Origin: a virus
Reading direction: 5' to 3' (one strand)
IMG/VR virus record: IMGVR_UViG_3300026097_000980
Location: 64,001 to 128,000 of that record
Length of the DNA stretch: 64,000 bases
Numbering within the stretch: the stretch's first letter is position 1; each line of letters begins with the position of its first letter. The notes beneath the pieces are model-generated. The model did not search any database, had not been told where the DNA came from, and saw only the letters and a list, made by a program, of their open reading frames with translations. Positions 1 through 64,000 of the stretch are shown here, one piece after another. Position numbers and translations under genes: made by a program.

Positions 1-189
1 TTCGATTTGGGCATGGTTGATAAACACATCGTAGTCTTGCACTTTATCTAAAAATTCAGCATAATCGGAATCTACAGTAAGGTCAAGATTTTGACTCTTG
101 CTTACAAAATCAATATCGGAGTAGTATTCTGATAGACATCTAGCAATACCTCCGTGGCCGGGCCTACCAGTGCAGATTATTTTAGTCAT
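1..189 (-). CDS. short-chain dehydrogenase/reductase-like protein, N-terminal part (runs off window)
   Basis: Hand translation MTKIICTGRPGHGGIARCL...DYDVFINHAQ: TGxxxxGI Rossmann motif and DVFINxA SDR motif. Confidence 0.55.
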   Translation of the reverse strand, partial: MTKIICTGRPGHGGIARCLSEYYSDIDFVSKSQNLDLTVDSDYAEFLDKVQDYDVFINHAQIE

Positions 190-706
190 GCAGTGTTACC
201 TGTAAAGTATATCTAGGAATGTAACTAACATTAACACAGGCATGCACACATTCTGGATCACTCCATTCGTAGATATCTCCTGCCCGATAATTTGCGGCCA
301 TAAAATCATCGAACACAAACACATGCCCCGGGATGTAATCCTGTAAAAACATTGAGTATCTTACAGGATTATCCACATCTACGAGATGAGGGTCAATATG
401 CATGGTCTGCATCTGTCCGGGAAGCAGTTTAATAAACCACCAATGACAGTGTTTTCTAGTTTTAGGCAGTTCAGGAAGTGTCACTGGAAAATTTTTCATA
501 TCTTCTGACATTAAATTAAACTGTTGAAAATAAGGAGTTCGTGATTCGAAGAACGGTCTAGCCATTTCTCTGAAAGTGTCTAGGGTTGAGTGCCCTGTCC
601 AACGTTCGGGTTGCCATACAGGCACGGTATCTCCTGTGTGTTTTTCTAAATGAGTAATTATTTCTGGTGTTACCCATTCTTTTTCATTTTTAATAAAATC
701 AAACAT
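182..706 (-). CDS. 2OG-Fe(II)/cupin oxygenase-like (AspH-like)
   Basis: HxD...H triad (MHID...VHAC); paralogous to the adjacent ORF. Confidence 0.6.
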   Translation of the reverse strand: MFDFIKNEKEWVTPEIITHLEKHTGDTVPVWQPERWTGHSTLDTFREMARPFFESRTPYFQQFNLMSEDMKNFPVTLPELPKTRKHCHWWFIKLLPGQMQTMHIDPHLVDVDNPVRYSMFLQDYIPGHVFVFDDFMAANYRAGDIYEWSDPECVHACVNVSYIPRYTLQVTLHD

Positions 707-1221
707 TATTCATAAACCGCGAAGTTAAATGTGTATCTAGGAATCTCTAGATTTATGTTTAGCGCACTGTGTCTAGCATCTGGATTATACTCAAACAAGT
801 CACCTGCGGAATAGGTTTTTAACAATTCTCCTTCGACAATAAACATGTGTCCTTCGATGTGATCTTGTAATGGCATCCAGAATCGTCTCGCTTTTTTTAC
901 AGTATTTCCGTCTCGGGGAGCATGATCACTATGAAACGGAATAAAGCCTCCGGTGAACATTTTCACAAACCACCAATTAATGCGTCCGTTGATTTCTACT
1001 GGTGGCATCACTGTAAACGGAAAATTGTCCGGCTCGAAACTATGCCATAAAGCATCTTTGCCGAATCTTTTTATTTTTGTCAGTGTTGTTTGATTTTTAG
1101 AACCATATTCCTCGGGATCCGACCTTGGATGGCTGTACCCTTTGTTAGATTCTATATATTCAAGCCAGGCAGGGTCAATCCATGTAGCGTAATTTCCGAT
1201 AAGTTTCATTTTATTCAACAA
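706..1221 (-). CDS. 2OG-Fe(II)/cupin oxygenase-like (AspH-like)
   Basis: PFHSD...RHSALN...RYTF. Confidence 0.6.
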   Translation of the reverse strand: MLNKMKLIGNYATWIDPAWLEYIESNKGYSHPRSDPEEYGSKNQTTLTKIKRFGKDALWHSFEPDNFPFTVMPPVEINGRINWWFVKMFTGGFIPFHSDHAPRDGNTVKKARRFWMPLQDHIEGHMFIVEGELLKTYSAGDLFEYNPDARHSALNINLEIPRYTFNFAVYE

Positions 1222-1795
1222 AATAATCCTTAAAAATTATCAATGCTTCGTCCCAGTATATATAAGGTTCACAAGAATTGCTAGGTTTTAAGACAAAACA
1301 TAATGTCCACCTACCTAAAGTTTTGTTAGGGTTGTAGGTGCTATGCATTTGTCCGACATTCAATAACGAAGGTCTATTAGTGTTTGCTTCGTATACTAAT
1401 TCACACTCGTCCTCATCGCCGCGTAAACAATTATCTTGCCTAGATTCTATTTCATAGCCCTTATTTACTGTGTGGTTATCTACATTATCTCTCGGCGAAG
1501 GACAATGCCACCATCTAGTAACACCCTCATCTGCTCCCCAAGTTACATTAATTTTAACATGATTGTCGATTATCGATTCGTCACAATGTATGGGCAACGA
1601 CCCCATTGGAGGAGTATAAAAAGCTTCAATGTTTCCTATACCTATGCCAAAAGTTTCTAGCCATTTAACTACATCTTGATCACAATATCCTGGCATTTCT
1701 ATATGTTTTTCTTCGCTAGAATAAAAAGAATCTAAGTTAGTAGGCTTTTTAATTTCAAATGGCAAATTTAAATATCTATGAAAAGTGTTTTCCAT
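1211..1795 (-). CDS. 2OG-Fe(II)/cupin oxygenase-like
   Basis: PIHCD...NVGQMHSTYN...RWTL. Confidence 0.55.
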   Translation of the reverse strand: MENTFHRYLNLPFEIKKPTNLDSFYSSEEKHIEMPGYCDQDVVKWLETFGIGIGNIEAFYTPPMGSLPIHCDESIIDNHVKINVTWGADEGVTRWWHCPSPRDNVDNHTVNKGYEIESRQDNCLRGDEDECELVYEANTNRPSLLNVGQMHSTYNPNKTLGRWTLCFVLKPSNSCEPYIYWDEALIIFKDYFVE

Positions 1796-2610
1796 TAATA
1801 AGTCTCTAAATGATCTATTCCTAGTTTTTTACGAAACTCGTCGGTAAATCTTCCGTCGATGCGCAGACCATAACTTTGTTCCATAGTTCGTTCGCCACCG
1901 TGCCAATCTTGATCATTCCACCAGGCTGCTCTAGTGTTTAAGTAGATCTTGTTCTTTTCTTTCGGATCCCACAAATAAAAAGATTTTTTTGTGTTAGGAC
2001 GAATATGTATAAATTCATTTCGATGTGGGTATTCTACATTAACACCGTTTTTCGCGTCCAAGTCTCTATGTTCAAAAGGAATTCCGTCGTGTTCGCAATG
2101 AAAGAAAATAACACGACCTATATGTCCGAATATATTTTCTTGTTTAAGTTTTAAAACCCAATCTACTACACTAGGAAAAAAATGTGCTTCCTCTGTAAGT
2201 TGTCTCTCACCAGGGCGATCGTCCCAATCACCCTCTTCCCAGAGAAAGTAATAAATGTAAGGATCATACGCACCCATCGCCATCTTTAAGTAGCGTGTAA
2301 ATAAGTTACGCTGTTTGTAATCCTTAAAGTCAGACGGCCATAATTTCATACCTTCGGACTTAACAGGATCATGATCCGGAAGTTTCATAAAGTCATTCAT
2401 TGCTTGATAGATAGGAGTCCAGTTAATTTTATAGCTCATATCGTCGAATGTAAAACCAGGCTCCATCCAAGTACCTTCTTTAGCAAACTCACGTGCTAAA
2501 GCAAACCCTTTATATATTTCTGGTTGCAATTTATCAAACCCATCCATGTCAAGATATGGTTCTATATTAAAATAAGGTTGACTGTTAATTCCTCTTATCA
2601 TGGTTTCCAA
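1795..2610 (-). CDS. cupin/2OG-Fe(II) oxygenase-like protein
   Basis: FEHRD...DWHGG...YGLRIDG; double-stranded beta-helix-type pattern. Confidence 0.45.
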   Translation of the reverse strand: METMIRGINSQPYFNIEPYLDMDGFDKLQPEIYKGFALAREFAKEGTWMEPGFTFDDMSYKINWTPIYQAMNDFMKLPDHDPVKSEGMKLWPSDFKDYKQRNLFTRYLKMAMGAYDPYIYYFLWEEGDWDDRPGERQLTEEAHFFPSVVDWVLKLKQENIFGHIGRVIFFHCEHDGIPFEHRDLDAKNGVNVEYPHRNEFIHIRPNTKKSFYLWDPKEKNKIYLNTRAAWWNDQDWHGGERTMEQSYGLRIDGRFTDEFRKKLGIDHLETY

Positions 2611-4082
2611 TCTAATTTTTTTCTTTTGTATTCGCTTACATGATTATTTATGAATGGAGATTTGTCATTATATTTTTCCAAACGAATTATTTCTTTAATG
2701 TCATTTGTTTGATACTGAACTAATCCTGTAGGTGCACTAAAACCTGTGGTTATAAAATACTTTGGATAGACAGTTTCATAAAAATTGTCTAAAATTTCTA
2801 TTGCTTGGAGCTGATCCATGCCATCGTGCTCCCAGATACTCATAGATTCTAGCGACGGGAAGTAAGTTGTTAACACATGGTCTGAAACTTTTTTTGATTT
2901 TTTAATCATTTTTCTGCGTCTAAGTCCGTACTTTTCTAAATTTTTAGAAAATGCACTAAGATTTGTCATCGGAGAGTTATATTCTGGGACTTCTAAATAC
3001 CAACTTGTAACACTCTGTCCTTTCCAATTGCTCTTACACCAATTTATTCCATCTGCAAAGGTTTCTGGTGTTTCCTTAGGAAGCCCGCATATTAAACTAA
3101 TAGTTCCCCTGTATATATTATGAGGTTCGAAGTAGTTTCTTGCATCTATTAGTCCTTGTTTAAGTTTGTCAGGTTGCATTCCCTTGCCAATAATTTTTCC
3201 TGCATTATGATTAAAGGTTTCAATTCCATAAAAATGTCCACCTAACCCTAACGATAACATGTCTCCCCACAAATCTCTTTGGTTTACCAATAAATCCCCT
3301 CTCATAAAAGCCATGAACCATGGATCAAAATCTAGATCATTGACCGCTTCTGCATACTTTATTATCTTTTCTCTTCTGTCGTTAAATGTCTCGTCTGCAA
3401 TCGTATAATTCTTAACTCCATATTCGTTATAATTAAAAAGCAATTCCTCTTTAAAGTCATTAGCAGTTCTCGAAACATCGTCCTTTACTCCCAGTATAGG
3501 AAAATTACAAAAATCGCATTTAAACCTACATCCTCTAGATGTTTCTATTGTTAACATTTCATAAGACTCTATGAAGTCTCTTTTCTGATAATTTACACGA
3601 TAGGACGGCATATTCCATGCAGGAAAGTCACGTAACGCCTTTATAATTTTCTTCCCATTAGAATCTTCTAATTGAAATCTGCCATCAATTATGGTGTTTC
3701 CTGTGATATATTTTAACAATTCTAAAACAGCATATTCGCCAAAACTATCTATCCAGTAATCTATATTTTCAGCCGGCGTGAGCAAACAACCTTGACCTCC
3801 TATCATTGTAGCAATTCCAGGATAGGTTTTTTTAAGCCATGCAGTAAATTTATTTGCAGAGGAAGTCCAGTAGCTAATAAAAGAACTAAACCCAAAAAAC
3901 TTAGTATTAGGTCCTACTCGACTCTTTACAAGTTCTTGTAATTCTTCTTGTGTCCACTCGCTACAAAAATCTATAACTTCAACATCCCAATCATACGATC
4001 TTAAAAAGGTGGCAATTCGATGGGCTCCGTTACCCCGTTCGATACGTTCTTTTCTGTAACTAAAGATTAGTCCGTGATACAC
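2598..4082 (-). CDS. cobalamin-binding (class B-type) radical SAM protein
   Basis: ETSRGCRFKCDFC (CxxxCxxC), IADETF, GIET, LICGLPKET; N-terminal B12-binding-like domain. Confidence 0.8.
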   Translation of the reverse strand: MYHGLIFSYRKERIERGNGAHRIATFLRSYDWDVEVIDFCSEWTQEELQELVKSRVGPNTKFFGFSSFISYWTSSANKFTAWLKKTYPGIATMIGGQGCLLTPAENIDYWIDSFGEYAVLELLKYITGNTIIDGRFQLEDSNGKKIIKALRDFPAWNMPSYRVNYQKRDFIESYEMLTIETSRGCRFKCDFCNFPILGVKDDVSRTANDFKEELLFNYNEYGVKNYTIADETFNDRREKIIKYAEAVNDLDFDPWFMAFMRGDLLVNQRDLWGDMLSLGLGGHFYGIETFNHNAGKIIGKGMQPDKLKQGLIDARNYFEPHNIYRGTISLICGLPKETPETFADGINWCKSNWKGQSVTSWYLEVPEYNSPMTNLSAFSKNLEKYGLRRRKMIKKSKKVSDHVLTTYFPSLESMSIWEHDGMDQLQAIEILDNFYETVYPKYFITTGFSAPTGLVQYQTNDIKEIIRLEKYNDKSPFINNHVSEYKRKKLDWKP

Positions 4083-5143
4083 TACATCATCCTGTATTTT
4101 TCAGGAACAATATCTAATAACGGCATTGCTTTATTTACAAGTCTGTCTCTTAGCAATACTTGATGGACAAGGGGAGAAGTAGGGTATCCTGGAAGCATGT
4201 CCGCCCAAGATTCGGTTTGCGTTTCGTTAAGGTCAATAGTTCTAAGATCGGGCCACTGAATTAATTTTACCATTACTCCATTTATTTCTACAGGATAGTG
4301 TGCTCGGATTCCTTTGTCGGGCCTTGGAACAAAAGACCATCCCATATTGTTAGATATCTGTTCCGACCGACTAACTAATTCACTCATAAACATTTTTTCG
4401 TGATCAGGACATCGACCTATATCTGTGCCTACCCGAATTCTATACATATCACAGTAGCCTTTATCTGAGTTAAACTGCTGTATTTCTTGTAGACAGTATT
4501 CTAATTGATCAAAACTTTCTAGTGTATAACTAATATTTTTAATCGGTAATCCGTGTATCAAGCAGTTTTCTAAACCCGCTATTTGTTTTTCTCTTACCTT
4601 CGGGCCTTGATAATCCGGATGATTAAGTCCAAATGTGAAATACACATTATCAAATTTGTCGAATTGACTAATGTAATCGATCTTAGAGAGGCGCACTCCG
4701 TTAGTGAGTATTATTATATGACGGTTACTGATGAAATTAATTCTTTGAATCAACTCGGGCAAATCATCTCGCACTGTAGGTTCTGCACCCATGAGCACTA
4801 CAGCATGTTGGCGAGGCATGACGTTGACTTGATCTAGTATCTGTTCAATGCTAGGATCGGAACTGTAATTGTCTGGCAATTGGTAACAATGCGGGCATGC
4901 TAAATTACAGCGATTTGTAATATCTAAACATACCGCATTATAAAATTTCTGTAAATCTCTTTTGGGATAATTATAATTTAGGTAAAAATCAGCATCTTTT
5001 TCTACAAGAAAAGTTTCAGTTCCGTGATCAGGACAAGTTTTTCTGATCCATACAGCATTATTCTCTACAAAAATTTTTGCAGGAATGTGTTTATAGCAAT
5101 GGGTGCAAAGAGATAATGTTTCAGAGTTTGTCATAATAAGCAT
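4082..5143 (-). CDS. radical SAM protein with MJ0619/Tes-type N-terminal metal ribbon
   Basis: TLSLCTHC...RKTCPDHG N-terminus; CNLACPHC; GAEPT; TNG. Confidence 0.8.
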   Translation of the reverse strand: MLIMTNSETLSLCTHCYKHIPAKIFVENNAVWIRKTCPDHGTETFLVEKDADFYLNYNYPKRDLQKFYNAVCLDITNRCNLACPHCYQLPDNYSSDPSIEQILDQVNVMPRQHAVVLMGAEPTVRDDLPELIQRINFISNRHIIILTNGVRLSKIDYISQFDKFDNVYFTFGLNHPDYQGPKVREKQIAGLENCLIHGLPIKNISYTLESFDQLEYCLQEIQQFNSDKGYCDMYRIRVGTDIGRCPDHEKMFMSELVSRSEQISNNMGWSFVPRPDKGIRAHYPVEINGVMVKLIQWPDLRTIDLNETQTESWADMLPGYPTSPLVHQVLLRDRLVNKAMPLLDIVPEKYRMM

Positions 5144-5170
5144 ATTTATTGGTAAGTATTTTGCTAAGGA

Positions 5171-5860
5171 TTGTTTATGACATACGAATATTACTATAAC
5201 GATGTTCCCGGTATGGGATTAACTCGTAATAATCTTATCTATACAAGTTTAATAAACAAAGAAAAAACTATGTTTGTTCAATGGTATTATAATGATACAG
5301 GATATCATTTCGGCCAGAACGAAGTTGTAGATCCTGCAAAAATGAATGAAAAATGGGAACGTGAAGTAAAATATCTAAAGCTAATGACGGATCACTTTCC
5401 TCAGCATGTCCCAAAAATATATAGGATCGACTATGCAGAAAAGAAAATTTTTCTACAAGTAGACGGTACTGATTTTTGGAATCAAGCGGCTTGCGATCAA
5501 AAAAACTATAACGCAGTATTACCAAACTGGCAAGAGCAAATGCTTGAAATTATACAAGCACATAAAAGTCTAGGTTTGCACAAATATTCTATGCATCCCT
5601 CGAGCTATTTTATTGTTAACGGAAAATTAAAAAGCATCAACTATTTCTTTACCTATCACAAAGATGAAGACATAATAAGTATTAAAGAAGTAGAAAGCCA
5701 TATTCACAGTAATCGCCAGGCGGAAATGAAAAAACATCTAGCAACACTTGGTATAGAATGGAACAAGCCGCAACCTTGGACGGTTATGGACAAACTGTGT
5801 TGGAACAGTTTCAGAACAAACTATCCCGAAGACTTTATTGAAAGGGCACTCGATGTATAA
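5171..5860 (+). CDS. protein-kinase-like fold protein, probably a pseudokinase
   Basis: EREVKYL...VPKIY...HKSLGLHKYSMHPSSYFIVNGKLKSINYF follows kinase subdomain order, but HxD/N/DFG are replaced. Confidence 0.45.
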   Translation: MFMTYEYYYNDVPGMGLTRNNLIYTSLINKEKTMFVQWYYNDTGYHFGQNEVVDPAKMNEKWEREVKYLKLMTDHFPQHVPKIYRIDYAEKKIFLQVDGTDFWNQAACDQKNYNAVLPNWQEQMLEIIQAHKSLGLHKYSMHPSSYFIVNGKLKSINYFFTYHKDEDIISIKEVESHIHSNRQAEMKKHLATLGIEWNKPQPWTVMDKLCWNSFRTNYPEDFIERALDV

Positions 5861-6404
5861 AATTGTCACATATTCCGACGAACTAGATTTGCGAGAATTT
5901 TATGCAGAAGCCGAAAAGAAGGGTTTTGTGAATAACTCCACAAAACACATGCTAATAGATTGTTTTCGCAACGAACGAGAAAGTCAGACTTGGATTCTCT
6001 ATTATAACAATCGAGCAGTAGGTAGTGTTGCCGCACACTCATTCGACGAAATGGGGAAGAACTCATATCGCATTGCCGCACGGACTTGTGTATTTACAGA
6101 TGCAATACCTACACCTACCCTTAGAACACGAAATCAAATAGTAACACAACAACATGCTACTGGACAATTTTTAATTCCTGCATGTATCGAATGGGCGGGC
6201 AGAGAAAATAATTTATACATCACCTCAAACAATCTAGAAGGCGGAAGCCAACGGTTGGTACATAATGTTTATTTTCCCGCTATGGTTAAAACAGGGCAGG
6301 CCGAAGAAATATGCGAAATGGAGTATAGGGGAACCTGGCAAAGTGTTTGGCGCTTAAATGTAGATAGATTTTACGAAGAATTAAACAAATATCCTAGATG
6401 GTGA
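5838..6404 (+). CDS. GNAT-like acyltransferase
   Basis: WILYYNNRAVGSVAAH...YRIAARTCV pattern; size. Confidence 0.45.
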   Translation: MKGHSMYKIVTYSDELDLREFYAEAEKKGFVNNSTKHMLIDCFRNERESQTWILYYNNRAVGSVAAHSFDEMGKNSYRIAARTCVFTDAIPTPTLRTRNQIVTQQHATGQFLIPACIEWAGRENNLYITSNNLEGGSQRLVHNVYFPAMVKTGQAEEICEMEYRGTWQSVWRLNVDRFYEELNKYPRW

Positions 6405-6987
6405 TATTTAAATTATAGATATTGTCAAATTCTTCAGTGTTACATATAATAATAACATGAACTCTGGTATTATGGCCGCAGTTTACTGTACCATGCATTT
6501 GTTTAACATCAAGAATATATGCACTACCGGGATACATATGATCAAATCCGTCTTCAGTTGACCACCATTGTGTTTCGTCAGAATAAATCGGAATATGTAT
6601 CTTTATCTTATCTTTTTGATCAGTGTGCGGTGTTACAATTGTGCCAGGTGGTGCTACGGCTACTATACTTCTATGGGCGGTATAAAAAGAATCGATTGCT
6701 TTTGCCGCCCAGTCTACACAACACCCAGTTTTTTTGTACAGTGTATAATCGTCAATTTCATTATTTTCAAACGCATGATACTCTCTGTTAATATCTTCGT
6801 ATATAGTTTGCAATCCCCAGCCGTAAGCCTTATCGTCCGCCCAAGGATTTTCGCAAGCGCATCCGCCTAGTCCAACCCATTTTTGATCTTGAAAATCAGT
6901 AACCAACCGATCATACCATGCACGAGCTGAATCTATATCTATTTTTAAATTAGGAATTTCTGTAATAACTTTTCTTTTTTCTTGCAT
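6394..6987 (-). CDS. aspartyl/asparaginyl beta-hydroxylase-like oxygenase
   Basis: PPGTIVTPHTD...IHIPI...HGTVNCG..TRVH. Confidence 0.75.
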   Translation of the reverse strand: MQEKRKVITEIPNLKIDIDSARAWYDRLVTDFQDQKWVGLGGCACENPWADDKAYGWGLQTIYEDINREYHAFENNEIDDYTLYKKTGCCVDWAAKAIDSFYTAHRSIVAVAPPGTIVTPHTDQKDKIKIHIPIYSDETQWWSTEDGFDHMYPGSAYILDVKQMHGTVNCGHNTRVHVIIICNTEEFDNIYNLNITI

Positions 6988-6988
6988 A

Positions 6989-7558
6989 TTAGTGTAAATC
7001 TATCCAGGATCCGTTAGCATAACCTTGGAACTTATCTATATCTTCGTTATAGATGATCATTCCGTTTTTAGGCTCAATTTTATTTATAGTTTCGTTGTTT
7101 TGTTTTACACACTGAAATATTTTAGATTGTAGAGCACCGTCTTTGTTAAACCGCCAGACTCGGTAATCATTAGCATATTCGCCTTCTCCGTCGCCGGCAT
7201 TGACAAGGATATTCAGATTACTTGCCGGTGCCGGATGATTTATGTTTGCAGATTCATCTACTTGCGGAACTAACGTTGCTATACTTTTAGCAATATCTCC
7301 ATCATCTTGTTCAAAAAAAGTAGTGAAGCTCATATTCATTCCGTAATCGCCCGGGCGAAGAACTTTAGGATCTTCTGTAGAACCTCTTACTGTGTGTATA
7401 TCTAATTTTGGTTTACTGCCACCGTTGTAAACACCTGTAAATCTTGCAACAACATTGCCGTTGGTTTGTATCTTTATTGCACCTTTCTTATCTACAATAA
7501 CTCTATGTCCAACATCATCAAATGATGATATTAAAATATTTTCTCCATTATCCTTCAT
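6989..7558 (-). CDS. stand-alone paralogue of the C-terminal domain of the 9640-10977 fibre
   Basis: Shared blocks DIxKSxAxL, APASNL, AGDGEG..ANDY, GMxIxN.D..KxQGY, WIxLH. Confidence 0.75.
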   Translation of the reverse strand: MKDNGENILISSFDDVGHRVIVDKKGAIKIQTNGNVVARFTGVYNGGSKPKLDIHTVRGSTEDPKVLRPGDYGMNMSFTTFFEQDDGDIAKSIATLVPQVDESANINHPAPASNLNILVNAGDGEGEYANDYRVWRFNKDGALQSKIFQCVKQNNETINKIEPKNGMIIYNEDIDKFQGYANGSWIDLH

Positions 7559-8208
7559 GTTAGCACCTCAGAGTTATGATAAGAGCCGGAAATATTTTGA
7601 TTCTCACATGCGGCATTTAATTTTTCCTTCCATTCGTTAGTTGAATCGAATCGGTGAATTATTAAATGATAACGATCCTCGTTGCTATTGTTATAAACAG
7701 AATGTGGATAATGTATGTTCATGACATAGGTATTTCCAGGCTTCATATACAAAGATTCGCCGTCTCCCCACTTCCAAAGACATGTTTCGGGATTGCTTAA
7801 ACTAATATTTGTATTATCAAGCAATGGAACACTCGAATCAGTATGTTCGGAAATATAGCCTCCTGCTTCTAAAAGCATAAATCTAACTCTTCCTAGTAAG
7901 TTACTAGGAAAATAATTTTTAACAAAATCAACAGTTTTAGGACAATATTTAGATAATTCAGTCCAGTGCATATCATTTATTACTTCGTCAATACTGTTAT
8001 AACCATAGTCTTTCCAATGACCCGACTGCTGGTGCCGCCACCCGTGAAGAACTAAACTTCGCCATCCTTTATGATCATAACTTCCCGGACGGTGCGTCAC
8101 GAAATGTGTTTTCAATGCTTTTGCTTCTTCTAACATGCTAATGTGGTCTACATCGATATCTAGAATAACATGTTTTGCATTTGAAACAAAATAATCTTTA
8201 CTAATCAT
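7555..8208 (-). CDS. aspartyl/asparaginyl beta-hydroxylase-like oxygenase
   Basis: GRVRFMLLEAGGYISEHTD...HSVYNNSNEDRYHLIIH. Confidence 0.8.
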   Translation of the reverse strand: MISKDYFVSNAKHVILDIDVDHISMLEEAKALKTHFVTHRPGSYDHKGWRSLVLHGWRHQQSGHWKDYGYNSIDEVINDMHWTELSKYCPKTVDFVKNYFPSNLLGRVRFMLLEAGGYISEHTDSSVPLLDNTNISLSNPETCLWKWGDGESLYMKPGNTYVMNIHYPHSVYNNSNEDRYHLIIHRFDSTNEWKEKLNAACENQNISGSYHNSEVLT

Positions 8209-8247
8209 TATGCCTTATCCTTGAACTATATTTAATTAAATAAATTC

Positions 8248-9648
8248 ATGCTACAAAAAATACCAACCTCTCAACTAAAAAAACCTATTCTAATTTGTAT
8301 ACATGATATTTTAGACACCTGTTCATCTGATTGGTCGAAAGAGATTGCAAAAAATTTATCAGATTATATGATAAATCGATTTCTAAATAACGGCTATGAT
8401 GTGTGTATAGGAACAGACGAAAACGAGTTATTAGCACAACCAACCGATCAGTATACTCATGCAGTAGTCATTGCTTCGGGAACAAGTCCTAAGCTGTCTG
8501 ACAGAATAATTTATGCTATCGAAGACAAATGCAAAGAAGACTTTTATATCGCAGGACATGTTTTAGACAGAAAAGAAAAATATTTTGAATTACATCATCA
8601 GTTTTATATTATCAACTTGTCGACACACAAGGATCTTGGGTTTCCTTCTTTGGGTGAAGAATCGGAAGTAGAACATGTAAGAATTCAACCTATTTCGAAT
8701 AGTGAAGATGAATATATATCGCAAGAATTATGTTTGGGAGATTCAAACACCTTATATAAAGGAACCATGCATGGTTGGAATATTTTAAACACTGCTCTTA
8801 TAAACAATAAAAAAGTAATAGACCTCGGTAGTGATATTAGAAATAACAAACGATATTTTTATTATGAATACGATCATGTATTTTTGAGAGAATCTACCGA
8901 ACTGTTTTACAATCAATTTCTTTTTAATAACATAGTAGTTCCGTTTAACAGTGACGAATTGAGAAACAATATAGATAAAGACGGTCCTATAGAACAATAT
9001 ATTACGTTAGGCACCGGAATTAACTGGGTAGAAAATTTACATCTAATCGGTTTCAGTGAAAGAACAGAAGTGTTTTTTACCGACATAAATCCATTAGTGT
9101 TACAGTTTATGCAACGAATGGTCAACGACTGGGACGGAAAAGATTATGTTGATTTTTATCTCGAACAAGATTTTTTACTGCCAAATCACATCACTTATGA
9201 TTACGATAATTTTATTGCACAAGCAAGGACCCAATGGAACAATTTCCTCAATAAAGTGGATAACTGGCAAGAAAAATGGAACGCTGTAAAAAAATTAAAG
9301 TTTCATTTTATCTCGATAGATTATATGAGTGATTACAATCTAGACTGGTTCGAAAATGATAAAAACACTGTTTTTAACGCAAGCGATATGTTCGATCACA
9401 TACCAGGAGTGTTCCAGCAAAGTATGAAGTATAGAATAGCGGCTGAAAATCGATTCCTAAACAAATTAAAGGAAAAAGACTCGAATATTTTCTTGTTATG
9501 GAGCAGTCGATCAGCAGGTGCATTTATACCTAAGACATGTCGTTCGTCTTCTGGTGTAGTTTCTAAGATAGATTTGATTGATATAAACGAACTAATTCGT
9601 CCTTATTGGCATAAGGACGATTGGAATGTTCTTAGACCTTTAGTGTAA
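8248..9648 (+). CDS. hypothetical protein, possible C-terminal SAM-binding fold
   Basis: 466-aa ORF; TLGTG...VFFTDINP...FNASDMFD loosely resemble class I methyltransferase motifs. Confidence 0.4.
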   Translation: MLQKIPTSQLKKPILICIHDILDTCSSDWSKEIAKNLSDYMINRFLNNGYDVCIGTDENELLAQPTDQYTHAVVIASGTSPKLSDRIIYAIEDKCKEDFYIAGHVLDRKEKYFELHHQFYIINLSTHKDLGFPSLGEESEVEHVRIQPISNSEDEYISQELCLGDSNTLYKGTMHGWNILNTALINNKKVIDLGSDIRNNKRYFYYEYDHVFLRESTELFYNQFLFNNIVVPFNSDELRNNIDKDGPIEQYITLGTGINWVENLHLIGFSERTEVFFTDINPLVLQFMQRMVNDWDGKDYVDFYLEQDFLLPNHITYDYDNFIAQARTQWNNFLNKVDNWQEKWNAVKKLKFHFISIDYMSDYNLDWFENDKNTVFNASDMFDHIPGVFQQSMKYRIAAENRFLNKLKEKDSNIFLLWSSRSAGAFIPKTCRSSSGVVSKIDLIDINELIRPYWHKDDWNVLRPLV

Positions 9649-10977
9649 ATTTATCCAGCCAGGAGTGCCGTTAGATACTCCGCCACCAGCAAGACCTGTA
9701 TCATCTACATATCCCTGATATTTTTGTGTATCTGAATTAAATATTACCATTCCTGCAAGAGGAGTAATACTGGAAATTTTTGATGCGTCTTGCTCTGCAT
9801 ATTTTACAATTTTAGATTCAAAAGCACCGGTATAGTACATGGTAAACTGATGGTAATCGTTTGCTACGTCGCCTTCACCGTCGCCTGCACTAATTGAGAA
9901 AGCTAAATTAGATGCCGGTGCATTATCCGATGCTGTTGCAGAAGAGTCCATCTGACTTAGAAGACTTGCCAAACTCTTTCCGATATCATCTCCAGCACTA
10001 TCGAAATAAGTAGAAAATACAAGTTGGCTGGTCACGTCGCCCGGGCTTACTGTTGCAGGACTTTCAAATGATCCGCTTACAACATGTAATTGTATTTTCG
10101 GAATTGACCCACCGGATTTAAGTCCGTTTATACGTAAAACCTGTTCTCCTTCCGATCTAATAAAGGTACCTTGTGTTGTATCAACAAATACTTTACCCAA
10201 CCCACCGGCGTCTTGAATGCTTGAAGTTACAAGACTTCCTGTCAACGTGCCGTCTATTGCATCAACTATGGGTGTGCTATCGTCGCGGAATACAGAACCA
10301 ATTACATCACCATTTAGTGTACCATTAAATGTTGCTGTAGCAGAGTCCACAACTAAAGTGCTATCGTCACCGACGATATTAATATTAAAGTTAGTCCCGT
10401 TAACAATTTCTGCTCCGGTGCCAATTGTTGAGCCGCCTATTGTGGATCCTGCTGGCAAGTTCACAGCAGTACCTGTCGATGTTATCGTTGCATCACCTAA
10501 AAATAGACTAGATCCGCTTAGATACAAGTCTCTAAATTTATTGCCAGATGTACCTAGATCATACACGCTGTCTGCGGCTGGCACAATGTGTGATCTAATT
10601 GTGCCGTTCAAGTTAAACGAACCTAAAACACCATCTACCAAGATCTGCGAGTCGTCTGCAAATACTGAACCTTTAAAGCCGTCTGCACCTATTACACCTT
10701 GATAATTAGAAAGATCTTGACTTACTGTGGCAACAACTTTGTTTAGAACATCGTCGTAAGCAAAACTAACACCTTCGTGATCGCTATGAGATGTGAATAA
10801 ATCCGCAGAAGCATCTTGTGCTTCTTCAGCGGTAAAATTGGCAGCCGCAATTCCTCCTGCGGTTGATCCGTTACCTATAAAAAGTTGTTCTAATTGAGTA
10901 TCCCAAATCAGTTCACCTTCGACGGGTGTGATTGCATTTCTGTCTGCGGTAGGACCTCTTCTAATTTGTAAAGGCAT
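9640..10977 (-). CDS. tail fibre/virion fibre protein (Mtd/hyaluronidase-type N-terminus)
   Basis: LQIRRG...EGELIWDT..LFIGNG N-terminus; YDLGTSGNKFRDLYL; GSVFADDS repeats. Confidence 0.75.
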   Translation of the reverse strand: MPLQIRRGPTADRNAITPVEGELIWDTQLEQLFIGNGSTAGGIAAANFTAEEAQDASADLFTSHSDHEGVSFAYDDVLNKVVATVSQDLSNYQGVIGADGFKGSVFADDSQILVDGVLGSFNLNGTIRSHIVPAADSVYDLGTSGNKFRDLYLSGSSLFLGDATITSTGTAVNLPAGSTIGGSTIGTGAEIVNGTNFNINIVGDDSTLVVDSATATFNGTLNGDVIGSVFRDDSTPIVDAIDGTLTGSLVTSSIQDAGGLGKVFVDTTQGTFIRSEGEQVLRINGLKSGGSIPKIQLHVVSGSFESPATVSPGDVTSQLVFSTYFDSAGDDIGKSLASLLSQMDSSATASDNAPASNLAFSISAGDGEGDVANDYHQFTMYYTGAFESKIVKYAEQDASKISSITPLAGMVIFNSDTQKYQGYVDDTGLAGGGVSNGTPGWINLH

Positions 10978-11016
10978 ATCGTAATGACTCCAGATAAGAT
11001 TGTTACAGAGTATTTA

Positions 11017-11580
11017 TCATATATACTCTATATCTGCCGCGATTACAAATCGATTTTCTGAGCTGGTATAAATGCCCGGTCTGTGCCAAACACTGCTTGG
11101 ATATATCAACCAGGTATGCGGCTGAGGTTTAACATACACAGTATTTTCAAATTTCTCGCCATCGAGACTCATCTCGGTGCCCGACAAATCATAATCCGTA
11201 ACATCGTCTGGTATGTGAGCATAATATATTCCAGACAGCATGGGAGTGGTTTTATGCTGATGGTGATGCCATAGATTGTTGCGATCTTCTGCGGTTTCTT
11301 TATTGGTCATAAAGCTCCAAGCCATCAAGTTAGATATCTTTGCTTCTCTGCCTAAATACATAAAGACCGCAAACATAAAACTCATTCGGTATTTCAACCA
11401 CACAGGCTCCGACCGTGCAAAAATATTTTCTTCGGTTTGAAACCTTGGGGAATTTTTAAAATAACCGCCAGCGTCTATTATGTTCTTAACAATTTCGCAT
11501 GCTGTTTGATCGTCCTGTTCAGTAATGACCGAACTGAAGTCGAATTTTCTAAAAAGATCGTCCTGTTCTATAATATTCAT
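11017..11580 (-). CDS. 2OG-Fe(II) oxygenase (TIGR02466-like)
   Basis: WHHH...LSGIYY...IYPSSVWHRP...RFVIA. Confidence 0.7.
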   Translation of the reverse strand: MNIIEQDDLFRKFDFSSVITEQDDQTACEIVKNIIDAGGYFKNSPRFQTEENIFARSEPVWLKYRMSFMFAVFMYLGREAKISNLMAWSFMTNKETAEDRNNLWHHHQHKTTPMLSGIYYAHIPDDVTDYDLSGTEMSLDGEKFENTVYVKPQPHTWLIYPSSVWHRPGIYTSSENRFVIAADIEYI

Positions 11581-12198
11581 TTACATCCTAAAATATTCAA
11601 AATAGTCCTTGACCAATGCTTTTTCTCTGTCTCTATTTTCGTAAATCCAGTGCTTGGTCAATCTATGCGGAGTTCTCGGTGTGTAAGTAAATTTTCCGAA
11701 AAACCCTGTATCATACGGTTCGCCATACCACTCCGGATTGTGTTTTACAATACAGGCTATAGGAGCCATAGCTCCGAATGTATAATGTACAGAACTGAGC
11801 ATTGCAAAATCACAAATAAATCCATCAGCAACCACAACCATATGCGTATCAATGGTACCTTGTTCTACCCAGCTGTTGTATTGACCAATTTCAGCATACC
11901 AATTTTTCTCTGGCTTTTCGTACAGCAACGTAACCTGTTTACAGTGTGCTTCAACACCATGCAGTCTCAGCACACGCCTTAACATATTGCTCATTAATAT
12001 ACATTGATTTCCGTACTCGTGTACCCATCCTATCCTATAAAACCGAGTATAGGTTTCTAATATTTTAGGAGGAAGGCTATTTAGATCTGTAGTTGCTAAA
12101 GAATAGTCTTCCGGAGCAACCTTAAAGTTCGGCGACCAATCATACCTTTTATGGCCGTCTCCGGTTTTGTCTTTCCAATTATCGAAAAAATTTGTCAT
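11581..12198 (-). CDS. transglutaminase-like (Cys-His-Asp) protein
   Basis: GNQCILMS..L...L..HGV...HMVV...ICDF triad pattern. Confidence 0.5.
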   Translation of the reverse strand: MTNFFDNWKDKTGDGHKRYDWSPNFKVAPEDYSLATTDLNSLPPKILETYTRFYRIGWVHEYGNQCILMSNMLRRVLRLHGVEAHCKQVTLLYEKPEKNWYAEIGQYNSWVEQGTIDTHMVVVADGFICDFAMLSSVHYTFGAMAPIACIVKHNPEWYGEPYDTGFFGKFTYTPRTPHRLTKHWIYENRDREKALVKDYFEYFRM

Positions 12199-12647
12199 TC
12201 AAAAATTCCTATTTTTTGTAAATGTTCAACTGTCTGGTCGGATAGTTCGATTTCAAATTGGATTTTTTTGTTAAGTTTATCTTCTTCTAGATCAAATATC
12301 TGTTTTCTTAAATTAATTATTTCTTTTTTTGCTTGATCGATATCGTCTTGACTTAAAAATACGTATTCGTTGTTGTTAACGATATCGAGAAGTTCGCTGA
12401 TGCGATTATGAGCCATGTTAATTTTTTGTTGATTTAGGTCAATTCCTGAATGAATATTCGCCGCATTTAACAAAGTTTTAACATTATAAAAACACAGGGT
12501 CATGAATTGTTTTTCAGAATCATAAACTGACCAATTTTGTCGCAGATCATCGCTAGACTCGGATGAGTCATAATTAAAACAAAAGAGATTTATCTTTTCT
12601 CTTAATAATTCTAAAAGATTCTCCGCACGATAAATGCTCAGTTTCAT
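12195..12647 (-). CDS. hypothetical protein
   Basis: ORF translationally coupled in the operon. Confidence 0.5.
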   Translation of the reverse strand: MKLSIYRAENLLELLREKINLFCFNYDSSESSDDLRQNWSVYDSEKQFMTLCFYNVKTLLNAANIHSGIDLNQQKINMAHNRISELLDIVNNNEYVFLSQDDIDQAKKEIINLRKQIFDLEEDKLNKKIQFEIELSDQTVEHLQKIGIFE

Positions 12648-12868
12648 AGTTCGAAATCGAAATTTTCTAAATGTCGATTATCGAATTCTTTTCTTGTGTA
12701 TAACCCTCGTTCAATCTCTTTTAACGCAGTTACAGGTGCAGAATGTTCTTCTTCAATTCTTGGTTCGCTGCCATTTTGAATTTCTCTGGCACGATGTGCC
12801 GCCATCAAAATTAAATCATGTTGTCCGCCAGCGTTAATTACGCATTTGTCTCTATCAATATGTGCCAT
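12644..12868 (-). CDS. rpoZ: RNA polymerase omega subunit
   Basis: DLILMAAHRAREIQNG...PVTALKEIERG. Confidence 0.85.
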   Translation of the reverse strand: MAHIDRDKCVINAGGQHDLILMAAHRAREIQNGSEPRIEEEHSAPVTALKEIERGLYTRKEFDNRHLENFDFEL

Positions 12869-12875
12869 TTTTTCC

Positions 12876-13502
12876 TCACTTTAATTCTAATCTGCACGTA
12901 CCGTCTCCGATAGTGCCTCTTACCCAAACGTTAAATGCTATGCTGTATCTATCAATAGAACTTCGATTCGGATTTACTCGATGTTCTACATGCCATGGAA
13001 ACAAAAATACGTCTCCTTCTGAAGGAACAAAAGCATATTCTTCAGTGTTAAAACAATTCTGTTCGTGGTCCTCCTTAAAATCAAATCTTATCATTTCTCC
13101 GAAAAGACTTACATGATTATGTGCTTGTTTAAAAACAATTTCTCCACTGTTTTCTGCAACCGTCATATAGTAAACACCAGAAATAGCACAATTACTGTGC
13201 CAGTGTTGTGTGTTGTATTGACCTTTTGTGTGCCGATTAGCCCAACTGTTTAAAATATAAAATTCTACGTCTTTGCTAATACCCAAAATTTCATGTGCGA
13301 AATTGTTTATTTCATCTAAAATTTTAGATTTAAGATTAGCTAATTCAGGACGATCTAGTAAATACTTGTCATCGGTGTCTGCATGTCCTACAGCGTTTTG
13401 ATCGTAAGTGCATTTCCTTACTAGGTCTTTTTTAATTTGATTTAATCCTCCGATATTAGCATGATACAACGGAGTTGCAAACATCGGATGAACGGTTGCC
13501 AT
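12876..13502 (-). CDS. 2OG-Fe(II) oxygenase (TIGR02466-like)
   Basis: SWAN...HWHSNCAISGVYY...FPWHVEHRV...RYSIAFN. Confidence 0.85.
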   Translation of the reverse strand: MATVHPMFATPLYHANIGGLNQIKKDLVRKCTYDQNAVGHADTDDKYLLDRPELANLKSKILDEINNFAHEILGISKDVEFYILNSWANRHTKGQYNTQHWHSNCAISGVYYMTVAENSGEIVFKQAHNHVSLFGEMIRFDFKEDHEQNCFNTEEYAFVPSEGDVFLFPWHVEHRVNPNRSSIDRYSIAFNVWVRGTIGDGTCRLELK

Positions 13503-13645
13503 TACTTGCCTTGTCCTCTATATCTTTTCTTTACAGCATTTTTGCCTTTATATCTACTGAAAGAAGAGTTTCCTATTGATGTTCTTTTTTTGGTTCTGCG
13601 TTCTTTGATAGAATCGCTGAGAGTTGCTTTTTTGCCTGCGGCCAA
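13502..13645 (-). CDS. small basic phage protein (47 aa, ends KRYRGQGK)
   Basis: Hand-found; TTG start after AGGAGA. Confidence 0.55.
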   Translation of the reverse strand: MAAGKKATLSDSIKERRTKKRTSIGNSSFSRYKGKNAVKKRYRGQGK

Positions 13646-13647
13646 TG

Positions 13648-14085
13648 TTATCTCCTATTAAACTTAATTGTGTATTCTCTACCACCGTCCCAAAATGTAA
13701 TGGTGCTGTGACTGTATACTTCTACACGCTCTTCGTCGTAGCGTGTTTCAGTTTGGCATTGTGTTTGTGTACCACCTACGGCATCTGAATTTTGATTGCC
13801 GATAATGCCACCTAATACTCCGCCAATCTTTGCGCCGTCATCGTGATCGATTTGGTGTCCTACAACACCGCCGATAATAGTGCCAACAATAGTATCAGCT
13901 GTGCGATCTCCAGGAACTTGCACCTGTTTGCACACTTCCACTGTGTAAGGACGTTGTTTGATAACAGTCTTGTAGTGATCGTTGGTCACACCCATAACAT
14001 TATTTTGTGCAAATGCAATACTCGATAATAAACTTGCACCAAATGCTATCACCACTGTGTGAAAATATAATTCTTTAAACTTCAT
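13648..14085 (-). CDS. glycine-zipper 2TM domain secreted protein
   Basis: Signal peptide; GTIIGGVVGHQI...GGVLGGIIG. Confidence 0.7.
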   Translation of the reverse strand: MKFKELYFHTVVIAFGASLLSSIAFAQNNVMGVTNDHYKTVIKQRPYTVEVCKQVQVPGDRTADTIVGTIIGGVVGHQIDHDDGAKIGGVLGGIIGNQNSDAVGGTQTQCQTETRYDEERVEVYSHSTITFWDGGREYTIKFNRR

Positions 14086-14102
14086 TTTCTTTTCCTATAA
14101 AT

Positions 14103-14193
14103 TGGCAGAGATGGAGGGATTCGAACCCTCGGAACGCTATTAACGTTCACTCCCTTAGCAGGGGAGCGCCTTCAGCCACTCAGCCACATCTCT
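14103..14193 (-). tRNA. tRNA-Ser(GCT)
   Basis: Cloverleaf, CT-GCT-AA loop, long variable arm, encoded CCA; upstream TTGACT-16-TATAAT. Confidence 0.95.
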
Positions 14194-14233
14194 AATTTAT
14201 TTTATTATACACTAATTATTAAAAAAGTCAATA

Positions 14234-14941
14234 TCAAGTAGCACGACTGACCAACATATCACGAATATGTCCAATCGCCTTTGTGGGATTGAGTCCTTTA
14301 GGACACACACTCACACAGTTCATGATTCCTCTGCAACGGAACACTGAGAACGGATCATCCAGTTCGCTCAGTCGTTCTTCTGTGGCTGTGTCTCTGCTAT
14401 CAGCAAGATAGCGATATTGTGCTAACAGTGCTTGCGGTCCTAGGAACTTGTCTGGATTCCACCAAAAACTAGGACAACTTGTTGAACAACAAGCACACAT
14501 GATACACTCGTACAGTCCATCTAGCTTTGCTCGTTCTTCTGGAGATTGTAGTCGTTCTTGATTGGGTGTAGGCTCGTCGTTTTGTAGATAAGGTTTTACT
14601 TTTTGATACTGCTTATAGAACTGTGTCATATCAACCACTAGATCGCGAATAACAGGCAACCCAGGCAGTGGACGAATAACCAATCTACCTTTGCGATCTA
14701 CAACTTCACTCACAGGAGTAATACAGGCAAGTCCATTCTTGCCGTTCATATTAACACCGTCACTGCCACAAACACCTTCGCGGCAACTTCTACGATATGT
14801 AAAACTTTGATCCCGTTCTTTGATCATACCCATAACATCAAGCACCATGAGATCCTTGCCTTCAGGTAGATCAAACTCTACCTCTTGCATCCAAGGTACG
14901 TCGTCTGTTTCTGGATTATAACGATATAAACTTACTTTCAT
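14234..14941 (-). CDS. sdhB: succinate dehydrogenase iron-sulfur subunit
   Basis: RRSCREGVCGSDG, CIMCACCSTSCP, CRGIMNCVSVCPKGLNP. Confidence 0.97.
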   Translation of the reverse strand: MKVSLYRYNPETDDVPWMQEVEFDLPEGKDLMVLDVMGMIKERDQSFTYRRSCREGVCGSDGVNMNGKNGLACITPVSEVVDRKGRLVIRPLPGLPVIRDLVVDMTQFYKQYQKVKPYLQNDEPTPNQERLQSPEERAKLDGLYECIMCACCSTSCPSFWWNPDKFLGPQALLAQYRYLADSRDTATEERLSELDDPFSVFRCRGIMNCVSVCPKGLNPTKAIGHIRDMLVSRAT

Positions 14942-15355
14942 TTTAATCTACATCCTAACTTCCAAGTAGGCTGAATATCATTGTTTTCTTCAACCCAAGT
15001 TTTTGCCCATTTGCATTGCTCTTTATCTTTGTATACAAAGAGTTGTTCCTCGCCGTAATAGGGAGGAACCAGAGTAAGCCAAGAAACAAATAATACATAC
15101 ATGTAAATATTTACCAAAAGCCCAATACTCGACTGTTGCCTGTAATAATAGCAAGACAGGTGACGATATGTAATAGCACCCAACCTGTTCTTATAATAGC
15201 GACACGGTCTGCTTTATGATCTTCATCATAAGCCTTTTGACCTATGGCTTTGCACCAATATTCCCACATCGAATATTAGTCTTGTCTACCAGTGTCTGCA
15301 ATAGCCATGACCAAAAAAACAGCAACCCATAGGCAAAATAGAGTAAACGGATCCA

Positions 15356-15775
15356 TTATAATGTCTCCACATAGTTGCCAATGTCACGCATGTCTTGTTC
15401 AGTCATCCAACTGGCTTGACCCCACATCATTGCACTTTGCTGTCCGATGGTCTCGCCATTCTTGTATTTGGTAAGTTTTTCAACAATCTGATCACTGGTC
15501 TGACCTGCAAGTGTTGGACCAACGCCACCTTCACCTGCTTGACCGTGACAGGCGGCACACTGAACATAGTGTTTTGCACCCACAGCCACAGCAGGATCAA
15601 CTGCCGCTACTTTTACTGGCTCACCACTCTTCCAGGTTACTCCACAAAAGTAATCACCACGAGGACATTGTCCGTTATTAAATCCAATGTTACGATTCTC
15701 ACCGCCGCCCAAAAATGCAAACACACTTGCGGTTGCAACAAACATTAACACCATTCCGATTACTGCTTCTTTCAT
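15356..15775 (-). CDS. membrane-anchored c-type cytochrome (c553/c4-like)
   Basis: CAACHG, GP.LAGQ, distal MM, N-terminal hydrophobic segment. Confidence 0.85.
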   Translation of the reverse strand: MKEAVIGMVLMFVATASVFAFLGGGENRNIGFNNGQCPRGDYFCGVTWKSGEPVKVAAVDPAVAVGAKHYVQCAACHGQAGEGGVGPTLAGQTSDQIVEKLTKYKNGETIGQQSAMMWGQASWMTEQDMRDIGNYVETL

Positions 15776-16090
15776 ATTCCTGCGTCCTTTTTATATACTT
15801 CTGCTTTTTCCATCAAGAAACTATACTGCTTGATGTCACCATTACGCTGTGCCTTTTGAGCGAGCTCTAGTGTTTCAAGATACTGCTTCTTGGCTTTTTC
15901 TTTAGGCGATTTAAATAGTCCGAACATTATTTGTCCTTTCCTTTTTTATCTTCTATGTCAGAATATCCTGTGTCCCAATCCCAGTGACGTTTTGAGTCAA
16001 CTATATGCGGATGCTGAACACGGCGTTTACGATCTCGCAGTTTTTCTTCATCTGTTTTGAATAGGTCTGCGAGTAGATTGCGAAACTTGC

Positions 16091-16390
16091 TCACCCTTCT
16101 CGCTCTAAATCCCATTGAACTCGGTTAGGTGGTGCAGGAGGAGTTCTTGACTTCTCCTTGGTGAATACATAAAAAGTAAAGAACAAACAAGTAAGAAGCA
16201 CTGTGTGTCCAATAATATTGTATCCAATGAATAATAGTTCTGCTGTGTAGATACCAAATGCAATACACCACATTGCCGCAAGAATATTGCTTGCTAAGAA
16301 CTTGTATTCCATAGGACTGTTGCGCAGTCCATTCTTTGTAGCATCCAAAATGCCGTAAGCAAAAGTGCCCAAGTTAATCCAACCCATCAT
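16091..16390 (-). CDS. hypothetical membrane protein
   Basis: Two hydrophobic segments. Confidence 0.5.
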   Translation of the reverse strand: MMGWINLGTFAYGILDATKNGLRNSPMEYKFLASNILAAMWCIAFGIYTAELLFIGYNIIGHTVLLTCLFFTFYVFTKEKSRTPPAPPNRVQWDLEREG

Positions 16391-17526
16391 TTTAAAATCT
16401 CCACGATTCTTTCTGCTAATTGTTTAAACCATTCAGCATCCCTGCCCCGTGTAGTCTCTGCGGCTGTGCCAATCCTAATACCACTTGTTTCTACAAAACT
16501 TCGTGGATCATTTGGTACACCGTTCTTGTTCACTGTGATGCCGTGCTCCTCCAGTAAGTCTGCGGCTTCACGACCTGAATGTTTACTTTCACTCAAGTCA
16601 AGTAATAGTATATGCGAATCCGTGCCTCCTGTCAACAGTTTAAAGCCATTATCTACAAATACTCGTGCCATTGCCTGTGCATTGTGTACAACACGACTTG
16701 CATAGTCAATAAACTCGTCTGTGTTTGCTTCTGCGAATGCCTGTGCCTTTGCCGCAACAATGTTCATCAACGGTCCGCCCTGTGTGCCTGGGAAGATAGC
16801 TGAGTTGATTTTCTTAGTAAAGAACTCGTCGTTCCAAAGAATGATGCCTCCTCGAGGCCCACGCAGAGTTTTGTGTGTTGTGCTTGTGACAACATCTGCA
16901 TAATCACAGGGATTAGGATATGCTTTACCAGCAATCAACCCACTGTAGTGTGCCATGTCTACCATGAAGATTGCACCTACTTGATCAGCAATGTGTCTAA
17001 ACTTTTCCCAGTCAATGCGTCTAGGATATGCACTTGCACCTGCAATAATCATAGCAGGTTCTACTTCCAGTGCTTGTTTCATAATAGCATCATAGTCCAG
17101 CCAACCTTCGTCGTCTACACCATAACTGTGTGCTTCAAACCATTTGCCACTTAGGTTGGCAGGAGATCCGTGTGACAGGTGTCCACCACTTGCCAAGTCC
17201 ATTCCTAGAATCTTATCACCAGGTTCCAAAAATGCTTTGAACACAGCTAGGTTTGCATTCGCGCCTGAATGCGGTTGAACATTGGCAAATTCACAGCCGT
17301 ATAGTTCTTTGAGTTCGTCAATGGCAAGTTGTTCAATTTCGTCCATGTGTTCGCAACCGTTGTAGTAACGCTTGCCTGGATAACCTTCAGCATACTTATT
17401 AGTGAATACACTGCCGCAAAGCATCATTACGTAGTCACTGGCAAAGTTTTCTGAAGCAATAAGCTCAACAGTATTTCTTTGTCTTTCGTCTTCTTTCTCT
17501 AATATATTAACTATTCTTTTATCCAT
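16387..17526 (-). CDS. glyA: serine hydroxymethyltransferase
   Basis: ELIASEN, NKYAEGYPGKRYY, TTHKTLRGPRGG; start set at MDKRIV. Confidence 0.97.
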   Translation of the reverse strand: MDKRIVNILEKEDERQRNTVELIASENFASDYVMMLCGSVFTNKYAEGYPGKRYYNGCEHMDEIEQLAIDELKELYGCEFANVQPHSGANANLAVFKAFLEPGDKILGMDLASGGHLSHGSPANLSGKWFEAHSYGVDDEGWLDYDAIMKQALEVEPAMIIAGASAYPRRIDWEKFRHIADQVGAIFMVDMAHYSGLIAGKAYPNPCDYADVVTSTTHKTLRGPRGGIILWNDEFFTKKINSAIFPGTQGGPLMNIVAAKAQAFAEANTDEFIDYASRVVHNAQAMARVFVDNGFKLLTGGTDSHILLLDLSESKHSGREAADLLEEHGITVNKNGVPNDPRSFVETSGIRIGTAAETTRGRDAEWFKQLAERIVEILK

Positions 17527-17753
17527 TTTAAGATCCTGCTCGTAAGAAGATAGGCAACACAAAGATAAAGAAAACCAGCAACCAGAAGTTTAGATACAGC
17601 CTATCCAACTTGTCGCTCATTTTCTTGATGCGAAATACTTCACCTTCGATGTATTTCTGCAGGGTGGGATCATCCGTGGTCCGTCGTGCTACTTCCTTGG
17701 CTTCTTTTTCGTATTCTTCGTCTGTTTGACCGAACATGATGTTTCCTCAAAAA

Positions 17754-17830
17754 TGGTACCGCTGAGTGGACTCGAACCACCACTGTATAGAACCTAAATC
17801 TATCGCCTCTACCAATTGGGCTACAGCGGC
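17754..17830 (-). tRNA. tRNA-Leu(TAG), short variable loop
   Basis: ATAGA-TT-TAG-GT-TCTAT arm, GTTCGAG T-loop, ACCA. Confidence 0.9.
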
Positions 17831-18353
17831 ATACTACTATTTAATTATCGGGCTATAAACTTACAGGTCGCTCGAATCTTTTACAAACGGGCCTGCATCT
17901 AAAATGTTCATTACAGCATTGCTGTGATCAACTTCAAACATCAAATTTAGATGTTCAAACTCTTTGGTCTCCCAGTCCTCATTTGATTGAATACGCACAT
18001 CAGTGGCTCCAGCGGCTAATGCGGCTTGAAATGCTTCGGTTCCTGCTTTGATATCTTTTGTGTATACATCTACTGATACTTTCATTAAGTTTTTCCTTTT
18101 ATTACATTTATTTGAATAGGCTCTTGCCTACAGTTTTTTCAAGTTCTTCTAAACTTGTTAAGTCTTGCTGTTTCTCTAGTATAGCACGTTTTGGATTTAG
18201 GTTAAACCGTTCTTCGAACCAAAAGTTAATGGTGTCGAAAAAGTCCACGCACCAACGGAAGATCTTGCGTTTACGAATCTTCATCACTTTGCACCGCTTT
18301 TACTAATGCATAGATTGATCCAATAATAATAAGAGCAATAATTAAATCATTCA

Positions 18354-18728
18354 TTAAAATAATTCCTTTTCGGTTAACACTTTAAACTCATATCCTTGCT
18401 GTTCACAGTATTCTTCAGCGGCCTTCCACTTGGCACGATTAACCTTGTACTTCTTTTGATAGTAGGGTTTAATCTCTACAATAATAACTCTACCATCCCT
18501 AGTGTTTACCATAAAATCAGGATAGTAGTTATGCCACTTTTCATCTTTGGGAGCAACATAGGGAATATGTAGTTCCTCTGAGCTCCATTTAAATATCTTA
18601 GGGCTACGATCGCAATACAGCATAAAACGCCTTTCCCAAAGACTGCGATAGGTAATCTTGTTTACGTTACCCGCATACTTCTCAGGATTCTGTGGACGAT
18701 ATCTACCACGTATTGCTGTTGGCTTCAC
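18354..18728 (-). CDS. head completion nuclease (T4 gp4-like, TnsA-like)
   Basis: GRYRPQNPEKYAG..ITYRSLWERRFM..CD, YYPDF, EIKP, KWKAA, LTEKEL. Confidence 0.85.
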   Translation of the reverse strand: MKPTAIRGRYRPQNPEKYAGNVNKITYRSLWERRFMLYCDRSPKIFKWSSEELHIPYVAPKDEKWHNYYPDFMVNTRDGRVIIVEIKPYYQKKYKVNRAKWKAAEEYCEQQGYEFKVLTEKELF

Positions 18729-18730
18729 TA

Positions 18731-19267
18731 TTACTTAACTCTCAATTCTTCAATGTTAATCGGAGTGTAGTCAATGTGCTCAACACAAACACATCTGTGA
18801 TGCTCTGTGGGACTGGGATTCTGGTGAATATGTCCGTGAACATTTAACAACTGCTCGCCTTCCTTGTTGTGGCGATAGCGAAACAATCCACTAGGATCCA
18901 AAGGAATGTGACTTAACAGTAATCCGTATTCGTGAAACTCTCTCCACACAACAACCTTGGTAACAAGTCCGTTCTGAATAAAGAACTTAGCATCATCGTG
19001 GTTGCCTAAGATAAGACGCTTGCTGCCGTTGAGCCTAGCCCATAAACTTCTAAATGTGTCTTTGTTACCAAAGAACACATCACCTAAGTGATACACTGTA
19101 TCGCCAGGCTTAACAACACGATTCCAGTTCTCGATCATTGTTTCGTCCATTTCTTCAACAGAGTCGAAACGATCTCCACGAACTAACTTACCTGTGTTTG
19201 AATCCACAAAGGTAAGGATGTTAGCGTGTTGAAAGTGTGTATCACTTATTAACCAGATGTCTTTCAC
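18731..19267 (-). CDS. metallophosphoesterase
   Basis: SDTHF, LGD, GNHD, HGHIH. Confidence 0.9.
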   Translation of the reverse strand: MKDIWLISDTHFQHANILTFVDSNTGKLVRGDRFDSVEEMDETMIENWNRVVKPGDTVYHLGDVFFGNKDTFRSLWARLNGSKRLILGNHDDAKFFIQNGLVTKVVVWREFHEYGLLLSHIPLDPSGLFRYRHNKEGEQLLNVHGHIHQNPSPTEHHRCVCVEHIDYTPINIEELRVK

Positions 19268-19596
19268 AGTTCTACTATCTCTACCGCATCGCCGAAACGT
19301 TCTTTGAGTTGATTGTAAATGCCAGCATTGCTCATCCGCAATCCTTGATACTCTTTACGCAGATTATACACGCTTCCGCTGTCGGTTTCGACTGTGATAT
19401 AGTCTTGATCAATGTTGATGTTCATTTCTTTGATACGACTGCTCATACGCCATGAGTCACCATAAAGATAACCACCACTCCATCCTGACAGAATCTTTTG
19501 AAACTGTTCACCTTCGTGATTGACTTCAACAATCACCCAACTGTCTGGTGTAATTCCTTGTTCTGGTTCAAGTTTCATAAAGATCATCATTCCCAT
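19264..19596 (-). CDS. conserved phage hypothetical protein
   Basis: PDSWV...GWSGGYLYGDSWRMSS...SGSVY. Confidence 0.55.
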   Translation of the reverse strand: MGMMIFMKLEPEQGITPDSWVIVEVNHEGEQFQKILSGWSGGYLYGDSWRMSSRIKEMNINIDQDYITVETDSGSVYNLRKEYQGLRMSNAGIYNQLKERFGDAVEIVEL

Positions 19597-19834
19597 TGGT
19601 GATGAAGATCTTCAGTGTGCGATCATCATCTTGGATGTCATGGTCCATGTACTCATTATCTTTGAAGTATCGAACATACTCACGTTTCTCTGGTCCAATC
19701 ACTTCGACGCGAGAAATCTTTGAGAACTTTCTTTCACGTTCTAACTCACCTACTCTCTTGAATAAGAACCACGCATACCCTTGAAGTTGCTCGTGATCCA
19801 TGTTCTTGATAGTTCCTGGCACTTTATCACTCAT
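19568..19834 (-). CDS. hypothetical protein (RVEVI...QDD.RTLKIFI domain)
   Basis: Domain also present in 20294-20926. Confidence 0.55.
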   Translation of the reverse strand: MSDKVPGTIKNMDHEQLQGYAWFLFKRVGELERERKFSKISRVEVIGPEKREYVRYFKDNEYMDHDIQDDDRTLKIFITNGNDDLYET

Positions 19835-20293
19835 GTGTTTTTATCCTCCCTACGCTGTTTGCGAATCACTGCGATTGCTTGTTGAACGGTTTTTTCTGTG
19901 AGTTTACCTTCACCTGCAATCAAACGGATGTCCTGCATATCGATACCGTCTGCTGTTGGGATTTGTGTTTCCAGTTCTTTTGAACGCATTTCACTCACCT
20001 TTCTAACTACTATATGTATAGTATACTGTCAGAGTTTGGCTGTGTCAACTGTTAAGCAAAACTTAATGGTTCAGTTGTTAAGCGCCGCTTAATAAGTGGG
20101 TGCGGAATAGTCTGTGGTTTTAGTGTATTCCGCAAACCCATCAGAACCATAGGCAGGACACACTAAGATTTTCTCAGGTAATCCCACGGCATCCTTGTCA
20201 CCTACTTCACCGCAGATAAAATATCGTCCACTCTGTTCAGGAACACTGTGCATCCAAATGTTTTTGAGTTTTTCAAACAGTTCGTATTCTTCG

Positions 20294-20926
20294 TCAGTTA
20301 TCGTTTTCATCTTCTGGTTCCCAATCCGGTTCCCAATACTCGCATTCGCATACATAACGATCCATGGAGAGACTGGCATTTCGATCGAATCCGTGAGGTG
20401 CGTCAGGATGCGTTTTACAGGGCACTTCTTGTGTATTCTCGATACGATCCAGTTCATGGGTTGCTGTAAGAGTGTCAATAAAGATTTTCAGTGTGCGGTT
20501 GTCGTCCTGTAGGGCATAACGCACTCCCTCTCCATCCTTGAGATATTTTACATACCCGCGGCCAGTCTCGTCGATCACTTCAACTCGATTTACCTTATCG
20601 TAATCAATGCCTTCCAGTTTTGAACTTGCTTTAAACATTTCCATCTTCACAGTCTCCCAGAGTTCATCATGGATAAATTTTTTCTTTGAGCGTAGACGTT
20701 CTTCTTCAACGGCCCTAAACCACTCGTTGATATCGTCTTTCATCTCACCACAAGTGGCAGGGTCTTCTAATGCCGCACTTAACCACTTGCCTATTTTTTC
20801 GTCTGCGATTTCTTTATTGCTGGCATAAGGTAATTCTGATTTTGATTTAATCATTTCTAGTTCCTTGTGCAATCTAGTTTGTGAATATGCTTTTTTGTTT
20901 TGCGTAAGTCTGTGACCAGCCCGCAC
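20294..20926 (-). CDS. hypothetical mosaic protein
   Basis: RVEVI...QDDNRTLKIFI domain; C-terminal CKTHPDAPHGF...CEC. Confidence 0.5.
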   Translation of the reverse strand: MRAGHRLTQNKKAYSQTRLHKELEMIKSKSELPYASNKEIADEKIGKWLSAALEDPATCGEMKDDINEWFRAVEEERLRSKKKFIHDELWETVKMEMFKASSKLEGIDYDKVNRVEVIDETGRGYVKYLKDGEGVRYALQDDNRTLKIFIDTLTATHELDRIENTQEVPCKTHPDAPHGFDRNASLSMDRYVCECEYWEPDWEPEDENDN

Positions 20927-21324
20927 TCATAACACTTATACCAAGTGTCGTCTGCCCAACGAATCTTTGTACCACTGTCTTTTTCATACTGAGCAACGAG
21001 GTCATCAAACTCCCACAGTTCTTCAGTAGGGTATTCTTCCAACCAATCACCAAAGTCGTTCCAATCTTCACCGTGCATTATGGGCAAACTGTATTCATGC
21101 CAACCGTTCCAATACTCGTCACCAGGAACACCACGAATATCAATACGCCCACCTGCATAGTATGTGGTGACTACCTCGTATTCCCACACATCACCTGGAC
21201 CAAGACCTTTGGGATAAATCGTTTTACCTTCTTCGAGAACTTCTCTAACTTTTTTAGTTAGTCCTCGTTCGCGAAACCATTCCATATTAACAGGACCCAT
21301 CATGTTGGTGCTGTATGTAATCAT
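20857..21324 (-). CDS. hypothetical protein
   Basis: ORF; C-terminal CxxC...H...C. Confidence 0.5.
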   Translation of the reverse strand: MITYSTNMMGPVNMEWFRERGLTKKVREVLEEGKTIYPKGLGPGDVWEYEVVTTYYAGGRIDIRGVPGDEYWNGWHEYSLPIMHGEDWNDFGDWLEEYPTEELWEFDDLVAQYEKDSGTKIRWADDTWYKCYECGLVTDLRKTKKHIHKLDCTRN

Positions 21325-21836
21325 TAACTTTTCTTTCTTTTAGGCTTGTTGTTAGCAATCAAGTCGTGTCCTGAAATGTCAGCACTCATACCTGTTTCAC
21401 CTTGCGCGATCTTTTTCAATCTATACTTGTCAAGGGTTCGATCACTTTCAATGAGCGTCCTCACAGCCGCAAGTTCAAGATCACGTTCTTCGTTGCCTGC
21501 TCGGGTCTGCTGGCTAAGCACAATTTCATACATTCTGTATTTGTCTGGTGTGCTTAGACTCTTCAGCATTTCCCTTGCTTCTTTGTCATAATTGCGATCG
21601 TTAGTCGTTCCGAATCTCTGCATCATCCGCCTCCACAGCAGGTTGAGGTGCGTTATATACCACGCCCAGTTTGATTTTTCGTGCTAATGCTTTTGCATAG
21701 CGATCTCGCTTCTTTCCTGATGCTGACTCTAGTTTTGCTGTTAACTGCTTGAGAGTCAGTGGACCTAATCGTTCTTTTCCGCTTCTGGTCATCAGTGGTG
21801 TTCTTTTTCCTGTTTTCTGCATTTTTACCTCTTTTG

Positions 21837-22490
21837 TTAAAATTCAATCCATGTAGCCATTAAGTATTTGACATTGCTTCTGGGCGGATTACCCCTATGC
21901 GTATGTGTATAGTTTCCTGGATAAATTAGAAGAGTTCCTTCTACCGCAGTTTCGGCTTTGTTATGATATAAAAACTCTGTCTCTCCACCATCTTTTACTG
22001 TGTTAAGGTATAGGGTAACATTCATAAACCTATTACACTCTGCTCTACCCGATTGCTCCCAGTGCCATACATGAAATCCTCCGCCGATATCTGTTCTTTG
22101 AATTTGTACTTCGTTAATGTGTTGCGGGTGGAACTGTCTAGTATCTACTAAACTATACCGGTCTGCATACTGATTATAGCATTCCCACACTGTTTCGATG
22201 AACGTTTTCTGTATGGCTGGAACTCCGACTACACCCATTGTATGTACCGAGTTACTGATCAGATCAGATGTATAAAATAGTTGATTATCTTTAATGTGTT
22301 TCGGAACTTTGTCATTTTGTTGCCGAGATTTTCCAAATCCCATTTTATCCATTTGTTCGAAATATTGAATTGCGCTTCTGCAGTAACTAGGACTGAACGC
22401 TCCTTCAAATCTACCGATAAAATTATCAATTTCAACTTTACAATTTTGCAACAGTATCTCCTTACAGCTTCGAATCAATGAACTTCGCAC
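21837..22490 (-). CDS. 2OG-Fe(II) oxygenase (prolyl-hydroxylase-like)
   Basis: GGGFHVWHWE...LYLN...GGETEF...THTHRGNPP..KY. Confidence 0.85.
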   Translation of the reverse strand: MRSSLIRSCKEILLQNCKVEIDNFIGRFEGAFSPSYCRSAIQYFEQMDKMGFGKSRQQNDKVPKHIKDNQLFYTSDLISNSVHTMGVVGVPAIQKTFIETVWECYNQYADRYSLVDTRQFHPQHINEVQIQRTDIGGGFHVWHWEQSGRAECNRFMNVTLYLNTVKDGGETEFLYHNKAETAVEGTLLIYPGNYTHTHRGNPPRSNVKYLMATWIEF

Positions 22491-22532
22491 TAATTAATAG
22501 TAACAAAAGAATATGCCCTTGTCAACCTAAAA

Positions 22533-22608
22533 TGGAGTGAGGGACGAGATTCGAACTCGCGTAAAACAGATTTGCAGTCTGGTGCCTAACCAATTCAGCC
22601 ACCCTCAC
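22533..22608 (-). tRNA. tRNA-Cys(GCA)
   Basis: Cloverleaf, CT-GCA-AA loop, TCCA end. Confidence 0.93.
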
Positions 22609-22612
22609 AAAG

Positions 22613-22688
22613 TGGAGCGGATAGGGAGAATCGAACTCCACTCTCTACGGCTTGGAAGGCCGAGGACACAACCCGTGTGCTTACCCGC
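22613..22688 (-). tRNA. tRNA-Gly(TCC)
   Basis: CT-TCC-AA loop, TCCA end; atypical D-arm. Confidence 0.88.
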
Positions 22689-22739
22689 ATTGTAAAAAAC
22701 CCTTGGCAGAGTCTATGACATCACCCAAAGGCCGTGTTA

Positions 22740-22815
22740 TGGTGCAACCTCCAGGGATCGAACCTGGTTCTTCGGAACTTCAACCCGACGTGAGGACCAC
22801 CTTCACCAAAGTTGC
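22740..22815 (-). tRNA. tRNA-Phe(GAA)
   Basis: TT-GAA-GT loop, ACCA end. Confidence 0.88.
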
Positions 22816-22819
22816 AATA

Positions 22820-22903
22820 TGGTGGAGAGTGTTGGATTCGAACCAACGCGATGTTACTGCCAGATTTACAGTCTAGTGCTTTCGACCACTCAGCCAACTC
22901 TCC
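22820..22903 (-). tRNA. tRNA-Tyr(GTA)
   Basis: CT-GTA-AA loop, long variable region, ACCA end. Confidence 0.93.
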
Positions 22904-22909
22904 TCTTAA

Positions 22910-22983
22910 TGGCACCGGATGAAGGAATCGAACCTCCAGTAAGAGATTTGGAGTCTCCTGTGTTTCCATTACACCAATCCGGC
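22910..22983 (-). tRNA. tRNA-Trp(CCA)
   Basis: CT-CCA-AA loop, GCCA end. Confidence 0.93.
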
Positions 22984-22989
22984 TTTATA

Positions 22990-23065
22990 TGGTCAGGATA
23001 GATGGATTCGAACCACCGTCTCCGCGCCCCAAACGCGGTGCTAAACCAACCTCAGCTATACCCTG
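22990..23065 (-). tRNA. tRNA-Pro(TGG)
   Basis: TT-TGG-GG loop, ACCA end. Confidence 0.93.
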
Positions 23066-23070
23066 TAAAA

Positions 23071-23145
23071 TGGCTCCCGGTGTTGGAATCGAACCAACCA
23101 ATGACGGATTAACAGTCCGCTCCCCCACCTTGGGGGCAACCGGGA
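23071..23145 (-). tRNA. tRNA-Asn(GTT)
   Basis: CT-GTT-AA loop, GCCA end. Confidence 0.9.
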
Positions 23146-23153
23146 ATAAAAAT

Positions 23154-23226
23154 TAGCACGGTAGGACTCGAACCTACACCACCCAAACAAAAACTGCCAG
23201 GCGTTCTACCAGTTAAACTAAATGCC
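23154..23226 (-). pseudogene. degenerate tRNA-like element
   Basis: Good D-arm (TAGTTTAACTGGTAGAAC) and T-arm (GTAGGTTCGAGTCCTAC); weak acceptor and anticodon arms; no CCA. Confidence 0.55.
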
Positions 23227-23240
23227 AATAAACTTATTAG

Positions 23241-23302
23241 AAAACACTTGCTGGCTGGACTCGAACCCACTGTAGACCTCAAAATACTACAACAAGTGCT
23301 TT
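23241..23302 (-). ncRNA. tRNA-like RNA lacking one arm (long closing stem, one hairpin, T-arm)
   Basis: AAAGCACTTGTTG/CAGCAAGTGTTTT stem enclosing a TGTAG/CTACA hairpin and GGGTTCGAGTCC. Confidence 0.4.
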
Positions 23303-23412
23303 ATAATAAGTGCCAGGCTGTCCCTGACTTGACCTATCTCATTACATCCAGGCCGCCGCCCATTTATTTTTTAAAGTGCTTGTCGGATCGCGTTTCCTTT
23401 GCACTATACATT

Positions 23413-23442
23413 AAAAAACCCCGGAGTATTTCTACTTCGGGG
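23413..23442 (-). terminator. intrinsic (attenuator) terminator upstream of the tRNA array
   Basis: CCCCGAAGTA-GAAA-TACTCCGGGG-TTTTTT. Confidence 0.85.
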
Positions 23443-23472
23443 TCCAGTATAATCTTGTTGTGCTACTCTAGA

Positions 23473-23577
23473 CTATACTGAACCTCCATGACGATCATTA
23501 TACCAGCCACAGAACGATCCTGCCACCGTTGGCTGGTTCTTGGGCTTGATAATCATGTACATCGTTTTGTTCATCAT
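23473..23577 (-). CDS. attenuator leader peptide MMNKTMYMIIKPKNQPTVAGSFCGWYNDRHGGSV
   Basis: Hand translation; lies between a promoter and a terminator; its 3' end forms the antiterminator. Confidence 0.75.
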   Translation of the reverse strand: MMNKTMYMIIKPKNQPTVAGSFCGWYNDRHGGSV

Positions 23578-23583
23578 AGTCTT

Positions 23584-23612
23584 ATATTACGACACTTGCT
23601 CTACTGTGTCAA
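23584..23612 (-). promoter_or_regulatory. sigma70-type promoter giving a leaderless leader-peptide/tRNA transcript
   Basis: TTGACA-17nt-TAATAT-6nt-ATG. Confidence 0.75.
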
Positions 23613-23635
23613 CCTCTTTTTACAAATTTATTTAT

Positions 23636-23908
23636 CTATTCTTCGTCCCATGCGTCCATATATCGAACAAACATGTTTTTACCAATTTCATACAGTCCTA
23701 CACCTGTAGCATAATCGCATCCGCTAACATGCAACACCGCCGATCCGTTGGCATCTAAACTACAGGCAACAAATTCAGTCATTTCTCGATTTTCAACTCG
23801 TCGTCTCATTTCATCAAGAGCTTCCAACAAGTCAGCTTGTCGTTCCTCCCAGAATTGTTCTTCTTGATCCTGTTTTTTATCTTTATCGTTAATGCTTACA
23901 ACTTTCAT
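23636..23908 (-). CDS. hypothetical protein
   Basis: ORF in operon. Confidence 0.5.
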   Translation of the reverse strand: MKVVSINDKDKKQDQEEQFWEERQADLLEALDEMRRRVENREMTEFVACSLDANGSAVLHVSGCDYATGVGLYEIGKNMFVRYMDAWDEE

Positions 23909-23911
23909 ATT

Positions 23912-24139
23912 TTATCCTAATATTTTTCCTAATAAACCCGCGGCGGTCATAAAACCGTTCGTTGCAATCAACGGCTTGTCTTTCATTACAACAGCCGCTA
24001 CTAACCAAAACACACCACCGGTGATCTGTATATACCAACCGTATTCGATTCCAGCTGAAAACAATCCAAATCCTAAAATTAACAAGCTGGTTGCAAACCA
24101 TTTGTAGGTTTCGAGCATATTAATTTTTACCTTTATCAT
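23912..24139 (-). CDS. small membrane protein
   Basis: KWFAT...W..AA..MKDKPLIATN hydrophobic helices; similar in layout to 35557-35952. Confidence 0.5.
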   Translation of the reverse strand: MIKVKINMLETYKWFATSLLILGFGLFSAGIEYGWYIQITGGVFWLVAAVVMKDKPLIATNGFMTAAGLLGKILG

Positions 24140-24831
24140 TTTTTCCAGTAAAATTAAAAGGATCTACATGATCCATAATCATGTTGTTTAATGCTTTGAC
24201 ATAGGCATTGTATGTGACTTGCATAAACTCAGTTTGTTTATCCCCCGGAACAAACATTTCTTTTGCTTCTTCCGGAGTCATATCTATTTCGATTTTAATT
24301 TTCATTATTAAACCCTAGTTTGGTGTATTCTTCATCTGTGAAACACGCTTCGCAGGTAATATAACCTTCGTTCCAAGCTCTCATAATAGTTAGAGCAAGA
24401 TCTCCTGGTGTATTAGGATTAATGACGAGAGCGCAACGTTCAACCGAATCGTTTCCTTCTTTGACCTTGTAAAACGGACTGTCTTCTGTGATAGTTTTCA
24501 TCTCTTTAACGCCTCTTCTACTTTACGTGTTTCTTCTTCGACTTCCCATTTTGCTCGACTCCAAGCAATCTGTACACCTGTTACCCCCATAAATGTACCG
24601 AGAACAGTTATAAGTCCTGCGGCTCCTGCCGTATCTTTATCTAACCCGATACCGTGATGCCAAAACATAATACACAGGACGGTTACAGTTATAGAACCAA
24701 AAGCTATTAAGACACCTCCGGCTATTTTTTTAAAAAATCTTCGTTGAATTCGAGTAAACATAAGCTGACCTTATCTTAAATGAATTTATTGTTTAAGTAT
24801 ATGGTCTTTTGTTTAAGATGTCAATACCGAA

Positions 24832-25671
24832 TTAGACTTCGATAATTAACTCTGGATCATATCCTGTTTCTTCTGCAAATGTTTGAGTAATATAACCTCG
24901 AGGATTACACACAATTCTAGTGTCTCCTAACATATAATCAAACGCAAAATGAGTGTGGCCGTGTGTCCATAACTTGATATTGGGATTATCTAAAATGATA
25001 TCGCTAAGGTCGCTGTGATACCCGCCATTGGTTAGCATATCATCTTTATATGTATCGTGAACACTTAAAAAACAAGGAGAATGGTGTGTACACACAACAA
25101 CTGGTCCTTCCACACTCCCTACGGTAGTTTTAATAAAACGTACACTATCCATATGGCGGAGCAAGGTATCTCTAGGTTTAATTCTACGATACCCTTCTTT
25201 GTCGTTGCGAATATTTTTATAATCGTTCAAATAATTTTCAATTGTGTACATAGTGTGCGGATCTTGTTTGTTAAAGTCAGTCCAAAGAGTTGCACCTACA
25301 AACGTTACACCGTCGATCTCTACGCTATCATCCTCCAAGAAATGAATATTATCATATTCTGCTACTTCTTCTCGAATGTAATCCAAACCTTTAAAGAATT
25401 TGCCATGATAAAATTCATGGTTACCCGCAATCAAAATTACATGATCGAATGCTAGACTGGCAGTTTTTAGTAATTCTCTTGCACGTGAAACAGCTTGTTG
25501 CCTGCGACTTAACCCGTCAATAGGCAATTCTGTATCCGTCGCGGCAAAATCATGCAAATCCTCAGCAACGAAGATGTCACCGCCAAGAATCAAAGTGTCA
25601 GCACCCATTTCGTTATGCAGATTATAGTCAGCAAATTCTAAGTGTAAATCTGAAATTGTTGTGATTTTCAT
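24832..25671 (-). CDS. metallophosphoesterase
   Basis: SDLHLE, GD, GNHE, THH, HGHTH, NPRGY. Confidence 0.9.
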   Translation of the reverse strand: MKITTISDLHLEFADYNLHNEMGADTLILGGDIFVAEDLHDFAATDTELPIDGLSRRQQAVSRARELLKTASLAFDHVILIAGNHEFYHGKFFKGLDYIREEVAEYDNIHFLEDDSVEIDGVTFVGATLWTDFNKQDPHTMYTIENYLNDYKNIRNDKEGYRRIKPRDTLLRHMDSVRFIKTTVGSVEGPVVVCTHHSPCFLSVHDTYKDDMLTNGGYHSDLSDIILDNPNIKLWTHGHTHFAFDYMLGDTRIVCNPRGYITQTFAEETGYDPELIIEV

Positions 25672-25925
25672 ACTGTAATTATACTATCTCATTATCAAAA
25701 GTCAAGAATATCATCGATGATATTATTTAAAGCGGGTTGTTAACAAGTGACGAAGTATCACAACGGCTGATAGCACCGCAACCCAGGTTAGGTATATTGT
25801 CAGTCCGCTTCCGCCTGTAATTTCCATAAGTTCTCGTTTATCAAAGAACGATCCTAGAATGCCCAAGCTGATTAACATCAATGCAAATGCTCCCAGCCAA
25901 CATAACGATAAATTCAATAACAGTT

Positions 25926-26492
25926 TCAATCTAGGATACCTTCAATTACCAAACTGGGCTTTTCATCATACTGTTCTCTAAAGTATGGAGGTATTTTAAT
26001 ATCACTTGAGAAATACCAATGACTACCATTGGCGGGATCGCCTACGCTCTTGTTGCTTATTCTACAGATGCAAGGCAGATGAGTCCACCCCATGAGAGGC
26101 ATCATGTAAACTCTGTGATTGCCTGAATCTAAACGGATGGTGCGTTCAATGATGTTTACCCAAATAAGTATAGGATCCTTTACTCCATTAGCGTCTACGT
26201 CCCTGCCCAATTCTACTAGATCTAGAGCATCAGCATATGTGGGTGGCATTGCGGCCCACTGTAGTAATTTTCGTATTGATATTTGTTCTATGATGTCTGG
26301 CATATCTAATCCCAATATTTGTTGTAGTCTATGGTCTTCCAATACCGTTCGTTGTTGCGGTTCCAAAAATTCTTGATCAAATACCAAGCCATACCAAAGT
26401 ATCCCATCTTTTGAAAGCGTCTGCTTTACATCCACGGGTTCCGAGATGAAGATCTGAAATAAAAATGCTCTTGTAATGTGCCATGACAACAT
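25926..26492 (-). CDS. ParB/Srx-like domain protein
   Basis: L..DV..NGVKDPILI...LDSGNHRV. Confidence 0.55.
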   Translation of the reverse strand: MLSWHITRAFLFQIFISEPVDVKQTLSKDGILWYGLVFDQEFLEPQQRTVLEDHRLQQILGLDMPDIIEQISIRKLLQWAAMPPTYADALDLVELGRDVDANGVKDPILIWVNIIERTIRLDSGNHRVYMMPLMGWTHLPCICRISNKSVGDPANGSHWYFSSDIKIPPYFREQYDEKPSLVIEGILD

Positions 26493-26549
26493 ATTTACCG
26501 CTCTGACTAGATTAAAAGATTAAATCAATATTACAGTTTTTAGGAAAAA

Positions 26550-26975
26550 TTATAGGATGGCAAGTATAAAGGCACCAGTTGCGGCTATACAAATCGCAAC
26601 AGCAACAGCCACTATACTCATATCAACTAGGAATTTTTTACGCTGGGCTCTAGCAAGTCTTTTTTTGCGTTCAGCTTCTTCACGAGATTTTTTCATGTCT
26701 GCTTGGAACTGTAGCCAGTCTTGCCACATACCACCGCGACCTTGCCAAATCATTAAATCCTTGAGTTCGTCTTCTTGAGCTTTGAGTTTTTCAGCGGCCA
26801 TGAACGCTTGAAGATCACTTTTGTATCCGTGTTCGTGTGCTCGTTTTTGGATTTCAGTTTTTAGACCAAAGTATTCAGCAACAGCTTCACCTGCTTCGTA
26901 GATTTCTTTGCCGTTCTGAATACTCTGTTTGATGACGTCAAACGCCGCGTTTGCCGCCGCAAGTTCTGCCAACAT
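26550..26975 (-). CDS. conserved phage membrane-anchored protein
   Basis: MLAELAAANAAF...; C-terminal TM segment. Confidence 0.55.
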   Translation of the reverse strand: MLAELAAANAAFDVIKQSIQNGKEIYEAGEAVAEYFGLKTEIQKRAHEHGYKSDLQAFMAAEKLKAQEDELKDLMIWQGRGGMWQDWLQFQADMKKSREEAERKKRLARAQRKKFLVDMSIVAVAVAICIAATGAFILAIL

Positions 26976-27009
26976 AGGTCGCTCCTCCTAGTTGCTATAT
27001 AGTATTTAC

Positions 27010-27630
27010 CTACATATCGTTAAGCGGATTGTCCAGAGCTTCCTGCACCATTTCAGTTAGATCAGTTTCTAATTGGCGCATATCTGCATCAATACGATCT
27101 TCAGTTTCACGCATTGTGGCACGAACATCCTTTTCGCTTTCACGGATAATGGCTTCTACTTCACGGATGCTTGCTGTCACATCTTTTTGCACCTGATTCA
27201 TTTCGTCGCGAACTGTTTCAAGATGTGTTTCAATACCATCCTGTGCATCCTTAACCCTGTCTTCACTCTTCTCAACCTTGTCTTCAAGACGTTCTACCAG
27301 AGCCTCCATCTGCATTACGTCTTCACGAAGTCCGTTTTTGATGTCGCGAGTGTAATCAATGGCATCTGCAAGTTTGGTTTCAATAGCAACATTACGAGCT
27401 TCTACTGCTTCTATGTCCATAGTCTCTAACTTCTCTGCCATTTCCTGAAATGCCTTGTATGATTCAAACGCACCATACAGTGTGCCTAGTAAAGCACCTA
27501 CCAGTGTAAGAGCACCCATTATGCTGGTAGGTGTCACCGTAATGCCAAAGATTTTCATCTTGGTATTTTTAAGATTTTCCATTTCGTTTTCTATATTTTC
27601 GGTGATTTCACCCAAGTCTTTGTCACTCAT
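27010..27630 (-). CDS. membrane-anchored coiled-coil protein
   Basis: Single TM segment then heptad repeats; ends ALDNPL. Confidence 0.6.
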   Translation of the reverse strand: MSDKDLGEITENIENEMENLKNTKMKIFGITVTPTSIMGALTLVGALLGTLYGAFESYKAFQEMAEKLETMDIEAVEARNVAIETKLADAIDYTRDIKNGLREDVMQMEALVERLEDKVEKSEDRVKDAQDGIETHLETVRDEMNQVQKDVTASIREVEAIIRESEKDVRATMRETEDRIDADMRQLETDLTEMVQEALDNPLNDM

Positions 27631-28315
27631 TGTTCGCTCCTAGTGTTGTATAAAGTTGTTTGAGTTCTGTGTAATTTTTTACAGTTGTATTTTTCCTAGC
27701 ATTAGCTACAGTGCTAGGTTTTTTGTTAGAATGTAGGTCAAAATCAAACACTGTTTTAAGATCCTGTTTCGGATTAAATGATAGCCGATCATAATCAACT
27801 ATCCTATCAAATTCGCAAAAATTTTCCACGTAGTTTTTTTGTCTTTTAAGGGTATAATACGCTTCTGCGAATAGTTCGGTACTTACAGTGATCTTTTTAA
27901 CCATACCAAACTCAAATCTTTTTCTGTGCCATTTTCCTGTTTCAGACGCTACAGAATAACTTAACACAATATCAAATAAATTTTGTCTGTCAATGTATAC
28001 TGTATAGAAATTTGCATCTACATAATTTCTGTATTCTCTATCTAAATCTTTGAACTTTTCAAAGTGATTCTCTTTTTGGCTGATATACCAAAAAAGATTC
28101 CCGATATCTTTTATTAGAGCCGAGTTACTGTTTTTTATATTTTTTAATTTGTTAACAAATTTTTTATAGTCTGTATCATATTCTAAGTCAGGGTTTTTGC
28201 CAGTGTGAAACGGCTCACAATAATCAACATTATAATGTTGCATAAACTGTGCAATCTCTAACATATATGTGCTTCCTGATCTAGGAAGACTAATTATTGC
28301 AATTTTATCTATCAT
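27623..28315 (-). CDS. sulfotransferase-like protein (Stf0-like)
   Basis: PRSGSTY PAPS-binding loop; EPF; R.N..D.VLS; NY.EL. Confidence 0.7.
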   Translation of the reverse strand: MIDKIAIISLPRSGSTYMLEIAQFMQHYNVDYCEPFHTGKNPDLEYDTDYKKFVNKLKNIKNSNSALIKDIGNLFWYISQKENHFEKFKDLDREYRNYVDANFYTVYIDRQNLFDIVLSYSVASETGKWHRKRFEFGMVKKITVSTELFAEAYYTLKRQKNYVENFCEFDRIVDYDRLSFNPKQDLKTVFDFDLHSNKKPSTVANARKNTTVKNYTELKQLYTTLGANNE

Positions 28316-28631
28316 TACCTATCCGTGTCTCTGACACTACGTTATCATTCTGTTTGATTTTTATTATTATGGTTTGTTCTAATTCTACTTGTTCTTCGCA
28401 CACTTCTATTTTACATTTCAAATGTTCGTCGTATTGTCTATGTGTAAACTCGCCGATTTCTGCTCCAAAATATGCTAAAAATCCAAACGCTATCGCTTCC
28501 ATGTTCTTTTTGCCATCTCTCTGTCTAATGCTTTTTGAAAGTTTGAACATCTAGGGTTCATTCTTTTAATCTTTAGCTCATTATCCTGCCATTCACTGGT
28601 CCAACATATCACAGGTGAATAACGAGTTCGT

Positions 28632-30623
28632 TCACTGTTCATATTGACTTCTCACCATTGATTTATGTTTTGCATCGCTGGCTCCATTAAAGAAGCGAGC
28701 CGCAGGATTGTCATAGTTCTTCTTGTCCGTGTATATATCCTTTGGCGGGTATAAATCGCCGTCTGCCATTTGCGGTTGTTGATATGCTCTAAAGTCGGGA
28801 TTATATCCTAACAGTGCTACCAGTGCTGATTCATCTGTGCTACCTGCCATTGCAGCCTGTGCCAGTCTATCTTCTTCTGCATTGGCTTGTGCGATACTGG
28901 TTTCATTGGCTTCTTCCATTGTATCTTCTTGTTCGTCCTTGATGTCTTGTAGTGTGCGTTCTGCAACGCCGTTCACAATGTCGCGTATCAGATTCAAATC
29001 CAAACTGGCCAGTTCAATGTCTGCCATGTCAGCACCTTGACTTAACTGCTCTGATGCGCTCAGTGCAGATTCGCCTGTGATGTCTTCAGTTTGCACTGAC
29101 CCGCCCTGTGCAAGATCCATGCTGTTGTCACTGCCCGCATTGCCTGCACTACTACCAGAGCCGTCCATACTGTTCATACTGCCCATGCCACTGCCTTGTG
29201 AACTGCTACTTCCAAAGCCTCCTCCACTGCTACTCATACTGGAGTTCATAGCACTAAGACTGCTTGTAAGGCTCTGTGTGCTACTCTCTGCGGCTGTGCT
29301 TTGTGCGGCACTGGCTACATCGTCAGCGGCACTGAGAGCGTTCAGTTCGTTTGCGTTTAAGGATCTTCCCGATCCTGATGAGGTTGTTTCCGTGCTCGGA
29401 GCAATATCCCCTGTTGACACTTCAATACCTCCAGCGACTGCTTGTGTTTCTTGCACAGGCGTTCCTGTTGCTGGGTCAGTTGTCTCCATTCCCACCATTC
29501 CTTGAGATTGTGTATCCATTGAAACATTTCCTGTTCCTCCTGTTATATCTGGAGTGCCTGTAAAATCTTGTGTGCCTGAATATAAATCTTGTTGCGGTGC
29601 TATTTGTGCCATCATAGCATCATTGTAGCCTGGACATTCTGGGGAGAATGTAGGATCTGCTGAACACTGTGCTGACAGCAATACCGTATCCTCTAGGCTT
29701 TCCTCTTCTAGGGGATTGCCTGCGTATCTGTAGTTCAGTTTGATTGAGGGATTCGCAAACTCTGGACCGTAGTATCCTGCCCAGTATCCCAAATCTTTAC
29801 CAGTCACATTCAGTTGAATAGATTCCAGTGTGTTCACATCAAACGGGTCTTTGAATGTTTCCTCACCTGAGATGTTTGTCCACTCACTGTAATATTGACT
29901 GTAGTCATAGGTCTTTGAAAACACAGCCGTGCCCTGTGTGTCACGAATAACTACCTCCACATAGAAAGTGTCTGGAGTGCTTCTTGCATTATTAGTATAG
30001 TTGGCATCCCAGTTCTTGACACTCCACGAATAGTTGTAGCCAGTGGCTTCTATTCCTGCTTGCTCTAGTGCAATGTTTATTGCGGCGAGGTTCGTGAGTG
30101 TGCGTTCTACATATCCAAAGTTAATCTGTCCATCCGCCGCACCAACGTATTGATCATTAATAGTAGGACATGATCCGCCTGAAGTTCCACCCCATCCTCT
30201 GTTAAGTTCGTAGCATCCATTCCAATATTGGCTAGTGTCACCTATCAAGTCGCCGGTTTGCCCCACAATGTATTCCTGTGTTGCCCAGTCTATCTCGTCA
30301 ATCTGTATATATGAGTAGGTAGAATCCATTGACCTATTGACGCAGACATCTGAACGACCCACATACACTTTGTTTACATCGTCTCTCAAACAAAGATATT
30401 CGTTGCCTAACACGCCGTCCGATCCTGTGGTTGAGTTTTCTGAATAGAAATATTCGTCAACACTGCCGCCTTGATCTATCCACCAATCTTTTATTTCATT
30501 GTGGTCGGGTGCTTGGAATGTGTGGGTGTCGTGAGGACCCGCTTTAGAAAGCGGCGCCACCAGTAGCATACATAAGCAGAGCACTGCCCAATATGCCCCA
30601 GCCAATGCCTTTGAGTGTGTCAT
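28632..30623 (-). CDS. large secreted/surface protein with Ser-rich linker
   Basis: Signal-like N-terminus, YGP and C..DP..SP.CPGY motifs, Ser/Gly-rich region. Confidence 0.6.
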   Translation of the reverse strand: MTHSKALAGAYWAVLCLCMLLVAPLSKAGPHDTHTFQAPDHNEIKDWWIDQGGSVDEYFYSENSTTGSDGVLGNEYLCLRDDVNKVYVGRSDVCVNRSMDSTYSYIQIDEIDWATQEYIVGQTGDLIGDTSQYWNGCYELNRGWGGTSGGSCPTINDQYVGAADGQINFGYVERTLTNLAAINIALEQAGIEATGYNYSWSVKNWDANYTNNARSTPDTFYVEVVIRDTQGTAVFSKTYDYSQYYSEWTNISGEETFKDPFDVNTLESIQLNVTGKDLGYWAGYYGPEFANPSIKLNYRYAGNPLEEESLEDTVLLSAQCSADPTFSPECPGYNDAMMAQIAPQQDLYSGTQDFTGTPDITGGTGNVSMDTQSQGMVGMETTDPATGTPVQETQAVAGGIEVSTGDIAPSTETTSSGSGRSLNANELNALSAADDVASAAQSTAAESSTQSLTSSLSAMNSSMSSSGGGFGSSSSQGSGMGSMNSMDGSGSSAGNAGSDNSMDLAQGGSVQTEDITGESALSASEQLSQGADMADIELASLDLNLIRDIVNGVAERTLQDIKDEQEDTMEEANETSIAQANAEEDRLAQAAMAGSTDESALVALLGYNPDFRAYQQPQMADGDLYPPKDIYTDKKNYDNPAARFFNGASDAKHKSMVRSQYEQ

Positions 30624-31509
30624 TGCGTCTGGTTTCCTCTTCCTGTTCAGTAGGCTTTAGTTCTGGATACTTTGCCCACATTTCTTTGGCTTCATCGCCT
30701 ATCTTGCCATTGAACGGACAAGGTGTTCCAGCCATTTCCATTGCTGTAAATACCTTTGGATCCTGGCACATTAGACTCACAGCCGCAACCTTCATGCCCA
30801 TGTTGTACAGGGTCTTTGAATTCTTTAGTCGCTCACAGTTTAGATCACGAACATGTCCACCGCCCGCAATACCCAGTATTTGACTTTGCACTGCCGCTGA
30901 ATATGAAACTGTGCAGGTGTCATTGCCTCCTGCGTTCACCGTGGGGGCAATAGCACTGGGTGGTGGTGACTTGATGGTCTGTGTAATATCACTCTTGTTG
31001 TTGTTATTGTTTGTGTTGTTATTGTTGTTGGTGTTATTACTGGTTGACGTATTTGTGTTCGTGTTGTTGTTAGTGTTTGTGTTCGTGCTGGTGCTGTTCA
31101 CAGTTTGGTCAACAGTTTGATCAATGGTGCTGTCCGTGGTCTGATTGATAGTGCTGTCTGTGGTCTGATTGATTGTGCTGTTAGTAGTGTTATTAATCGT
31201 GCTGTTGTTGGTGTTGTTGGTAGTCTGATCAATAGTGCTGTTATTAGTGTTTGTGTTAGTGTTGGTGTTGTTAGTGCCGCCACTCAGAATATTGTTGTTG
31301 GTGTTTGTGTTTGTGTTGGTGGTTCCGCCACTCAGCACATTATTGTTGGTATTTGTACTGTTCACCGTTGAGTTGGTATTTGTGGTGCTTTCCGTCACCA
31401 CAAGGCTTGAACTGTCTGCTTCGCCATCTGCATCTTCAAGTGCATGTGCTTGTGGCACCGCACTGATAGACAAGGCTATAACTGCTACGAATAGCACTCT
31501 TTTAATCAT
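30544..31509 (-). CDS. secreted Asn/Thr-rich repeat protein with Cys-rich C-terminal domain and TM anchor
   Basis: Signal peptide; NT and STINQTTD repeats; PPPSAIAP...DLNCERLK...AGTPCP. Confidence 0.7.
   Translation of the reverse strand: MIKRVLFVAVIALSISAVPQAHALEDADGEADSSSLVVTESTTNTNSTVNSTNTNNNVLSGGTTNTNTNTNNNILSGGTNNTNTNTNTNNSTIDQTTNNTNNSTINNTTNSTINQTTDSTINQTTDSTIDQTVDQTVNSTSTNTNTNNNTNTNTSTSNNTNNNNNTNNNNNKSDITQTIKSPPPSAIAPTVNAGGNDTCTVSYSAAVQSQILGIAGGGHVRDLNCERLKNSKTLYNMGMKVAAVSLMCQDPKVFTAMEMAGTPCPFNGKIGDEAKEMWAKYPELKPTEQEEETRRNDTLKGIGWGILGSALLMYATGGAAF
30990..31385. repeat. coding low-complexity/tandem repeats (Asn/Thr; about 24-nt STINQTTD units)
   Basis: gtggtctgattgatagtgctg-type units and (gtt/gtgtt)n. 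Confidence 0.8.
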
Positions 31510-31605
31510 TTTTCGCTCCCGGGATAAATCGTATTCCCTCAACAGTATTTAATCACAGGTTATTGTGAATTTTAGTACTACTTTAGTACAAGTATTTATC
31601 ATAAA

Positions 31606-31625
31606 GGTGTAAAAATATTTACACC
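31606..31625. promoter_or_regulatory. 8-bp inverted repeat, candidate operator
   Basis: GGTGTAAA-AATA-TTTACACC between divergent TAAATA motifs. Confidence 0.55.
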
Positions 31626-31641
31626 AGACTATAAATACATC

Positions 31642-31863
31642 ATGTCCAGAGAAGAAGATGACGAACTGAGAAGAATCGTTGAGGAACTAGAAAGTTTAAG
31701 AAAACAAGTAGGGCTTCCAGACCGTGTTGAAAAAGTAGAAAAGGATGCTATTCAGAATGCTCTTTATGAGACCGATGGCAATCAAACACTTGCGGCAAAA
31801 AAACTTGGATTAGGTAGAACCTGTTTGATTGCCAAAATGAAGAAGTATGGGATTATAAAGTAG
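31642..31863 (+). CDS. Fis-type helix-turn-helix protein
   Basis: EKDAIQNALYETDGNQTLAAKKLGLGRTCLIAKMKKYG. Confidence 0.85.
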   Translation: MSREEDDELRRIVEELESLRKQVGLPDRVEKVEKDAIQNALYETDGNQTLAAKKLGLGRTCLIAKMKKYGIIK

Positions 31864-33553
31864 CGTTAGGCTCGTTAGGTTTCTTATCTAGAGAATCTGG
31901 CATTCCATCATTGTCAGCGTCATTATATGTATTAGGAGTGTCAGTGTCTTTCTTCTTATAGATTGTCAGCATTTCATTGTTAAGATCTGCTAACACCTTA
32001 CCGGCGGCATCTACTTCAACAATATTTCTAATAGTTTTTCCTTGTTGAATGTATGAACGATACTGTACTAGAATATTGTTCTTACCTAACTTCTGTGCAA
32101 TATTTTTTATTTCATCAGGTGCATCTTTTAGTTTTTCGCTAGGCTTAACTTTAACTTGTAACGCAACGCCATTTCCGCCTTTGGCAGTTAAAACATTACT
32201 GCACTCTAAGTCAAAATATTCGCAGACTTGATAAAATGTTTTTCCAAACCTTAGTTCTACAAAATCTTTACCTGCTCCTGGATCCATGATAGTCACAACT
32301 ACTAGCTCGTCGCCGCGAGTCTTAGAAGAGGCATCTTGCTGATCAACATTCTTCCCTGAATGATATAGTAGTCCTTGCTGTAAATGTGATAGAAAGTCTA
32401 TTTCACCTTCTGTTGTATCACCTGCAAGATGTTTGTTAATTTTTTGTTGGGCCCATTGATAAGTTTCTTTAATAGGCCCATTCATTACTGCTTGAAGAGT
32501 CTTAGGATTTACTATGAACTCACCATCTTTGGTATAGTTGTCTATTACTTTTGCAAATGATGATTTGAAGTTTTCAGGTAACTCATAGTTAAAACTCTGT
32601 CTCCAGAACAATCCAAGTTTCTCAAAAGTTCTACCACTTGCCTGTCCAATCTGTGAACGGCCACTGCCTGCTTTTAAACTTAAAAGACTTAGTGTTTCTG
32701 GATCTCCTTCGCTACCAGCAACGATAAGTTTTAAATCAACCTTTGTCATATTTTGGTTTTCTGCTTCTGCACCGTCACTTACTACGCTGATCTCTTGTTT
32801 GACATCATCAGTGTAATATTCTTGGATTTTAGATACAGCATTACTTGGTTCAAGGCCTGTGTTTGCATAGTTTGCCGCCTTGCTTATCATTTCATTTAGT
32901 TTCTTTCCAGCATCATCACTTAATTCTAGTTTTCTCTGCACTGCTAATCCGTCGCCTTTTGCTTCTATAAGCATTCTTAAGGCTTTGATGTCTCCTCTAG
33001 GGAGTGTCACTTTAATACTTAGACTATCATCGGTTCTGTCTTGCACCGGCAAACTTATTTCATTTTTTCCGCTTGCAAAGAAATTTTCTCCAATGCGTAG
33101 AACATCGTCTGCCGAAATTTCTGTAGATGTATTAGTAAATCTTGCAGCCATTGCAAATCCTAATACACCTTCAGTAACATTTCCTGCATTTACAGTAGTT
33201 TTAACAGCTGACTTATCTATGTTTGTAGGAATAAATTTATGAGTTTTGCCGTCTTCGTCTACGCCGGTTATTTTTTCTTTTACATTTGTTTTTTCACCCG
33301 ACGATCTTAGTTCTACTTGCTTGTTTATTATTGCAAGAGCATTTTCTATCTCTTCTTCAGGAATAGTAACAGGAATTAACCCACTCCCTGCCTTAACTAT
33401 GATTGTCTCTCCTGCTTTTATCTTTGCGATAAGAGGAGGTATGTATGCATTATGGCTTTTATTTTCCGGAGTCCAATATTCTCCCGAAATTAGAGCTTCG
33501 TGTAGTTTCATTGTAGACTTGACTGTTTCTGATAAAAATTCAAATGCTCTCAT
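31853..33553 (-). CDS. hypothetical protein, possible internal head protein
   Basis: MRAFEFLSE N-terminus; TAAATA upstream. Confidence 0.5.
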   Translation of the reverse strand: MRAFEFLSETVKSTMKLHEALISGEYWTPENKSHNAYIPPLIAKIKAGETIIVKAGSGLIPVTIPEEEIENALAIINKQVELRSSGEKTNVKEKITGVDEDGKTHKFIPTNIDKSAVKTTVNAGNVTEGVLGFAMAARFTNTSTEISADDVLRIGENFFASGKNEISLPVQDRTDDSLSIKVTLPRGDIKALRMLIEAKGDGLAVQRKLELSDDAGKKLNEMISKAANYANTGLEPSNAVSKIQEYYTDDVKQEISVVSDGAEAENQNMTKVDLKLIVAGSEGDPETLSLLSLKAGSGRSQIGQASGRTFEKLGLFWRQSFNYELPENFKSSFAKVIDNYTKDGEFIVNPKTLQAVMNGPIKETYQWAQQKINKHLAGDTTEGEIDFLSHLQQGLLYHSGKNVDQQDASSKTRGDELVVVTIMDPGAGKDFVELRFGKTFYQVCEYFDLECSNVLTAKGGNGVALQVKVKPSEKLKDAPDEIKNIAQKLGKNNILVQYRSYIQQGKTIRNIVEVDAAGKVLADLNNEMLTIYKKKDTDTPNTYNDADNDGMPDSLDKKPNEPNATL

Positions 33554-33561
33554 AAGTGTAT

Positions 33562-34248
33562 TTATTCAATATCGGGGAATAGGCAATCTTGTATGAATGC
33601 TCGGACATCCTCTTCGTCCAGGCCTAATGCGGCCATTGTGCGAGGAGTATGTGGATTTTGTTTTTGGTAATACGCATAACGATTTTGTGCGGTGATGCCT
33701 TGTTCGCGATCGCCTTGATCATTAAAGAACGCAATCTCATCTAGGTAAGCATACACATTATGTTCAGCCATTGCGTAAATCTGTTCTAGTTCATCTTCCT
33801 TGTTAACATTACCGGCAGCGACCATATGCTCAGAAAATATAGCTTGCGCCCAGTCTGGTAACTCTCTCTTTTTACGCCAGTCTAGTTTGGCAACTTCTTG
33901 AGCAAATCCTTCAATCATAACATGATGTGGATTTTGTGTTGCTGAGTAATCGTGAAAGCATCCTGTAATTTTATTTTTGCCTGCAATAACATCGAATCCA
34001 AATATAGGACCGTCATTTTCTAGGTGTGGGAAGATGCAACAATGCATCATCCACAGTCCTTTGGTATCGCGAGCATCAACTACATCCACATGAGCCCTGC
34101 GATACTGATCACTATTCCAAACACGATTAACCCACCCAGGCTGATTGAAGCGATCCATACCAGGCTCCGATACCTCAGTTCCTGTTTTGTCAAACGCCGC
34201 TTCAAAAGTCTGCTGTACTCCTATCAATGTATCCCAAACTTGACTCAT
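33562..34248 (-). CDS. pcyX: ferredoxin-dependent bilin reductase (PcyX/PcyA family)
   Basis: RRAHVDVVD, MMHCCIFP, PIFGFDVIAG, RELPDWA.AIFS, QKQNPHT. Confidence 0.8.
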   Translation of the reverse strand: MSQVWDTLIGVQQTFEAAFDKTGTEVSEPGMDRFNQPGWVNRVWNSDQYRRAHVDVVDARDTKGLWMMHCCIFPHLENDGPIFGFDVIAGKNKITGCFHDYSATQNPHHVMIEGFAQEVAKLDWRKKRELPDWAQAIFSEHMVAAGNVNKEDELEQIYAMAEHNVYAYLDEIAFFNDQGDREQGITAQNRYAYYQKQNPHTPRTMAALGLDEEDVRAFIQDCLFPDIE

Positions 34249-35534
34249 TAGTATCTATAAGTCTCTAGTTTGTAAGGTCCTTGTACAGGTACACTAATAT
34301 ACTTTGCCTGTTCTTTTGTGAGCACAGTTAGGTCAGCACCTAGTTGTTCTAGATGTAGTCTAGCTACCTTCTCGTCTAGATGTTTTGGTAGAAGATATAA
34401 CTTGCCTTTTTCGTAGTTTTCTGCATTATTCCACATTTCAATTTGTGCAAGAACCTGGTTAGTAAAACTATTGCTCATTACATAACTAGGATGGCCAGTA
34501 GCACAACCTAGATTTACTAATCTTCCTTTTGCTAGAACGATAATCTTTTTACCATCAGGAAATTTTACATGATCAACCTGTGGTTTAATTTCATCCCACT
34601 CATATTTTTCTATGCCTTTAATATCAATTTCACTGTCAAAATGGCCAATATTACACACAATAGCATTGTTTTTCATTTTAATCATATGGTCGTGTGTGAT
34701 AACATCGATGTTGCCTGTGGCTGTAACAAAGATATCTGCTTTGTCTGCGGCATACTCCATTGTGGTAACTTTGTACCCTTCCATAGCCGCTTGGAGTGCA
34801 AGAATAGGATCAATTTCAGTAATCCATACTTGAGCACTTAATGCTCTTAATGCCTGAGCAGATCCTTTGCCAACATCTCCATATCCACAAACGACAGCAA
34901 TTTTGCCAGCAATCATAACATCTGTTGCTCTTTTAATTGCATCTACACAGCTTTCACGGCAACCATATAGATTATCAAATTTAGATTTAGTAACACTGTC
35001 ATTTACATTGATTGCAGGAATTTTAAGTGTGTTATTTTCAATTCTTTCCAACAGTTTGTGAATACCTGTAGTAGTTTCTTCTGTAACTCCTACAATGTCT
35101 TCCAACAGTTCAGGATACTTGTCGTGAATATAACCTGTAAGATCGTGGCCATCATCCAGTAGAATGTTAGGTGTCCAGCCATTAGAACCTCTCAGTGTTT
35201 GTTCGATACACCACCAATACTCATCTTCAGTCTCACCTTTCCATGCAAATACTGGAATACCTTGATCAGCCAAAGCGGCTGCCGCATGATCTTGAGTAGA
35301 AAAAATATTACAACTACTCCAGCGAACATCAGCACCTAGCTCTACTAGTGTTTCAACTAACACTGCTGTTTGAATAGTCATGTGCAAACTACCTGTAATT
35401 CTAGCACCAGCTAGAGGTTTTTTACCTGCATACTCTTTCCTAATTGCCATCAATCCTGGCATTTCGCCTTCGGCAATCTCTATTTCTTTTCTGCCGTAAT
35501 CTGCAAGGTTAATATCTTTAATTTTGTAATCCAC
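34248..35534 (-). CDS. ahcY: S-adenosylhomocysteine hydrolase
   Basis: [33 protein letters not shown]. Confidence 0.97.
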
Positions 35535-35556
35535 TAATGTTTTCCTTATGTTAATA

Positions 35557-35952
35557 TTATAAACTGTTTACTAAATTCATTGCTACACTGGTTCCCGTTA
35601 TCGCACTGCCTATCATAATAGCGCGATCGTTCCATACGCCGCCTACGTATATCCACAAGACAGATGCGATTAGATAGGACAGTTTTCCATAAACGTCCAT
35701 ATCAGCCGAAAACAAAAATACACCAATAATAGCCAATACAGTTGCACCCCACTTGGCATAATAATCAACGGTGCCAGTAGGTGTTGTCGGACGTAGATCA
35801 TCCGCCTCTGCTTGAAGCTCTTCTAGCTCCTGCTTCAGTCTTCTTTTTTCTGTGGCAAGTTCCATTGCAAGCTTCCCTGCTTTAGACATGGTGCTGCCTT
35901 CGAATCTTTCGTGTGTTTCTTCACTCACTATCGGGTCATCTCTATCTGTCAT
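35557..35952 (-). CDS. membrane protein with N-terminal coiled coil
   Basis: KWGAT...WNDRAIM TM segments. Confidence 0.5.
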
Positions 35953-35958
35953 AAAGGA

Positions 35959-36501
35959 TTATTTATCTACAAATTCCATCATTTCTTGAAATAATCTAGT
36001 TGCAAACTCAAAACATAGTTTAGCTTCATCGGCCATACTGTCGTCAACCTTTTTTCTAATTTTTTCTTTTAATTCTTCTCGATCACCATCGAATTGATAA
36101 AAACGTCCTTCTCCAGGAACTTTTTTAGCAATTATTTGTCCGCCACTTAGATCGCCCATGTGCCTTACATAGATATGAGCCATAAGTTTATGTGGGTCAT
36201 TGCTGATGCTCATGATATGATCAAGATATTCTTTTACAACCGCACACTGAGGTGGCTGTTGATCCTTGTGCGGCCACAATTCCATAAAGTCCGCATAGAT
36301 TTCCTTAGATCGTTCAACAATTCGCATATCGTTTAATAATCCGTGACGTGCGGCCATAACTTCTAACAGTTCATACATTGGAAACTGATTCCATAGGTAG
36401 GTTGCATATAATTCTGCATCGATATCTTTAAACAATACTTTTACAAATTCTTGCCTTTCGGCGTTTGTGTGTTGTTCTTTGGTAAGTTCTTTTAGACTCA
36501 T
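35959..36501 (-). CDS. hemO: heme oxygenase
   Basis: LKELTKEQHTNAE, AHIYVRHMGDLSGGQII. Confidence 0.9.
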   Translation of the reverse strand: MSLKELTKEQHTNAERQEFVKVLFKDIDAELYATYLWNQFPMYELLEVMAARHGLLNDMRIVERSKEIYADFMELWPHKDQQPPQCAVVKEYLDHIMSISNDPHKLMAHIYVRHMGDLSGGQIIAKKVPGEGRFYQFDGDREELKEKIRKKVDDSMADEAKLCFEFATRLFQEMMEFVDK

Positions 36502-36800
36502 TGTTCTTCTTCTACCACAATCTTTAACGGATACCCGTTGCTTCTCGCAATCGCTGTTGCTTCTAGACCTTTTTGTTCTGCAATTTCATATAGATATGCA
36601 CCGGCTATGCCACTTCCTGTATTATGCACTTCCATTGTGATTTGTTCAGCAGTCATCCTATCATGTCTAAATATTCCCATTAAGATTTCTATCACCAGTT
36701 CCATAGGTGTTACGTCGTCGTTCAACAATAACACTTTCCATAATTTTGGAGGTGACAGGTCCGTTTTGGTTTTTATTTTAAGATCATTTTCTGTTGTCAT
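36498..36800 (-). CDS. clpS: Clp protease adaptor ClpS
   Basis: KVLLLNDDVTPMELV...VHNTG.GIAG...YPL. Confidence 0.92.
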   Translation of the reverse strand: MTTENDLKIKTKTDLSPPKLWKVLLLNDDVTPMELVIEILMGIFRHDRMTAEQITMEVHNTGSGIAGAYLYEIAEQKGLEATAIARSNGYPLKIVVEEEQ

Positions 36801-36846
36801 GTTATCCTCTGATATAAGTGGGGGAGTTGCCTCCCCCTAGACTGTG

Positions 36847-37311
36847 TTACTTGCTATCTACTGTGAGAGATTCTTTTGAAGCAGGAGCCTCAATTGCAAT
36901 CTTCTTAGGTTGTAGCTCTTCTGGAACTTCACGCTTGAGGTATACATTCAGCATACCGTTGTCTAGCGAAGCTCGTTCTACTTCTACGTGATCAGCAAGT
37001 GTAAACGATCTGCTGAAGTTACGTCCTGCGATGCCTTTGTGTAGATAGTTTACTTCATCATCACCTTTTGGAGATATACCTTCTACAGTAAGGATATTTT
37101 TGTCCTTGGTAATATCCAAGTTATCCATATCGAACCCAGCAACGGCCAAAGTAATTACATACTCGTCGTCGTTAATCTGTGCAATGTTATATGGAGGATA
37201 TCCTTGCGGAGCACTGTTTGCGAATTGACGATCTAGTTCGTCGAACAGTCTATCAAATCCCACAGTTGCTCTGTGTAATGAAGGTAGGTCTAGAGTTGTT
37301 AGTCTTGTCAT
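36847..37311 (-). CDS. ibpA: small heat-shock protein (IbpA/Hsp20)
   Basis: GFDRLF, YPPYNI, LAVAGF, YLHKGIA.R.F. Confidence 0.92.
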   Translation of the reverse strand: MTRLTTLDLPSLHRATVGFDRLFDELDRQFANSAPQGYPPYNIAQINDDEYVITLAVAGFDMDNLDITKDKNILTVEGISPKGDDEVNYLHKGIAGRNFSRSFTLADHVEVERASLDNGMLNVYLKREVPEELQPKKIAIEAPASKESLTVDSK

Positions 37312-37366
37312 TTTGTTTCTCCTTTTAAATAAGCAAGATTTTTACGTAGGACCCATTATGGCGTCC
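37312..37366 (-). promoter_or_regulatory. ROSE-like RNA thermometer
   Basis: UCUUGCUU pairs with the SD-containing AAGGAGA with a bulged G; upstream hairpin GGACGCCAUAAUGGGUCC. Confidence 0.6.
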
Positions 37367-37377
37367 AAGTTTATTTA

Positions 37378-38490
37378 TCACACGAATACACCGTTGTACT
37401 GTTGTGTGACTCTGACAAATGTAGTACATTTACTTAGGTGCTTGAGCTTTGCGGCTCCGGCATAGGTACAGGTACTACGCAAACCGCCCAGGATGTCCTG
37501 AACGACGTCTTCTACTGCTCCGCGATATGGCACAAGAACTTCTCTGCCTTCCGCGGAACGGTATTCTCGTAATCCACCAAAGTGTTTTTCATTTGCGGCC
37601 TTTGAGCTCATTCCGTAGAATTGTACAAACTGTTTTACTTCCACAATTGGTTTTCCATCTTGTAGGGTATACTCTTTCTGGTACCAACGGTTTACAACGT
37701 CTCCGCCGCCTTCATCACAGCCCGCAAGCATACCACCAAGCATTACAAAGTCAGCACCTGCGGCAAACGCCTTAGCCACATCGCCAGGACAAGTGCAACC
37801 GCCATCAGCAATAATGTGGCCGCCCAAACCGTGGGCTGCATCGGCACACTCAATGACAGCTGATAACTGAGGATAACCAACCCCAGTTTGAATCCGTGTA
37901 GTACATACACTACCAGGGCCAATGCCCACTTTAACAATATCTGCACCTGCAAGAATAAGTTCCTCAGTCATCTCACCTGTTACTACATTACCCGCAATGA
38001 TGACAATATGCGGATAAGTCTTGCGCATCTCTGACACAAAGTCACGGAAGCGATTTGAATATCCGTTGGCTACGTCGATGCAAACGTATTTTAGATTACC
38101 GTCTGCACGACTGTATACATCTGCAAACTTGTTCCAATCACTGCCGTTGATGCCTATGCTCATAGCAACTTTATTAGTTCGTAGATATTCGTCTGTGTCG
38201 TAAAAGTCCACAAGCTCGTCCGCAGTGTAAGTCTTAACTAGACAGGTAAACATACCTAGACGTGCAAGTTCGTCTGCCATCTCAAATGTACCAACACCGT
38301 CCATATTGGCAGCCATAACAGGAATGCCTCGCCAGTGTTCATCTTCGATATTGTCAGGAAACTCTGGCGTCCAATTGCGCCAAGTGTATCCTCTATGAAG
38401 CTGTACTTCTTTGCGACTGCCTAGTGTGCTACGCTTGGGGCGAATAAGAACGTCTTTATAATCTAGTCTAAGTTCTGATTCAATTCTCAT
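37378..38490 (-). CDS. guaC: GMP reductase
   Basis: [34 protein letters not shown]; start set at MRIESE. Confidence 0.95.
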
Positions 38491-39050
38491 CTGCTTTCTC
38501 CAATAGGATCTAGTCCTTTGTTTCGCAATCCTTTTAGCACATTCTGTACACCGACTGCTTGATTCCAAGCATCTTCTAGTGCGTGATGTTTTAGCACAGG
38601 CGGACGATTGGGATCAATACCTAAGTCATACAATGTACGAGTGTCACGGGCTTGCCAAAACTGCCAAGGACATGATTTTTGTAATTTGCTAAAAATATGT
38701 TCTAGAATTACCAAGTCAAATCCTGCTCCGTGACTCCACACTCGTTTAGCACCCCAACAAAATTTATACAATTGATCCATAGCATCCTTAATATCGACTC
38801 TGCCTTCAGGATTAAATGCTTCTTCTTGTGCTTCGGCACTTTGCTTTGCCCACCACTCAATGGTAGCATCGCTTGTGGTAAGACCTAGTGCGTCGCAACT
38901 GTCGATGTCCACACGGACATAAAACTTTTCACAGTCAGGTGATTCGACATCGTCACCATAAGGATCAAACTTCACAGCACCAATACTCAAAACTGTAGCC
39001 GTAGGCAATACGTCCAAAGTTTCTAAATCTATCATTACATCACTTAGCAT
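38487..39050 (-). CDS. 3'-5' exo(ribo)nuclease, DEDD family
   Basis: [27 protein letters not shown]. Confidence 0.85.
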
Positions 39051-39111
39051 TATTTTCTCTCAAGTTTTTGATCTATGTTACTATAGTAACATCTAAGAAA
39101 ATTTTGTCAAT

Positions 39112-39145
39112 AAAAAAGGACTCCGAAGAGTCCTTTTTGTTTTTT
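39112..39145. terminator. bidirectional intrinsic terminator after groEL
   Basis: AAAAAAGGACTC-CGAA-GAGTCCTTTTT. Confidence 0.85.
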
Positions 39146-39146
39146 A

Positions 39147-40748
<1,602 letters not shown>

Positions 40749-41045
40749 TTACTCTCCCTCTCTTACAATTGCATACACTTCTTCTTCTTTTAGAATGTGG
40801 TAGTCCTGTCCGTCAACTTTAATCGTTTGTCCTTGGAAAGTACCAAACACTACAGTATCATCTACTTTAATTTGCATTTCTACATGTTCACCGTTGTCTA
40901 GTACTCTACCAGGTCCAACTGCAAGAACTTTTCCTTTGGTGGGTTGCGCATTCACCGCATCTGGAATAACCAGCGATGAAGCATTTAATGTATCGTCATC
41001 TAGTAATTGGACAACGAGTCTGTCTCTGATAGGTTCAAATTTCAT
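40749..41045 (-). CDS. groES: co-chaperonin GroES
   Basis: PIRDRLVV, GKVLAVGPG; adjacent to groEL. Confidence 0.92.
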   Translation of the reverse strand: MKFEPIRDRLVVQLLDDDTLNASSLVIPDAVNAQPTKGKVLAVGPGRVLDNGEHVEMQIKVDDTVVFGTFQGQTIKVDGQDYHILKEEEVYAIVREGE

Positions 41046-41106
41046 TATATTCTCCTTTTAAAGTAAGATTGTTTTCGGCCCTATTTAGGTTCCATGACTA
41101 TTTATT

Positions 41107-41349
41107 TTAATAGTTTTTCTGCGGTAATTTTTGTTGATTAAGTTTTTTACGCCATCGAGCTTTTGCCGCAGAACGTGCCCGCTTCCTTTCAGAACTAGGT
41201 TTTTCGTAAGACTCTCTTTTTCGTACTTCTTCCAATATACGACTATCGTTGACTTTTCGTTTAAGTCTACGAAGAGCTTGAGTAAGATTTTCATTGTCTT
41301 TTAATTTGACAGATCTGCCTTTAAAATCGTTATGTTTATAATTAGCCAT
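41107..41349 (-). CDS. rpsU: ribosomal protein bS21
   Basis: ENLTQALRRLKRK...E.RKRESYEKPS..RKR. Confidence 0.9.
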   Translation of the reverse strand: MANYKHNDFKGRSVKLKDNENLTQALRRLKRKVNDSRILEEVRKRESYEKPSSERKRARSAAKARWRKKLNQQKLPQKNY

Positions 41350-41396
41350 GGAAATATTTATATTTTAACCTTAATACAACTATTATATATGAAACA

Positions 41397-41807
41397 TTAA
41401 AGATTGTCTACCGAAGGATGCTTTAAAATAATATTAGTAATCTGACTATATGAATTTATAATTCTGTGATTGTAGCTTGGAAAAAATCTATCGTTGCCTA
41501 CTGAATATGCTTTTTTATTTGCTTTTAAAAACCCAACTAATTCTCTAAAATCTGATTCGGCATTATAGATTATTAAATCGCTTTTTACAATTTTATCGAG
41601 CAACCATTCCTGACTATGTTCTTGACCCCAATAATAACATATAACAGGCACTGTCTCCCCAATATCCAACAAAGGCTTTGTAAAATTTTGAGTTTGATCT
41701 TGATTTAAATCCACAAGAAGAAGGCGAAATCCTGATTCAAGATAGTCATCCGGTTCGGTAACTACAATAATTTTCTGATCTACTTCTTGTTCTTGATTTG
41801 GTTCCAT
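41397..41807 (-). CDS. hypothetical protein
   Basis: ORF. Confidence 0.5.
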   Translation of the reverse strand: MEPNQEQEVDQKIIVVTEPDDYLESGFRLLLVDLNQDQTQNFTKPLLDIGETVPVICYYWGQEHSQEWLLDKIVKSDLIIYNAESDFRELVGFLKANKKAYSVGNDRFFPSYNHRIINSYSQITNIILKHPSVDNL

Positions 41808-41844
41808 ATAGAGGTGCTCGATTGTTCAGAGTTTTGAATGTAAT

Positions 41845-43647
41845 CTATTTTTCTCTTTTGATCTGCTGGGTTCCCTGTTTCTCTATCCACTGAGATCTTT
41901 TTTTTTGATCTTGTTGTTCAGCTATCCATTTGAGTGCTTCGGTAGCATCCTCGTCGAGCTCTAAATATTCTTCAGTTTCCCAAGGCAATAACTCTATTTT
42001 TCCGTGTTTTAACAATTGTCTTTGTCTTTTTAAACTGTCCTCAGGATTGTCTGCCTTCCACATTCTCATTGCTTCTCTTTCAGCTTCATGAACAGAATCT
42101 AAAATTTCTTCGTCCGTTTCGTCGTACTCTTCTTCTGTATCATTATCCGAATCGATCTCTGTCTCGACTGTCTCAATTTCTGTTTCAGTGATTTCAACTT
42201 CTTGATTGATTTTTTCATCTCTACTTACAGGATTTTCGTCATTGTAAAATTCTTCTACCAATCCTTGTGTTTCTTTTTGCGTAGCAAGGTCCCAATCTTG
42301 TAAATATTTTGGATCTATCGTTGGCGCCGGTATGTAGTCATCTTGCGTAGGATCGCTTCCTTGTTCCTCTGGAATTGGTTCCTCACTTCCTCTATCCGTT
42401 CCATTAGGAGGTCCGTCTCCGTCAGGATCCTCTGGCCCTCCATCATTATCGTTGGGCTCATCTTTTTCCTCGGTGGCAGTTTCATTTCGCTCCTCCCTGC
42501 TCCAATTAAAAGTATACTGGCTTGCAATTAGAAGTAGTACAGCAAGAGGATCAAACACAATGATAATAACAATAATAACCCAACGAACTGCTTCTTCTAA
42601 TAGATTTTTATCTGCTTGCTCGCCATAGATAAACTCTGCAATATACTTGATAGGACCAACTTCCGCTTCTAGCTTGCGATACTCAGCTTCTAGAGTAAAC
42701 TTTTGTTCTGTGAGAGCGTCAAGCTCTGTGTTAGCGGCTTTGATTCTTGCGTTCTGTTCGTCGATGATAGCATCAATATCTTCGCCTGTGCTTTGACCTA
42801 ATTGTCCACGAAGTCTGCCAATAAGTTTGTTGCTGTCATCAATCTCTGCTTCAGCACGACTACGAAGTCTCTGTATTTCTTCTTGAGCGTTTGCTTTTAG
42901 TTCTTCAATCTTAGCGAGAATCTCCGTACGTTCTTGCTCGAGCCCTTCTTTATATGCAGATACAGCACGGGCTGTGCCGCCGCCGTATGCACCGTCTGGT
43001 CTAGTACCTACTAGACTTTGTAGGCGTTTAACTGCTTCTTCGTCTGTGGTATCAATATCGGATAGTTCGTTAAATCTAGCAAGTTTTTCATCAACAGCTG
43101 GAAGTTGACCTAAATAAAATTCTTTGTCTCGTTCAAGTTTTTCGTTAGTAGCATCAATAGCAGGTTGTACACGATCGTAGGCTGTGTCAATACGCTCTTG
43201 TTCTCTGTCAATCTGTGACTGTATGTTTTGATCTGCACCTGTGCCTGAAGTTTGTGTAGTTTCTACTATTTGTTCGGCACGAGCAATAACTGCTTGCTGT
43301 CTAGCAATCTCTTTTTCAATCTGTTCAATTTGTGCAACGCCTTCGCCTGCGGCTGACGTCTGTTCTATGTGTGCCTTTGACAAGAACCCAAAGATACCCA
43401 TGCTTGTAATAAACATTAGAATAATAACAGCGGTACTTAGATAGGTTTTGAGCCACCAAGTAGCACGTTCCCAGTGCTTGTGTAACCACACTGCTGTGAC
43501 CAGTTTACCAATCTCAAGAGCGCCGCCCATAATGATAATTGGAACTGCGGCTGCCGCAAAGATAGCAACAAGCCCTGCTACTGAGTAGTAAATGGCAACC
43601 GCACTAATAGTGAGTGCGGTGATGAGTGTTAGTACTGCTAAGAACAT
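41845..43647 (-). CDS. membrane coiled-coil protein with peptidoglycan-binding motif
   Basis: Three N-terminal TMs, coiled coil, VKRLQ..VG..PDG.YG..T..AV (PG_binding_1-like), later TM, acidic tail. Confidence 0.6.
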   Translation of the reverse strand: MFLAVLTLITALTISAVAIYYSVAGLVAIFAAAAVPIIIMGGALEIGKLVTAVWLHKHWERATWWLKTYLSTAVIILMFITSMGIFGFLSKAHIEQTSAAGEGVAQIEQIEKEIARQQAVIARAEQIVETTQTSGTGADQNIQSQIDREQERIDTAYDRVQPAIDATNEKLERDKEFYLGQLPAVDEKLARFNELSDIDTTDEEAVKRLQSLVGTRPDGAYGGGTARAVSAYKEGLEQERTEILAKIEELKANAQEEIQRLRSRAEAEIDDSNKLIGRLRGQLGQSTGEDIDAIIDEQNARIKAANTELDALTEQKFTLEAEYRKLEAEVGPIKYIAEFIYGEQADKNLLEEAVRWVIIVIIIVFDPLAVLLLIASQYTFNWSREERNETATEEKDEPNDNDGGPEDPDGDGPPNGTDRGSEEPIPEEQGSDPTQDDYIPAPTIDPKYLQDWDLATQKETQGLVEEFYNDENPVSRDEKINQEVEITETEIETVETEIDSDNDTEEEYDETDEEILDSVHEAEREAMRMWKADNPEDSLKRQRQLLKHGKIELLPWETEEYLELDEDATEALKWIAEQQDQKKRSQWIEKQGTQQIKREK

Positions 43648-43654
43648 ACTGTAT

Positions 43655-44089
43655 TTATTTTTCTACCCATGTCCAAGCACCGGAACCGTTATCGAAACAC
43701 GCAGTAGCGTCCATGGTTTTTGTAACATTATGTGCAGTTGCTTGAATGTAAATTTTTCGACAGTATCCGCTTCCGGCTGGATAGGTAATAACAGGAACAG
43801 CCATACCGGTTGCTTCAGAGCCGTACCAGATAACTTTTTCTCCGTTTTCCGCAAACATCAAAGCATGGTGAATTGAACTTTGATACTTCACTTCGTCCTG
43901 ACTGTTCATTGTTTTAAACCAGCCAAATGATAGTGTGATAATTTGGTTTGTAAAGTTTCCCGAACGATACTCGTAAAATTTAGGACTATTAAAGTCAGCA
44001 AATGCCTGATTAGTAACCAGGCATAGCGGTATTAATAACTTCCCAAGTGCCGTCAGGACGTTGACAGCTGATAGCTTGGCGATGAACAT
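43655..44089 (-). CDS. 17-kDa surface-antigen-like protein
   Basis: AL..AENGE.V.W...GYCR...ATAC...G.W. Confidence 0.5.
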   Translation of the reverse strand: MFIAKLSAVNVLTALGKLLIPLCLVTNQAFADFNSPKFYEYRSGNFTNQIITLSFGWFKTMNSQDEVKYQSSIHHALMFAENGEKVIWYGSEATGMAVPVITYPAGSGYCRKIYIQATAHNVTKTMDATACFDNGSGAWTWVEK

Positions 44090-44339
44090 AATGTCCTCCG
44101 ATTTGCATTGGATATGTGAACACTCCGCAATTAGGTGCCATACCTAATCTATGTTGTGCAACCCTTTTGATCTGATCATCAGTACACTCGACAAGAGTTT
44201 GACTTTCGACAGTTTCGCCATTCTTGGTTAAGATTTCCTGTGAAGTATGGCAGTATTGCGGAGTGTGATTAACAACTTTTGTTTGAGCAGAGGAGCAACC
44301 TGCTAATGCAATTGCTCCTAAGATTAACAGACCACGCAT
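44010..44339 (-). CDS. lipoprotein
   Basis: Lipobox LAGC. Confidence 0.7.
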   Translation of the reverse strand: MRGLLILGAIALAGCSSAQTKVVNHTPQYCHTSQEILTKNGETVESQTLVECTDDQIKRVAQHRLGMAPNCGVFTYPMQIGGHYVHRQAISCQRPDGTWEVINTAMPGY

Positions 44340-44340
44340 G

Positions 44341-44829
44341 TTATTGTGCCTTGTTAGTTGTTATTAAAGCGTCGAATACATCTTTAGGCATTTTAAGTTT
44401 TACAAACGTGTAATGTTTGCCCTGAAAAATATAAGTGCCTCGTTCTTCTTCAAGATGCTGGGTAATTGCAGTATCTTTTACACTGTATGAAATAACAGTA
44501 TGAGTCGAACGCTGGTCGTTTACAAATTCTAGTTTTGTTTCTGAATTAACTTTGCCATTAATTCGCTTGGCAAAATTATTCATTGCAATTGCATGCATTT
44601 GTTCTTCAGCGGCTTGCTGATAACGACTTTCACCTGCACCGCAAGCATATGCATAATCCTTTGACCACCAAAGGAACCCTTCTGTGCCTGCCTGTGCGCA
44701 ACTTGCGTACCACTTAGGTTGGGCGTATGAATCGCGTTCTGCGATTTCAACAGTTGATGAAAATGTAGAACAACCTGCTGTTACTGCAAATGCTGATGCT
44801 ACTGCCAGTGCCTTAAATGTGCCTTTCAT
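44341..44829 (-). CDS. LPP20-like lipoprotein
   Basis: Lipobox TAGC; P.WY...G.GES. Confidence 0.6.
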   Translation of the reverse strand: MKGTFKALAVASAFAVTAGCSTFSSTVEIAERDSYAQPKWYASCAQAGTEGFLWWSKDYAYACGAGESRYQQAAEEQMHAIAMNNFAKRINGKVNSETKLEFVNDQRSTHTVISYSVKDTAITQHLEEERGTYIFQGKHYTFVKLKMPKDVFDALITTNKAQ

Positions 44830-44902
44830 TGTATTAGTCTCCGTGTGTGTTTTCTAACAATGTTTAATTAGTATAAGTGAAATTGATCCGGTTGTCAACC
44901 TT

Positions 44903-45469
44903 TTATTCGGCTCTGTAAAAGATGTGAGCACCGATGCGTCCAATTGTGCGGAATCGCTTGTTCCAACTTGGGTCAACATAGGTTGCATGATAGTGAGTAG
45001 CACCTTCTGTGATGCCTCTGTATAAGTCGCGATTGAGGATTTGAAATGCCACAGTCTGTGCCCGTCTCCATGCCTCGGCATCAGTAGGATTATCACTCTT
45101 GCCATCACAGAACCAGCTGAACTGACACTTGTGTCTAACAGGTACAAGTTTGTTGTGATTATCTTTCCACCATTTGGAATATTTCGCATCTTGAACTACT
45201 CCACAAGGTGTGTTCGGCCAGCGGCTGTCTCGCACACGATTAAGAACAACATCGCTGACAGCGAACATTCCTGCAAGATTGTCTGAACGACTTTCGTGGT
45301 ACACATTTAGTGCCATACAGTATTCCTGCGGATGGCTCTCCATTGTGTATAATTCTGCTTCTGGTGCTCTGATAGTATCACCAAAGGAATTGTCTGACGC
45401 AACCGATACTGTTGCAAACAACATCGAAGACACGATTGCTGTTGTAAATTTCATTATTCGCTCCATCAA
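44903..45469 (-). CDS. SleB-like cell wall hydrolase (Hydrolase_2)
   Basis: CMALNVYHESR, VLNRV, CQFSW, GATHYHA, IGAHIFY. Confidence 0.9.
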   Translation of the reverse strand: MMERIMKFTTAIVSSMLFATVSVASDNSFGDTIRAPEAELYTMESHPQEYCMALNVYHESRSDNLAGMFAVSDVVLNRVRDSRWPNTPCGVVQDAKYSKWWKDNHNKLVPVRHKCQFSWFCDGKSDNPTDAEAWRRAQTVAFQILNRDLYRGITEGATHYHATYVDPSWNKRFRTIGRIGAHIFYRAE

Positions 45470-45507
45470 TTATTTAAAGGTTAATCTCTTATAATAAACT
45501 GTTAAGT

Positions 45508-45954
45508 TTACCCGCGACGCATTTTACTGATCATTTCTGCTTCTTCTTGATTAATAACAGGAACAGCATTACTTTTATGCATAGTAGCCACTCCCTTGAT
45601 GAGTGTGCCTGTATATTCTTTCTTTGGTTGTGCAAGTGCATTTCCTGTGCTCAGTTCGCCACTGGGGATATGTGATCCGCTGTCTCTGCGATAGCCTTTT
45701 GGTTGCCAGTCGAATGTTTTTACTTCTGGTGCTGTCTGATACTGCACAGGCTTGCGGCGTTCTGTTTCGCCATGCACCCAAGCAACATATTGATCAATGT
45801 CCATGCAGAGATCGTGTTGATGTGCCTGCTTCATTCGCTTGTTGTAATCGCGAAGTTCTGCTTGATACTTTTTTAACTGCGTTTTTGTAAGTTTGCTTTT
45901 CTTAGGCTTGGCTGTTCGTAAAGTAGACAAACCTTTTTCGAGATGCATTGTCAT
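45508..45954 (-). CDS. conserved T4-like hypothetical protein
   Basis: C-terminal YTG..IKGVATMHKSNAVPV...MRRG; upstream TTGACA-17-TAATAT and GGAG. Confidence 0.6.
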   Translation of the reverse strand: MTMHLEKGLSTLRTAKPKKSKLTKTQLKKYQAELRDYNKRMKQAHQHDLCMDIDQYVAWVHGETERRKPVQYQTAPEVKTFDWQPKGYRRDSGSHIPSGELSTGNALAQPKKEYTGTLIKGVATMHKSNAVPVINQEEAEMISKMRRG

Positions 45955-46018
45955 ACGACACTCCGTAGTTGTTAAACTATACAACTATATTAAACTCGTG
46001 TTGTAGAAATGTCAACCG

Positions 46019-46066
46019 TTATTGTATTTGTGATTTCATCCACTGCCAGTATTCTGAATCAGTCAT
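46019..46066 (-). CDS. 15-aa micro-ORF MTDSEYWQWMKSQIQ downstream of the Leu attenuator
   Basis: Preceded by GGAGAAAGGAA immediately after the terminator. Confidence 0.4.
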   Translation of the reverse strand: MTDSEYWQWMKSQIQ

Positions 46067-46080
46067 TTCCTTTCTCCATT

Positions 46081-46112
46081 AAAAAACCCCGGAACATTTC
46101 TATCCCGGGGTT
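46081..46112 (-). terminator. attenuator terminator
   Basis: CCCCGGGATA-GAAA-TGTTCCGGGG-TTTTTT. Confidence 0.85.
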
Positions 46113-46131
46113 AAGTCTAGCACAATAGAGC

Positions 46132-46188
46132 CTACTCCCCGGGAGAGTATCCTAATAGTAGTAGACTGCTGTGTGCGATTGTCTTCAT
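46132..46188 (-). CDS. Leu-type attenuator leader peptide MKTIAHSSLLLLGYSPGE
   Basis: CTA CTA CTA TTA run; CCCGGGG in the leader is complementary to the terminator 5' arm. Confidence 0.75.
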   Translation of the reverse strand: MKTIAHSSLLLLGYSPGE

Positions 46189-46192
46189 ATTA

Positions 46193-46786
46193 TTATTTAC
46201 TCAAACTTTTTAAAAATTGAAATGCTTCTTTAGATTTAAGATAATCTAAACAATTCTCCGGTGTTGATTCAAAATAAGGATCTTGATCTTCACCGAGGTC
46301 ATTAATATCTGGTTCTTGCCACCATTTTTCTATAACACAATCATTAATAATTGCAGAATAACGCCAGCTACGCATACCAAAACCAAGATGCGACTTATCG
46401 ACTAACATTCCCATTCTACGAGTAAAATCACCATTACCGTCTGGGATAAATTTAATGTTTTGAACGCTTTGATCAATCATCCACTTACGCATTACAAAGG
46501 TGTCGTTTACTGAAATAACATAAATGTCATCTACGCCTTCGTCAAGAATCTGTTGATAGTTTTCTTCAAATCCTGGAACTTGAAATGTTGAACATGTAGG
46601 TGTAAATGCTCCAGGTAAAGAAAATAACACAATTCTTTTATTTGCAAAAATATCTTCGGTTGTAAATTCTTTCCAATCAAACGGATTTTCACCGCCGTTA
46701 GTTGTGTCTACATAAGTGATAGGATGTCCGTCAGTGCGGACACGATAATGAAATGTTGTAAACGGAATTTGTATGCCTTCTTTCAT
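46193..46786 (-). CDS. peroxiredoxin (Prx5-like)
   Basis: LPGAFTPTCS, SVND.FVM, G.RSWRY. Confidence 0.92.
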   Translation of the reverse strand: MKEGIQIPFTTFHYRVRTDGHPITYVDTTNGGENPFDWKEFTTEDIFANKRIVLFSLPGAFTPTCSTFQVPGFEENYQQILDEGVDDIYVISVNDTFVMRKWMIDQSVQNIKFIPDGNGDFTRRMGMLVDKSHLGFGMRSWRYSAIINDCVIEKWWQEPDINDLGEDQDPYFESTPENCLDYLKSKEAFQFLKSLSK

Positions 46787-47037
46787 GTGTGTGTTTCTCC
46801 TTGATAAGCACGAAAAAGTTTTGAACCTAATGGACTGATTGGTTCTTGAGGTTTCGCTTTTTTCCCTGTCCTTTCTTCTACCATCATTAACAGTCTGGTA
46901 GCGTGTCCTCGTTTTCTATATAGAGGATTCACAAAAATATATTCTATCTCTGCGTGTGTGTTATACCTAACAAAAGCAATAGTGGTGTTAGGATTACGAA
47001 AAGTGATGACGCCATCACCGTAGATGACGTCCCACAT
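46783..47037 (-). CDS. minimal GNAT acetyltransferase
   Basis: IEYIFVNPLYRKRGHATRLL; start set at MWDV. Confidence 0.7.
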   Translation of the reverse strand: MWDVIYGDGVITFRNPNTTIAFVRYNTHAEIEYIFVNPLYRKRGHATRLLMMVEERTGKKAKPQEPISPLGSKLFRAYQGETHT

Positions 47038-47044
47038 TACACAG

Positions 47045-47479
47045 TTAGGCGTTTTCTTCGTTGTATGCATCCAAAGTCTTCTTGAACTTGTTAGCATGTG
47101 AACGCTCTGCCTTAGCAAGAGTTTCAAACCAATCTGCAATCTCGTCGTGGCCTTCGTCACGAGCTGTCTTTGCCATGCCCGGGTACATGTCCGTGTATTC
47201 ATGTGTTTCACCAGCAATAGCACTTTCCAATGCTTCTACAACATTGCCTGCCGCTAGACCGGTTTCTGGATCACCCGAGCCACCTTGAATTAGATATTCC
47301 ATGTGTCCGTGTGCGTGACCAGTTTCGCCTTCTGCTGTGTTACGGAATACATTGGCTACTTCTGGAGCACCTTCAATGTCTGCCATGTTTGCAAAATACA
47401 AATAACGACGGTTGGCTTTTGACTCACCTGCGAAAGCATCTTTCAATGCCTGTTCTGTTTTAGAACCTTTAAGACTCAT
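47045..47479 (-). CDS. rubrerythrin (erythrin-type)
   Basis: [36 protein letters not shown]. Confidence 0.92.
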
Positions 47480-47611
47480 AGTTTCCTCCTGTTGTTGTAA
47501 ACTATTAAACTATTGTAGTAGATATTTACTATTAATGCAACCGTAAAAATTGCAAAAATCTATGTTATTTTTCTATGGGTGTGTTAGTTAAAATCTATTA
47601 TCTTTACAGAT

Positions 47612-47640
47612 AAAAAAAGGCCGCCGAAGCGACCTTTTTA
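47612..47640. terminator. intrinsic terminator
   Basis: AAAAAAAGGCCGC-CGAA-GCGACCTTTTT. Confidence 0.7.
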
Positions 47641-47652
47641 CTAGATTCTATA

Positions 47653-47994
47653 TTAGAATGATAATTTGATGCCTACAGTTGTTTCTGTACGCTCAACATC
47701 CTCGTTTAGATCTGTGTTGACATATGCTGATACACTGTCTGTGATTGATTTACTAACGTCAACTTCAATGTCTTCAAGTGTAAAATCTGCACCAGCATCT
47801 GTGTCATGTAGATTGATGCTTGTTGCAACTTCTACGCCGTATGGTAAACCTGTAAGGCTGTTGCCTAATACAAAGTTATTAATTTCACCTTTCGCTTCGT
47901 GCTCAAGTGCAATCGATGTTCCAAGGTCTAGTCCTTCAGCTGATACTGCTGTTGCAGATACGGCAAACATTGCCGCGATTAACGTTTTAGTCAT
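47653..47994 (-). CDS. small outer-membrane beta-barrel-like protein
   Basis: Signal peptide; alternating beta pattern; C-terminal VGIKLSF. Confidence 0.55.
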   Translation of the reverse strand: MTKTLIAAMFAVSATAVSAEGLDLGTSIALEHEAKGEINNFVLGNSLTGLPYGVEVATSINLHDTDAGADFTLEDIEVDVSKSITDSVSAYVNTDLNEDVERTETTVGIKLSF

Positions 47995-48064
47995 TTTATT
48001 TCCTTCTGTGTGTGATATTGTTTAGATATCTAAGTATAGTTATAAAAGAAAAGCACCCGAAGGT

Positions 48065-48388
48065 GCTTTTCTGACTTTTGGATTACAAGGCAGTCAACCC
48101 CGAAGCCTCATGCGGCCAGTGCGAATGTTTCATCATTTGCAGTTATTTTATTTTGCTTCTACGACCGGGTATACTCCCAATCCTAACGGCTTTCACATTG
48201 CCGGTAACTCCACTCGCCTAATCATCTCGCCGTCGAATCCTTGATCTGCCCCATCATAGATACACCACGTTCTTCTCCTACTATTTCACCTTTCGGTCTA
48301 CTCTCTCGGAGTTGTAGATGTATCTATGGTGGAACAGCCGGGAGTCGAACCCGGGTCCGTCAACCTTTCGGTCTGCTTCATCGTTACA
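48065..48388 (-). ncRNA. ssrA: circularly permuted (two-piece) tmRNA, tag ANDETFALAA
   Basis: T-arm/ACCA piece ends at 48327, upstream of the GGGGCAG 5' end at 48252; G3.U pair; tag frame 48140-48108. Confidence 0.9.
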
Positions 48389-48395
48389 GTATTAT

Positions 48396-48680
48396 TTAAC
48401 TATCTTTTTTGCTGTCTGTCAAGTCTTCTAATTGCTTTTTTAAATTTAAGACTTGGATATGCAGTAACATGTTTTCCACAACCAATTTAGTCATAGATGC
48501 AAGGAGCACAACTTTGTCTTCTTCTGTGTACTCTTCTTTATCGAATTGCTCCAGGATAGATGTTCCTATCATTTTAAAGGCTTCGTCTTTGCCTACAGAT
48601 AATTTATCCCAAGGAATAGGATCTCCCGATTCCGCTTCTTTAGCGATGTCTACTAATAATTCTAAATCAATTTCTCTCAT
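48396..48680 (-). CDS. hypothetical protein
   Basis: ORF. Confidence 0.5.
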   Translation of the reverse strand: MREIDLELLVDIAKEAESGDPIPWDKLSVGKDEAFKMIGTSILEQFDKEEYTEEDKVVLLASMTKLVVENMLLHIQVLNLKKQLEDLTDSKKDS

Positions 48681-49318
48681 AATTCTAAATCTCTACTTTC
48701 AAAAACGATGTTATTAACAAATCTAGATCTGTGTTTTGTGGGACAGCTACCAGAATGCCATAATTTCGAAGGAAATAGCATAGCTCTTCCTTTTTTCGGC
48801 TCTACTTCTTTGAGAATTTTCAAGTTATCTTCTCCGAATCCTAAATGTGGTATCTTCTTTTTAAACAATCTAGTAGGACCATCCGAGTCGCTAACATAAT
48901 ATATTAATGTGAATCTGTTAGGGAATGTACTGTCTTGATGTGGAGGATGAAATTTATTTTCAAATCCCGGATGCTGTAATAAACAGTTGTTTTTAATTCT
49001 ATCAATACCGTTAATTTGGCAGCTCAAAAGTTCTTGCAACAGATAGACCAAACTGCACTGTAAATAGAAATGCTCTCTATCGTATACACCATCTTCTTGT
49101 TTGCTAATATGAACAAGTTGAGGTGTTTCAAGTATGTTAGGATTGTTATTCCAGTCTTTGGGTTCTACTGTCCAATCTGTATACTTCCAATCTATGTCTC
49201 CATCTCGAAATATATTTTCTAGATCGTTCTGTAATGTTACCGGAGCAAAGTCGTCGATCACTAAACAGGTTTTATCTAAATAGTCCAATTTTTTTGTTGT
49301 TTTTAATTCTTTCATCAT
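48677..49318 (-). CDS. 2OG-Fe(II) oxygenase
   Basis: PPHQD...IYYV.DSDGPT...WHSGSCP...R. Confidence 0.8.
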   Translation of the reverse strand: MMKELKTTKKLDYLDKTCLVIDDFAPVTLQNDLENIFRDGDIDWKYTDWTVEPKDWNNNPNILETPQLVHISKQEDGVYDREHFYLQCSLVYLLQELLSCQINGIDRIKNNCLLQHPGFENKFHPPHQDSTFPNRFTLIYYVSDSDGPTRLFKKKIPHLGFGEDNLKILKEVEPKKGRAMLFPSKLWHSGSCPTKHRSRFVNNIVFESRDLEL

Positions 49319-49691
49319 ACTCTTTCTTTGTACTAGGAAAATGCCATGCCCAAAATGCAATTAGAAACATAAAGCCGCCACTGTAAATAACTGCATTTAA
49401 ATTTCCGGTTGCATAGTATGTTATCAAAACAGTCGAACTCATCACAGTAATCATGGCATACTTGGCTTTCAACGGAAAAACTTTATAATGTGTCCAATTG
49501 GTTAGAAACTCGCCGAACCATGGATGATTGTACAACCAATCGTGCATCTTTTTAGAACTTTTACTAAACGCCCAAGCGGCAGTGACAAGGAATATTGAAA
49601 ACGGAATACCCGGTGTTACAAATCCTATGTAGGCCATTCCTACACAGAAAAAGCCTAAAGTCATATATAGATATTTTTTAAGGTGATACAA
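49272..49691 (-). CDS. YbaN/DUF454 membrane protein
   Basis: G.IG.V.PGIP.SIF...AWAFSKSS...WL..HP.FG. Confidence 0.8.
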   Translation of the reverse strand: MYHLKKYLYMTLGFFCVGMAYIGFVTPGIPFSIFLVTAAWAFSKSSKKMHDWLYNHPWFGEFLTNWTHYKVFPLKAKYAMITVMSSTVLITYYATGNLNAVIYSGGFMFLIAFWAWHFPSTKKEYDERIKNNKKIGLFR

Positions 49692-50481
49692 CTATAATCT
49701 CGCCGGTAGTCGGATTGTAATACATAGGACTAAATCCTGCAGGGGGTGTGCCGCCGGTTACTTCTCTAACTGGTTTTACATAGAATCTGTTTGAATCTTC
49801 AGATTCTAATACAGCTATTGCAGGCTGTGCGGAGATGATAATTGTATGTTCATGTTGATTATTTGCCCCGGCGCCGAGGCCTATAGCAATTGATCTCGCT
49901 CCCTGGTTGTTACGACCTGCAGAATCACCGATGGCTATTGCATCTTCTCCCTGATCGATTCTACCTGCGAAAGCGCCCATGGCTACAGCGGCTTGTCCTT
50001 GGTTTTGATATCCGGCGTTGTCGCCGACGGCTACAGCATCGTCTCCTTGATTGGAATTTCCGGCGACGTTGCCGATTGCAATAGCAGTAATACCTTGCGA
50101 GCTAATGCTGCCGGCTTTGTAGCCAATTGCTACAGATCTCAATCCTGCATCAAGTCCTGCTTCAAAACCTAATGCAATCGTCTGTTCTGAAGTTCTTATT
50201 TGTGACGTTTCGACCGGGCCGACAATTTTTCCGTCAACCCCGTCTACAAGTATAGTACTATCGTCAGCAAATACCGATCCTGTCAAATCTCCATCAATTC
50301 GATCAAGACTAATAGTAGTGAACGAAAGTTGACCATTACCATCGGTGGTTAGTACCTGATTTTCTAATCCATCAGTAGCAGGAAATTGATATGATCCATC
50401 GCCACCTAAATGGGTAAAGTTTCCATCAAGTTCGTTATATGTTAAGGCTTCGCCCTTGTCGCTACGCTTAACTAAAGTCAT
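49678..50481 (-). CDS. fibre/adhesin-like protein with YadA-like beta-roll repeats
   Basis: R.DKG.ALT..ELDGNF N-terminus; QG..AIAIG..AG 15-aa repeats. Confidence 0.7.
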   Translation of the reverse strand: MTLVKRSDKGEALTYNELDGNFTHLGGDGSYQFPATDGLENQVLTTDGNGQLSFTTISLDRIDGDLTGSVFADDSTILVDGVDGKIVGPVETSQIRTSEQTIALGFEAGLDAGLRSVAIGYKAGSISSQGITAIAIGNVAGNSNQGDDAVAVGDNAGYQNQGQAAVAMGAFAGRIDQGEDAIAIGDSAGRNNQGARSIAIGLGAGANNQHEHTIIISAQPAIAVLESEDSNRFYVKPVREVTGGTPPAGFSPMYYNPTTGEIIVVSP

Positions 50482-50680
50482 TCGCTAATATTTCCGTCAT
50501 CGTCGTAGTGTTCGCCTACATAACTACTAAACACACCATTCTCTATTCCTGGATTGTTTTCAACATAATCAAAAACAACATATTCAAATCTTGCTGTTTG
50601 TTGACGAGTTGGCAATCTTAAAAAGGTAAAACCAGTGTCATCAAGTGTTGCTTCTGTTTCTCCGTATCTTGGCATTTATT

Positions 50681-50977
50681 TCATCCATTGGCAATCACAT
50701 CGCCACTTCCTGTAGCCGCAGAGTTCGGAACCCAAGAACCGTGTCCGCTCGTAGCATCGCCTAGCCGATGCACTGGAATATTATTTGCAAAAACATCAGG
50801 AGAACCGGCCGAAGCAGGATCTCCACAACTTGTAGTATCACCAATTCTTACTGTTTTAGAATTATTTGTGAATACATCCGGAGAACCAGTTGCATAAGAA
50901 GTTTGGTGGAAAGGGCTAGGTGTAGGACTTGCGTGTCCAACGTGAACATCTTGCCCAACTCTAACCACCGCAGGCAT
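50681..50977 (-). CDS. PAAR protein (gp5.4-like)
   Basis: GSPDVF.N...VR.GD...CGD...GH...ATGS; start set at MPAVVR. Confidence 0.9.
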   Translation of the reverse strand: MPAVVRVGQDVHVGHASPTPSPFHQTSYATGSPDVFTNNSKTVRIGDTTSCGDPASAGSPDVFANNIPVHRLGDATSGHGSWVPNSAATGSGDVIANG

Positions 50978-50996
50978 TATAATGCTGGTCCTTGTG

Positions 50997-51305
50997 TCAT
51001 AACGTTCCTTGATTAGGAGAAACAGAAATCCCAGTGGTAGCTTGAATATATTGATCGGCAAACCCTGCTTCTGTGTTAGTTGCAACACAAACTGATCCCT
51101 TGTCAACTGGAATTTCTTTAGTTACATCTACGGTAAACAAAAACGGAACTAATCCAATACCTTGCGGCGATGCACTAATAACCATAGGCGAACTAATTAC
51201 ATAAACGTTGTCTTTATCTTCTACAAACTTTGCTACCAATTCTTCTCCACTAAAAAGTTTTAGTGTAACAATTTCGCCTGCGACTAAGCCTTTTTCGATT
51301 AACAT
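50997..51305 (-). CDS. conserved phage hypothetical protein
   Basis: TLKLFSGEEL...QYIQATTGI. Confidence 0.55.
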   Translation of the reverse strand: MLIEKGLVAGEIVTLKLFSGEELVAKFVEDKDNVYVISSPMVISASPQGIGLVPFLFTVDVTKEIPVDKGSVCVATNTEAGFADQYIQATTGISVSPNQGTL

Positions 51306-51559
51306 TATAATTTTCCTTCTGTTGAACCTGTTGTTGTTTCTTCTAAATATGTTTTTAAGTCTGTCATTCCGCCTACATATTGACCATAGATAAAAATCTG
51401 AGGAACTGATCTTGCAGTCGGAACCTGCTCAATCAACTGCTCTTTCGTCCAGCCCGAGCCTATCTTTCTTTCTTCAAATGATATATCGTGCGCATGTAGA
51501 AGATGCTTTGCTTCTTCGCAGTGCGGACAATTTTCTTTACTCCAAACAATAGTTTTCAT
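51305..51559 (-). CDS. glutaredoxin
   Basis: CPHC, SVPQIF, GG; next to nrdAB. Confidence 0.9.
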   Translation of the reverse strand: MKTIVWSKENCPHCEEAKHLLHAHDISFEERKIGSGWTKEQLIEQVPTARSVPQIFIYGQYVGGMTDLKTYLEETTTGSTEGKL

Positions 51560-51736
51560 TCTTTTCCTTATGATGTAAACACAATTTTATTTTGCTTGTC
51601 GGTCACCCGAACTAGGACTGCGCCAGCATTTTTCTTTGCAATTGCCATTGAAATTGCTTGGTTCTCACTACTGTAAGAACCAATCGTTGTCCATTTTTCA
51701 TACGGACTGTTTCTTTTTAATTGTGCTTTAAACATA

Positions 51737-52837
51737 TTATATATTAGGCAAATCGTCGTAGTCAAGTTTTTCTGTCATAACTCCTATGACGTAATTTGTG
51801 CTCTCATTCTCCTGTAGTGCAGTTTGCTTTGAAGACGTATCCGAGTGCTTGTTGAACCAAGGAATCGGAGTAGTCTTGGGAGCCTGCTCAGTGTATTTAA
51901 TCCCAATGTCCTTCAAACTTTCCTTTGCCGTGTAGTCTACAAAGTCTCTGAGAATGTTTGCATTTAGACCAATCACTGGACCTTTCATAAACAAGTAGTC
52001 TGCCCATTGCTTTTCTTCTTCAATAACAGCCATATACATATCATAAACTTCTTGCTCGCATTCTTCCTTAGCACGAGCAAATCTTTCATCTTCTTTAACA
52101 ACTTGATTGATAAGATATGCAGTCCATCCTTTGTGTAGTAGCTCGTCCTGCAGAATAAGGCTGATGATATTGCCGTTGCCGATAAAGATCTTATTCTCTA
52201 CCATTGCGAGGCTTGTAGCAAAACTTACCATAAAGCGAAGTGCTTCGAGCGCATAACTTGCGTTCAATGCCAGCCAGATAGCTTTAATGTGTTCGTACTC
52301 ATCTACTTTCTTACCTAGTTCAACTTCACAGTTTAGCACATGCAGTTTGTCATAGTATTCGCCTACATTGGCAGCCATGTCTACGATTTCATTCGTATCG
52401 TGAATAGAGTTAAACACCTCCTTAGGTACATTGTAAATGTTACGAATGATATGGCTGTATGAACGGCTGTGAATATTTGTTTCAAAAAATCCCCAGTTTA
52501 AACACAGTGCTTCTAGTTCTGGTAGACTCACAACAGGAGTGAATACCTGTGTAGGACCTCGTCCTTGGATACTGTCCAGTGCGGTCTGTCTCAGTAGATT
52601 AGAAGTAAAGATGTGTTTAACTGCGTCGCTTGAATCTTTAAAATCTTGTGAATCTTTTGTTAAACTTACTTCTTCAGGAACCCAAAAGAATCCGCGAGCT
52701 GTAGTTTCAAAGCTCTGAATTTTTGGATATTTTACTTCTTCGAAACGTTGGATAGTTACAGGACCTGCTGGATCCAGAAACATTTTACGCTGTAAATAGT
52801 CTGTATTCTTTGTTAAGTCATATTGTGCTTTGCTCAT
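51737..52837 (-). CDS. nrdB: ribonucleotide reductase class Ia beta subunit
   Basis: FFWVPEE, ETNIHSRSY, EALRF, DELLH. Confidence 0.96.
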   Translation of the reverse strand: MSKAQYDLTKNTDYLQRKMFLDPAGPVTIQRFEEVKYPKIQSFETTARGFFWVPEEVSLTKDSQDFKDSSDAVKHIFTSNLLRQTALDSIQGRGPTQVFTPVVSLPELEALCLNWGFFETNIHSRSYSHIIRNIYNVPKEVFNSIHDTNEIVDMAANVGEYYDKLHVLNCEVELGKKVDEYEHIKAIWLALNASYALEALRFMVSFATSLAMVENKIFIGNGNIISLILQDELLHKGWTAYLINQVVKEDERFARAKEECEQEVYDMYMAVIEEEKQWADYLFMKGPVIGLNANILRDFVDYTAKESLKDIGIKYTEQAPKTTPIPWFNKHSDTSSKQTALQENESTNYVIGVMTEKLDYDDLPNI

Positions 52838-52845
52838 GTTTGCTC

Positions 52846-55197
52846 CTATAATTTACACGCTTCGCAATCTTCATCTTCTTCGAATCCAATAACACTGTGT
52901 CCGTTAGTTTGTATTTCTAATTTAGGTTGTTCTGTTGTGTTGAGAAGTTTATCTTCTTGTTTTGCACCGCTTTTGTTAATTAGACTGTAATAGAATGTTT
53001 TTAGTCCCCAATAGTGTGCCTGCATTAAATTTTTAGCAATCATGGTACTAGGAACTTTACCTCCTTCAAAGTAAGCAGGATTATAAAATGTATTGGTGCT
53101 AATACTCTGATCAACATACGCCGCCAAAACTGCCGCAGTTTTTATATACCCGACGCAGTCTGTCTGTTGCCACATCAACTGGTATTTCTTTTTAAGTTTA
53201 TGATACTCGGGAACTACTTGTACAAACGACCCTGCTTTTGATTCTTTGGTTGAAATCAGTGCCATTGGCATTTCGATACCGTTAGTACTGTTAATAACAA
53301 CTGAGCTTGACTCTACCGGAGCAATAGCTGTTAGTGTGGCATTATGAATTCCGTATTGTTTCATATCAGCTCGTAAAGTTTCCCAGTCAAGTTCTGGAGT
53401 AAAATCAACCAAGTCGTTAACTCCCGGAGCGCGGCATTCCCAAGGAAACACTCCACGGCCGTACCGAGTCTTACTTGAATCTTTGCAAGCGCCTCTTTCT
53501 TTAGCAAGTTCGACACTGGCTTCGGTTAAGAAAAACGCTTGATGCTCCATCCATGTTTTTACTTCTTCTAGTGAATCTTGTTCGCCGTACTGTAAATTCC
53601 TCTTAGCATGCCAATACGCAAGATTGGTAACACCGATGCCTAAAGGACGGATTTCGTCATTGCTTAATCGACTTTGGACACTTAAGAAGTCTTGATAGTC
53701 TAGGATATTACACAAACTACGCTGTAAGATTCTACATGCCCTGCGCATGTCTTCCGGATTTCTAAAGGAACCCCAATTAATGCTTCCTAAGGTACACAAC
53801 GCTATGCGTCCATCTTCATCGTCCAGGCGCTTAAATGGTTTTGTGGGCAGTAGAATCTCACAGCATAGGTTTGATTGGTAAATTGTGTGATACTCAGGAT
53901 CAAAAGGACCTTGATTCATCACATTGTCAATGAACACAAGATAAATGCGTCCAGTGTCAGTGCGTTCTTTCAGTATGCCTGAGCGGAACACTTCATCTGC
54001 TGAGATTGTTTTCTTTCTAATGTCTGTGCGCTTTTCATATTTTACGTACAGCCTTTCGAACTCCTCCGTGTTAGAATAAAATGCTTCGTACAGTTCAGGT
54101 ACTTCATTAGGATCAAAGAATGTTATTTCTTTTTGTTCTTTAAATCTTCTCCAAAAGAATGCATTGAGGACGACACCATAGTCCATATGTCTGACTCGGG
54201 TTTCATCGGTTCCTTGATTATTTTTAAGAACAATAAGATCGTCAAACTGGTAATGCCAAATAGGATAAAACACTGTAGCACTTGCATTTCTAATCCCTCC
54301 TTGCGAGCAACTACGAAGATCACCAAACCACTTCTTAAGGAATGGGATCATACCTGTGTGCATAATCTCTCCGCCTCGAATAGGAGCACCTAGCGGACGA
54401 AGCCTACCAATTTCAAATCCAATACCTGCTCGCTTTGAAGCATACTTCGCCATCATTTCGCCTGACGCAAAAATACTATCAAGATCATCGTCCGAACGAA
54501 TTAACACGCAAGAACTGAACTGTTTTGTTTTAGTACCAAGTCCGGCAAGCACAGGAGTGGCAAGGGTAAACAAGCCGTCCGAGGCACAGTTATAATACTC
54601 TTTGATTAACTTCATTCTTGTGCGATTAGGTTCTTCACGATGCATAACGGTTGCGGCGGCAATCATATATCTAACTTGAGGCGTTTCGTATATGGTCTTA
54701 GTACTTCTGTTCTTGACTAGATACTTTTCAATCATCTGTTCAATTGCAGAATAGGAATAGTTCTCATCCTTTTCGTGATCGATGATTGTGTTCATACGAT
54801 CCCAATCCTCTTCTGTGTACCACTCAAGAAGTTCAGGTGTGTACAATCCGACCTGGACGTTCTTTTTTACAATATCATACAGGCTCGGAACTTCGTATGA
54901 GCCGTATACATCTTTGCGTAACATAGATAATCGCTGTTTGCCTGCGACATATTGATAGTTTGTATGGCCGACTCCTGGATTTGATTCTACATTAATAAGG
55001 TCGACGATTGCTCTCAGTGTTATTTCGTCAATTTCTTTTGTGGTAATACCGTCATAAAAGTGCGGCTGTGCATTAATTTCGATCATGCTCTGACTTACGT
55101 CGGCAATTCCTTGACAAACTTTCGCTATCTGTGCCTGCCATTTTTCGACTGCTAATATTTCTTTCTTTCCGCTTCTTTTAATGACTGTGATTGACAT
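52846..55197 (-). CDS. nrdA: ribonucleotide reductase class Ia alpha subunit
   Basis: ATP cone, SSC, SNLCCEI, C-terminal CEACKL. Confidence 0.97.
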   Translation of the reverse strand: MSITVIKRSGKKEILAVEKWQAQIAKVCQGIADVSQSMIEINAQPHFYDGITTKEIDEITLRAIVDLINVESNPGVGHTNYQYVAGKQRLSMLRKDVYGSYEVPSLYDIVKKNVQVGLYTPELLEWYTEEDWDRMNTIIDHEKDENYSYSAIEQMIEKYLVKNRSTKTIYETPQVRYMIAAATVMHREEPNRTRMKLIKEYYNCASDGLFTLATPVLAGLGTKTKQFSSCVLIRSDDDLDSIFASGEMMAKYASKRAGIGFEIGRLRPLGAPIRGGEIMHTGMIPFLKKWFGDLRSCSQGGIRNASATVFYPIWHYQFDDLIVLKNNQGTDETRVRHMDYGVVLNAFFWRRFKEQKEITFFDPNEVPELYEAFYSNTEEFERLYVKYEKRTDIRKKTISADEVFRSGILKERTDTGRIYLVFIDNVMNQGPFDPEYHTIYQSNLCCEILLPTKPFKRLDDEDGRIALCTLGSINWGSFRNPEDMRRACRILQRSLCNILDYQDFLSVQSRLSNDEIRPLGIGVTNLAYWHAKRNLQYGEQDSLEEVKTWMEHQAFFLTEASVELAKERGACKDSSKTRYGRGVFPWECRAPGVNDLVDFTPELDWETLRADMKQYGIHNATLTAIAPVESSSVVINSTNGIEMPMALISTKESKAGSFVQVVPEYHKLKKKYQLMWQQTDCVGYIKTAAVLAAYVDQSISTNTFYNPAYFEGGKVPSTMIAKNLMQAHYWGLKTFYYSLINKSGAKQEDKLLNTTEQPKLEIQTNGHSVIGFEEDEDCEACKL

Positions 55198-55314
55198 ATC
55201 TTTCCTTATTCTTGATTGAACTTGTGATACACATCAACTGAGATGATGCGTTCGAGTGTAGAAGTATGTATCCAAATTCAGGACTTCATTAAACATTTAG
55301 TTAATTTTTTGTAA

Positions 55315-56883
55315 TCAGCCGCCATATGTGACTGAGAACGCTAAAGTGCCCGGTAACGCTGATGACAACGGATTTCTGTACGTTAACAGTATTGTGTCTT
55401 GGCGAGAACTGTCGTCGGCAATGTTGTTTCTTAGTGTAGCAGAAAATTCAAAATTTGTAAATATTGTAGGAGAACTTCCTCCTTCTATTACGTAATCATA
55501 GTCATCTGATATGCTAACAACATTGTTATCTTCCACGGTCATAATAGTAAGACGACCTCGTCTTACTGATGTATCTAATGTAAGAGTATAATCTACATAG
55601 ATATAACCGTTATCAGCTCCTAATGCTAAGAATGGTCTAGGACTTGGATCAAGGAATACTTCAGTTTTAATAACATTAGAAAATTCAGCAAAACTAGAAC
55701 CAATTACTTCGGCTATTGCTCCAGTTCCTTCTCCGGTTGTAAGTCCTGCATTTTCTACTCTGTTTGATGTACAGTTGTACATCACGTTTTCTAGTGTGTC
55801 TCCGAAATAAACTATTTCGCTTATAGGGTTAGCGGCAGACTGAGTTCCGTTTCCGCAATTTCTAAAGTCGGTGGTACGAATTGTTGTGCCACCGCCAGCG
55901 TTAAAATTTATTGCTCGTGTGTGTATCTCTTCAAATGTACAGTGATCGAAAATCCAATTATTGGTCTGTCCTGTTACACCATTTACATAGACACCGTCGT
56001 GTAAGTTAGTAAAGTTACAGGATTCAAAAGTTAATCTGGTTTGAAAATTATCTGTCTGTGTAATCTTAACAGCAAGATCGGAATCTTTAAAAGTACAATT
56101 ATCAAAAAAGACATCAGTTACACTAACTCCGACAAGCTCGTTAGTCCAGTTTAGCATTCCGAACCTACTTTCTATCGGCCCTACGGCGTTTCCTAATGTA
56201 TAATTTGATTCGAACGTGACATTTTCAAATTTAGAATTTTGTAATCCAGACAGGTTCATTTGTCCGCCTGCGAAGTCTAAAGTTAGATTTGAAATTTGAA
56301 CATTATTAGGTATGTTAGAACTGGTGAAATCTGCAAGTTCGTCGCCATCCTCGGTAATAAAAAACACACTGTTCCCGCCGAATCTTAAAAAAGTGTTCTG
56401 TTCAGTTTCTCCTCTTAGGATAACGTTGGAAGGAATATTTAGAGTTTGTGTAAAAAGGTATTCTCCATTCGGAACTATTAAAACTTTTCTAAGATCAGTG
56501 TTAGTGCTTCTAAATAATTGTGTGAATGCGTTTTCGAAAGCTTGAGTACTATCAGTGGATCCATCATTGACTGCTCCGAAATCAGCAACACTTACATACT
56601 CGTCTAGTTTATTCTGCAAGCTTCTCGAAGTAGAAAGACTTATTCCACTTACATTTCTTCCGTACTGATAACTTGCCGCTAATTCTAAGAGATTATCATT
56701 TTCAGTAACAATTTTAGTGTTTCCGACATATGGAGCGCCTTCTGCTACACTGCCATTTCCTATAAACAATTCCTGAGAATCAATTGCCCAGGCGATCTCA
56801 CCTGAACTTAATTGAGGAATGCCGTTATTGTTATTTTTAAGACCTCGTCTTACCTGAATTTTTGAGATTTGAACCACTGCCAC
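55315..56883 (-). CDS. tailspike/beta-helix (pectate-lyase-like) virion protein
   Basis: IQVRRG...GE...ELFIGNG N-terminus; SVADFGA..DG..D.T.AF; beta-helix repeats. Confidence 0.75.
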   Translation of the reverse strand: MAVVQISKIQVRRGLKNNNNGIPQLSSGEIAWAIDSQELFIGNGSVAEGAPYVGNTKIVTENDNLLELAASYQYGRNVSGISLSTSRSLQNKLDEYVSVADFGAVNDGSTDSTQAFENAFTQLFRSTNTDLRKVLIVPNGEYLFTQTLNIPSNVILRGETEQNTFLRFGGNSVFFITEDGDELADFTSSNIPNNVQISNLTLDFAGGQMNLSGLQNSKFENVTFESNYTLGNAVGPIESRFGMLNWTNELVGVSVTDVFFDNCTFKDSDLAVKITQTDNFQTRLTFESCNFTNLHDGVYVNGVTGQTNNWIFDHCTFEEIHTRAINFNAGGGTTIRTTDFRNCGNGTQSAANPISEIVYFGDTLENVMYNCTSNRVENAGLTTGEGTGAIAEVIGSSFAEFSNVIKTEVFLDPSPRPFLALGADNGYIYVDYTLTLDTSVRRGRLTIMTVEDNNVVSISDDYDYVIEGGSSPTIFTNFEFSATLRNNIADDSSRQDTILLTYRNPLSSALPGTLAFSVTYGG

Positions 56884-56918
56884 TTTGGCACACTCCTAAT
56901 TGATATTATCCAAAGTAT

Positions 56919-57635
56919 TTATGTGATTCTGTAGTACTGTTCGACTCGCTTACACCACTCTTCAGTCCAGTAATCAAAGTGTTCAGGCTCAAGGACAAAT
57001 TCTTGATATTGCGGATCTCCCCATTTACCTGGTTCAACTTCAGGTGGACGAACACACATAAGCACAACACCTTTGCGAATATTTGTACCATGCACTTCAT
57101 TATGCGCTAATGCATATGCCGTTAGTTGTAAAAAGTAATCATTAATCCATTCTCTTTTTTTAGGTTTGTTAGATTGTTTGAAGTCGAGAATAGCTTCGTC
57201 ACCGTTATGCAACCCCACACAGTCAGTGGTACCAGCGTAAAGCTCTGGAAAATATAAAGGAACTTCTGAACCCCATACTTCTGAGATAGCAGGGAATCCA
57301 ACTTCGATGACTTTCTTTGCCATGTTTAGACTTTGTTGAGCATACGGATTGCTCACGCTTTCTTTAAGTTCGTCGCCTTTGATGTAGTTTTCAAGATAAG
57401 TGTGCATACGAGTTCCGCGACTGGCAGCTTCTGTAGTAATCTGCTGTGCTTTCTGTTCGCCTACACGTTTACGCCATGCTTGAAGTGCTTGTCTTTGTTC
57501 TTCAGGTTTAGTCTTATCTAAGATAGTTGTTACTGAAGGAACTCGACTGCCATCCGGGCATTGATATAATCTTTTACCTTGGGAGTCATCACGAGAGAGA
57601 TTGAAGTATTGAAATTTATTTTTTAATAAGCTCAT
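56919..57635 (-). CDS. PD-(D/E)XK exonuclease
   Basis: PSVTTIL, RGT.MH, YAGTTD, DFKQS, QL.AY. Confidence 0.85.
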   Translation of the reverse strand: MSLLKNKFQYFNLSRDDSQGKRLYQCPDGSRVPSVTTILDKTKPEEQRQALQAWRKRVGEQKAQQITTEAASRGTRMHTYLENYIKGDELKESVSNPYAQQSLNMAKKVIEVGFPAISEVWGSEVPLYFPELYAGTTDCVGLHNGDEAILDFKQSNKPKKREWINDYFLQLTAYALAHNEVHGTNIRKGVVLMCVRPPEVEPGKWGDPQYQEFVLEPEHFDYWTEEWCKRVEQYYRIT

Positions 57636-57671
57636 CAAACAAGTATACTTGCTCTTTGTACCGTTGTCAAG

Positions 57672-58769
57672 TTAATTTTCAATTAATTTTTCCCAGGGTA
57701 CATCTTTACTACCGAAATGTCCGTAAACACAATTGGCACTGTACTGAGTAAAATTAAACATATTAAATTGTCTAATGATACCAAGTGGTGTAAGATCAAA
57801 TTGTTCAATCCAATTAAGTATACTCGCGTCGGCGCCGTCGCTGTCAACATATATGCTAACTGGATCTTTTACTCCAATAGCATAACCTAACTGTATAGTA
57901 CAACTGTTACAAAAACCTTTTGCTACAGCGTTTTTAGCTAACCAGCGAGCCATGTATGCCGCACTTCGATCTACTTTGGTAGGATCTTTTCCACTAAACG
58001 CACCGCCACCGTGACGAGCATAGCCGCCGTAAGTGTCTACAATAATCTTACGACCGGTAACACCTGCATCGCCATCCGGGCCACCTACTACAAAATTGCC
58101 TGTTGGGTTAAGATATAATTTTGTAACACCTTCTTGATATAATCCTCCAAGTTCTTCTATAATTGCAAGATTAGCTAAACCAAGTGCTTCTAATTTTTTA
58201 CCTTCGGCATGCTGTGTGCTTACAACCACGGCTGTAGCCACACTAGGCTTTCCGTCTACATATTTAATAGATACCTGTGACTTGGCATCTGGACCTAGTA
58301 TATCTAAATTAGATAAACGCTTGTTATCTAAATTTTTAAGTATTTCGTGACTGTAATGGATAGGTGCTGGCATATAACTTGACGTTTCGTTACAGGCATA
58401 CCCGAACATTAGTCCTTGATCGCCTGCTCCGAAGTTGTCTGTGCCTAACCCAATGTCTCCACTTTGCTTGTGTAAATGATTGTGTACTGTTAATTGGTTC
58501 CAATGAAATCCTTGTTGTTCGTAACCGATTTCTTTGACCTTGTCTCGCACTAACTGCTCAACTTCGTCAGTAGTTAGATTGAAGTTTTTAACTTCTCCCG
58601 CTAGGCAAACATAGTTTGTAGTTACAAGAGTTTCGCATGCTACTCTGGTAGTTTCATCACCCGCTTGCAATGCCGCATCTAAGATTGCATCTGAAATCTG
58701 ATCAGCAACTTTATCAGGATGTCCGGAGCTCACTGACTCGCTTGTAAATATAAAGTTATCTTTATTCAT
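57672..58769 (-). CDS. metK: S-adenosylmethionine synthetase
   Basis: FTSESV..GHPDK, GAGDQG, GRKIIVDTYGG, GGGAFSGKD. Confidence 0.97.
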   Translation of the reverse strand: MNKDNFIFTSESVSSGHPDKVADQISDAILDAALQAGDETTRVACETLVTTNYVCLAGEVKNFNLTTDEVEQLVRDKVKEIGYEQQGFHWNQLTVHNHLHKQSGDIGLGTDNFGAGDQGLMFGYACNETSSYMPAPIHYSHEILKNLDNKRLSNLDILGPDAKSQVSIKYVDGKPSVATAVVVSTQHAEGKKLEALGLANLAIIEELGGLYQEGVTKLYLNPTGNFVVGGPDGDAGVTGRKIIVDTYGGYARHGGGAFSGKDPTKVDRSAAYMARWLAKNAVAKGFCNSCTIQLGYAIGVKDPVSIYVDSDGADASILNWIEQFDLTPLGIIRQFNMFNFTQYSANCVYGHFGSKDVPWEKLIEN

Positions 58770-58792
58770 ATATGTAGTTATTCGTTTGCTTA

Positions 58793-59152
58793 TTAGGAAA
58801 GATTTTTTTCGGCGTTTGATGCGGCGATCTGATCAACAGCATCTTGGCTGTCGTCGCCATCTGAAGTTCGTTTTTCTTTTCCGACACCCGGAACATTTAG
58901 TTCAATACCACTGCCGTCATAGTTTTTTGTAAGATTTTTTATAACTTTCCCTTCATCGCTATTAAAAATAGCGTCGAAGGTTTCATAATCCATAGTAACA
59001 TAGATTTCGTTGTTTGCGAGGAAGTCAGTCAGCGCACCGTAGTTTATCTTAGCTGGGGAAGTTCTGTAAGATGACTTTGAAATGTAATTTTTCAAGACAG
59101 TAGCAAGAACACTTATAATGTGTTCTTGGTTTGAAAATTCAAACAGCTTCAT
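58793..59152 (-). CDS. hypothetical virion-associated protein
   Basis: MKLFEF N-terminus. Confidence 0.45.
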   Translation of the reverse strand: MKLFEFSNQEHIISVLATVLKNYISKSSYRTSPAKINYGALTDFLANNEIYVTMDYETFDAIFNSDEGKVIKNLTKNYDGSGIELNVPGVGKEKRTSDGDDSQDAVDQIAASNAEKNLS

Positions 59153-60219
59153 CCAGCTAAAATTCCTAACATTCTGCTAGAACGCTCGATGCTTTCTCTC
59201 TTTGCTCTGCCCTCTGCTTCACTGCCACCTACTGCTGGTTCCGAAGTCCCAAAATCATCTTCTTCAGGCTCTAATTCATCTAAATCCAAAGGACCTTCAT
59301 CTTCTGGTTCTTCCTGAGGTTCGTCGCCTAGCATATCAGTTGGAGCTGATTCTCCCGATAGTACCAAAAGTGCATTATGTAAATCCATTCTGGTAGTCTT
59401 AAGATGATCTAATGCATCAGAAATTGCAGGTGATACCGACTCAATGAAGTCTTTTGCTTCTTGATAACCCATTTCTTCGCGGATGGAATCGCCTAGTTGT
59501 AGTAAAGTTTCATTTTCCATACCACTAAGTTCGTCAATCCAGCGATCCACTCTATCAACCATTGTTTTTGCAGTTACAATTGCAGAAGCCTGTTGTACTT
59601 CACCTTCTGCTACTACACTGTTATTATTTTCTATACTATCCATCATATCATCCATCGGGTCGTCATCGTATTCTTGTCTAAAATCAAAATCATCATTTTC
59701 GTATTCTATTACTGCCTGAAAATCATCTTCAAGATCCTGTAAGAGATTATCGAATCCCCTTCTTGGTTCTTCGCCATCATCGCCTGAATATTCATATGCC
59801 ACAGCTTCTATTGCGGCCTCAACATCACCTTGTTCTAGGTGACGAATCACTGTTTCAGGATTTACATCACCGTAGGCACGATAATCATCGTTGGCTTTTT
59901 GGTCAAACTTTTTTAGTAGTTCACGGACCATATTTTCATCAACGTCCTGTCCTTCAGCAACCTGTTCCTCTCTCTCAGCAAGTTCGGCATTGATAGCATC
60001 AAGCATCCACTGTGCTTGAAGATAATTTTCATTTTGTAAATCTTCATTAAATTTGCTATTTGATCTAAAATTATGTAACTGTGTACGTAATTTATTTCTA
60101 GAATCTTCTAATTGCGGATCGGAGAACGACTCAAAATTAATTTTTTTACCGAAAGTTTTAGCCATACTTTCGTTAATTTTTTTCGAAGTGTTCTTTGAAA
60201 AAATTTCTTTTGTTATCAT
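59149..60219 (-). CDS. acidic hypothetical protein (scaffold/core-like)
   Basis: Highly acidic; late-gene context. Confidence 0.45.
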   Translation of the reverse strand: MITKEIFSKNTSKKINESMAKTFGKKINFESFSDPQLEDSRNKLRTQLHNFRSNSKFNEDLQNENYLQAQWMLDAINAELAEREEQVAEGQDVDENMVRELLKKFDQKANDDYRAYGDVNPETVIRHLEQGDVEAAIEAVAYEYSGDDGEEPRRGFDNLLQDLEDDFQAVIEYENDDFDFRQEYDDDPMDDMMDSIENNNSVVAEGEVQQASAIVTAKTMVDRVDRWIDELSGMENETLLQLGDSIREEMGYQEAKDFIESVSPAISDALDHLKTTRMDLHNALLVLSGESAPTDMLGDEPQEEPEDEGPLDLDELEPEEDDFGTSEPAVGGSEAEGRAKRESIERSSRMLGILAG

Positions 60220-60668
60220 AATAAAATTTCCAACTGTCTTTTATTTAGTGAATTTTTAACTAAATTTTCTATTTTTTGTTTTGTAAGATCTAAACGGATT
60301 TTTGCTTCTTGATATCTCGATTCGAATATTTCAGCGTCATAATATTTTCTCTGACCAAGTTTTTCTTTGTGATGTTTCGCAAAAATTTTTGTTTCGATTA
60401 ACCAGTGTCCGTATTCTTGATCTAATCCGTACAATTGTTGTTGTTTCTGTGCGTTGGCTTTGAAAAAAACGTATTCTGCAAGTGCAAGTGCAGTATCATT
60501 TAAAAATATGTTATCGTATAATGTTTTATTTTTAAAAATGATTTTTTTTCTTTTATTTTTTTGAACTATTTTAATTTCGCCTAGCTGAATACCTTCATTA
60601 ATTTTTTTAGGAATTAATTTATTACTTGTTTTAATGATCTGATTAAGTTTTTTGTCAAGATCGTTCAT
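60216..60668 (-). CDS. hypothetical protein
   Basis: ORF. Confidence 0.45.
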   Translation of the reverse strand: MNDLDKKLNQIIKTSNKLIPKKINEGIQLGEIKIVQKNKRKKIIFKNKTLYDNIFLNDTALALAEYVFFKANAQKQQQLYGLDQEYGHWLIETKIFAKHHKEKLGQRKYYDAEIFESRYQEAKIRLDLTKQKIENLVKNSLNKRQLEILL

Positions 60669-60699
60669 GATCTTGTATTTAAAAAAAGAAAAGGACTTC

Positions 60700-60942
60700 T
60701 TAGCCCATTTTGAGTAGTATGGTAACTACAATTGACAGCACACCAGCTACCACAGTACCTGCTGTACCAATGATTACTTTGCTTAGGCTTTTTTGTCCGG
60801 TGATGATGTCGTCGTGAATGTCATCTACTTTGGTTTCGAGGGTTGTTAAGCGGTTGTCTAACTGCTCATAACGAAGGGCACACAAATCAACATGTGCTTC
60901 TAGACTTTCTTTTTCTAATGATGTAGGCTGTTTAGTTGCCAT
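60700..60942 (-). CDS. small coiled-coil plus C-terminal TM protein (holin/XhlA-like)
   Basis: HVDLCALRY...coiled coil...TM. Confidence 0.4.
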   Translation of the reverse strand: MATKQPTSLEKESLEAHVDLCALRYEQLDNRLTTLETKVDDIHDDIITGQKSLSKVIIGTAGTVVAGVLSIVVTILLKMG

Positions 60943-61037
60943 CTTATCTCCGTTTATCTCGCTCCGAGATGAATAAAGTAAACTCTTGGTTGGCCTTTAT
61001 TGAGTTGTTCTAAGATGCCTTGTTTGCCTATATGTGT

Positions 61038-61361
61038 TTATTTATCTTCTTGCTTTAAATTCTGATTGATCTCGCGAAGTTCTTCGCTGATTTCTTTTAG
61101 ATTGTTTGCTGTATTTAATAAGAGATTACTTAATCGTGCCAGTTTAAATATTGCCCACCACCACCAATACACAGCAACAGCGAAAAATGCAATGCCGCCG
61201 ATAACAACAGCACGATTCCAACCTTCAGTCCAGCCGATCATGTCTATAAAAAATATACCGGCTAATGCAATTAGTGGAACAGTCCAGCCAGCATACGCCC
61301 ACCAACGAACTTCTCTGTTGGTAGTAGAATAGAAATTTTTAAACCGTTCTAAGTTGATCAT
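61038..61361 (-). CDS. two-TM membrane protein
   Basis: Two hydrophobic helices and a C-terminal coiled coil. Confidence 0.5.
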   Translation of the reverse strand: MINLERFKNFYSTTNREVRWWAYAGWTVPLIALAGIFFIDMIGWTEGWNRAVVIGGIAFFAVAVYWWWWAIFKLARLSNLLLNTANNLKEISEELREINQNLKQEDK

Positions 61362-61397
61362 ACTAATATTTAAATTTTTTTGTAAAAAAAGAAAACA

Positions 61398-61790
61398 CTA
61401 GGCTTTAATATGAACCCAGGTGTTAGACGCTTCGCCGATGGTTATAAATGCAGGCGGTGAGAAATCTACAGTATCGTCGAGCCCTTCTATAATGGGAACA
61501 CCTTGTAGGTCTTTTATAAGTAAACCGGCTTCTCCGTCTTCGTCAAGAAAAAACCCATTCTGTTCTGTGTTGAATTCCCAGATCCAGTGAGCGGCTTTTC
61601 CTCTGTTCGCAACCGGAACTGTGCCAGTATGTTTTACAGGATCGACTATCCAATCTATATTACTGCGAAGCCCTATCGTTTGAATTAGAGCGTTGAGATT
61701 AGACTGTTGAAGCTTCTGATAATCAGATTGAGGACGCAGATTATCTGTTCTAGTTATGTCTACTAATGTAATAATCTCAAAAGTCTGCAT
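61398..61790 (-). CDS. hypothetical protein
   Basis: TLVDIT.T...Q..N...LIQTIGLRSN. Confidence 0.5.
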   Translation of the reverse strand: MQTFEIITLVDITRTDNLRPQSDYQKLQQSNLNALIQTIGLRSNIDWIVDPVKHTGTVPVANRGKAAHWIWEFNTEQNGFFLDEDGEAGLLIKDLQGVPIIEGLDDTVDFSPPAFITIGEASNTWVHIKA

Positions 61791-61808
61791 GACCTTTATT
61801 TACGTCAT

Positions 61809-61838
61809 AAAAAAAGGGCAATAAAATTATTGCCCTTC
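61809..61838 (-). terminator. intrinsic terminator
   Basis: AAGGGCAATAA-T-TTTATTGCCCTTTTTT. Confidence 0.7.
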
Positions 61839-61859
61839 TTCGTAATAGTTTAAAAACTA

Positions 61860-62306
61860 TTAAGCGAAAGTACCGCCAGTAAGTGTGACTTCAGTGATAG
61901 CCACGTCGTCAGCTGACTGACCTAGTGCAGAAGCAACTGCTTCTTCCATGCTTTCGAAAGTAGTGTTTCCAGTATCGTCTGTACCACCGTATGCAGAAGC
62001 ACCACGTCCGCCTCTGTTTACTGTGTTTGCATTGACAATTACAGTAATAAAGTTAGAAGCCGGAACACCAATGTAATAAACTTCAGCAAAGCCTTGAACT
62101 GCATTGATAATCTTTTGAAGATTTGAGTTTGCAGCCGCTGGTGTAGTAGTTTCGTCTACTGCTGTAGAAACAATTTTAAGAGCTGTAAGTTGTGGTGTAC
62201 CAAAACGAGTGTATGGTCCAACACCTGAAGCTCCGTCGCCTAAAATTTTACGGTTGTTAGCACCGAGGGTAGTTGATCCTACCACTGTTGAATATAGATC
62301 TGCCAT
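61860..62306 (-). CDS. putative virion structural protein
   Basis: Ala/Gly/Thr-rich; strong SD; TAAATA promoter; own terminator. Confidence 0.5.
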   Translation of the reverse strand: MADLYSTVVGSTTLGANNRKILGDGASGVGPYTRFGTPQLTALKIVSTAVDETTTPAAANSNLQKIINAVQGFAEVYYIGVPASNFITVIVNANTVNRGGRGASAYGGTDDTGNTTFESMEEAVASALGQSADDVAITEVTLTGGTFA

Positions 62307-62400
62307 GATATTTCTCCTTCTCTTATCATTAGCCTCGCTCAGAGACTGGCATAGTATTTAGCAATTTTGTAATATTTCAAGGAGATAGGTTTGTTTTTGA

Positions 62401-63513
62401 TCAGTTCAGTGTGAATCTTTTGCGAGGGACCAGCTTGACTTTTTCGCCATGTTTGACATACCCTTCTCCGCCTTTCTCTGAACCTATGTTTGCTATAACA
62501 TCGCCTTCAGCGGCATCTAGTTCGCGAATAACTTCGTCTTTGGCTGACATAATCTGTCTTACCAAGTCGATAATATCTGCGGTTATGTCTTCAACAGTAT
62601 TATCATTCTTCACAACAAATTCTTGTGCTAGGTCGAGAACTCGCTGTCTTTTTGGATCAGTAAGTTTGGCTTCTTCTTTTTGCAAATAATCTAAGAATGA
62701 CTCTTTGCTGAGATCATCCAGCCTACGCTGTTTGCCCATATAGTTTACATAACGATAGAATATTTCTTGTATGTCGGCTAAGCCTTTTCTTGGAGCAAAG
62801 AACTCTTTTATTCTGGATTGAACTTTTTTAGCTTTTGCATCTATATTATCTAAATTTTCTACGTCAACTTCTGGCTTGCTGTCAACATATGTTTGTCCTA
62901 ACACCGCAACATCACCTTTAAACAAATCTTGTCCGTCGAATGGTTTGCCTTGTTTAGACCCAAACTCGTCAAATATTGCAGTAGCTGCCACAGCGGCTTT
63001 TTTACCTTGAAGTTTTGCACCGACTTCGCTGTCAGTTTTGACTGTGTAGGTTACTTTATTTGGTGTAAACACGATGCTTCCATCTGTTGATTGTGCAGGT
63101 CTTCCTGGATGAAACAGTATGTCTGCATATACAAATCCACGAAAGTCTTTTGGAGTTGCACTTTCAAATATTGGCCACAGTGCCGCCATATCGCCTGCAA
63201 ACTTTTCACGCCATTCTTCGCCCTTACCAGTCGATAAAATAAAGTCTGCTAGATCATCTGCACTGGTTGTTTTGTTTCTTCCCCAGCCATTCTTTCCTGT
63301 GAGAATAAATGTTCCGTCACTGTCTCTGCCCCAGTACATTGTGGGATACCCGTCCCACTTCACAGCGACATCTTTAGCGCCTTGTTCCATATTTCGTAGT
63401 ATTTCTACAGCACGAACAGCACCGTTCTCTGGATCTGTAAACACTAGGTCTTCTAGGTGATTAAACTCTCTACCTACTTTTTTAGCTTCTGTTAGGATTT
63501 CAAACGCTCTCAT
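62401..63513 (-). CDS. conserved T4-like protein (HLED...VKWDG.P...GEGYV)
   Basis: KWDG and EGYV resemble ligase/nucleotidyltransferase motifs; MRAFEILTE N-terminus. Confidence 0.5.
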   Translation of the reverse strand: MRAFEILTEAKKVGREFNHLEDLVFTDPENGAVRAVEILRNMEQGAKDVAVKWDGYPTMYWGRDSDGTFILTGKNGWGRNKTTSADDLADFILSTGKGEEWREKFAGDMAALWPIFESATPKDFRGFVYADILFHPGRPAQSTDGSIVFTPNKVTYTVKTDSEVGAKLQGKKAAVAATAIFDEFGSKQGKPFDGQDLFKGDVAVLGQTYVDSKPEVDVENLDNIDAKAKKVQSRIKEFFAPRKGLADIQEIFYRYVNYMGKQRRLDDLSKESFLDYLQKEEAKLTDPKRQRVLDLAQEFVVKNDNTVEDITADIIDLVRQIMSAKDEVIRELDAAEGDVIANIGSEKGGEGYVKHGEKVKLVPRKRFTLN

Positions 63514-63710
63514 TAAATTGCCTTCTCACCTGTTAGATGCGGCATCGAAAACCAAAGTTTGAACCATTCGGGTGTACCTGGTTTAATATTGTGTTTCTTT
63601 TCGAGTCGTTGTTTTTCTGTGCCTGTAATTGAAAGGTTCTCAGGAACATATTCAGTGTATCCTTTAAACTCGTTAACCCCTGCTAATTTTTTAAGTTCGT
63701 TTATGGTCAT
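63513..63710 (-). CDS. small hypothetical protein
   Basis: ELKKLAG...IKPGTPEWFKLWF. Confidence 0.5.
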   Translation of the reverse strand: MTINELKKLAGVNEFKGYTEYVPENLSITGTEKQRLEKKHNIKPGTPEWFKLWFSMPHLTGEKAI

Positions 63711-64000
63711 GATACTATATCTATCATCGATCTCATCCAGCCGATAGTTCCGGGTTGGAAAGATTCTATCTGTTTGTGACTGGGCAGTTCAATGCCTTGC
63801 TTGCCTAGTGTTTCTCTAGCATCCACTGTGAGTTCTTCATAGTTAGGAAGCTTTTTAATAAAGTCCATAATCTTTGGAAAGCTCATTGCGATTTCTGCTG
63901 TGGCTGTTGGCCCTAGCAAAATCTTTGCAATTTGATTAGGGTCTTTTGTAATAACTTCATTGGTTGCTCTGTCAACAAGTCCTTGGGTGTAGCTCCACTT

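Follow-up and report, generated by a model that had tools for sequence, protein, structure and literature searches.

The window (64,000 nucleotides of viral DNA, positions 64,001 to 128,000 of record IMGVR_UViG_3300026097_000980) contains a promoter, a short open reading frame, competing hairpins and a series of tRNA genes, all with coordinates on its minus strand. Each feature that a first-pass annotation had listed here was recovered at the coordinates given below. The most upstream of these was a sigma-70-type promoter, P1 (TTGACA-17-TAATAT, 23584..23612), which had been recognised correctly and has 10/12 consensus matches. Directly 5' of the -35 hexamer is an A/T-rich box (GATAAATAAA ... 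AAAAAGAGG, 23613..23636) that may function as an UP element. In an alignment of 12 sequences from relatives this box was nearly invariant, while the -35 hexamer was invariant and the -10 conserved. The ATG at 23577 begins only 6 nt past the -10 hexamer, confirming the spacing noted originally, so transcription is expected to start on or beside the A of that codon; with such a start the leader mRNA would be leaderless.

The leader ORF (23473..23577) was present as annotated, with 34 codons followed by TAG, and opens with a tandem ATG ATG at the expected 5' end of the transcript. ATGATG was invariant in 12 relatives and the remaining five frames contained stops. A count of the peptide also bore out the earlier statement that it includes 18 of 20 amino acids, lacking Glu and Leu. 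For the window alone this is a marginal result (18 distinct residues in 34, P = 0.04–0.14 by chance), and in a six-frame comparison the same count was reached by one reverse frame. Tandem repeats of a single regulatory codon were absent from the ORF. The proposed stall zone comprises codons TTC TGT GGC TGG TAT AAT (F-C-G-W-Y-N, 23497..23514), located 10–27 nt 5' of the antiterminator strand; the probability of a six-residue run falling within a random set of seven amino acids was 0.04–0.06, again for the window alone. F-C-G-W was invariant in close relatives and the next two codons were Y-N, N-Y or N-H.

Two further elements overlapped the ORF. Minimum-energy folds included a hairpin (CCAGCCA ... 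UGGCUGG, 23503..23536) whose two arms do not vary within the window clade and remain wobble-compatible in L009; this is a candidate RNA polymerase pause or synchronisation hairpin. Nascent leaders in general were about 2 SD more stable, on average, than shuffled sequences. The second element was a promoter-like site (GTGGCA-18-TATAAT with an upstream TG, 23497..23526, 10/12 matches), for which the W-Y-N codons of the window provide a near-consensus extended -10. Where relatives read AAT TAT or AAT CAT this -10 was weaker; hence, the TGgTATAAT site is probably incidental, and it was set aside as the main promoter.

Downstream of the ORF, the annotated intrinsic terminator was borne out (CCCCGAAGUA-GAAA-UACUCCGGGG followed by T6, 23413..23442), with 10-nt arms, one A.C mismatch and a predicted energy of -15.3 kcal/mol. 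It was missed by a simple consensus terminator scan because of the mismatch in its stem. The terminator was identical across the window clade, L009, the L005 group and L040, a comparison in which the search pattern itself fixed most bases. A paralogue of the terminator is found at 46110-46081; it follows an ordinary gene, has an 18-codon ORF and is not succeeded by tRNAs.

The 5' strand of the putative antiterminator (23470..23487) consists of a G-run, GGAGG, and then the 5' arm of a core hairpin that includes the stop codon (23475-23473). Its 3' strand (23439..23455) ends in CCCC (23442-23439), and these four bases double as the base of the terminator stem. When the 3' arm of the terminator was withheld, the minimum-energy fold was a 17-bp hairpin (23487-23470/23455-23439, -23.5 kcal/mol); the pairing described in the first-pass annotation is thereby real. 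When the full sequence was folded, an 11-bp core hairpin remained alongside the terminator (-28.4 kcal/mol), showing that competition is limited to the basal 4–6 pairs (GG.GGUU with GACCCC). The claim that both hairpins were mutually exclusive was correct in that CCCC is shared, with an overlap confined to these basal pairs. The terminator state was 4–5 kcal/mol more stable than the antiterminator state, and the predicted refolding barrier was 3.4 kcal/mol in the window and 0–8.7 kcal/mol in relatives. On RNA energetics alone, the modelled switch looks leaky towards termination. The fold z-score for the window leader was -4.9. No convincing anti-antiterminator (1:2) pairing emerged, since the G-run paired upstream about as often in shuffled sequences.

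A conserved non-coding spacer (23228..23412) separates the terminator from the first tRNA, a distance of 186 nt. It contained a mini hairpin (GGA-AACGCGA-UCC, 23397-23385), a GGGCGGCGG block that includes a covarying hairpin, and a long A/U stem (23310-23233) whose tip is T-arm-like. Past the terminator of the window, no sigma-70 promoter scoring at least 9/12 was found before the first tRNA is reached; an independent promoter downstream of 23413 was what the earlier account had named as evidence against itself. The T4-type late promoter motif was not enriched in the genome and was absent from the spacer.

The first gene of the array (23153..23227) is a non-canonical tRNA (Rfam tRNA, 37.3 bits) that was not called by ARAGORN and did not appear in the original list of tRNAs. 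Alignment to L053, L045 and L047 identified it as the ortholog of the 'tRNA-Lys(ttt)' of relatives. There follow tRNA-Asn(GTT), Pro(TGG), Trp(CCA), Tyr(GTA) and Phe(GAA) (22740..23145), a terminator-like hairpin with T6 (22694..22733, -14.0 kcal/mol), a Gly(UCC)-like tRNA (22617-22688) and tRNA-Cys(GCA) (22533-22608). Hence, six of the seven tRNAs reported previously were confirmed, while the Gly gene produced just a weak Rfam match. The order Asn-Pro-Trp-Tyr was the same in the window array and in relatives. Single tRNA genes elsewhere in the genome had plain promoters and no leader. Rfam searches at gathering and E-value thresholds returned tRNAs and tmRNA alone, with no leader, T-box or sRNA family; across 22400-23700 there was no match to a T-box or other leader family with E up to 1. 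Attempts to establish synteny were negative on both sides: no relatives were found for the 90-codon ORF upstream of the element, and relatives of a 217-aa oxygenase-like ORF downstream were not situated beside tRNAs.

On comparative grounds, the decisive evidence for the putative element was its conservation in other phages. Viral and metagenome contigs were scanned for patterns, the terminator being specified as CCCCG...GAAA...CCGGGG-T. The search for a leader ORF, hairpin and tRNA array in related phages, which the annotation had recommended, recovered approximately 13 distinct versions of a unit comprising a promoter, an ORF of 25–40 codons, a competing G-run hairpin, a terminator and a tRNA array. 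Window-like loci were L042, L043, L045, L047, L048 and L053; the same layout was observed at L009/L006, the L005 group, L040, L015/L022, L017, L020/L033/L036, L021, L025, L026 and L030. Every collected locus was positioned 125–610 nt upstream of a tRNA array on the same strand. Other search strategies added nothing to this set: no leader homologue turned up among 50,697 phage records when the region and two other leader types served as BLAST queries, a protein search with the leader alignment recovered L005 group members only, and a peptide-based locus scan identified no additional loci.

The competing hairpin was associated with tRNA arrays. In all ten leader types tested, an upstream G-run paired with the terminator CCCC when the 3' arm was withheld (z mostly -3 to -5). 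Among terminators of the same pattern without tRNAs, G-run/CCCC pairing was seen in 3/11 cases, with z near 0. Overall, the competing hairpin occurred in 11/12 tRNA-linked types and with 3/11 tRNA-less terminators, a significant difference (Fisher P = 0.0025). Covariation in the antiterminator, also suggested as a check, was observed: across its 17 pairs in eight sequences 99.3% of cells were paired, against 29–49% in slid controls, and three pairs displayed compensatory double changes, one of which turns the last codon from Val to Ala. Between types, the bases flanking GGGG/CCCC varied while complementarity was kept. In every type the stop codon was found 25–33 nt before CCCC and 8–18 nt from the point where the G-run begins. 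Masking by a ribosome at the stop codon was judged from the general size of a ribosome footprint. The trp/his/leu attenuator layout attributed to the window recurs in the approximately 13 versions, and a ribosome halted at the stop codon would, from its position, mask the antiterminator 5' strand.

The reading frame was likewise maintained. The leader ORF was open in every version and had either ATGATG at +1 or a Shine-Dalgarno sequence, which was present in the leader types having a 5' UTR. Insertions and deletions in the ORF were all multiples of three, whereas the hairpin loop had 1-nt indels. Variable sites were distributed 7/8/7 across the three codon positions, and the swaps seen in leaders (Y-N/N-Y and H/Y) preserved composition.

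Between 18 and 20 distinct amino acids were present within 25–40 residues in 12 of 13 versions, and close relatives of the window leader had 19. The leader frame equalled or exceeded the other five frames in its count of distinct amino acids, and the combined signal for such near-pangrams was highly significant (Fisher-combined P = 1.6e-9 for 11 types, P = 1.1e-6 for seven conservatively independent types). The suggestion that the leader 'samples many codons' was thus strongly supported at the family level. The relationship between leaders and the content of their arrays was looser. Of the amino-acid types represented in arrays, 125/128 were present in their own leaders, and the fit of leader to array was slightly better for true pairs than for shuffled ones (0.485 against 0.436, P = 0.006; 0.64 against 0.58, P < 0.001). 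The proposal that leader codons track tRNA content is therefore upheld as a slight excess, but the tracking is weak. For L026, whose leader is of low diversity, no such matching could be done, as the tRNA-like genes at that locus are non-canonical. Leaders also include amino acids that no tRNA of the phage array carries, which makes any 'on demand' logic loose. The view of F-C-G-W-Y-N as a mirror of the seven tRNAs did not survive comparison, since near-identical leaders precede arrays of 16–22 tRNAs in relatives. Given that F-C-G-W is kept before those larger arrays, the window has a reduced array that follows a general leader it inherited. The original interpretation was therefore partly supported: comparison favoured its attenuator layout and many-codon leader, though not the mirror.

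These patterns indicate that the putative attenuator is part of a conserved leader family in uncultured phages. The reading we favour as probable, on the sequence comparisons, is that a ribosome-mediated (leader-peptide) transcription attenuator gates read-through from P1 into the phage tRNA array. When translation is fast, a ribosome at the stop codon would cover the G-run and melt the 5' arm of the hairpin; CCCC would then pair with CCGGGG and transcription would end at the T-run. Were the ribosome delayed at any codon, the long hairpin would form first and hold CCCC, so that more polymerases would continue into the spacer RNAs and tRNA genes. Because nearly every amino acid is present once or a few times, the leader would report how fast decoding runs in general, and with it how well charged tRNAs of any kind are supplied, and not the level of a single amino acid. 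The outcome would be a feedback supply of phage tRNAs, for instance when host tRNAs are decaying or cleaved. With no other promoter visible between terminator and tRNAs in the window, the array there should depend on read-through. Counting against this reading, besides the leaky energetics, the want of a convincing 1:2 pairing, the loose 'on demand' logic and the promoters of other leader types described below, are the near-consensus extended -10 made by the W-Y-N codons, the second terminator-like hairpin within the array and the marginal pangram score of the window itself.

A different explanation, which we consider unlikely, is that P1, the ORF or structured RNA and their own terminator constitute a self-standing small gene or small RNA, one that accompanies tRNA arrays without controlling them, the terminator being a plain stop and the tRNAs being expressed from other promoters or by leak-through. 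A strong sigma-70 promoter was indeed identified between the terminator and tRNAs in 8/13 leader types, including most close relatives, and for this reason the attenuator cannot be the sole control of the array in those types. The thermodynamic dominance of the terminator and the low barrier are also consistent with an autonomous cassette, as is the high degree of structure in the terminated RNA of approximately 165 nt (z = -4.9). There is precedent for attenuator-derived RNAs and peptides acting in trans, in rnTrpL and peTrpL (PMC6614838, PMC7298713). Yet no conservation of the peptide sequence was seen from one type to another, and inside the window clade the peptide evolves freely. A plain terminator would need neither a G-run matched to its CCCC, as seen in 11/12 tRNA-linked types against 3/11 controls, nor a stop codon fixed at the G-run strand, and the window array has no other promoter.

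Still less probable is a switch operating through RNA only, in which a protein, uncharged tRNA or other factor would bind the leader RNA and the ORF would be a by-product of constraints on that RNA. Consistent with this, the A-G-S-F-C-G-W block and the terminator were conserved in the clade at the nucleotide level, synonymous sites included; RNAalifold proposed a pairing of this block with the G-run region, and the position beside tRNA genes recalls T-box logic. Against it, no Rfam family was matched, T-box included, ORF indels were all in frame and every type has start signals, while frame-specific pangram composition and composition-keeping swaps are hard to explain without translation. Lastly, chance might have brought together an ordinary terminator belonging to the 90-codon gene upstream, a fortuitous ORF and equally fortuitous complementarity, as the marginal window-only statistics and the paralogous terminator behind an ordinary gene might suggest. 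Such an association is very improbable and is contradicted by the comparison, in which the whole unit is conserved, covariation included, across many contigs and invariably ahead of tRNA arrays.

The attenuator reading can be placed beside established systems. The trpL, hisL, leuL and pheL leaders are trp-type leader-peptide attenuators of enterobacterial amino-acid operons. Like these, the phage element has a short ORF close to the promoter and a terminator that is more stable than the antiterminator but can pair through its 5' arm with an upstream strand instead; the position of the stop codon lets a terminating ribosome cover that strand. It differs in having no tandem run of one regulatory codon and in targeting tRNAs, not biosynthetic enzymes; furthermore, its overlap is confined to the basal 4–6 pairs, its start is leaderless, it has no clear 1:2 hairpin and it is phage-encoded. 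Multivalent attenuators are represented by the ilvGMEDA leader (Ile/Val/Leu) and the thr leader (Thr/Ile), where, similarly, several amino acids are sensed by one leader; compared with these two- or three-way sensors, phage leaders carry 18–20 amino acids, one to four times each. Attenuation that reads tRNA charging is seen in pheM-pheST of E. coli and in Gram-positive T-box leaders. These resemble the phage element in that charging-dependent attenuation controls a gene of the translation apparatus, but their targets are aminoacyl-tRNA synthetases; moreover, the T-box binds tRNA directly, without an ORF, and had no match in the window region. The whiB7 (PMC10274678) and vmlR (PMC9226507) leaders are uORF attenuators that sense general translation stress. 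As proposed here, premature termination in those systems is relieved by a ribosome stalled at any point of a short upstream ORF, and the signal is generic; unlike the phage leaders, they control host drug-tolerance genes, have no tRNA target and have no reported pangram composition. No published description was found of leader-peptide attenuation of tRNA genes, or of this element.

Codon usage is the customary explanation for tRNA genes in phages; to our knowledge, little has been described of their regulation. A newer explanation is rescue from tRNA-degrading defences, as when a T5 tRNA neutralises PARIS (PMC11464382). Since the element recurs before tRNA genes in many uncultured phages, these phages probably make more tRNA when ribosomes slow. 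It is quite possible, as a more tentative generalisation, that the widespread phage 'pangram' leaders act as a general sensor of decoding speed, through which a slow-down at any codon would disable a terminator and raise transcription of the tRNA array and of the tRNA-like RNAs at its head; host tRNA decay, starvation and tRNA-cleaving defence nucleases could each be the trigger. As a single sensor for all amino acids, the pangram design would be new among attenuators. The element is small and self-contained, and could also find use as a general-purpose detector of translation stress. If this is true, phages gauge how much translation the infected cell can sustain and tune their production of tRNA accordingly, which would provide them with a self-correcting tRNA supply and a built-in counter-defence.

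The leader unit proposed by the first-pass annotation was found in full on the minus strand. The promoter (TTGACA-17-TAATAT, 23612-23584) was followed in the sequence by two start codons, ATG ATG, the first lying 6 nt past the -10 hexamer, and by a leader ORF of 34 codons closed by a TAG stop (23475-23473). An intrinsic terminator (23442-23413, -) with 10-nt arms, one A.C mismatch, a GAAA loop and T6 came next. The W-Y-N codons of this leader also formed an extended -10-like site, which was weaker in relatives.

Synteny searches via flanking genes recovered no relatives of the leader unit. Scanning IMG/VR with the terminator motif gave six loci with the unit inside tRNA arrays, a looser motif (CCCCG-N5-GAAA-N4-CCGGGG-T5) gave 32 loci, and a metagenome scan added both close relatives of the window leader (L042, L043, L045, L047, L048 and L053) and a distant one (L040). 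These motif scans produced approximately 13 distinct versions combining leader ORF, hairpin and tRNA array. Every version combined a sigma-70-type promoter with a 25-40-codon ORF, which was either leaderless or equipped with a Shine-Dalgarno sequence. Each also had a G-run, a hairpin ending in the terminator's CCCC, a T-run and, 125-610 nt farther downstream, a tRNA array on the same strand.

Several features suggest that the leader ORF is translated. It was open in every version, stops being usual in the other five frames, and ATGATG at the expected transcript start was invariant. Indels inside the ORF were all multiples of three; the hairpin loop had 1-nt indels. In the window clade, variable sites were spread 7/8/7 over the three codon positions, and the residue differed at 13 of the 16 codons that varied; therefore, the peptide sequence itself is not under selection. 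Composition was maintained in this clade, with Y-N becoming N-Y, and H and Y swapping places. Between 18 and 20 distinct amino acids occurred in the 25-40 residues of 12 of the 13 leader versions, compared with averages of 13-16 for matched windows of the phage's own genes and 14-17 for nucleotide shuffles of each ORF. This pangram signal was significant when combined over 11 types (p = 1.6e-9) or seven conservatively independent types (p = 1.1e-6); the window leader's own score (18 of 34) was marginal (p = 0.04-0.14), and its closest relatives scored 19.

The window array comprised tRNAs for Asn, Pro, Trp, Tyr, Phe and Cys, plus a weak Gly-like tRNA. The run F-C-G-W-Y-N in the leader, noted beforehand as holding six of the amino acids of the seven downstream tRNAs, was not tailored to these tRNAs: F-C-G-W was invariant in relatives with 16-22 tRNAs, among which the next two codons varied. 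By chance, six consecutive residues would all belong to a randomly drawn set of seven amino acids with p = 0.04-0.06. Relatives shared the array order (Lys)-Asn-Pro-Trp-...-Tyr; the window's set of tRNAs is reduced. Of 128 array amino-acid types counted across leader types, 125 were present in their own leader. The fit of leaders was slightly better to their own arrays than to permuted arrays (p = 0.006 and p < 0.001), a small effect driven in part by L026, the locus with the sole low-diversity leader (11 amino-acid types). The L026 array itself (7629-8240, +) consisted of tRNA-like genes that were unusually long or non-canonical, and just a single one of them reached the Rfam tRNA threshold.

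The alternative pairing described in the first-pass annotation was real on folding, although exclusivity was limited to the basal G-run/CCCC pairs. Without the terminator 3' arm, window RNA folded into the 17-bp hairpin (-23.5 kcal/mol); with it, an 11-bp core hairpin coexisted with the terminator (-28.4 kcal/mol). With the 3' arm withheld, CCCC paired with the upstream G-run in all 10 leader types tested (z mostly -3 to -5). Pattern matches that are ordinary gene-end terminators without tRNAs provided a natural control, and here the pairing occurred in 3 of 11 (z near 0); overall, it was present in 11 of 12 tRNA-linked cases against 3 of 11 controls (p = 0.0025). Across the eight window-like sequences, the 17-pair helix had 99.3% of its cells paired (29-49% in slid controls), and three pairs showed compensatory double changes. 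One such change replaced Val with Ala at the last leader codon; at this position the RNA pairing therefore takes precedence over the peptide. Bases adjoining GGGG/CCCC varied between types with complementarity kept. The stop codon lay 8-18 nt past the G-run start and 25-33 nt ahead of CCCC in every type. A ribosome terminating there would therefore mask the 5' strand of the antiterminator but would be unable to reach the terminator itself. This is the trp-type geometry and not that of pyrBI.

The case for a strong switch was weakened by several observations. Stability favoured the terminator state by 4-5 kcal/mol, the predicted refolding barrier was only 3.4 kcal/mol in the window, and a search for a specific anti-antiterminator found none. 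The extended -10-like site at the W-Y-N codons and a second terminator-like hairpin, within the array (22733-22694), weighed in the same direction. Moreover, a strong promoter lay 3' of the terminator in 8 of 13 types. In most close relatives this was TTGACA-17-TATACT, some 180-206 nt past the terminator, followed by a conserved, apparently structured non-coding segment of approximately 300 nt before the tRNAs, for which there was no Rfam match. Relatives with this promoter and segment were L053 (~8900-8580, -), L009 (4008-4416, +), L047, L045, L042 and L040. This module was missing from L048 and from the window. No promoter-like site of at least 9/12 was present between 23413 and the first window tRNA, and the window array should therefore depend on read-through.

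The spacer and array contained further structures, all on the minus strand. Just 3' of the terminator was a mini hairpin, GGA-AACGCGA-UCC (23385-23397), whose 7-nt loop was invariant in relatives while its 3-bp stem covaried (GGU/ACC in L009, GGG/CCC in L040). A long A/U-rich stem (23233-23310; about 18 bp, one mismatch) carried a T-arm-like GGGUUCGAGUCC at its tip. In relatives, this tip bore a more complete tRNA-like insert in L053 and L009, a different insert in L047 and just a loop in L048. A processing stem with interchangeable tRNA-like cargo is one possible role. The first array tRNA (23153-23227; Rfam 37 bits, missed by ARAGORN) was non-canonical and orthologous to the relatives' 'tRNA-Lys(ttt)'. 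Its anticodon-loop region was unusual, being CAGUUUAUG in relatives and CAGUUUUUG in the window. A terminator-like hairpin (-14 kcal/mol) with T6 lay between tRNA-Phe and the Gly-like tRNA (22733-22694).

The window derives from one 155.5-kb contig (G+C 39.8%), a large phage to which none of 50,697 deposited phage genomes was closely related. ARAGORN identified 11 tRNAs, plus a permuted (two-piece) tmRNA (48017-48419, -; tag ANDETFALAA; Rfam RF04321, 81.7 bits), which is a second translation-rescue function encoded by the same phage. The single tRNA-Ser gene and the Met-Arg-Leu array had plain sigma-70-type promoters, with neither leader ORF nor terminator (window 14194-14245, -; genome C1 145630-145705, +), and tRNA-Leu at 17830 was immediately 3' of a gene. 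Auxiliary genes, all on the minus strand, encoded serine hydroxymethyltransferase (16387-17562), S-adenosylhomocysteine (AdoHcy) hydrolase (34248-35534), a GroEL-like chaperonin (39147-40745) and class I ribonucleotide reductase (52846-55197); a putative SdhB-like Fe-S protein fragment (14260-14560, -) was read off the DNA sequence. A paralogue of the terminator, in a unit at 46081-46188 (-), occurred after an 18-codon ORF. Four Leu codons in this ORF, CUA CUA CUA UUA, are decoded by tRNA-Leu UAG and UAA of the phage itself. The GGGG at the end of this ORF can pair with the paralogous CCCC. Situated after a 197-aa gene and lacking a downstream tRNA, the unit might represent another attenuator, of a Leu type, or only a terminator.

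Full-text literature searches found no account of phage tRNA arrays being controlled by attenuation. The leader unit shares its layout and inferred logic with leader-peptide attenuators, but differs in that its target is tRNA genes, its owner is a phage, its leader is a pangram rather than tandem regulatory codons, and its overlap with the terminator is small. Comparison between sequences supports an attenuator mechanism well, and the phage tRNA array would probably be controlled in this way.

Follow-up and report, generated by a model that had tools for sequence, protein, structure and literature searches.

Attenuation by a leader peptide is a textbook mechanism that is tied to amino-acid biosynthesis. 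In the leuL leader of Salmonella and Escherichia coli, a fourth adjacent leucine codon is found beside three CUA codons. An earlier note on the DNA described here had named tandem CUA codons as the control codons of leu attenuators, and this agrees with the leu attenuator of Salmonella, in which the control codons are three CUA (PMC1183508). The module that is the subject of this report is located in a phage genome and has the build of leuL and of the trpL, hisL, pheL, and thrL class to which it belongs. It contains a short leader ORF and the mutually exclusive hairpins 1:2, 2:3, and 3:4. The stop codon of the leader adjoins region 2, and a U-tract terminator follows.

The module also differs from leuL in a number of ways. 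It stands in a phage, after a peroxiredoxin gene, and no leucine biosynthesis gene is behind it. Instead, there is a 15-codon ORF and then an unrelated operon that has its own promoter. The phage leader lacks a Shine-Dalgarno sequence (SD), and its message is probably leaderless or allows re-initiation. In addition, it has no sequence or model similarity to the Leu_leader family of Rfam. This family (RF00512) gave no match at the gathering score in the sequence analyzed and none at E up to 10 in the interval 45900-46300. The sole leader family among the Rfam matches in that interval was His_leader, with 16.1 bits against a cut-off of 49.

A second system that can be compared is the mgtCBR operon of Salmonella, where, in the available text of the report, translation of short ORFs in the leader decides between alternative stem-loops (PMC3641672). 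The tandem leader ORFs of mgtCBR resemble the phage module in that the genes under control, putatively so in the phage, are outside of amino-acid biosynthesis (PMC3641672). Unlike the module, they are located in a bacterial virulence operon, within its long 5' leader, and, as far as the available text goes, are not known from phages. No paper was found in the literature that describes a leucine module of this kind, or attenuators in the leaders of tRNA arrays, in phages.

Layout of the module and its neighborhood

The DNA that was analyzed, called the window here, is a 64-kb stretch of an IMG/VR contig of 155.5 kb from a large, uncultured phage, for which the CheckV completeness estimate is 42%. 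The module begins at the stop codon of the peroxiredoxin gene (prx). This is the final gene of a sigma-70-type operon of rubrerythrin, GNAT-like, and prx genes, with a promoter, TTGCAT-17-TACAAT, upstream of rubrerythrin. The prx product matches Pfam Redoxin (8.9e-22) and AhpC-TSA (1.8e-11). The features are as follows.

46193..46786, minus strand: prx gene, 197 aa, with its TAA stop at 46195-46193
46199-46194, minus strand: TAAATA motif, overlapping the prx stop, 5 nt before the leader ATG at 46188
46188-46132, minus strand: leader ORF MKTIAHSSLLLLGYSPGE, 18 codons and a TAG stop, without SD
46164-46153, minus strand: leader Leu codons CTA CTA CTA TTA (CUA CUA CUA UUA)
46120..46176, minus strand: hairpin 1:2, found in the MFE and centroid structures, a putative anti-antiterminator or pause hairpin
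46148-46137, minus strand: region 2, ACUCUCCCGGGG, complementary to the terminator 5' arm and half of the loop
46110-46099, minus strand: region 3, CCCCGGGAUAGA, the terminator 5' arm and half of its loop
46112-46085, minus strand: terminator (regions 3 and 4), AACCCCGGGATA-GAAA-TGTTCCGGGGTT, with T6 at 46086-81
46077-74, minus strand: SD GGAG, 7 bases before the micro-ORF
46066-46019, minus strand: micro-ORF MTDSEYWQWMKSQIQ, 15 codons
46015-45987, minus strand: sigma-70-type promoter of the next gene, TTGACA-17-TAATAT, 3 bases past the micro-ORF
45954-45508, minus strand: next gene, 148 aa, phrog_27048, with no function assigned by PHROGs or Pfam

The earlier note had described TAAATA, the leader ORF, the terminator, the SD, the micro-ORF, and the next promoter, and each was found base for base where it had been placed on the minus strand. 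It was also right that no leuA is present behind the terminator, only the SD and the 15-codon ORF before the next promoter.

The leader ORF is short and contains clustered codons for one amino acid. The sequence CTACTACTA occurs only once in the window when both strands are counted, and CTA accounts for 20% of the Leu codons in the phage. The CUA and UUA codons of the leader match the anticodons of two tRNAs that the phage itself encodes, tRNA-Leu(UAG) and tRNA-Leu(UAA). The CUA-reading tRNA-Leu(TAG) that the phage had been said to encode elsewhere is present at 17754-17830, where it stands alone and without a leader. The tRNA-Leu(UAA) gene is at contig position 145868-145954. These two matching genes are ~28 kb and ~36 kb distant from the module.

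No SD was seen ahead of the leader ORF in the window phage or in the second phage that carries the module (L011). Of all hexamers in the 60 nt upstream of 172 crude genes, TAAATA is the most frequent, with 37 occurrences, and its density in those upstream stretches is 3.59/kb, compared with 0.47/kb genome-wide. It is located 4-8 nt before the ATG of 12 genes, with no evident SD between the two in the stretches inspected. The second phage keeps TAAATA-N5-ATG despite a different prx stop offset. This conserved arrangement, together with its presence before 12 other genes, suggests a leaderless mRNA, and TAAATA could be a late-type promoter element from which the leaderless leader message is made. 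The late promoter motif of T4 is such an element. When kinship to T4 was explored with Gp23, there was no match in the 42%-complete contig, and the control genomes were equally silent, which makes this result uninformative. Alternatively, the leader can possibly be translated by re-initiation after the prx stop, as its ATG is 4 nt past that stop in the window and 8 nt past it in the second phage. The leader peptide was also considered as a type I toxin, and this was rejected; with 18-19 residues it is not long enough, and not hydrophobic enough, to span a membrane.

An intrinsic terminator (3:4) is found downstream of the leader ORF. It has a 12-bp stem with 6 G-C pairs, a GAAA tetraloop, and a U6 tract that extends to 46081. 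The earlier note saw a close resemblance to the terminator of the tRNA-array leader, whose cassette is at ~23409-23565 of the window, and the comparison bears this out. The 26-nt pattern TAGAAATNNTCCGGGGTTTTTTAATG is found at two places only, 23409-23434 and 46077-46102 (0 expected from shuffling), and the 57 nt around these paralogous terminators have 75% identity. Cassettes of the tRNA-array type are also present in the relatives L003, L004, L054-L064, and L086.

The tRNA-array leaders are thus the closest system to the module within the phage itself. Both have the homologous terminator (arms, GAAA loop, U tract, and ~25 nt beyond it) and a short ORF without SD that starts 5-6 nt after a promoter element. 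The tRNA-array leaders begin 6 nt past the -10 box TAATAT and may also be read from leaderless messages. The presumed logic, the sensing of the decoding of particular codons, is common to both. The upstream element is TAAATA in the module and TTGACA-17-TAATAT in the tRNA-array leader. The leader of the module is monovalent, for Leu only, whereas the tRNA-array leader samples many amino acids. Leu had been noted as absent from the latter, and its peptide indeed lacks only Leu and Glu. The tRNA-array leader of the window does not have the direct 2:3 complementarity (z +1.0) that the module possesses. Finally, the tRNA-array leaders are followed by tRNAs, whereas there is no tRNA between 46085 and the next gene in the module. 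Neither ARAGORN nor Rfam, even at E up to 10, identified a tRNA or tmRNA between the terminator and the next gene, and a hidden tRNA or tmRNA behind the terminator was rejected on these results. No Rfam family is matched above threshold in this stretch.

Alternative pairings and predicted ribosome positions

The predicted fold of the region consists of a long hairpin, 46176-46120, and the terminator behind it; its energy is -39.9 kcal/mol, better than that of shuffles (z -3.7). In hairpin 1:2, the Leu codons are in the 5' strand, and region 2, the end of the leader, and its stop codon are in the 3' strand. In this predicted fold, region 2 is sequestered when the leader is not translated.

It had been proposed that CCCGGGG of the leader can pair alternatively with the 5' arm of the terminator. 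This complementarity is present and is longer than noted, with 12 nt between regions 2 and 3, of which 10/12 are paired in the window and 12/12 in the second phage. The 2:3 duplex of the window is at -19.6 kcal/mol, against a shuffle mean of -9.3 (sd 2.2), and that of the second phage is at -20.5 kcal/mol, against a shuffle mean of -8.5. None of 2000 dinucleotide shuffles of the leader was as good as the window duplex, and 0/2000 shuffles were as good in the second phage. The antiterminator 2:3 is mutually exclusive with the terminator. Among the 34 terminator-like hairpins of the 155-kb contig, an upstream small ORF with such complementarity to the terminator arm is unique to this one (z -5.0, with the next best at -1.8).

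Ribosome states were represented by constraint folding with an assumed +12-nt footprint. Region 2 is free when the A site is placed on the first three Leu codons, and a transcript that ends before region 4 then forms the 2:3 helix, which scores -22.7 kcal/mol in the window and -23.1 in the second phage. Placing the A site on the UAG stop covers region 2, and the terminator alone can form. The spacing is that of the attenuator class, in which a stall at the control codons frees region 2, whereas a ribosome that has come to the stop codon covers it. When the ribosome is stalled on the full-length RNA of the second phage, the 2:3 helix is the MFE structure and P(terminator) is 0.04-0.06. On the full-length RNA of the window, the terminator is still preferred in this state (-28.6 vs. 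-22.7), and region 2 is also able to fold on itself. Since the full-length window RNA favors the terminator thermodynamically, read-through there would depend on kinetics. In trp, the terminator is likewise thermodynamically stronger than the antiterminator, and the choice between the two is kinetic.

Judging from sequence comparison and modeled folds, the module is probably a working ribosome-mediated transcription attenuator of the four-region type that senses Leu decoding and gates read-through. The order and spacing of the elements, the alternative helices, and the run of a single amino acid all fit the trpL/leuL design. A Leu-tRNA sensor was one of the readings offered by the earlier note, and it is supported here by the complementarity beyond chance, the spacing, and the compensated change that is described below.

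The attenuator would work in the following way. Transcripts would start at TAAATA as leaderless mRNA, or would arrive from the prx operon with re-initiation 4 nt past the stop. The 18-codon leader of the transcripts that enter would then be translated. If CUA and UUA are decoded fast, the ribosome would reach the UAG and cover region 2, the terminator 3:4 would form, and the RNA would end at the U tract. If decoding is slow, the ribosome would stall on the first Leu codons, and hairpin 1:2 would be broken and region 2 freed. The freed region 2 could pair with region 3 while region 4 is still to be transcribed, and read-through to the SD-led 15-codon ORF and the next operon would be possible. 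Since the codons match the anticodons of the phage's own tRNA-Leu genes, the element would report the supply of charged Leu-tRNA in infection, with the phage tRNAs included.

The second phage and the rival explanations

A total of 46 related prx loci in IMG/VR were compared. The module is present in only one of these (L011), and its absence from 45/46 counts against the attenuator reading. L011 lies on a contig of 94 kb that was met again in the metagenome set (L065), and this phage also encodes tRNA-Leu(UAG). Its module sits between prx and a gene for a 179-aa 2OG-Fe(II) oxygenase-like protein. In the other close relatives (L005/L009, L008, and L010), prx is followed directly by the next promoter. 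The synteny check suggested by the earlier note, for leuA or tRNAs at this position in related phages, therefore gives the module in L011 alone, and neither leuA nor a tRNA follows it. Insertion or deletion boundaries were compared with L005 and L008, which lack the module, and the comparison was ambiguous.

Further copies were looked for in several ways. IMG/VR was scanned with two terminator patterns, the micro-ORF DNA, and back-translated MTDSEYWQ. A metagenome pattern scan was made, blastn was run against 50,697 phage records, and blastn-short was run on the 46 prx loci. A covariance model was applied to the contig of the window and to five related records. Only the window and L011 (=L063=L065) were found by these searches to carry the module, and the tRNA-array-type leaders were recovered as well. 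A metagenome match, L066, was a chance match within a GC-rich gene. In 185,579 prokaryote genomes, the terminator pattern gave only unrelated generic terminators, and the module was found in no bacterial genome scanned. A leu leader borrowed from a host was rejected as an origin, with no Rfam Leu_leader match and only generic terminators from the prokaryote scan.

The two copies have diverged to different extents along the locus. Nucleotide identity is 83% in rubrerythrin, 69% in prx, ~63% in the leader ORF, ~42% in the spacer, ~93% in the terminator (2 differences in the 28-nt hairpin), and ~80% in the SD and micro-ORF. The leader of the second phage, MKTIFANTLLLLLGIYPRA, keeps MKTI and has one extra Leu codon as an in-frame 3-nt indel, so that its Leu codons are UUA CUA CUG CUA CUA. 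The stop codon is at the same place relative to region 2 as in the window. The long 1:2 hairpin is formed there by a different base sequence, UUUGCCAACA with UGUUGGCAAA, compared with GCACA and UGUGC in the window. The antiterminator of the second phage is a perfect 12 bp, UCUAUCCUAGGG with CCCUGGGAUAGA.

Column 98 in region 3 is changed from C to U in the second phage, and its partners are changed from G to A at column 64 (region 2) and column 115 (region 4). A compensated change in both partners is what would be expected if both pairings matter. As there are only two instances, the covariation is a single event, and a pair-count shuffle control (236/500) is uninformative. The C-terminal residues of the leader differ, YSPGE in the window and IYPRA in the other phage, and the RNA complementarity is kept. 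This suggests that pairing rather than the peptide has shaped this stretch of the ORF.

The micro-ORF is conserved as well. Its homologue in the second phage, MTDSEYWQYMKKYIQ, has the same length, start, stop, and SD, and the codon differences are 3 synonymous and 3 non-synonymous. From these sequences there is modest evidence that the micro-ORF is coding, and it appears to be the sole conserved cargo of the module. It was considered as the start of a longer gene, but tblastn searches with both peptides, which covered the genome and all of the loci, found nothing else. No promoter was seen between the terminator and the micro-ORF. Thus, the SD-led micro-ORF should be expressed by read-through only, and the conservation of an SD and ORF that only read-through can express argues that read-through takes place. 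Translational attenuation of the micro-ORF was rejected because the terminator hairpin leaves its SD uncovered.

There are three other explanations for the locus. All of them are made less likely by the double pairing with its compensated change and by the retained reading frame. The hairpin could simply terminate the rubrerythrin-GNAT-prx operon constitutively, as the earlier note allowed, with the upstream hairpin stabilizing the 3' end and with small ORFs and 2:3 complementarity that have no regulatory role. A strong hairpin and U6 tract directly after the last gene of a sigma-70 operon, a leader without SD, the lack of a related cargo gene downstream, and the thermodynamic preference of the window copy for the terminator in every simulated state are all consistent with this. 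It is nevertheless unlikely. There is no terminator at this place in the four closest prx loci besides L011, nor in 45/46 overall. A plain terminator also does not account for an arm complementarity of 12 nt that is beyond chance in both phages, unique in the genome, and kept by compensated change. The ORF frame, the Leu run, and the stop position have survived 37% divergence, and the conserved SD and ORF are placed where read-through alone can express them.

The stretch from TAAATA to the terminator could instead be a small phage RNA of ~105 nt, either a trans-acting, sRNA-like molecule or a dual-function RNA that encodes the 18-aa peptide. A promoter-like motif, two stable hairpins, and a U-tract end are the usual shape of a bacterial sRNA, and there are sub-threshold Rfam matches to sRNAs with similar terminators, such as anti-hemB (18.7 bits vs. 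a cut-off of 49.5). These matches are far under threshold, however, and no target was identified. A small RNA would need neither a conserved frame, an in-frame indel, and a run of one amino acid nor a stop fixed beside region 2 and a second partner for the terminator arm. This explanation is considered improbable.

That the module is a relic, the now functionless switch and terminator of a lost or moved tRNA-Leu or other gene, was the other option of the earlier note and is very improbable. The homology of its terminator to the terminators of the tRNA-array leaders speaks for it, as does a tRNA-Leu(tag) that stands alone elsewhere without a leader. However, the length, start, stop, and SD of the micro-ORF are conserved, and there is no trace of a leu gene or of a tRNA; neither ARAGORN nor Rfam, at E up to 10, detected a tRNA remnant in the gap from the terminator to the promoter. 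This gap is just 65 nt and is occupied by the conserved SD and ORF. Both pairings were kept via compensated changes as the leader diverged to 63% identity and the spacer to 42%, which would not be expected of a relic.

Downstream genes and possible role in the phage

For the preferred reading, that of a Leu-sensing attenuator, the genes that follow are a difficulty. Downstream in the window are the 15-codon ORF, the 148-aa phrog_27048 protein, and a cell-wall hydrolase. PHROGs and Pfam gave no function for the downstream proteins that would link them to leucine, and in both phages no leucine-, tRNA-, or aminoacylation-linked gene follows the module. The benefit of Leu-dependent read-through is therefore unexplained, and this counts against the attenuator. 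It also counts against it that a separate promoter stands before the next gene, and that this gene is not the same in the two phages. Every relative of the 148-aa gene has a TTGACA promoter of its own and no module, and the module travels with prx rather than with the downstream gene. Further points against the attenuator are the missing SD of the leader, whose translation would call for a leaderless start or for re-initiation after prx, the existence of only two instances, the thermodynamic preference for the terminator in the full-length window RNA, and the modest coding evidence for the micro-ORF. The target that is controlled may be the micro-ORF, the next operon, or both.

A more specific role can be put forward tentatively, although it is rather doubtful. 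The module could be a free-standing gauge of translation capacity, in which a leaderless Leu attenuator reads the supply of phage tRNA-Leu(UAG/UAA), or its loss to starvation or to host anticodon nucleases. Its output would be the conserved 15-aa peptide, conditional late read-through to the neighboring operon, or both. If so, attenuation would serve in a virus as a general timing or stress signal and not as pathway feedback.

The phage possesses the full four-region design of an attenuator without a pathway gene behind it, and this design appears to have been kept under selection in two diverged phages. If the attenuator reading is true, the module would be a sensor of CUA decoding that is compact, portable, and easy to test, and its sensing ribosome would be loaded in an unusual way, at a start that is likely leaderless. 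Phages would then regulate unrelated genes, or a micropeptide, in response to how fast ribosomes pass particular codons, those that match the anticodons of their own tRNAs. Thus, phage tRNA genes, codon usage, and the timing of genes would become linked.

Leader of the tRNA array and its relatives

The terminator of the Leu module, the proposed attenuator 3' of the peroxiredoxin gene, has homologs elsewhere in the phage and in related loci. The regions described in this section are the following (window coordinates unless a contig or locus is named).

23409-23600, minus strand: tRNA-array leader region, with promoter, leader ORF and homologous terminator
23230-23400, minus strand: hairpin and tRNA-like stretch, between this terminator and the first tRNA
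L003 1320-1500, L004 3640-3813, and L056, L058, L054 and L086: relatives
G000 (the phage's own contig) 145620-145954, plus strand: small second array of tRNAs, Met(cat)-Arg(tct)-Leu(taa), outside the window

The main array contains tRNAs for Asn, Pro, Trp, Tyr, Phe and Cys, along with one identified by Rfam only. At its head are TTGACA-17-TAATAT-N6-ATGATG and a 34-codon ORF, MMNKTMYMIIKPKNQPTVAGSFCGWYNDRHGGSV*, followed by the terminator. The run FCGWYN in this leader names five tRNAs of the array. In the relatives the same terminator was found with differing leaders, for example ...MFCGWIYDR... and ...YWSGVFFCGQNHDPILE.... In the Leu module the leader is directly complementary to the terminator's 5' arm, whereas no such direct complementarity was found for the tRNA-array leader (z +1.0), which has a separate hairpin adjoining the terminator instead.

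A conserved hairpin, GTGC...GCAC, lies between this terminator and the first tRNA. Downstream of it, a stretch resembles a tRNA and includes GGTTCGAGTCC, which is T-arm-like; this stretch was not called by ARAGORN. This block is also kept in L003 and L004. The second array possesses its own promoter, TTGACA-17-TATACT, with neither leader ORF nor terminator upstream.

Putative leaderless starts

TAAATA is the commonest hexamer upstream of genes across contig G000. It was found 4-8 nt 5' of the ATG in 12 genes.

41845-43647, 31853-33553, 44903-45466 and 8248-9648: example genes with TAAATA
L011 3744-3783: start of the gene after the Leu module in a second phage, with -10-like box TATTAT

Because of this spacing, and since no SD was evident in the stretches viewed, TAAATA is suggested to be a late-type promoter giving leaderless mRNAs. 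Other genes of the contig have strong SDs, such as GGAGGAAACTATG of rubrerythrin. In L011, TATTAT lies just 6 nt 5' of the start, without an SD; this looks like a further leaderless start in the phage group.

Stress genes, possible lysis genes and the tmRNA

39147-40745, minus strand: GroEL-type chaperonin (phrog_5725, 1e-168)
47045-47479, minus strand: rubrerythrin
46193-46786, minus strand: peroxiredoxin
44903-45466, minus strand: SleB-type cell-wall hydrolase
48108-48387 (ARAGORN 48017-48419), minus strand: permuted (two-piece) tmRNA (Rfam tmRNA_permuted)

The phage carries an oxidative-stress operon, rubrerythrin-GNAT-peroxiredoxin. Judged by eye, the hydrolase N-terminus looks like a signal peptide and those of the two ORFs 3' of it resemble lipoprotein signals; thus, the three may form a lysis cluster.

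The tmRNA (81.7 bits against a cut-off of 47; tag peptide ANDETFALAA) is located 2 kb upstream of the Leu attenuator. The tmRNA is a further stalled-ribosome device in the phage and may point to the host lineage.
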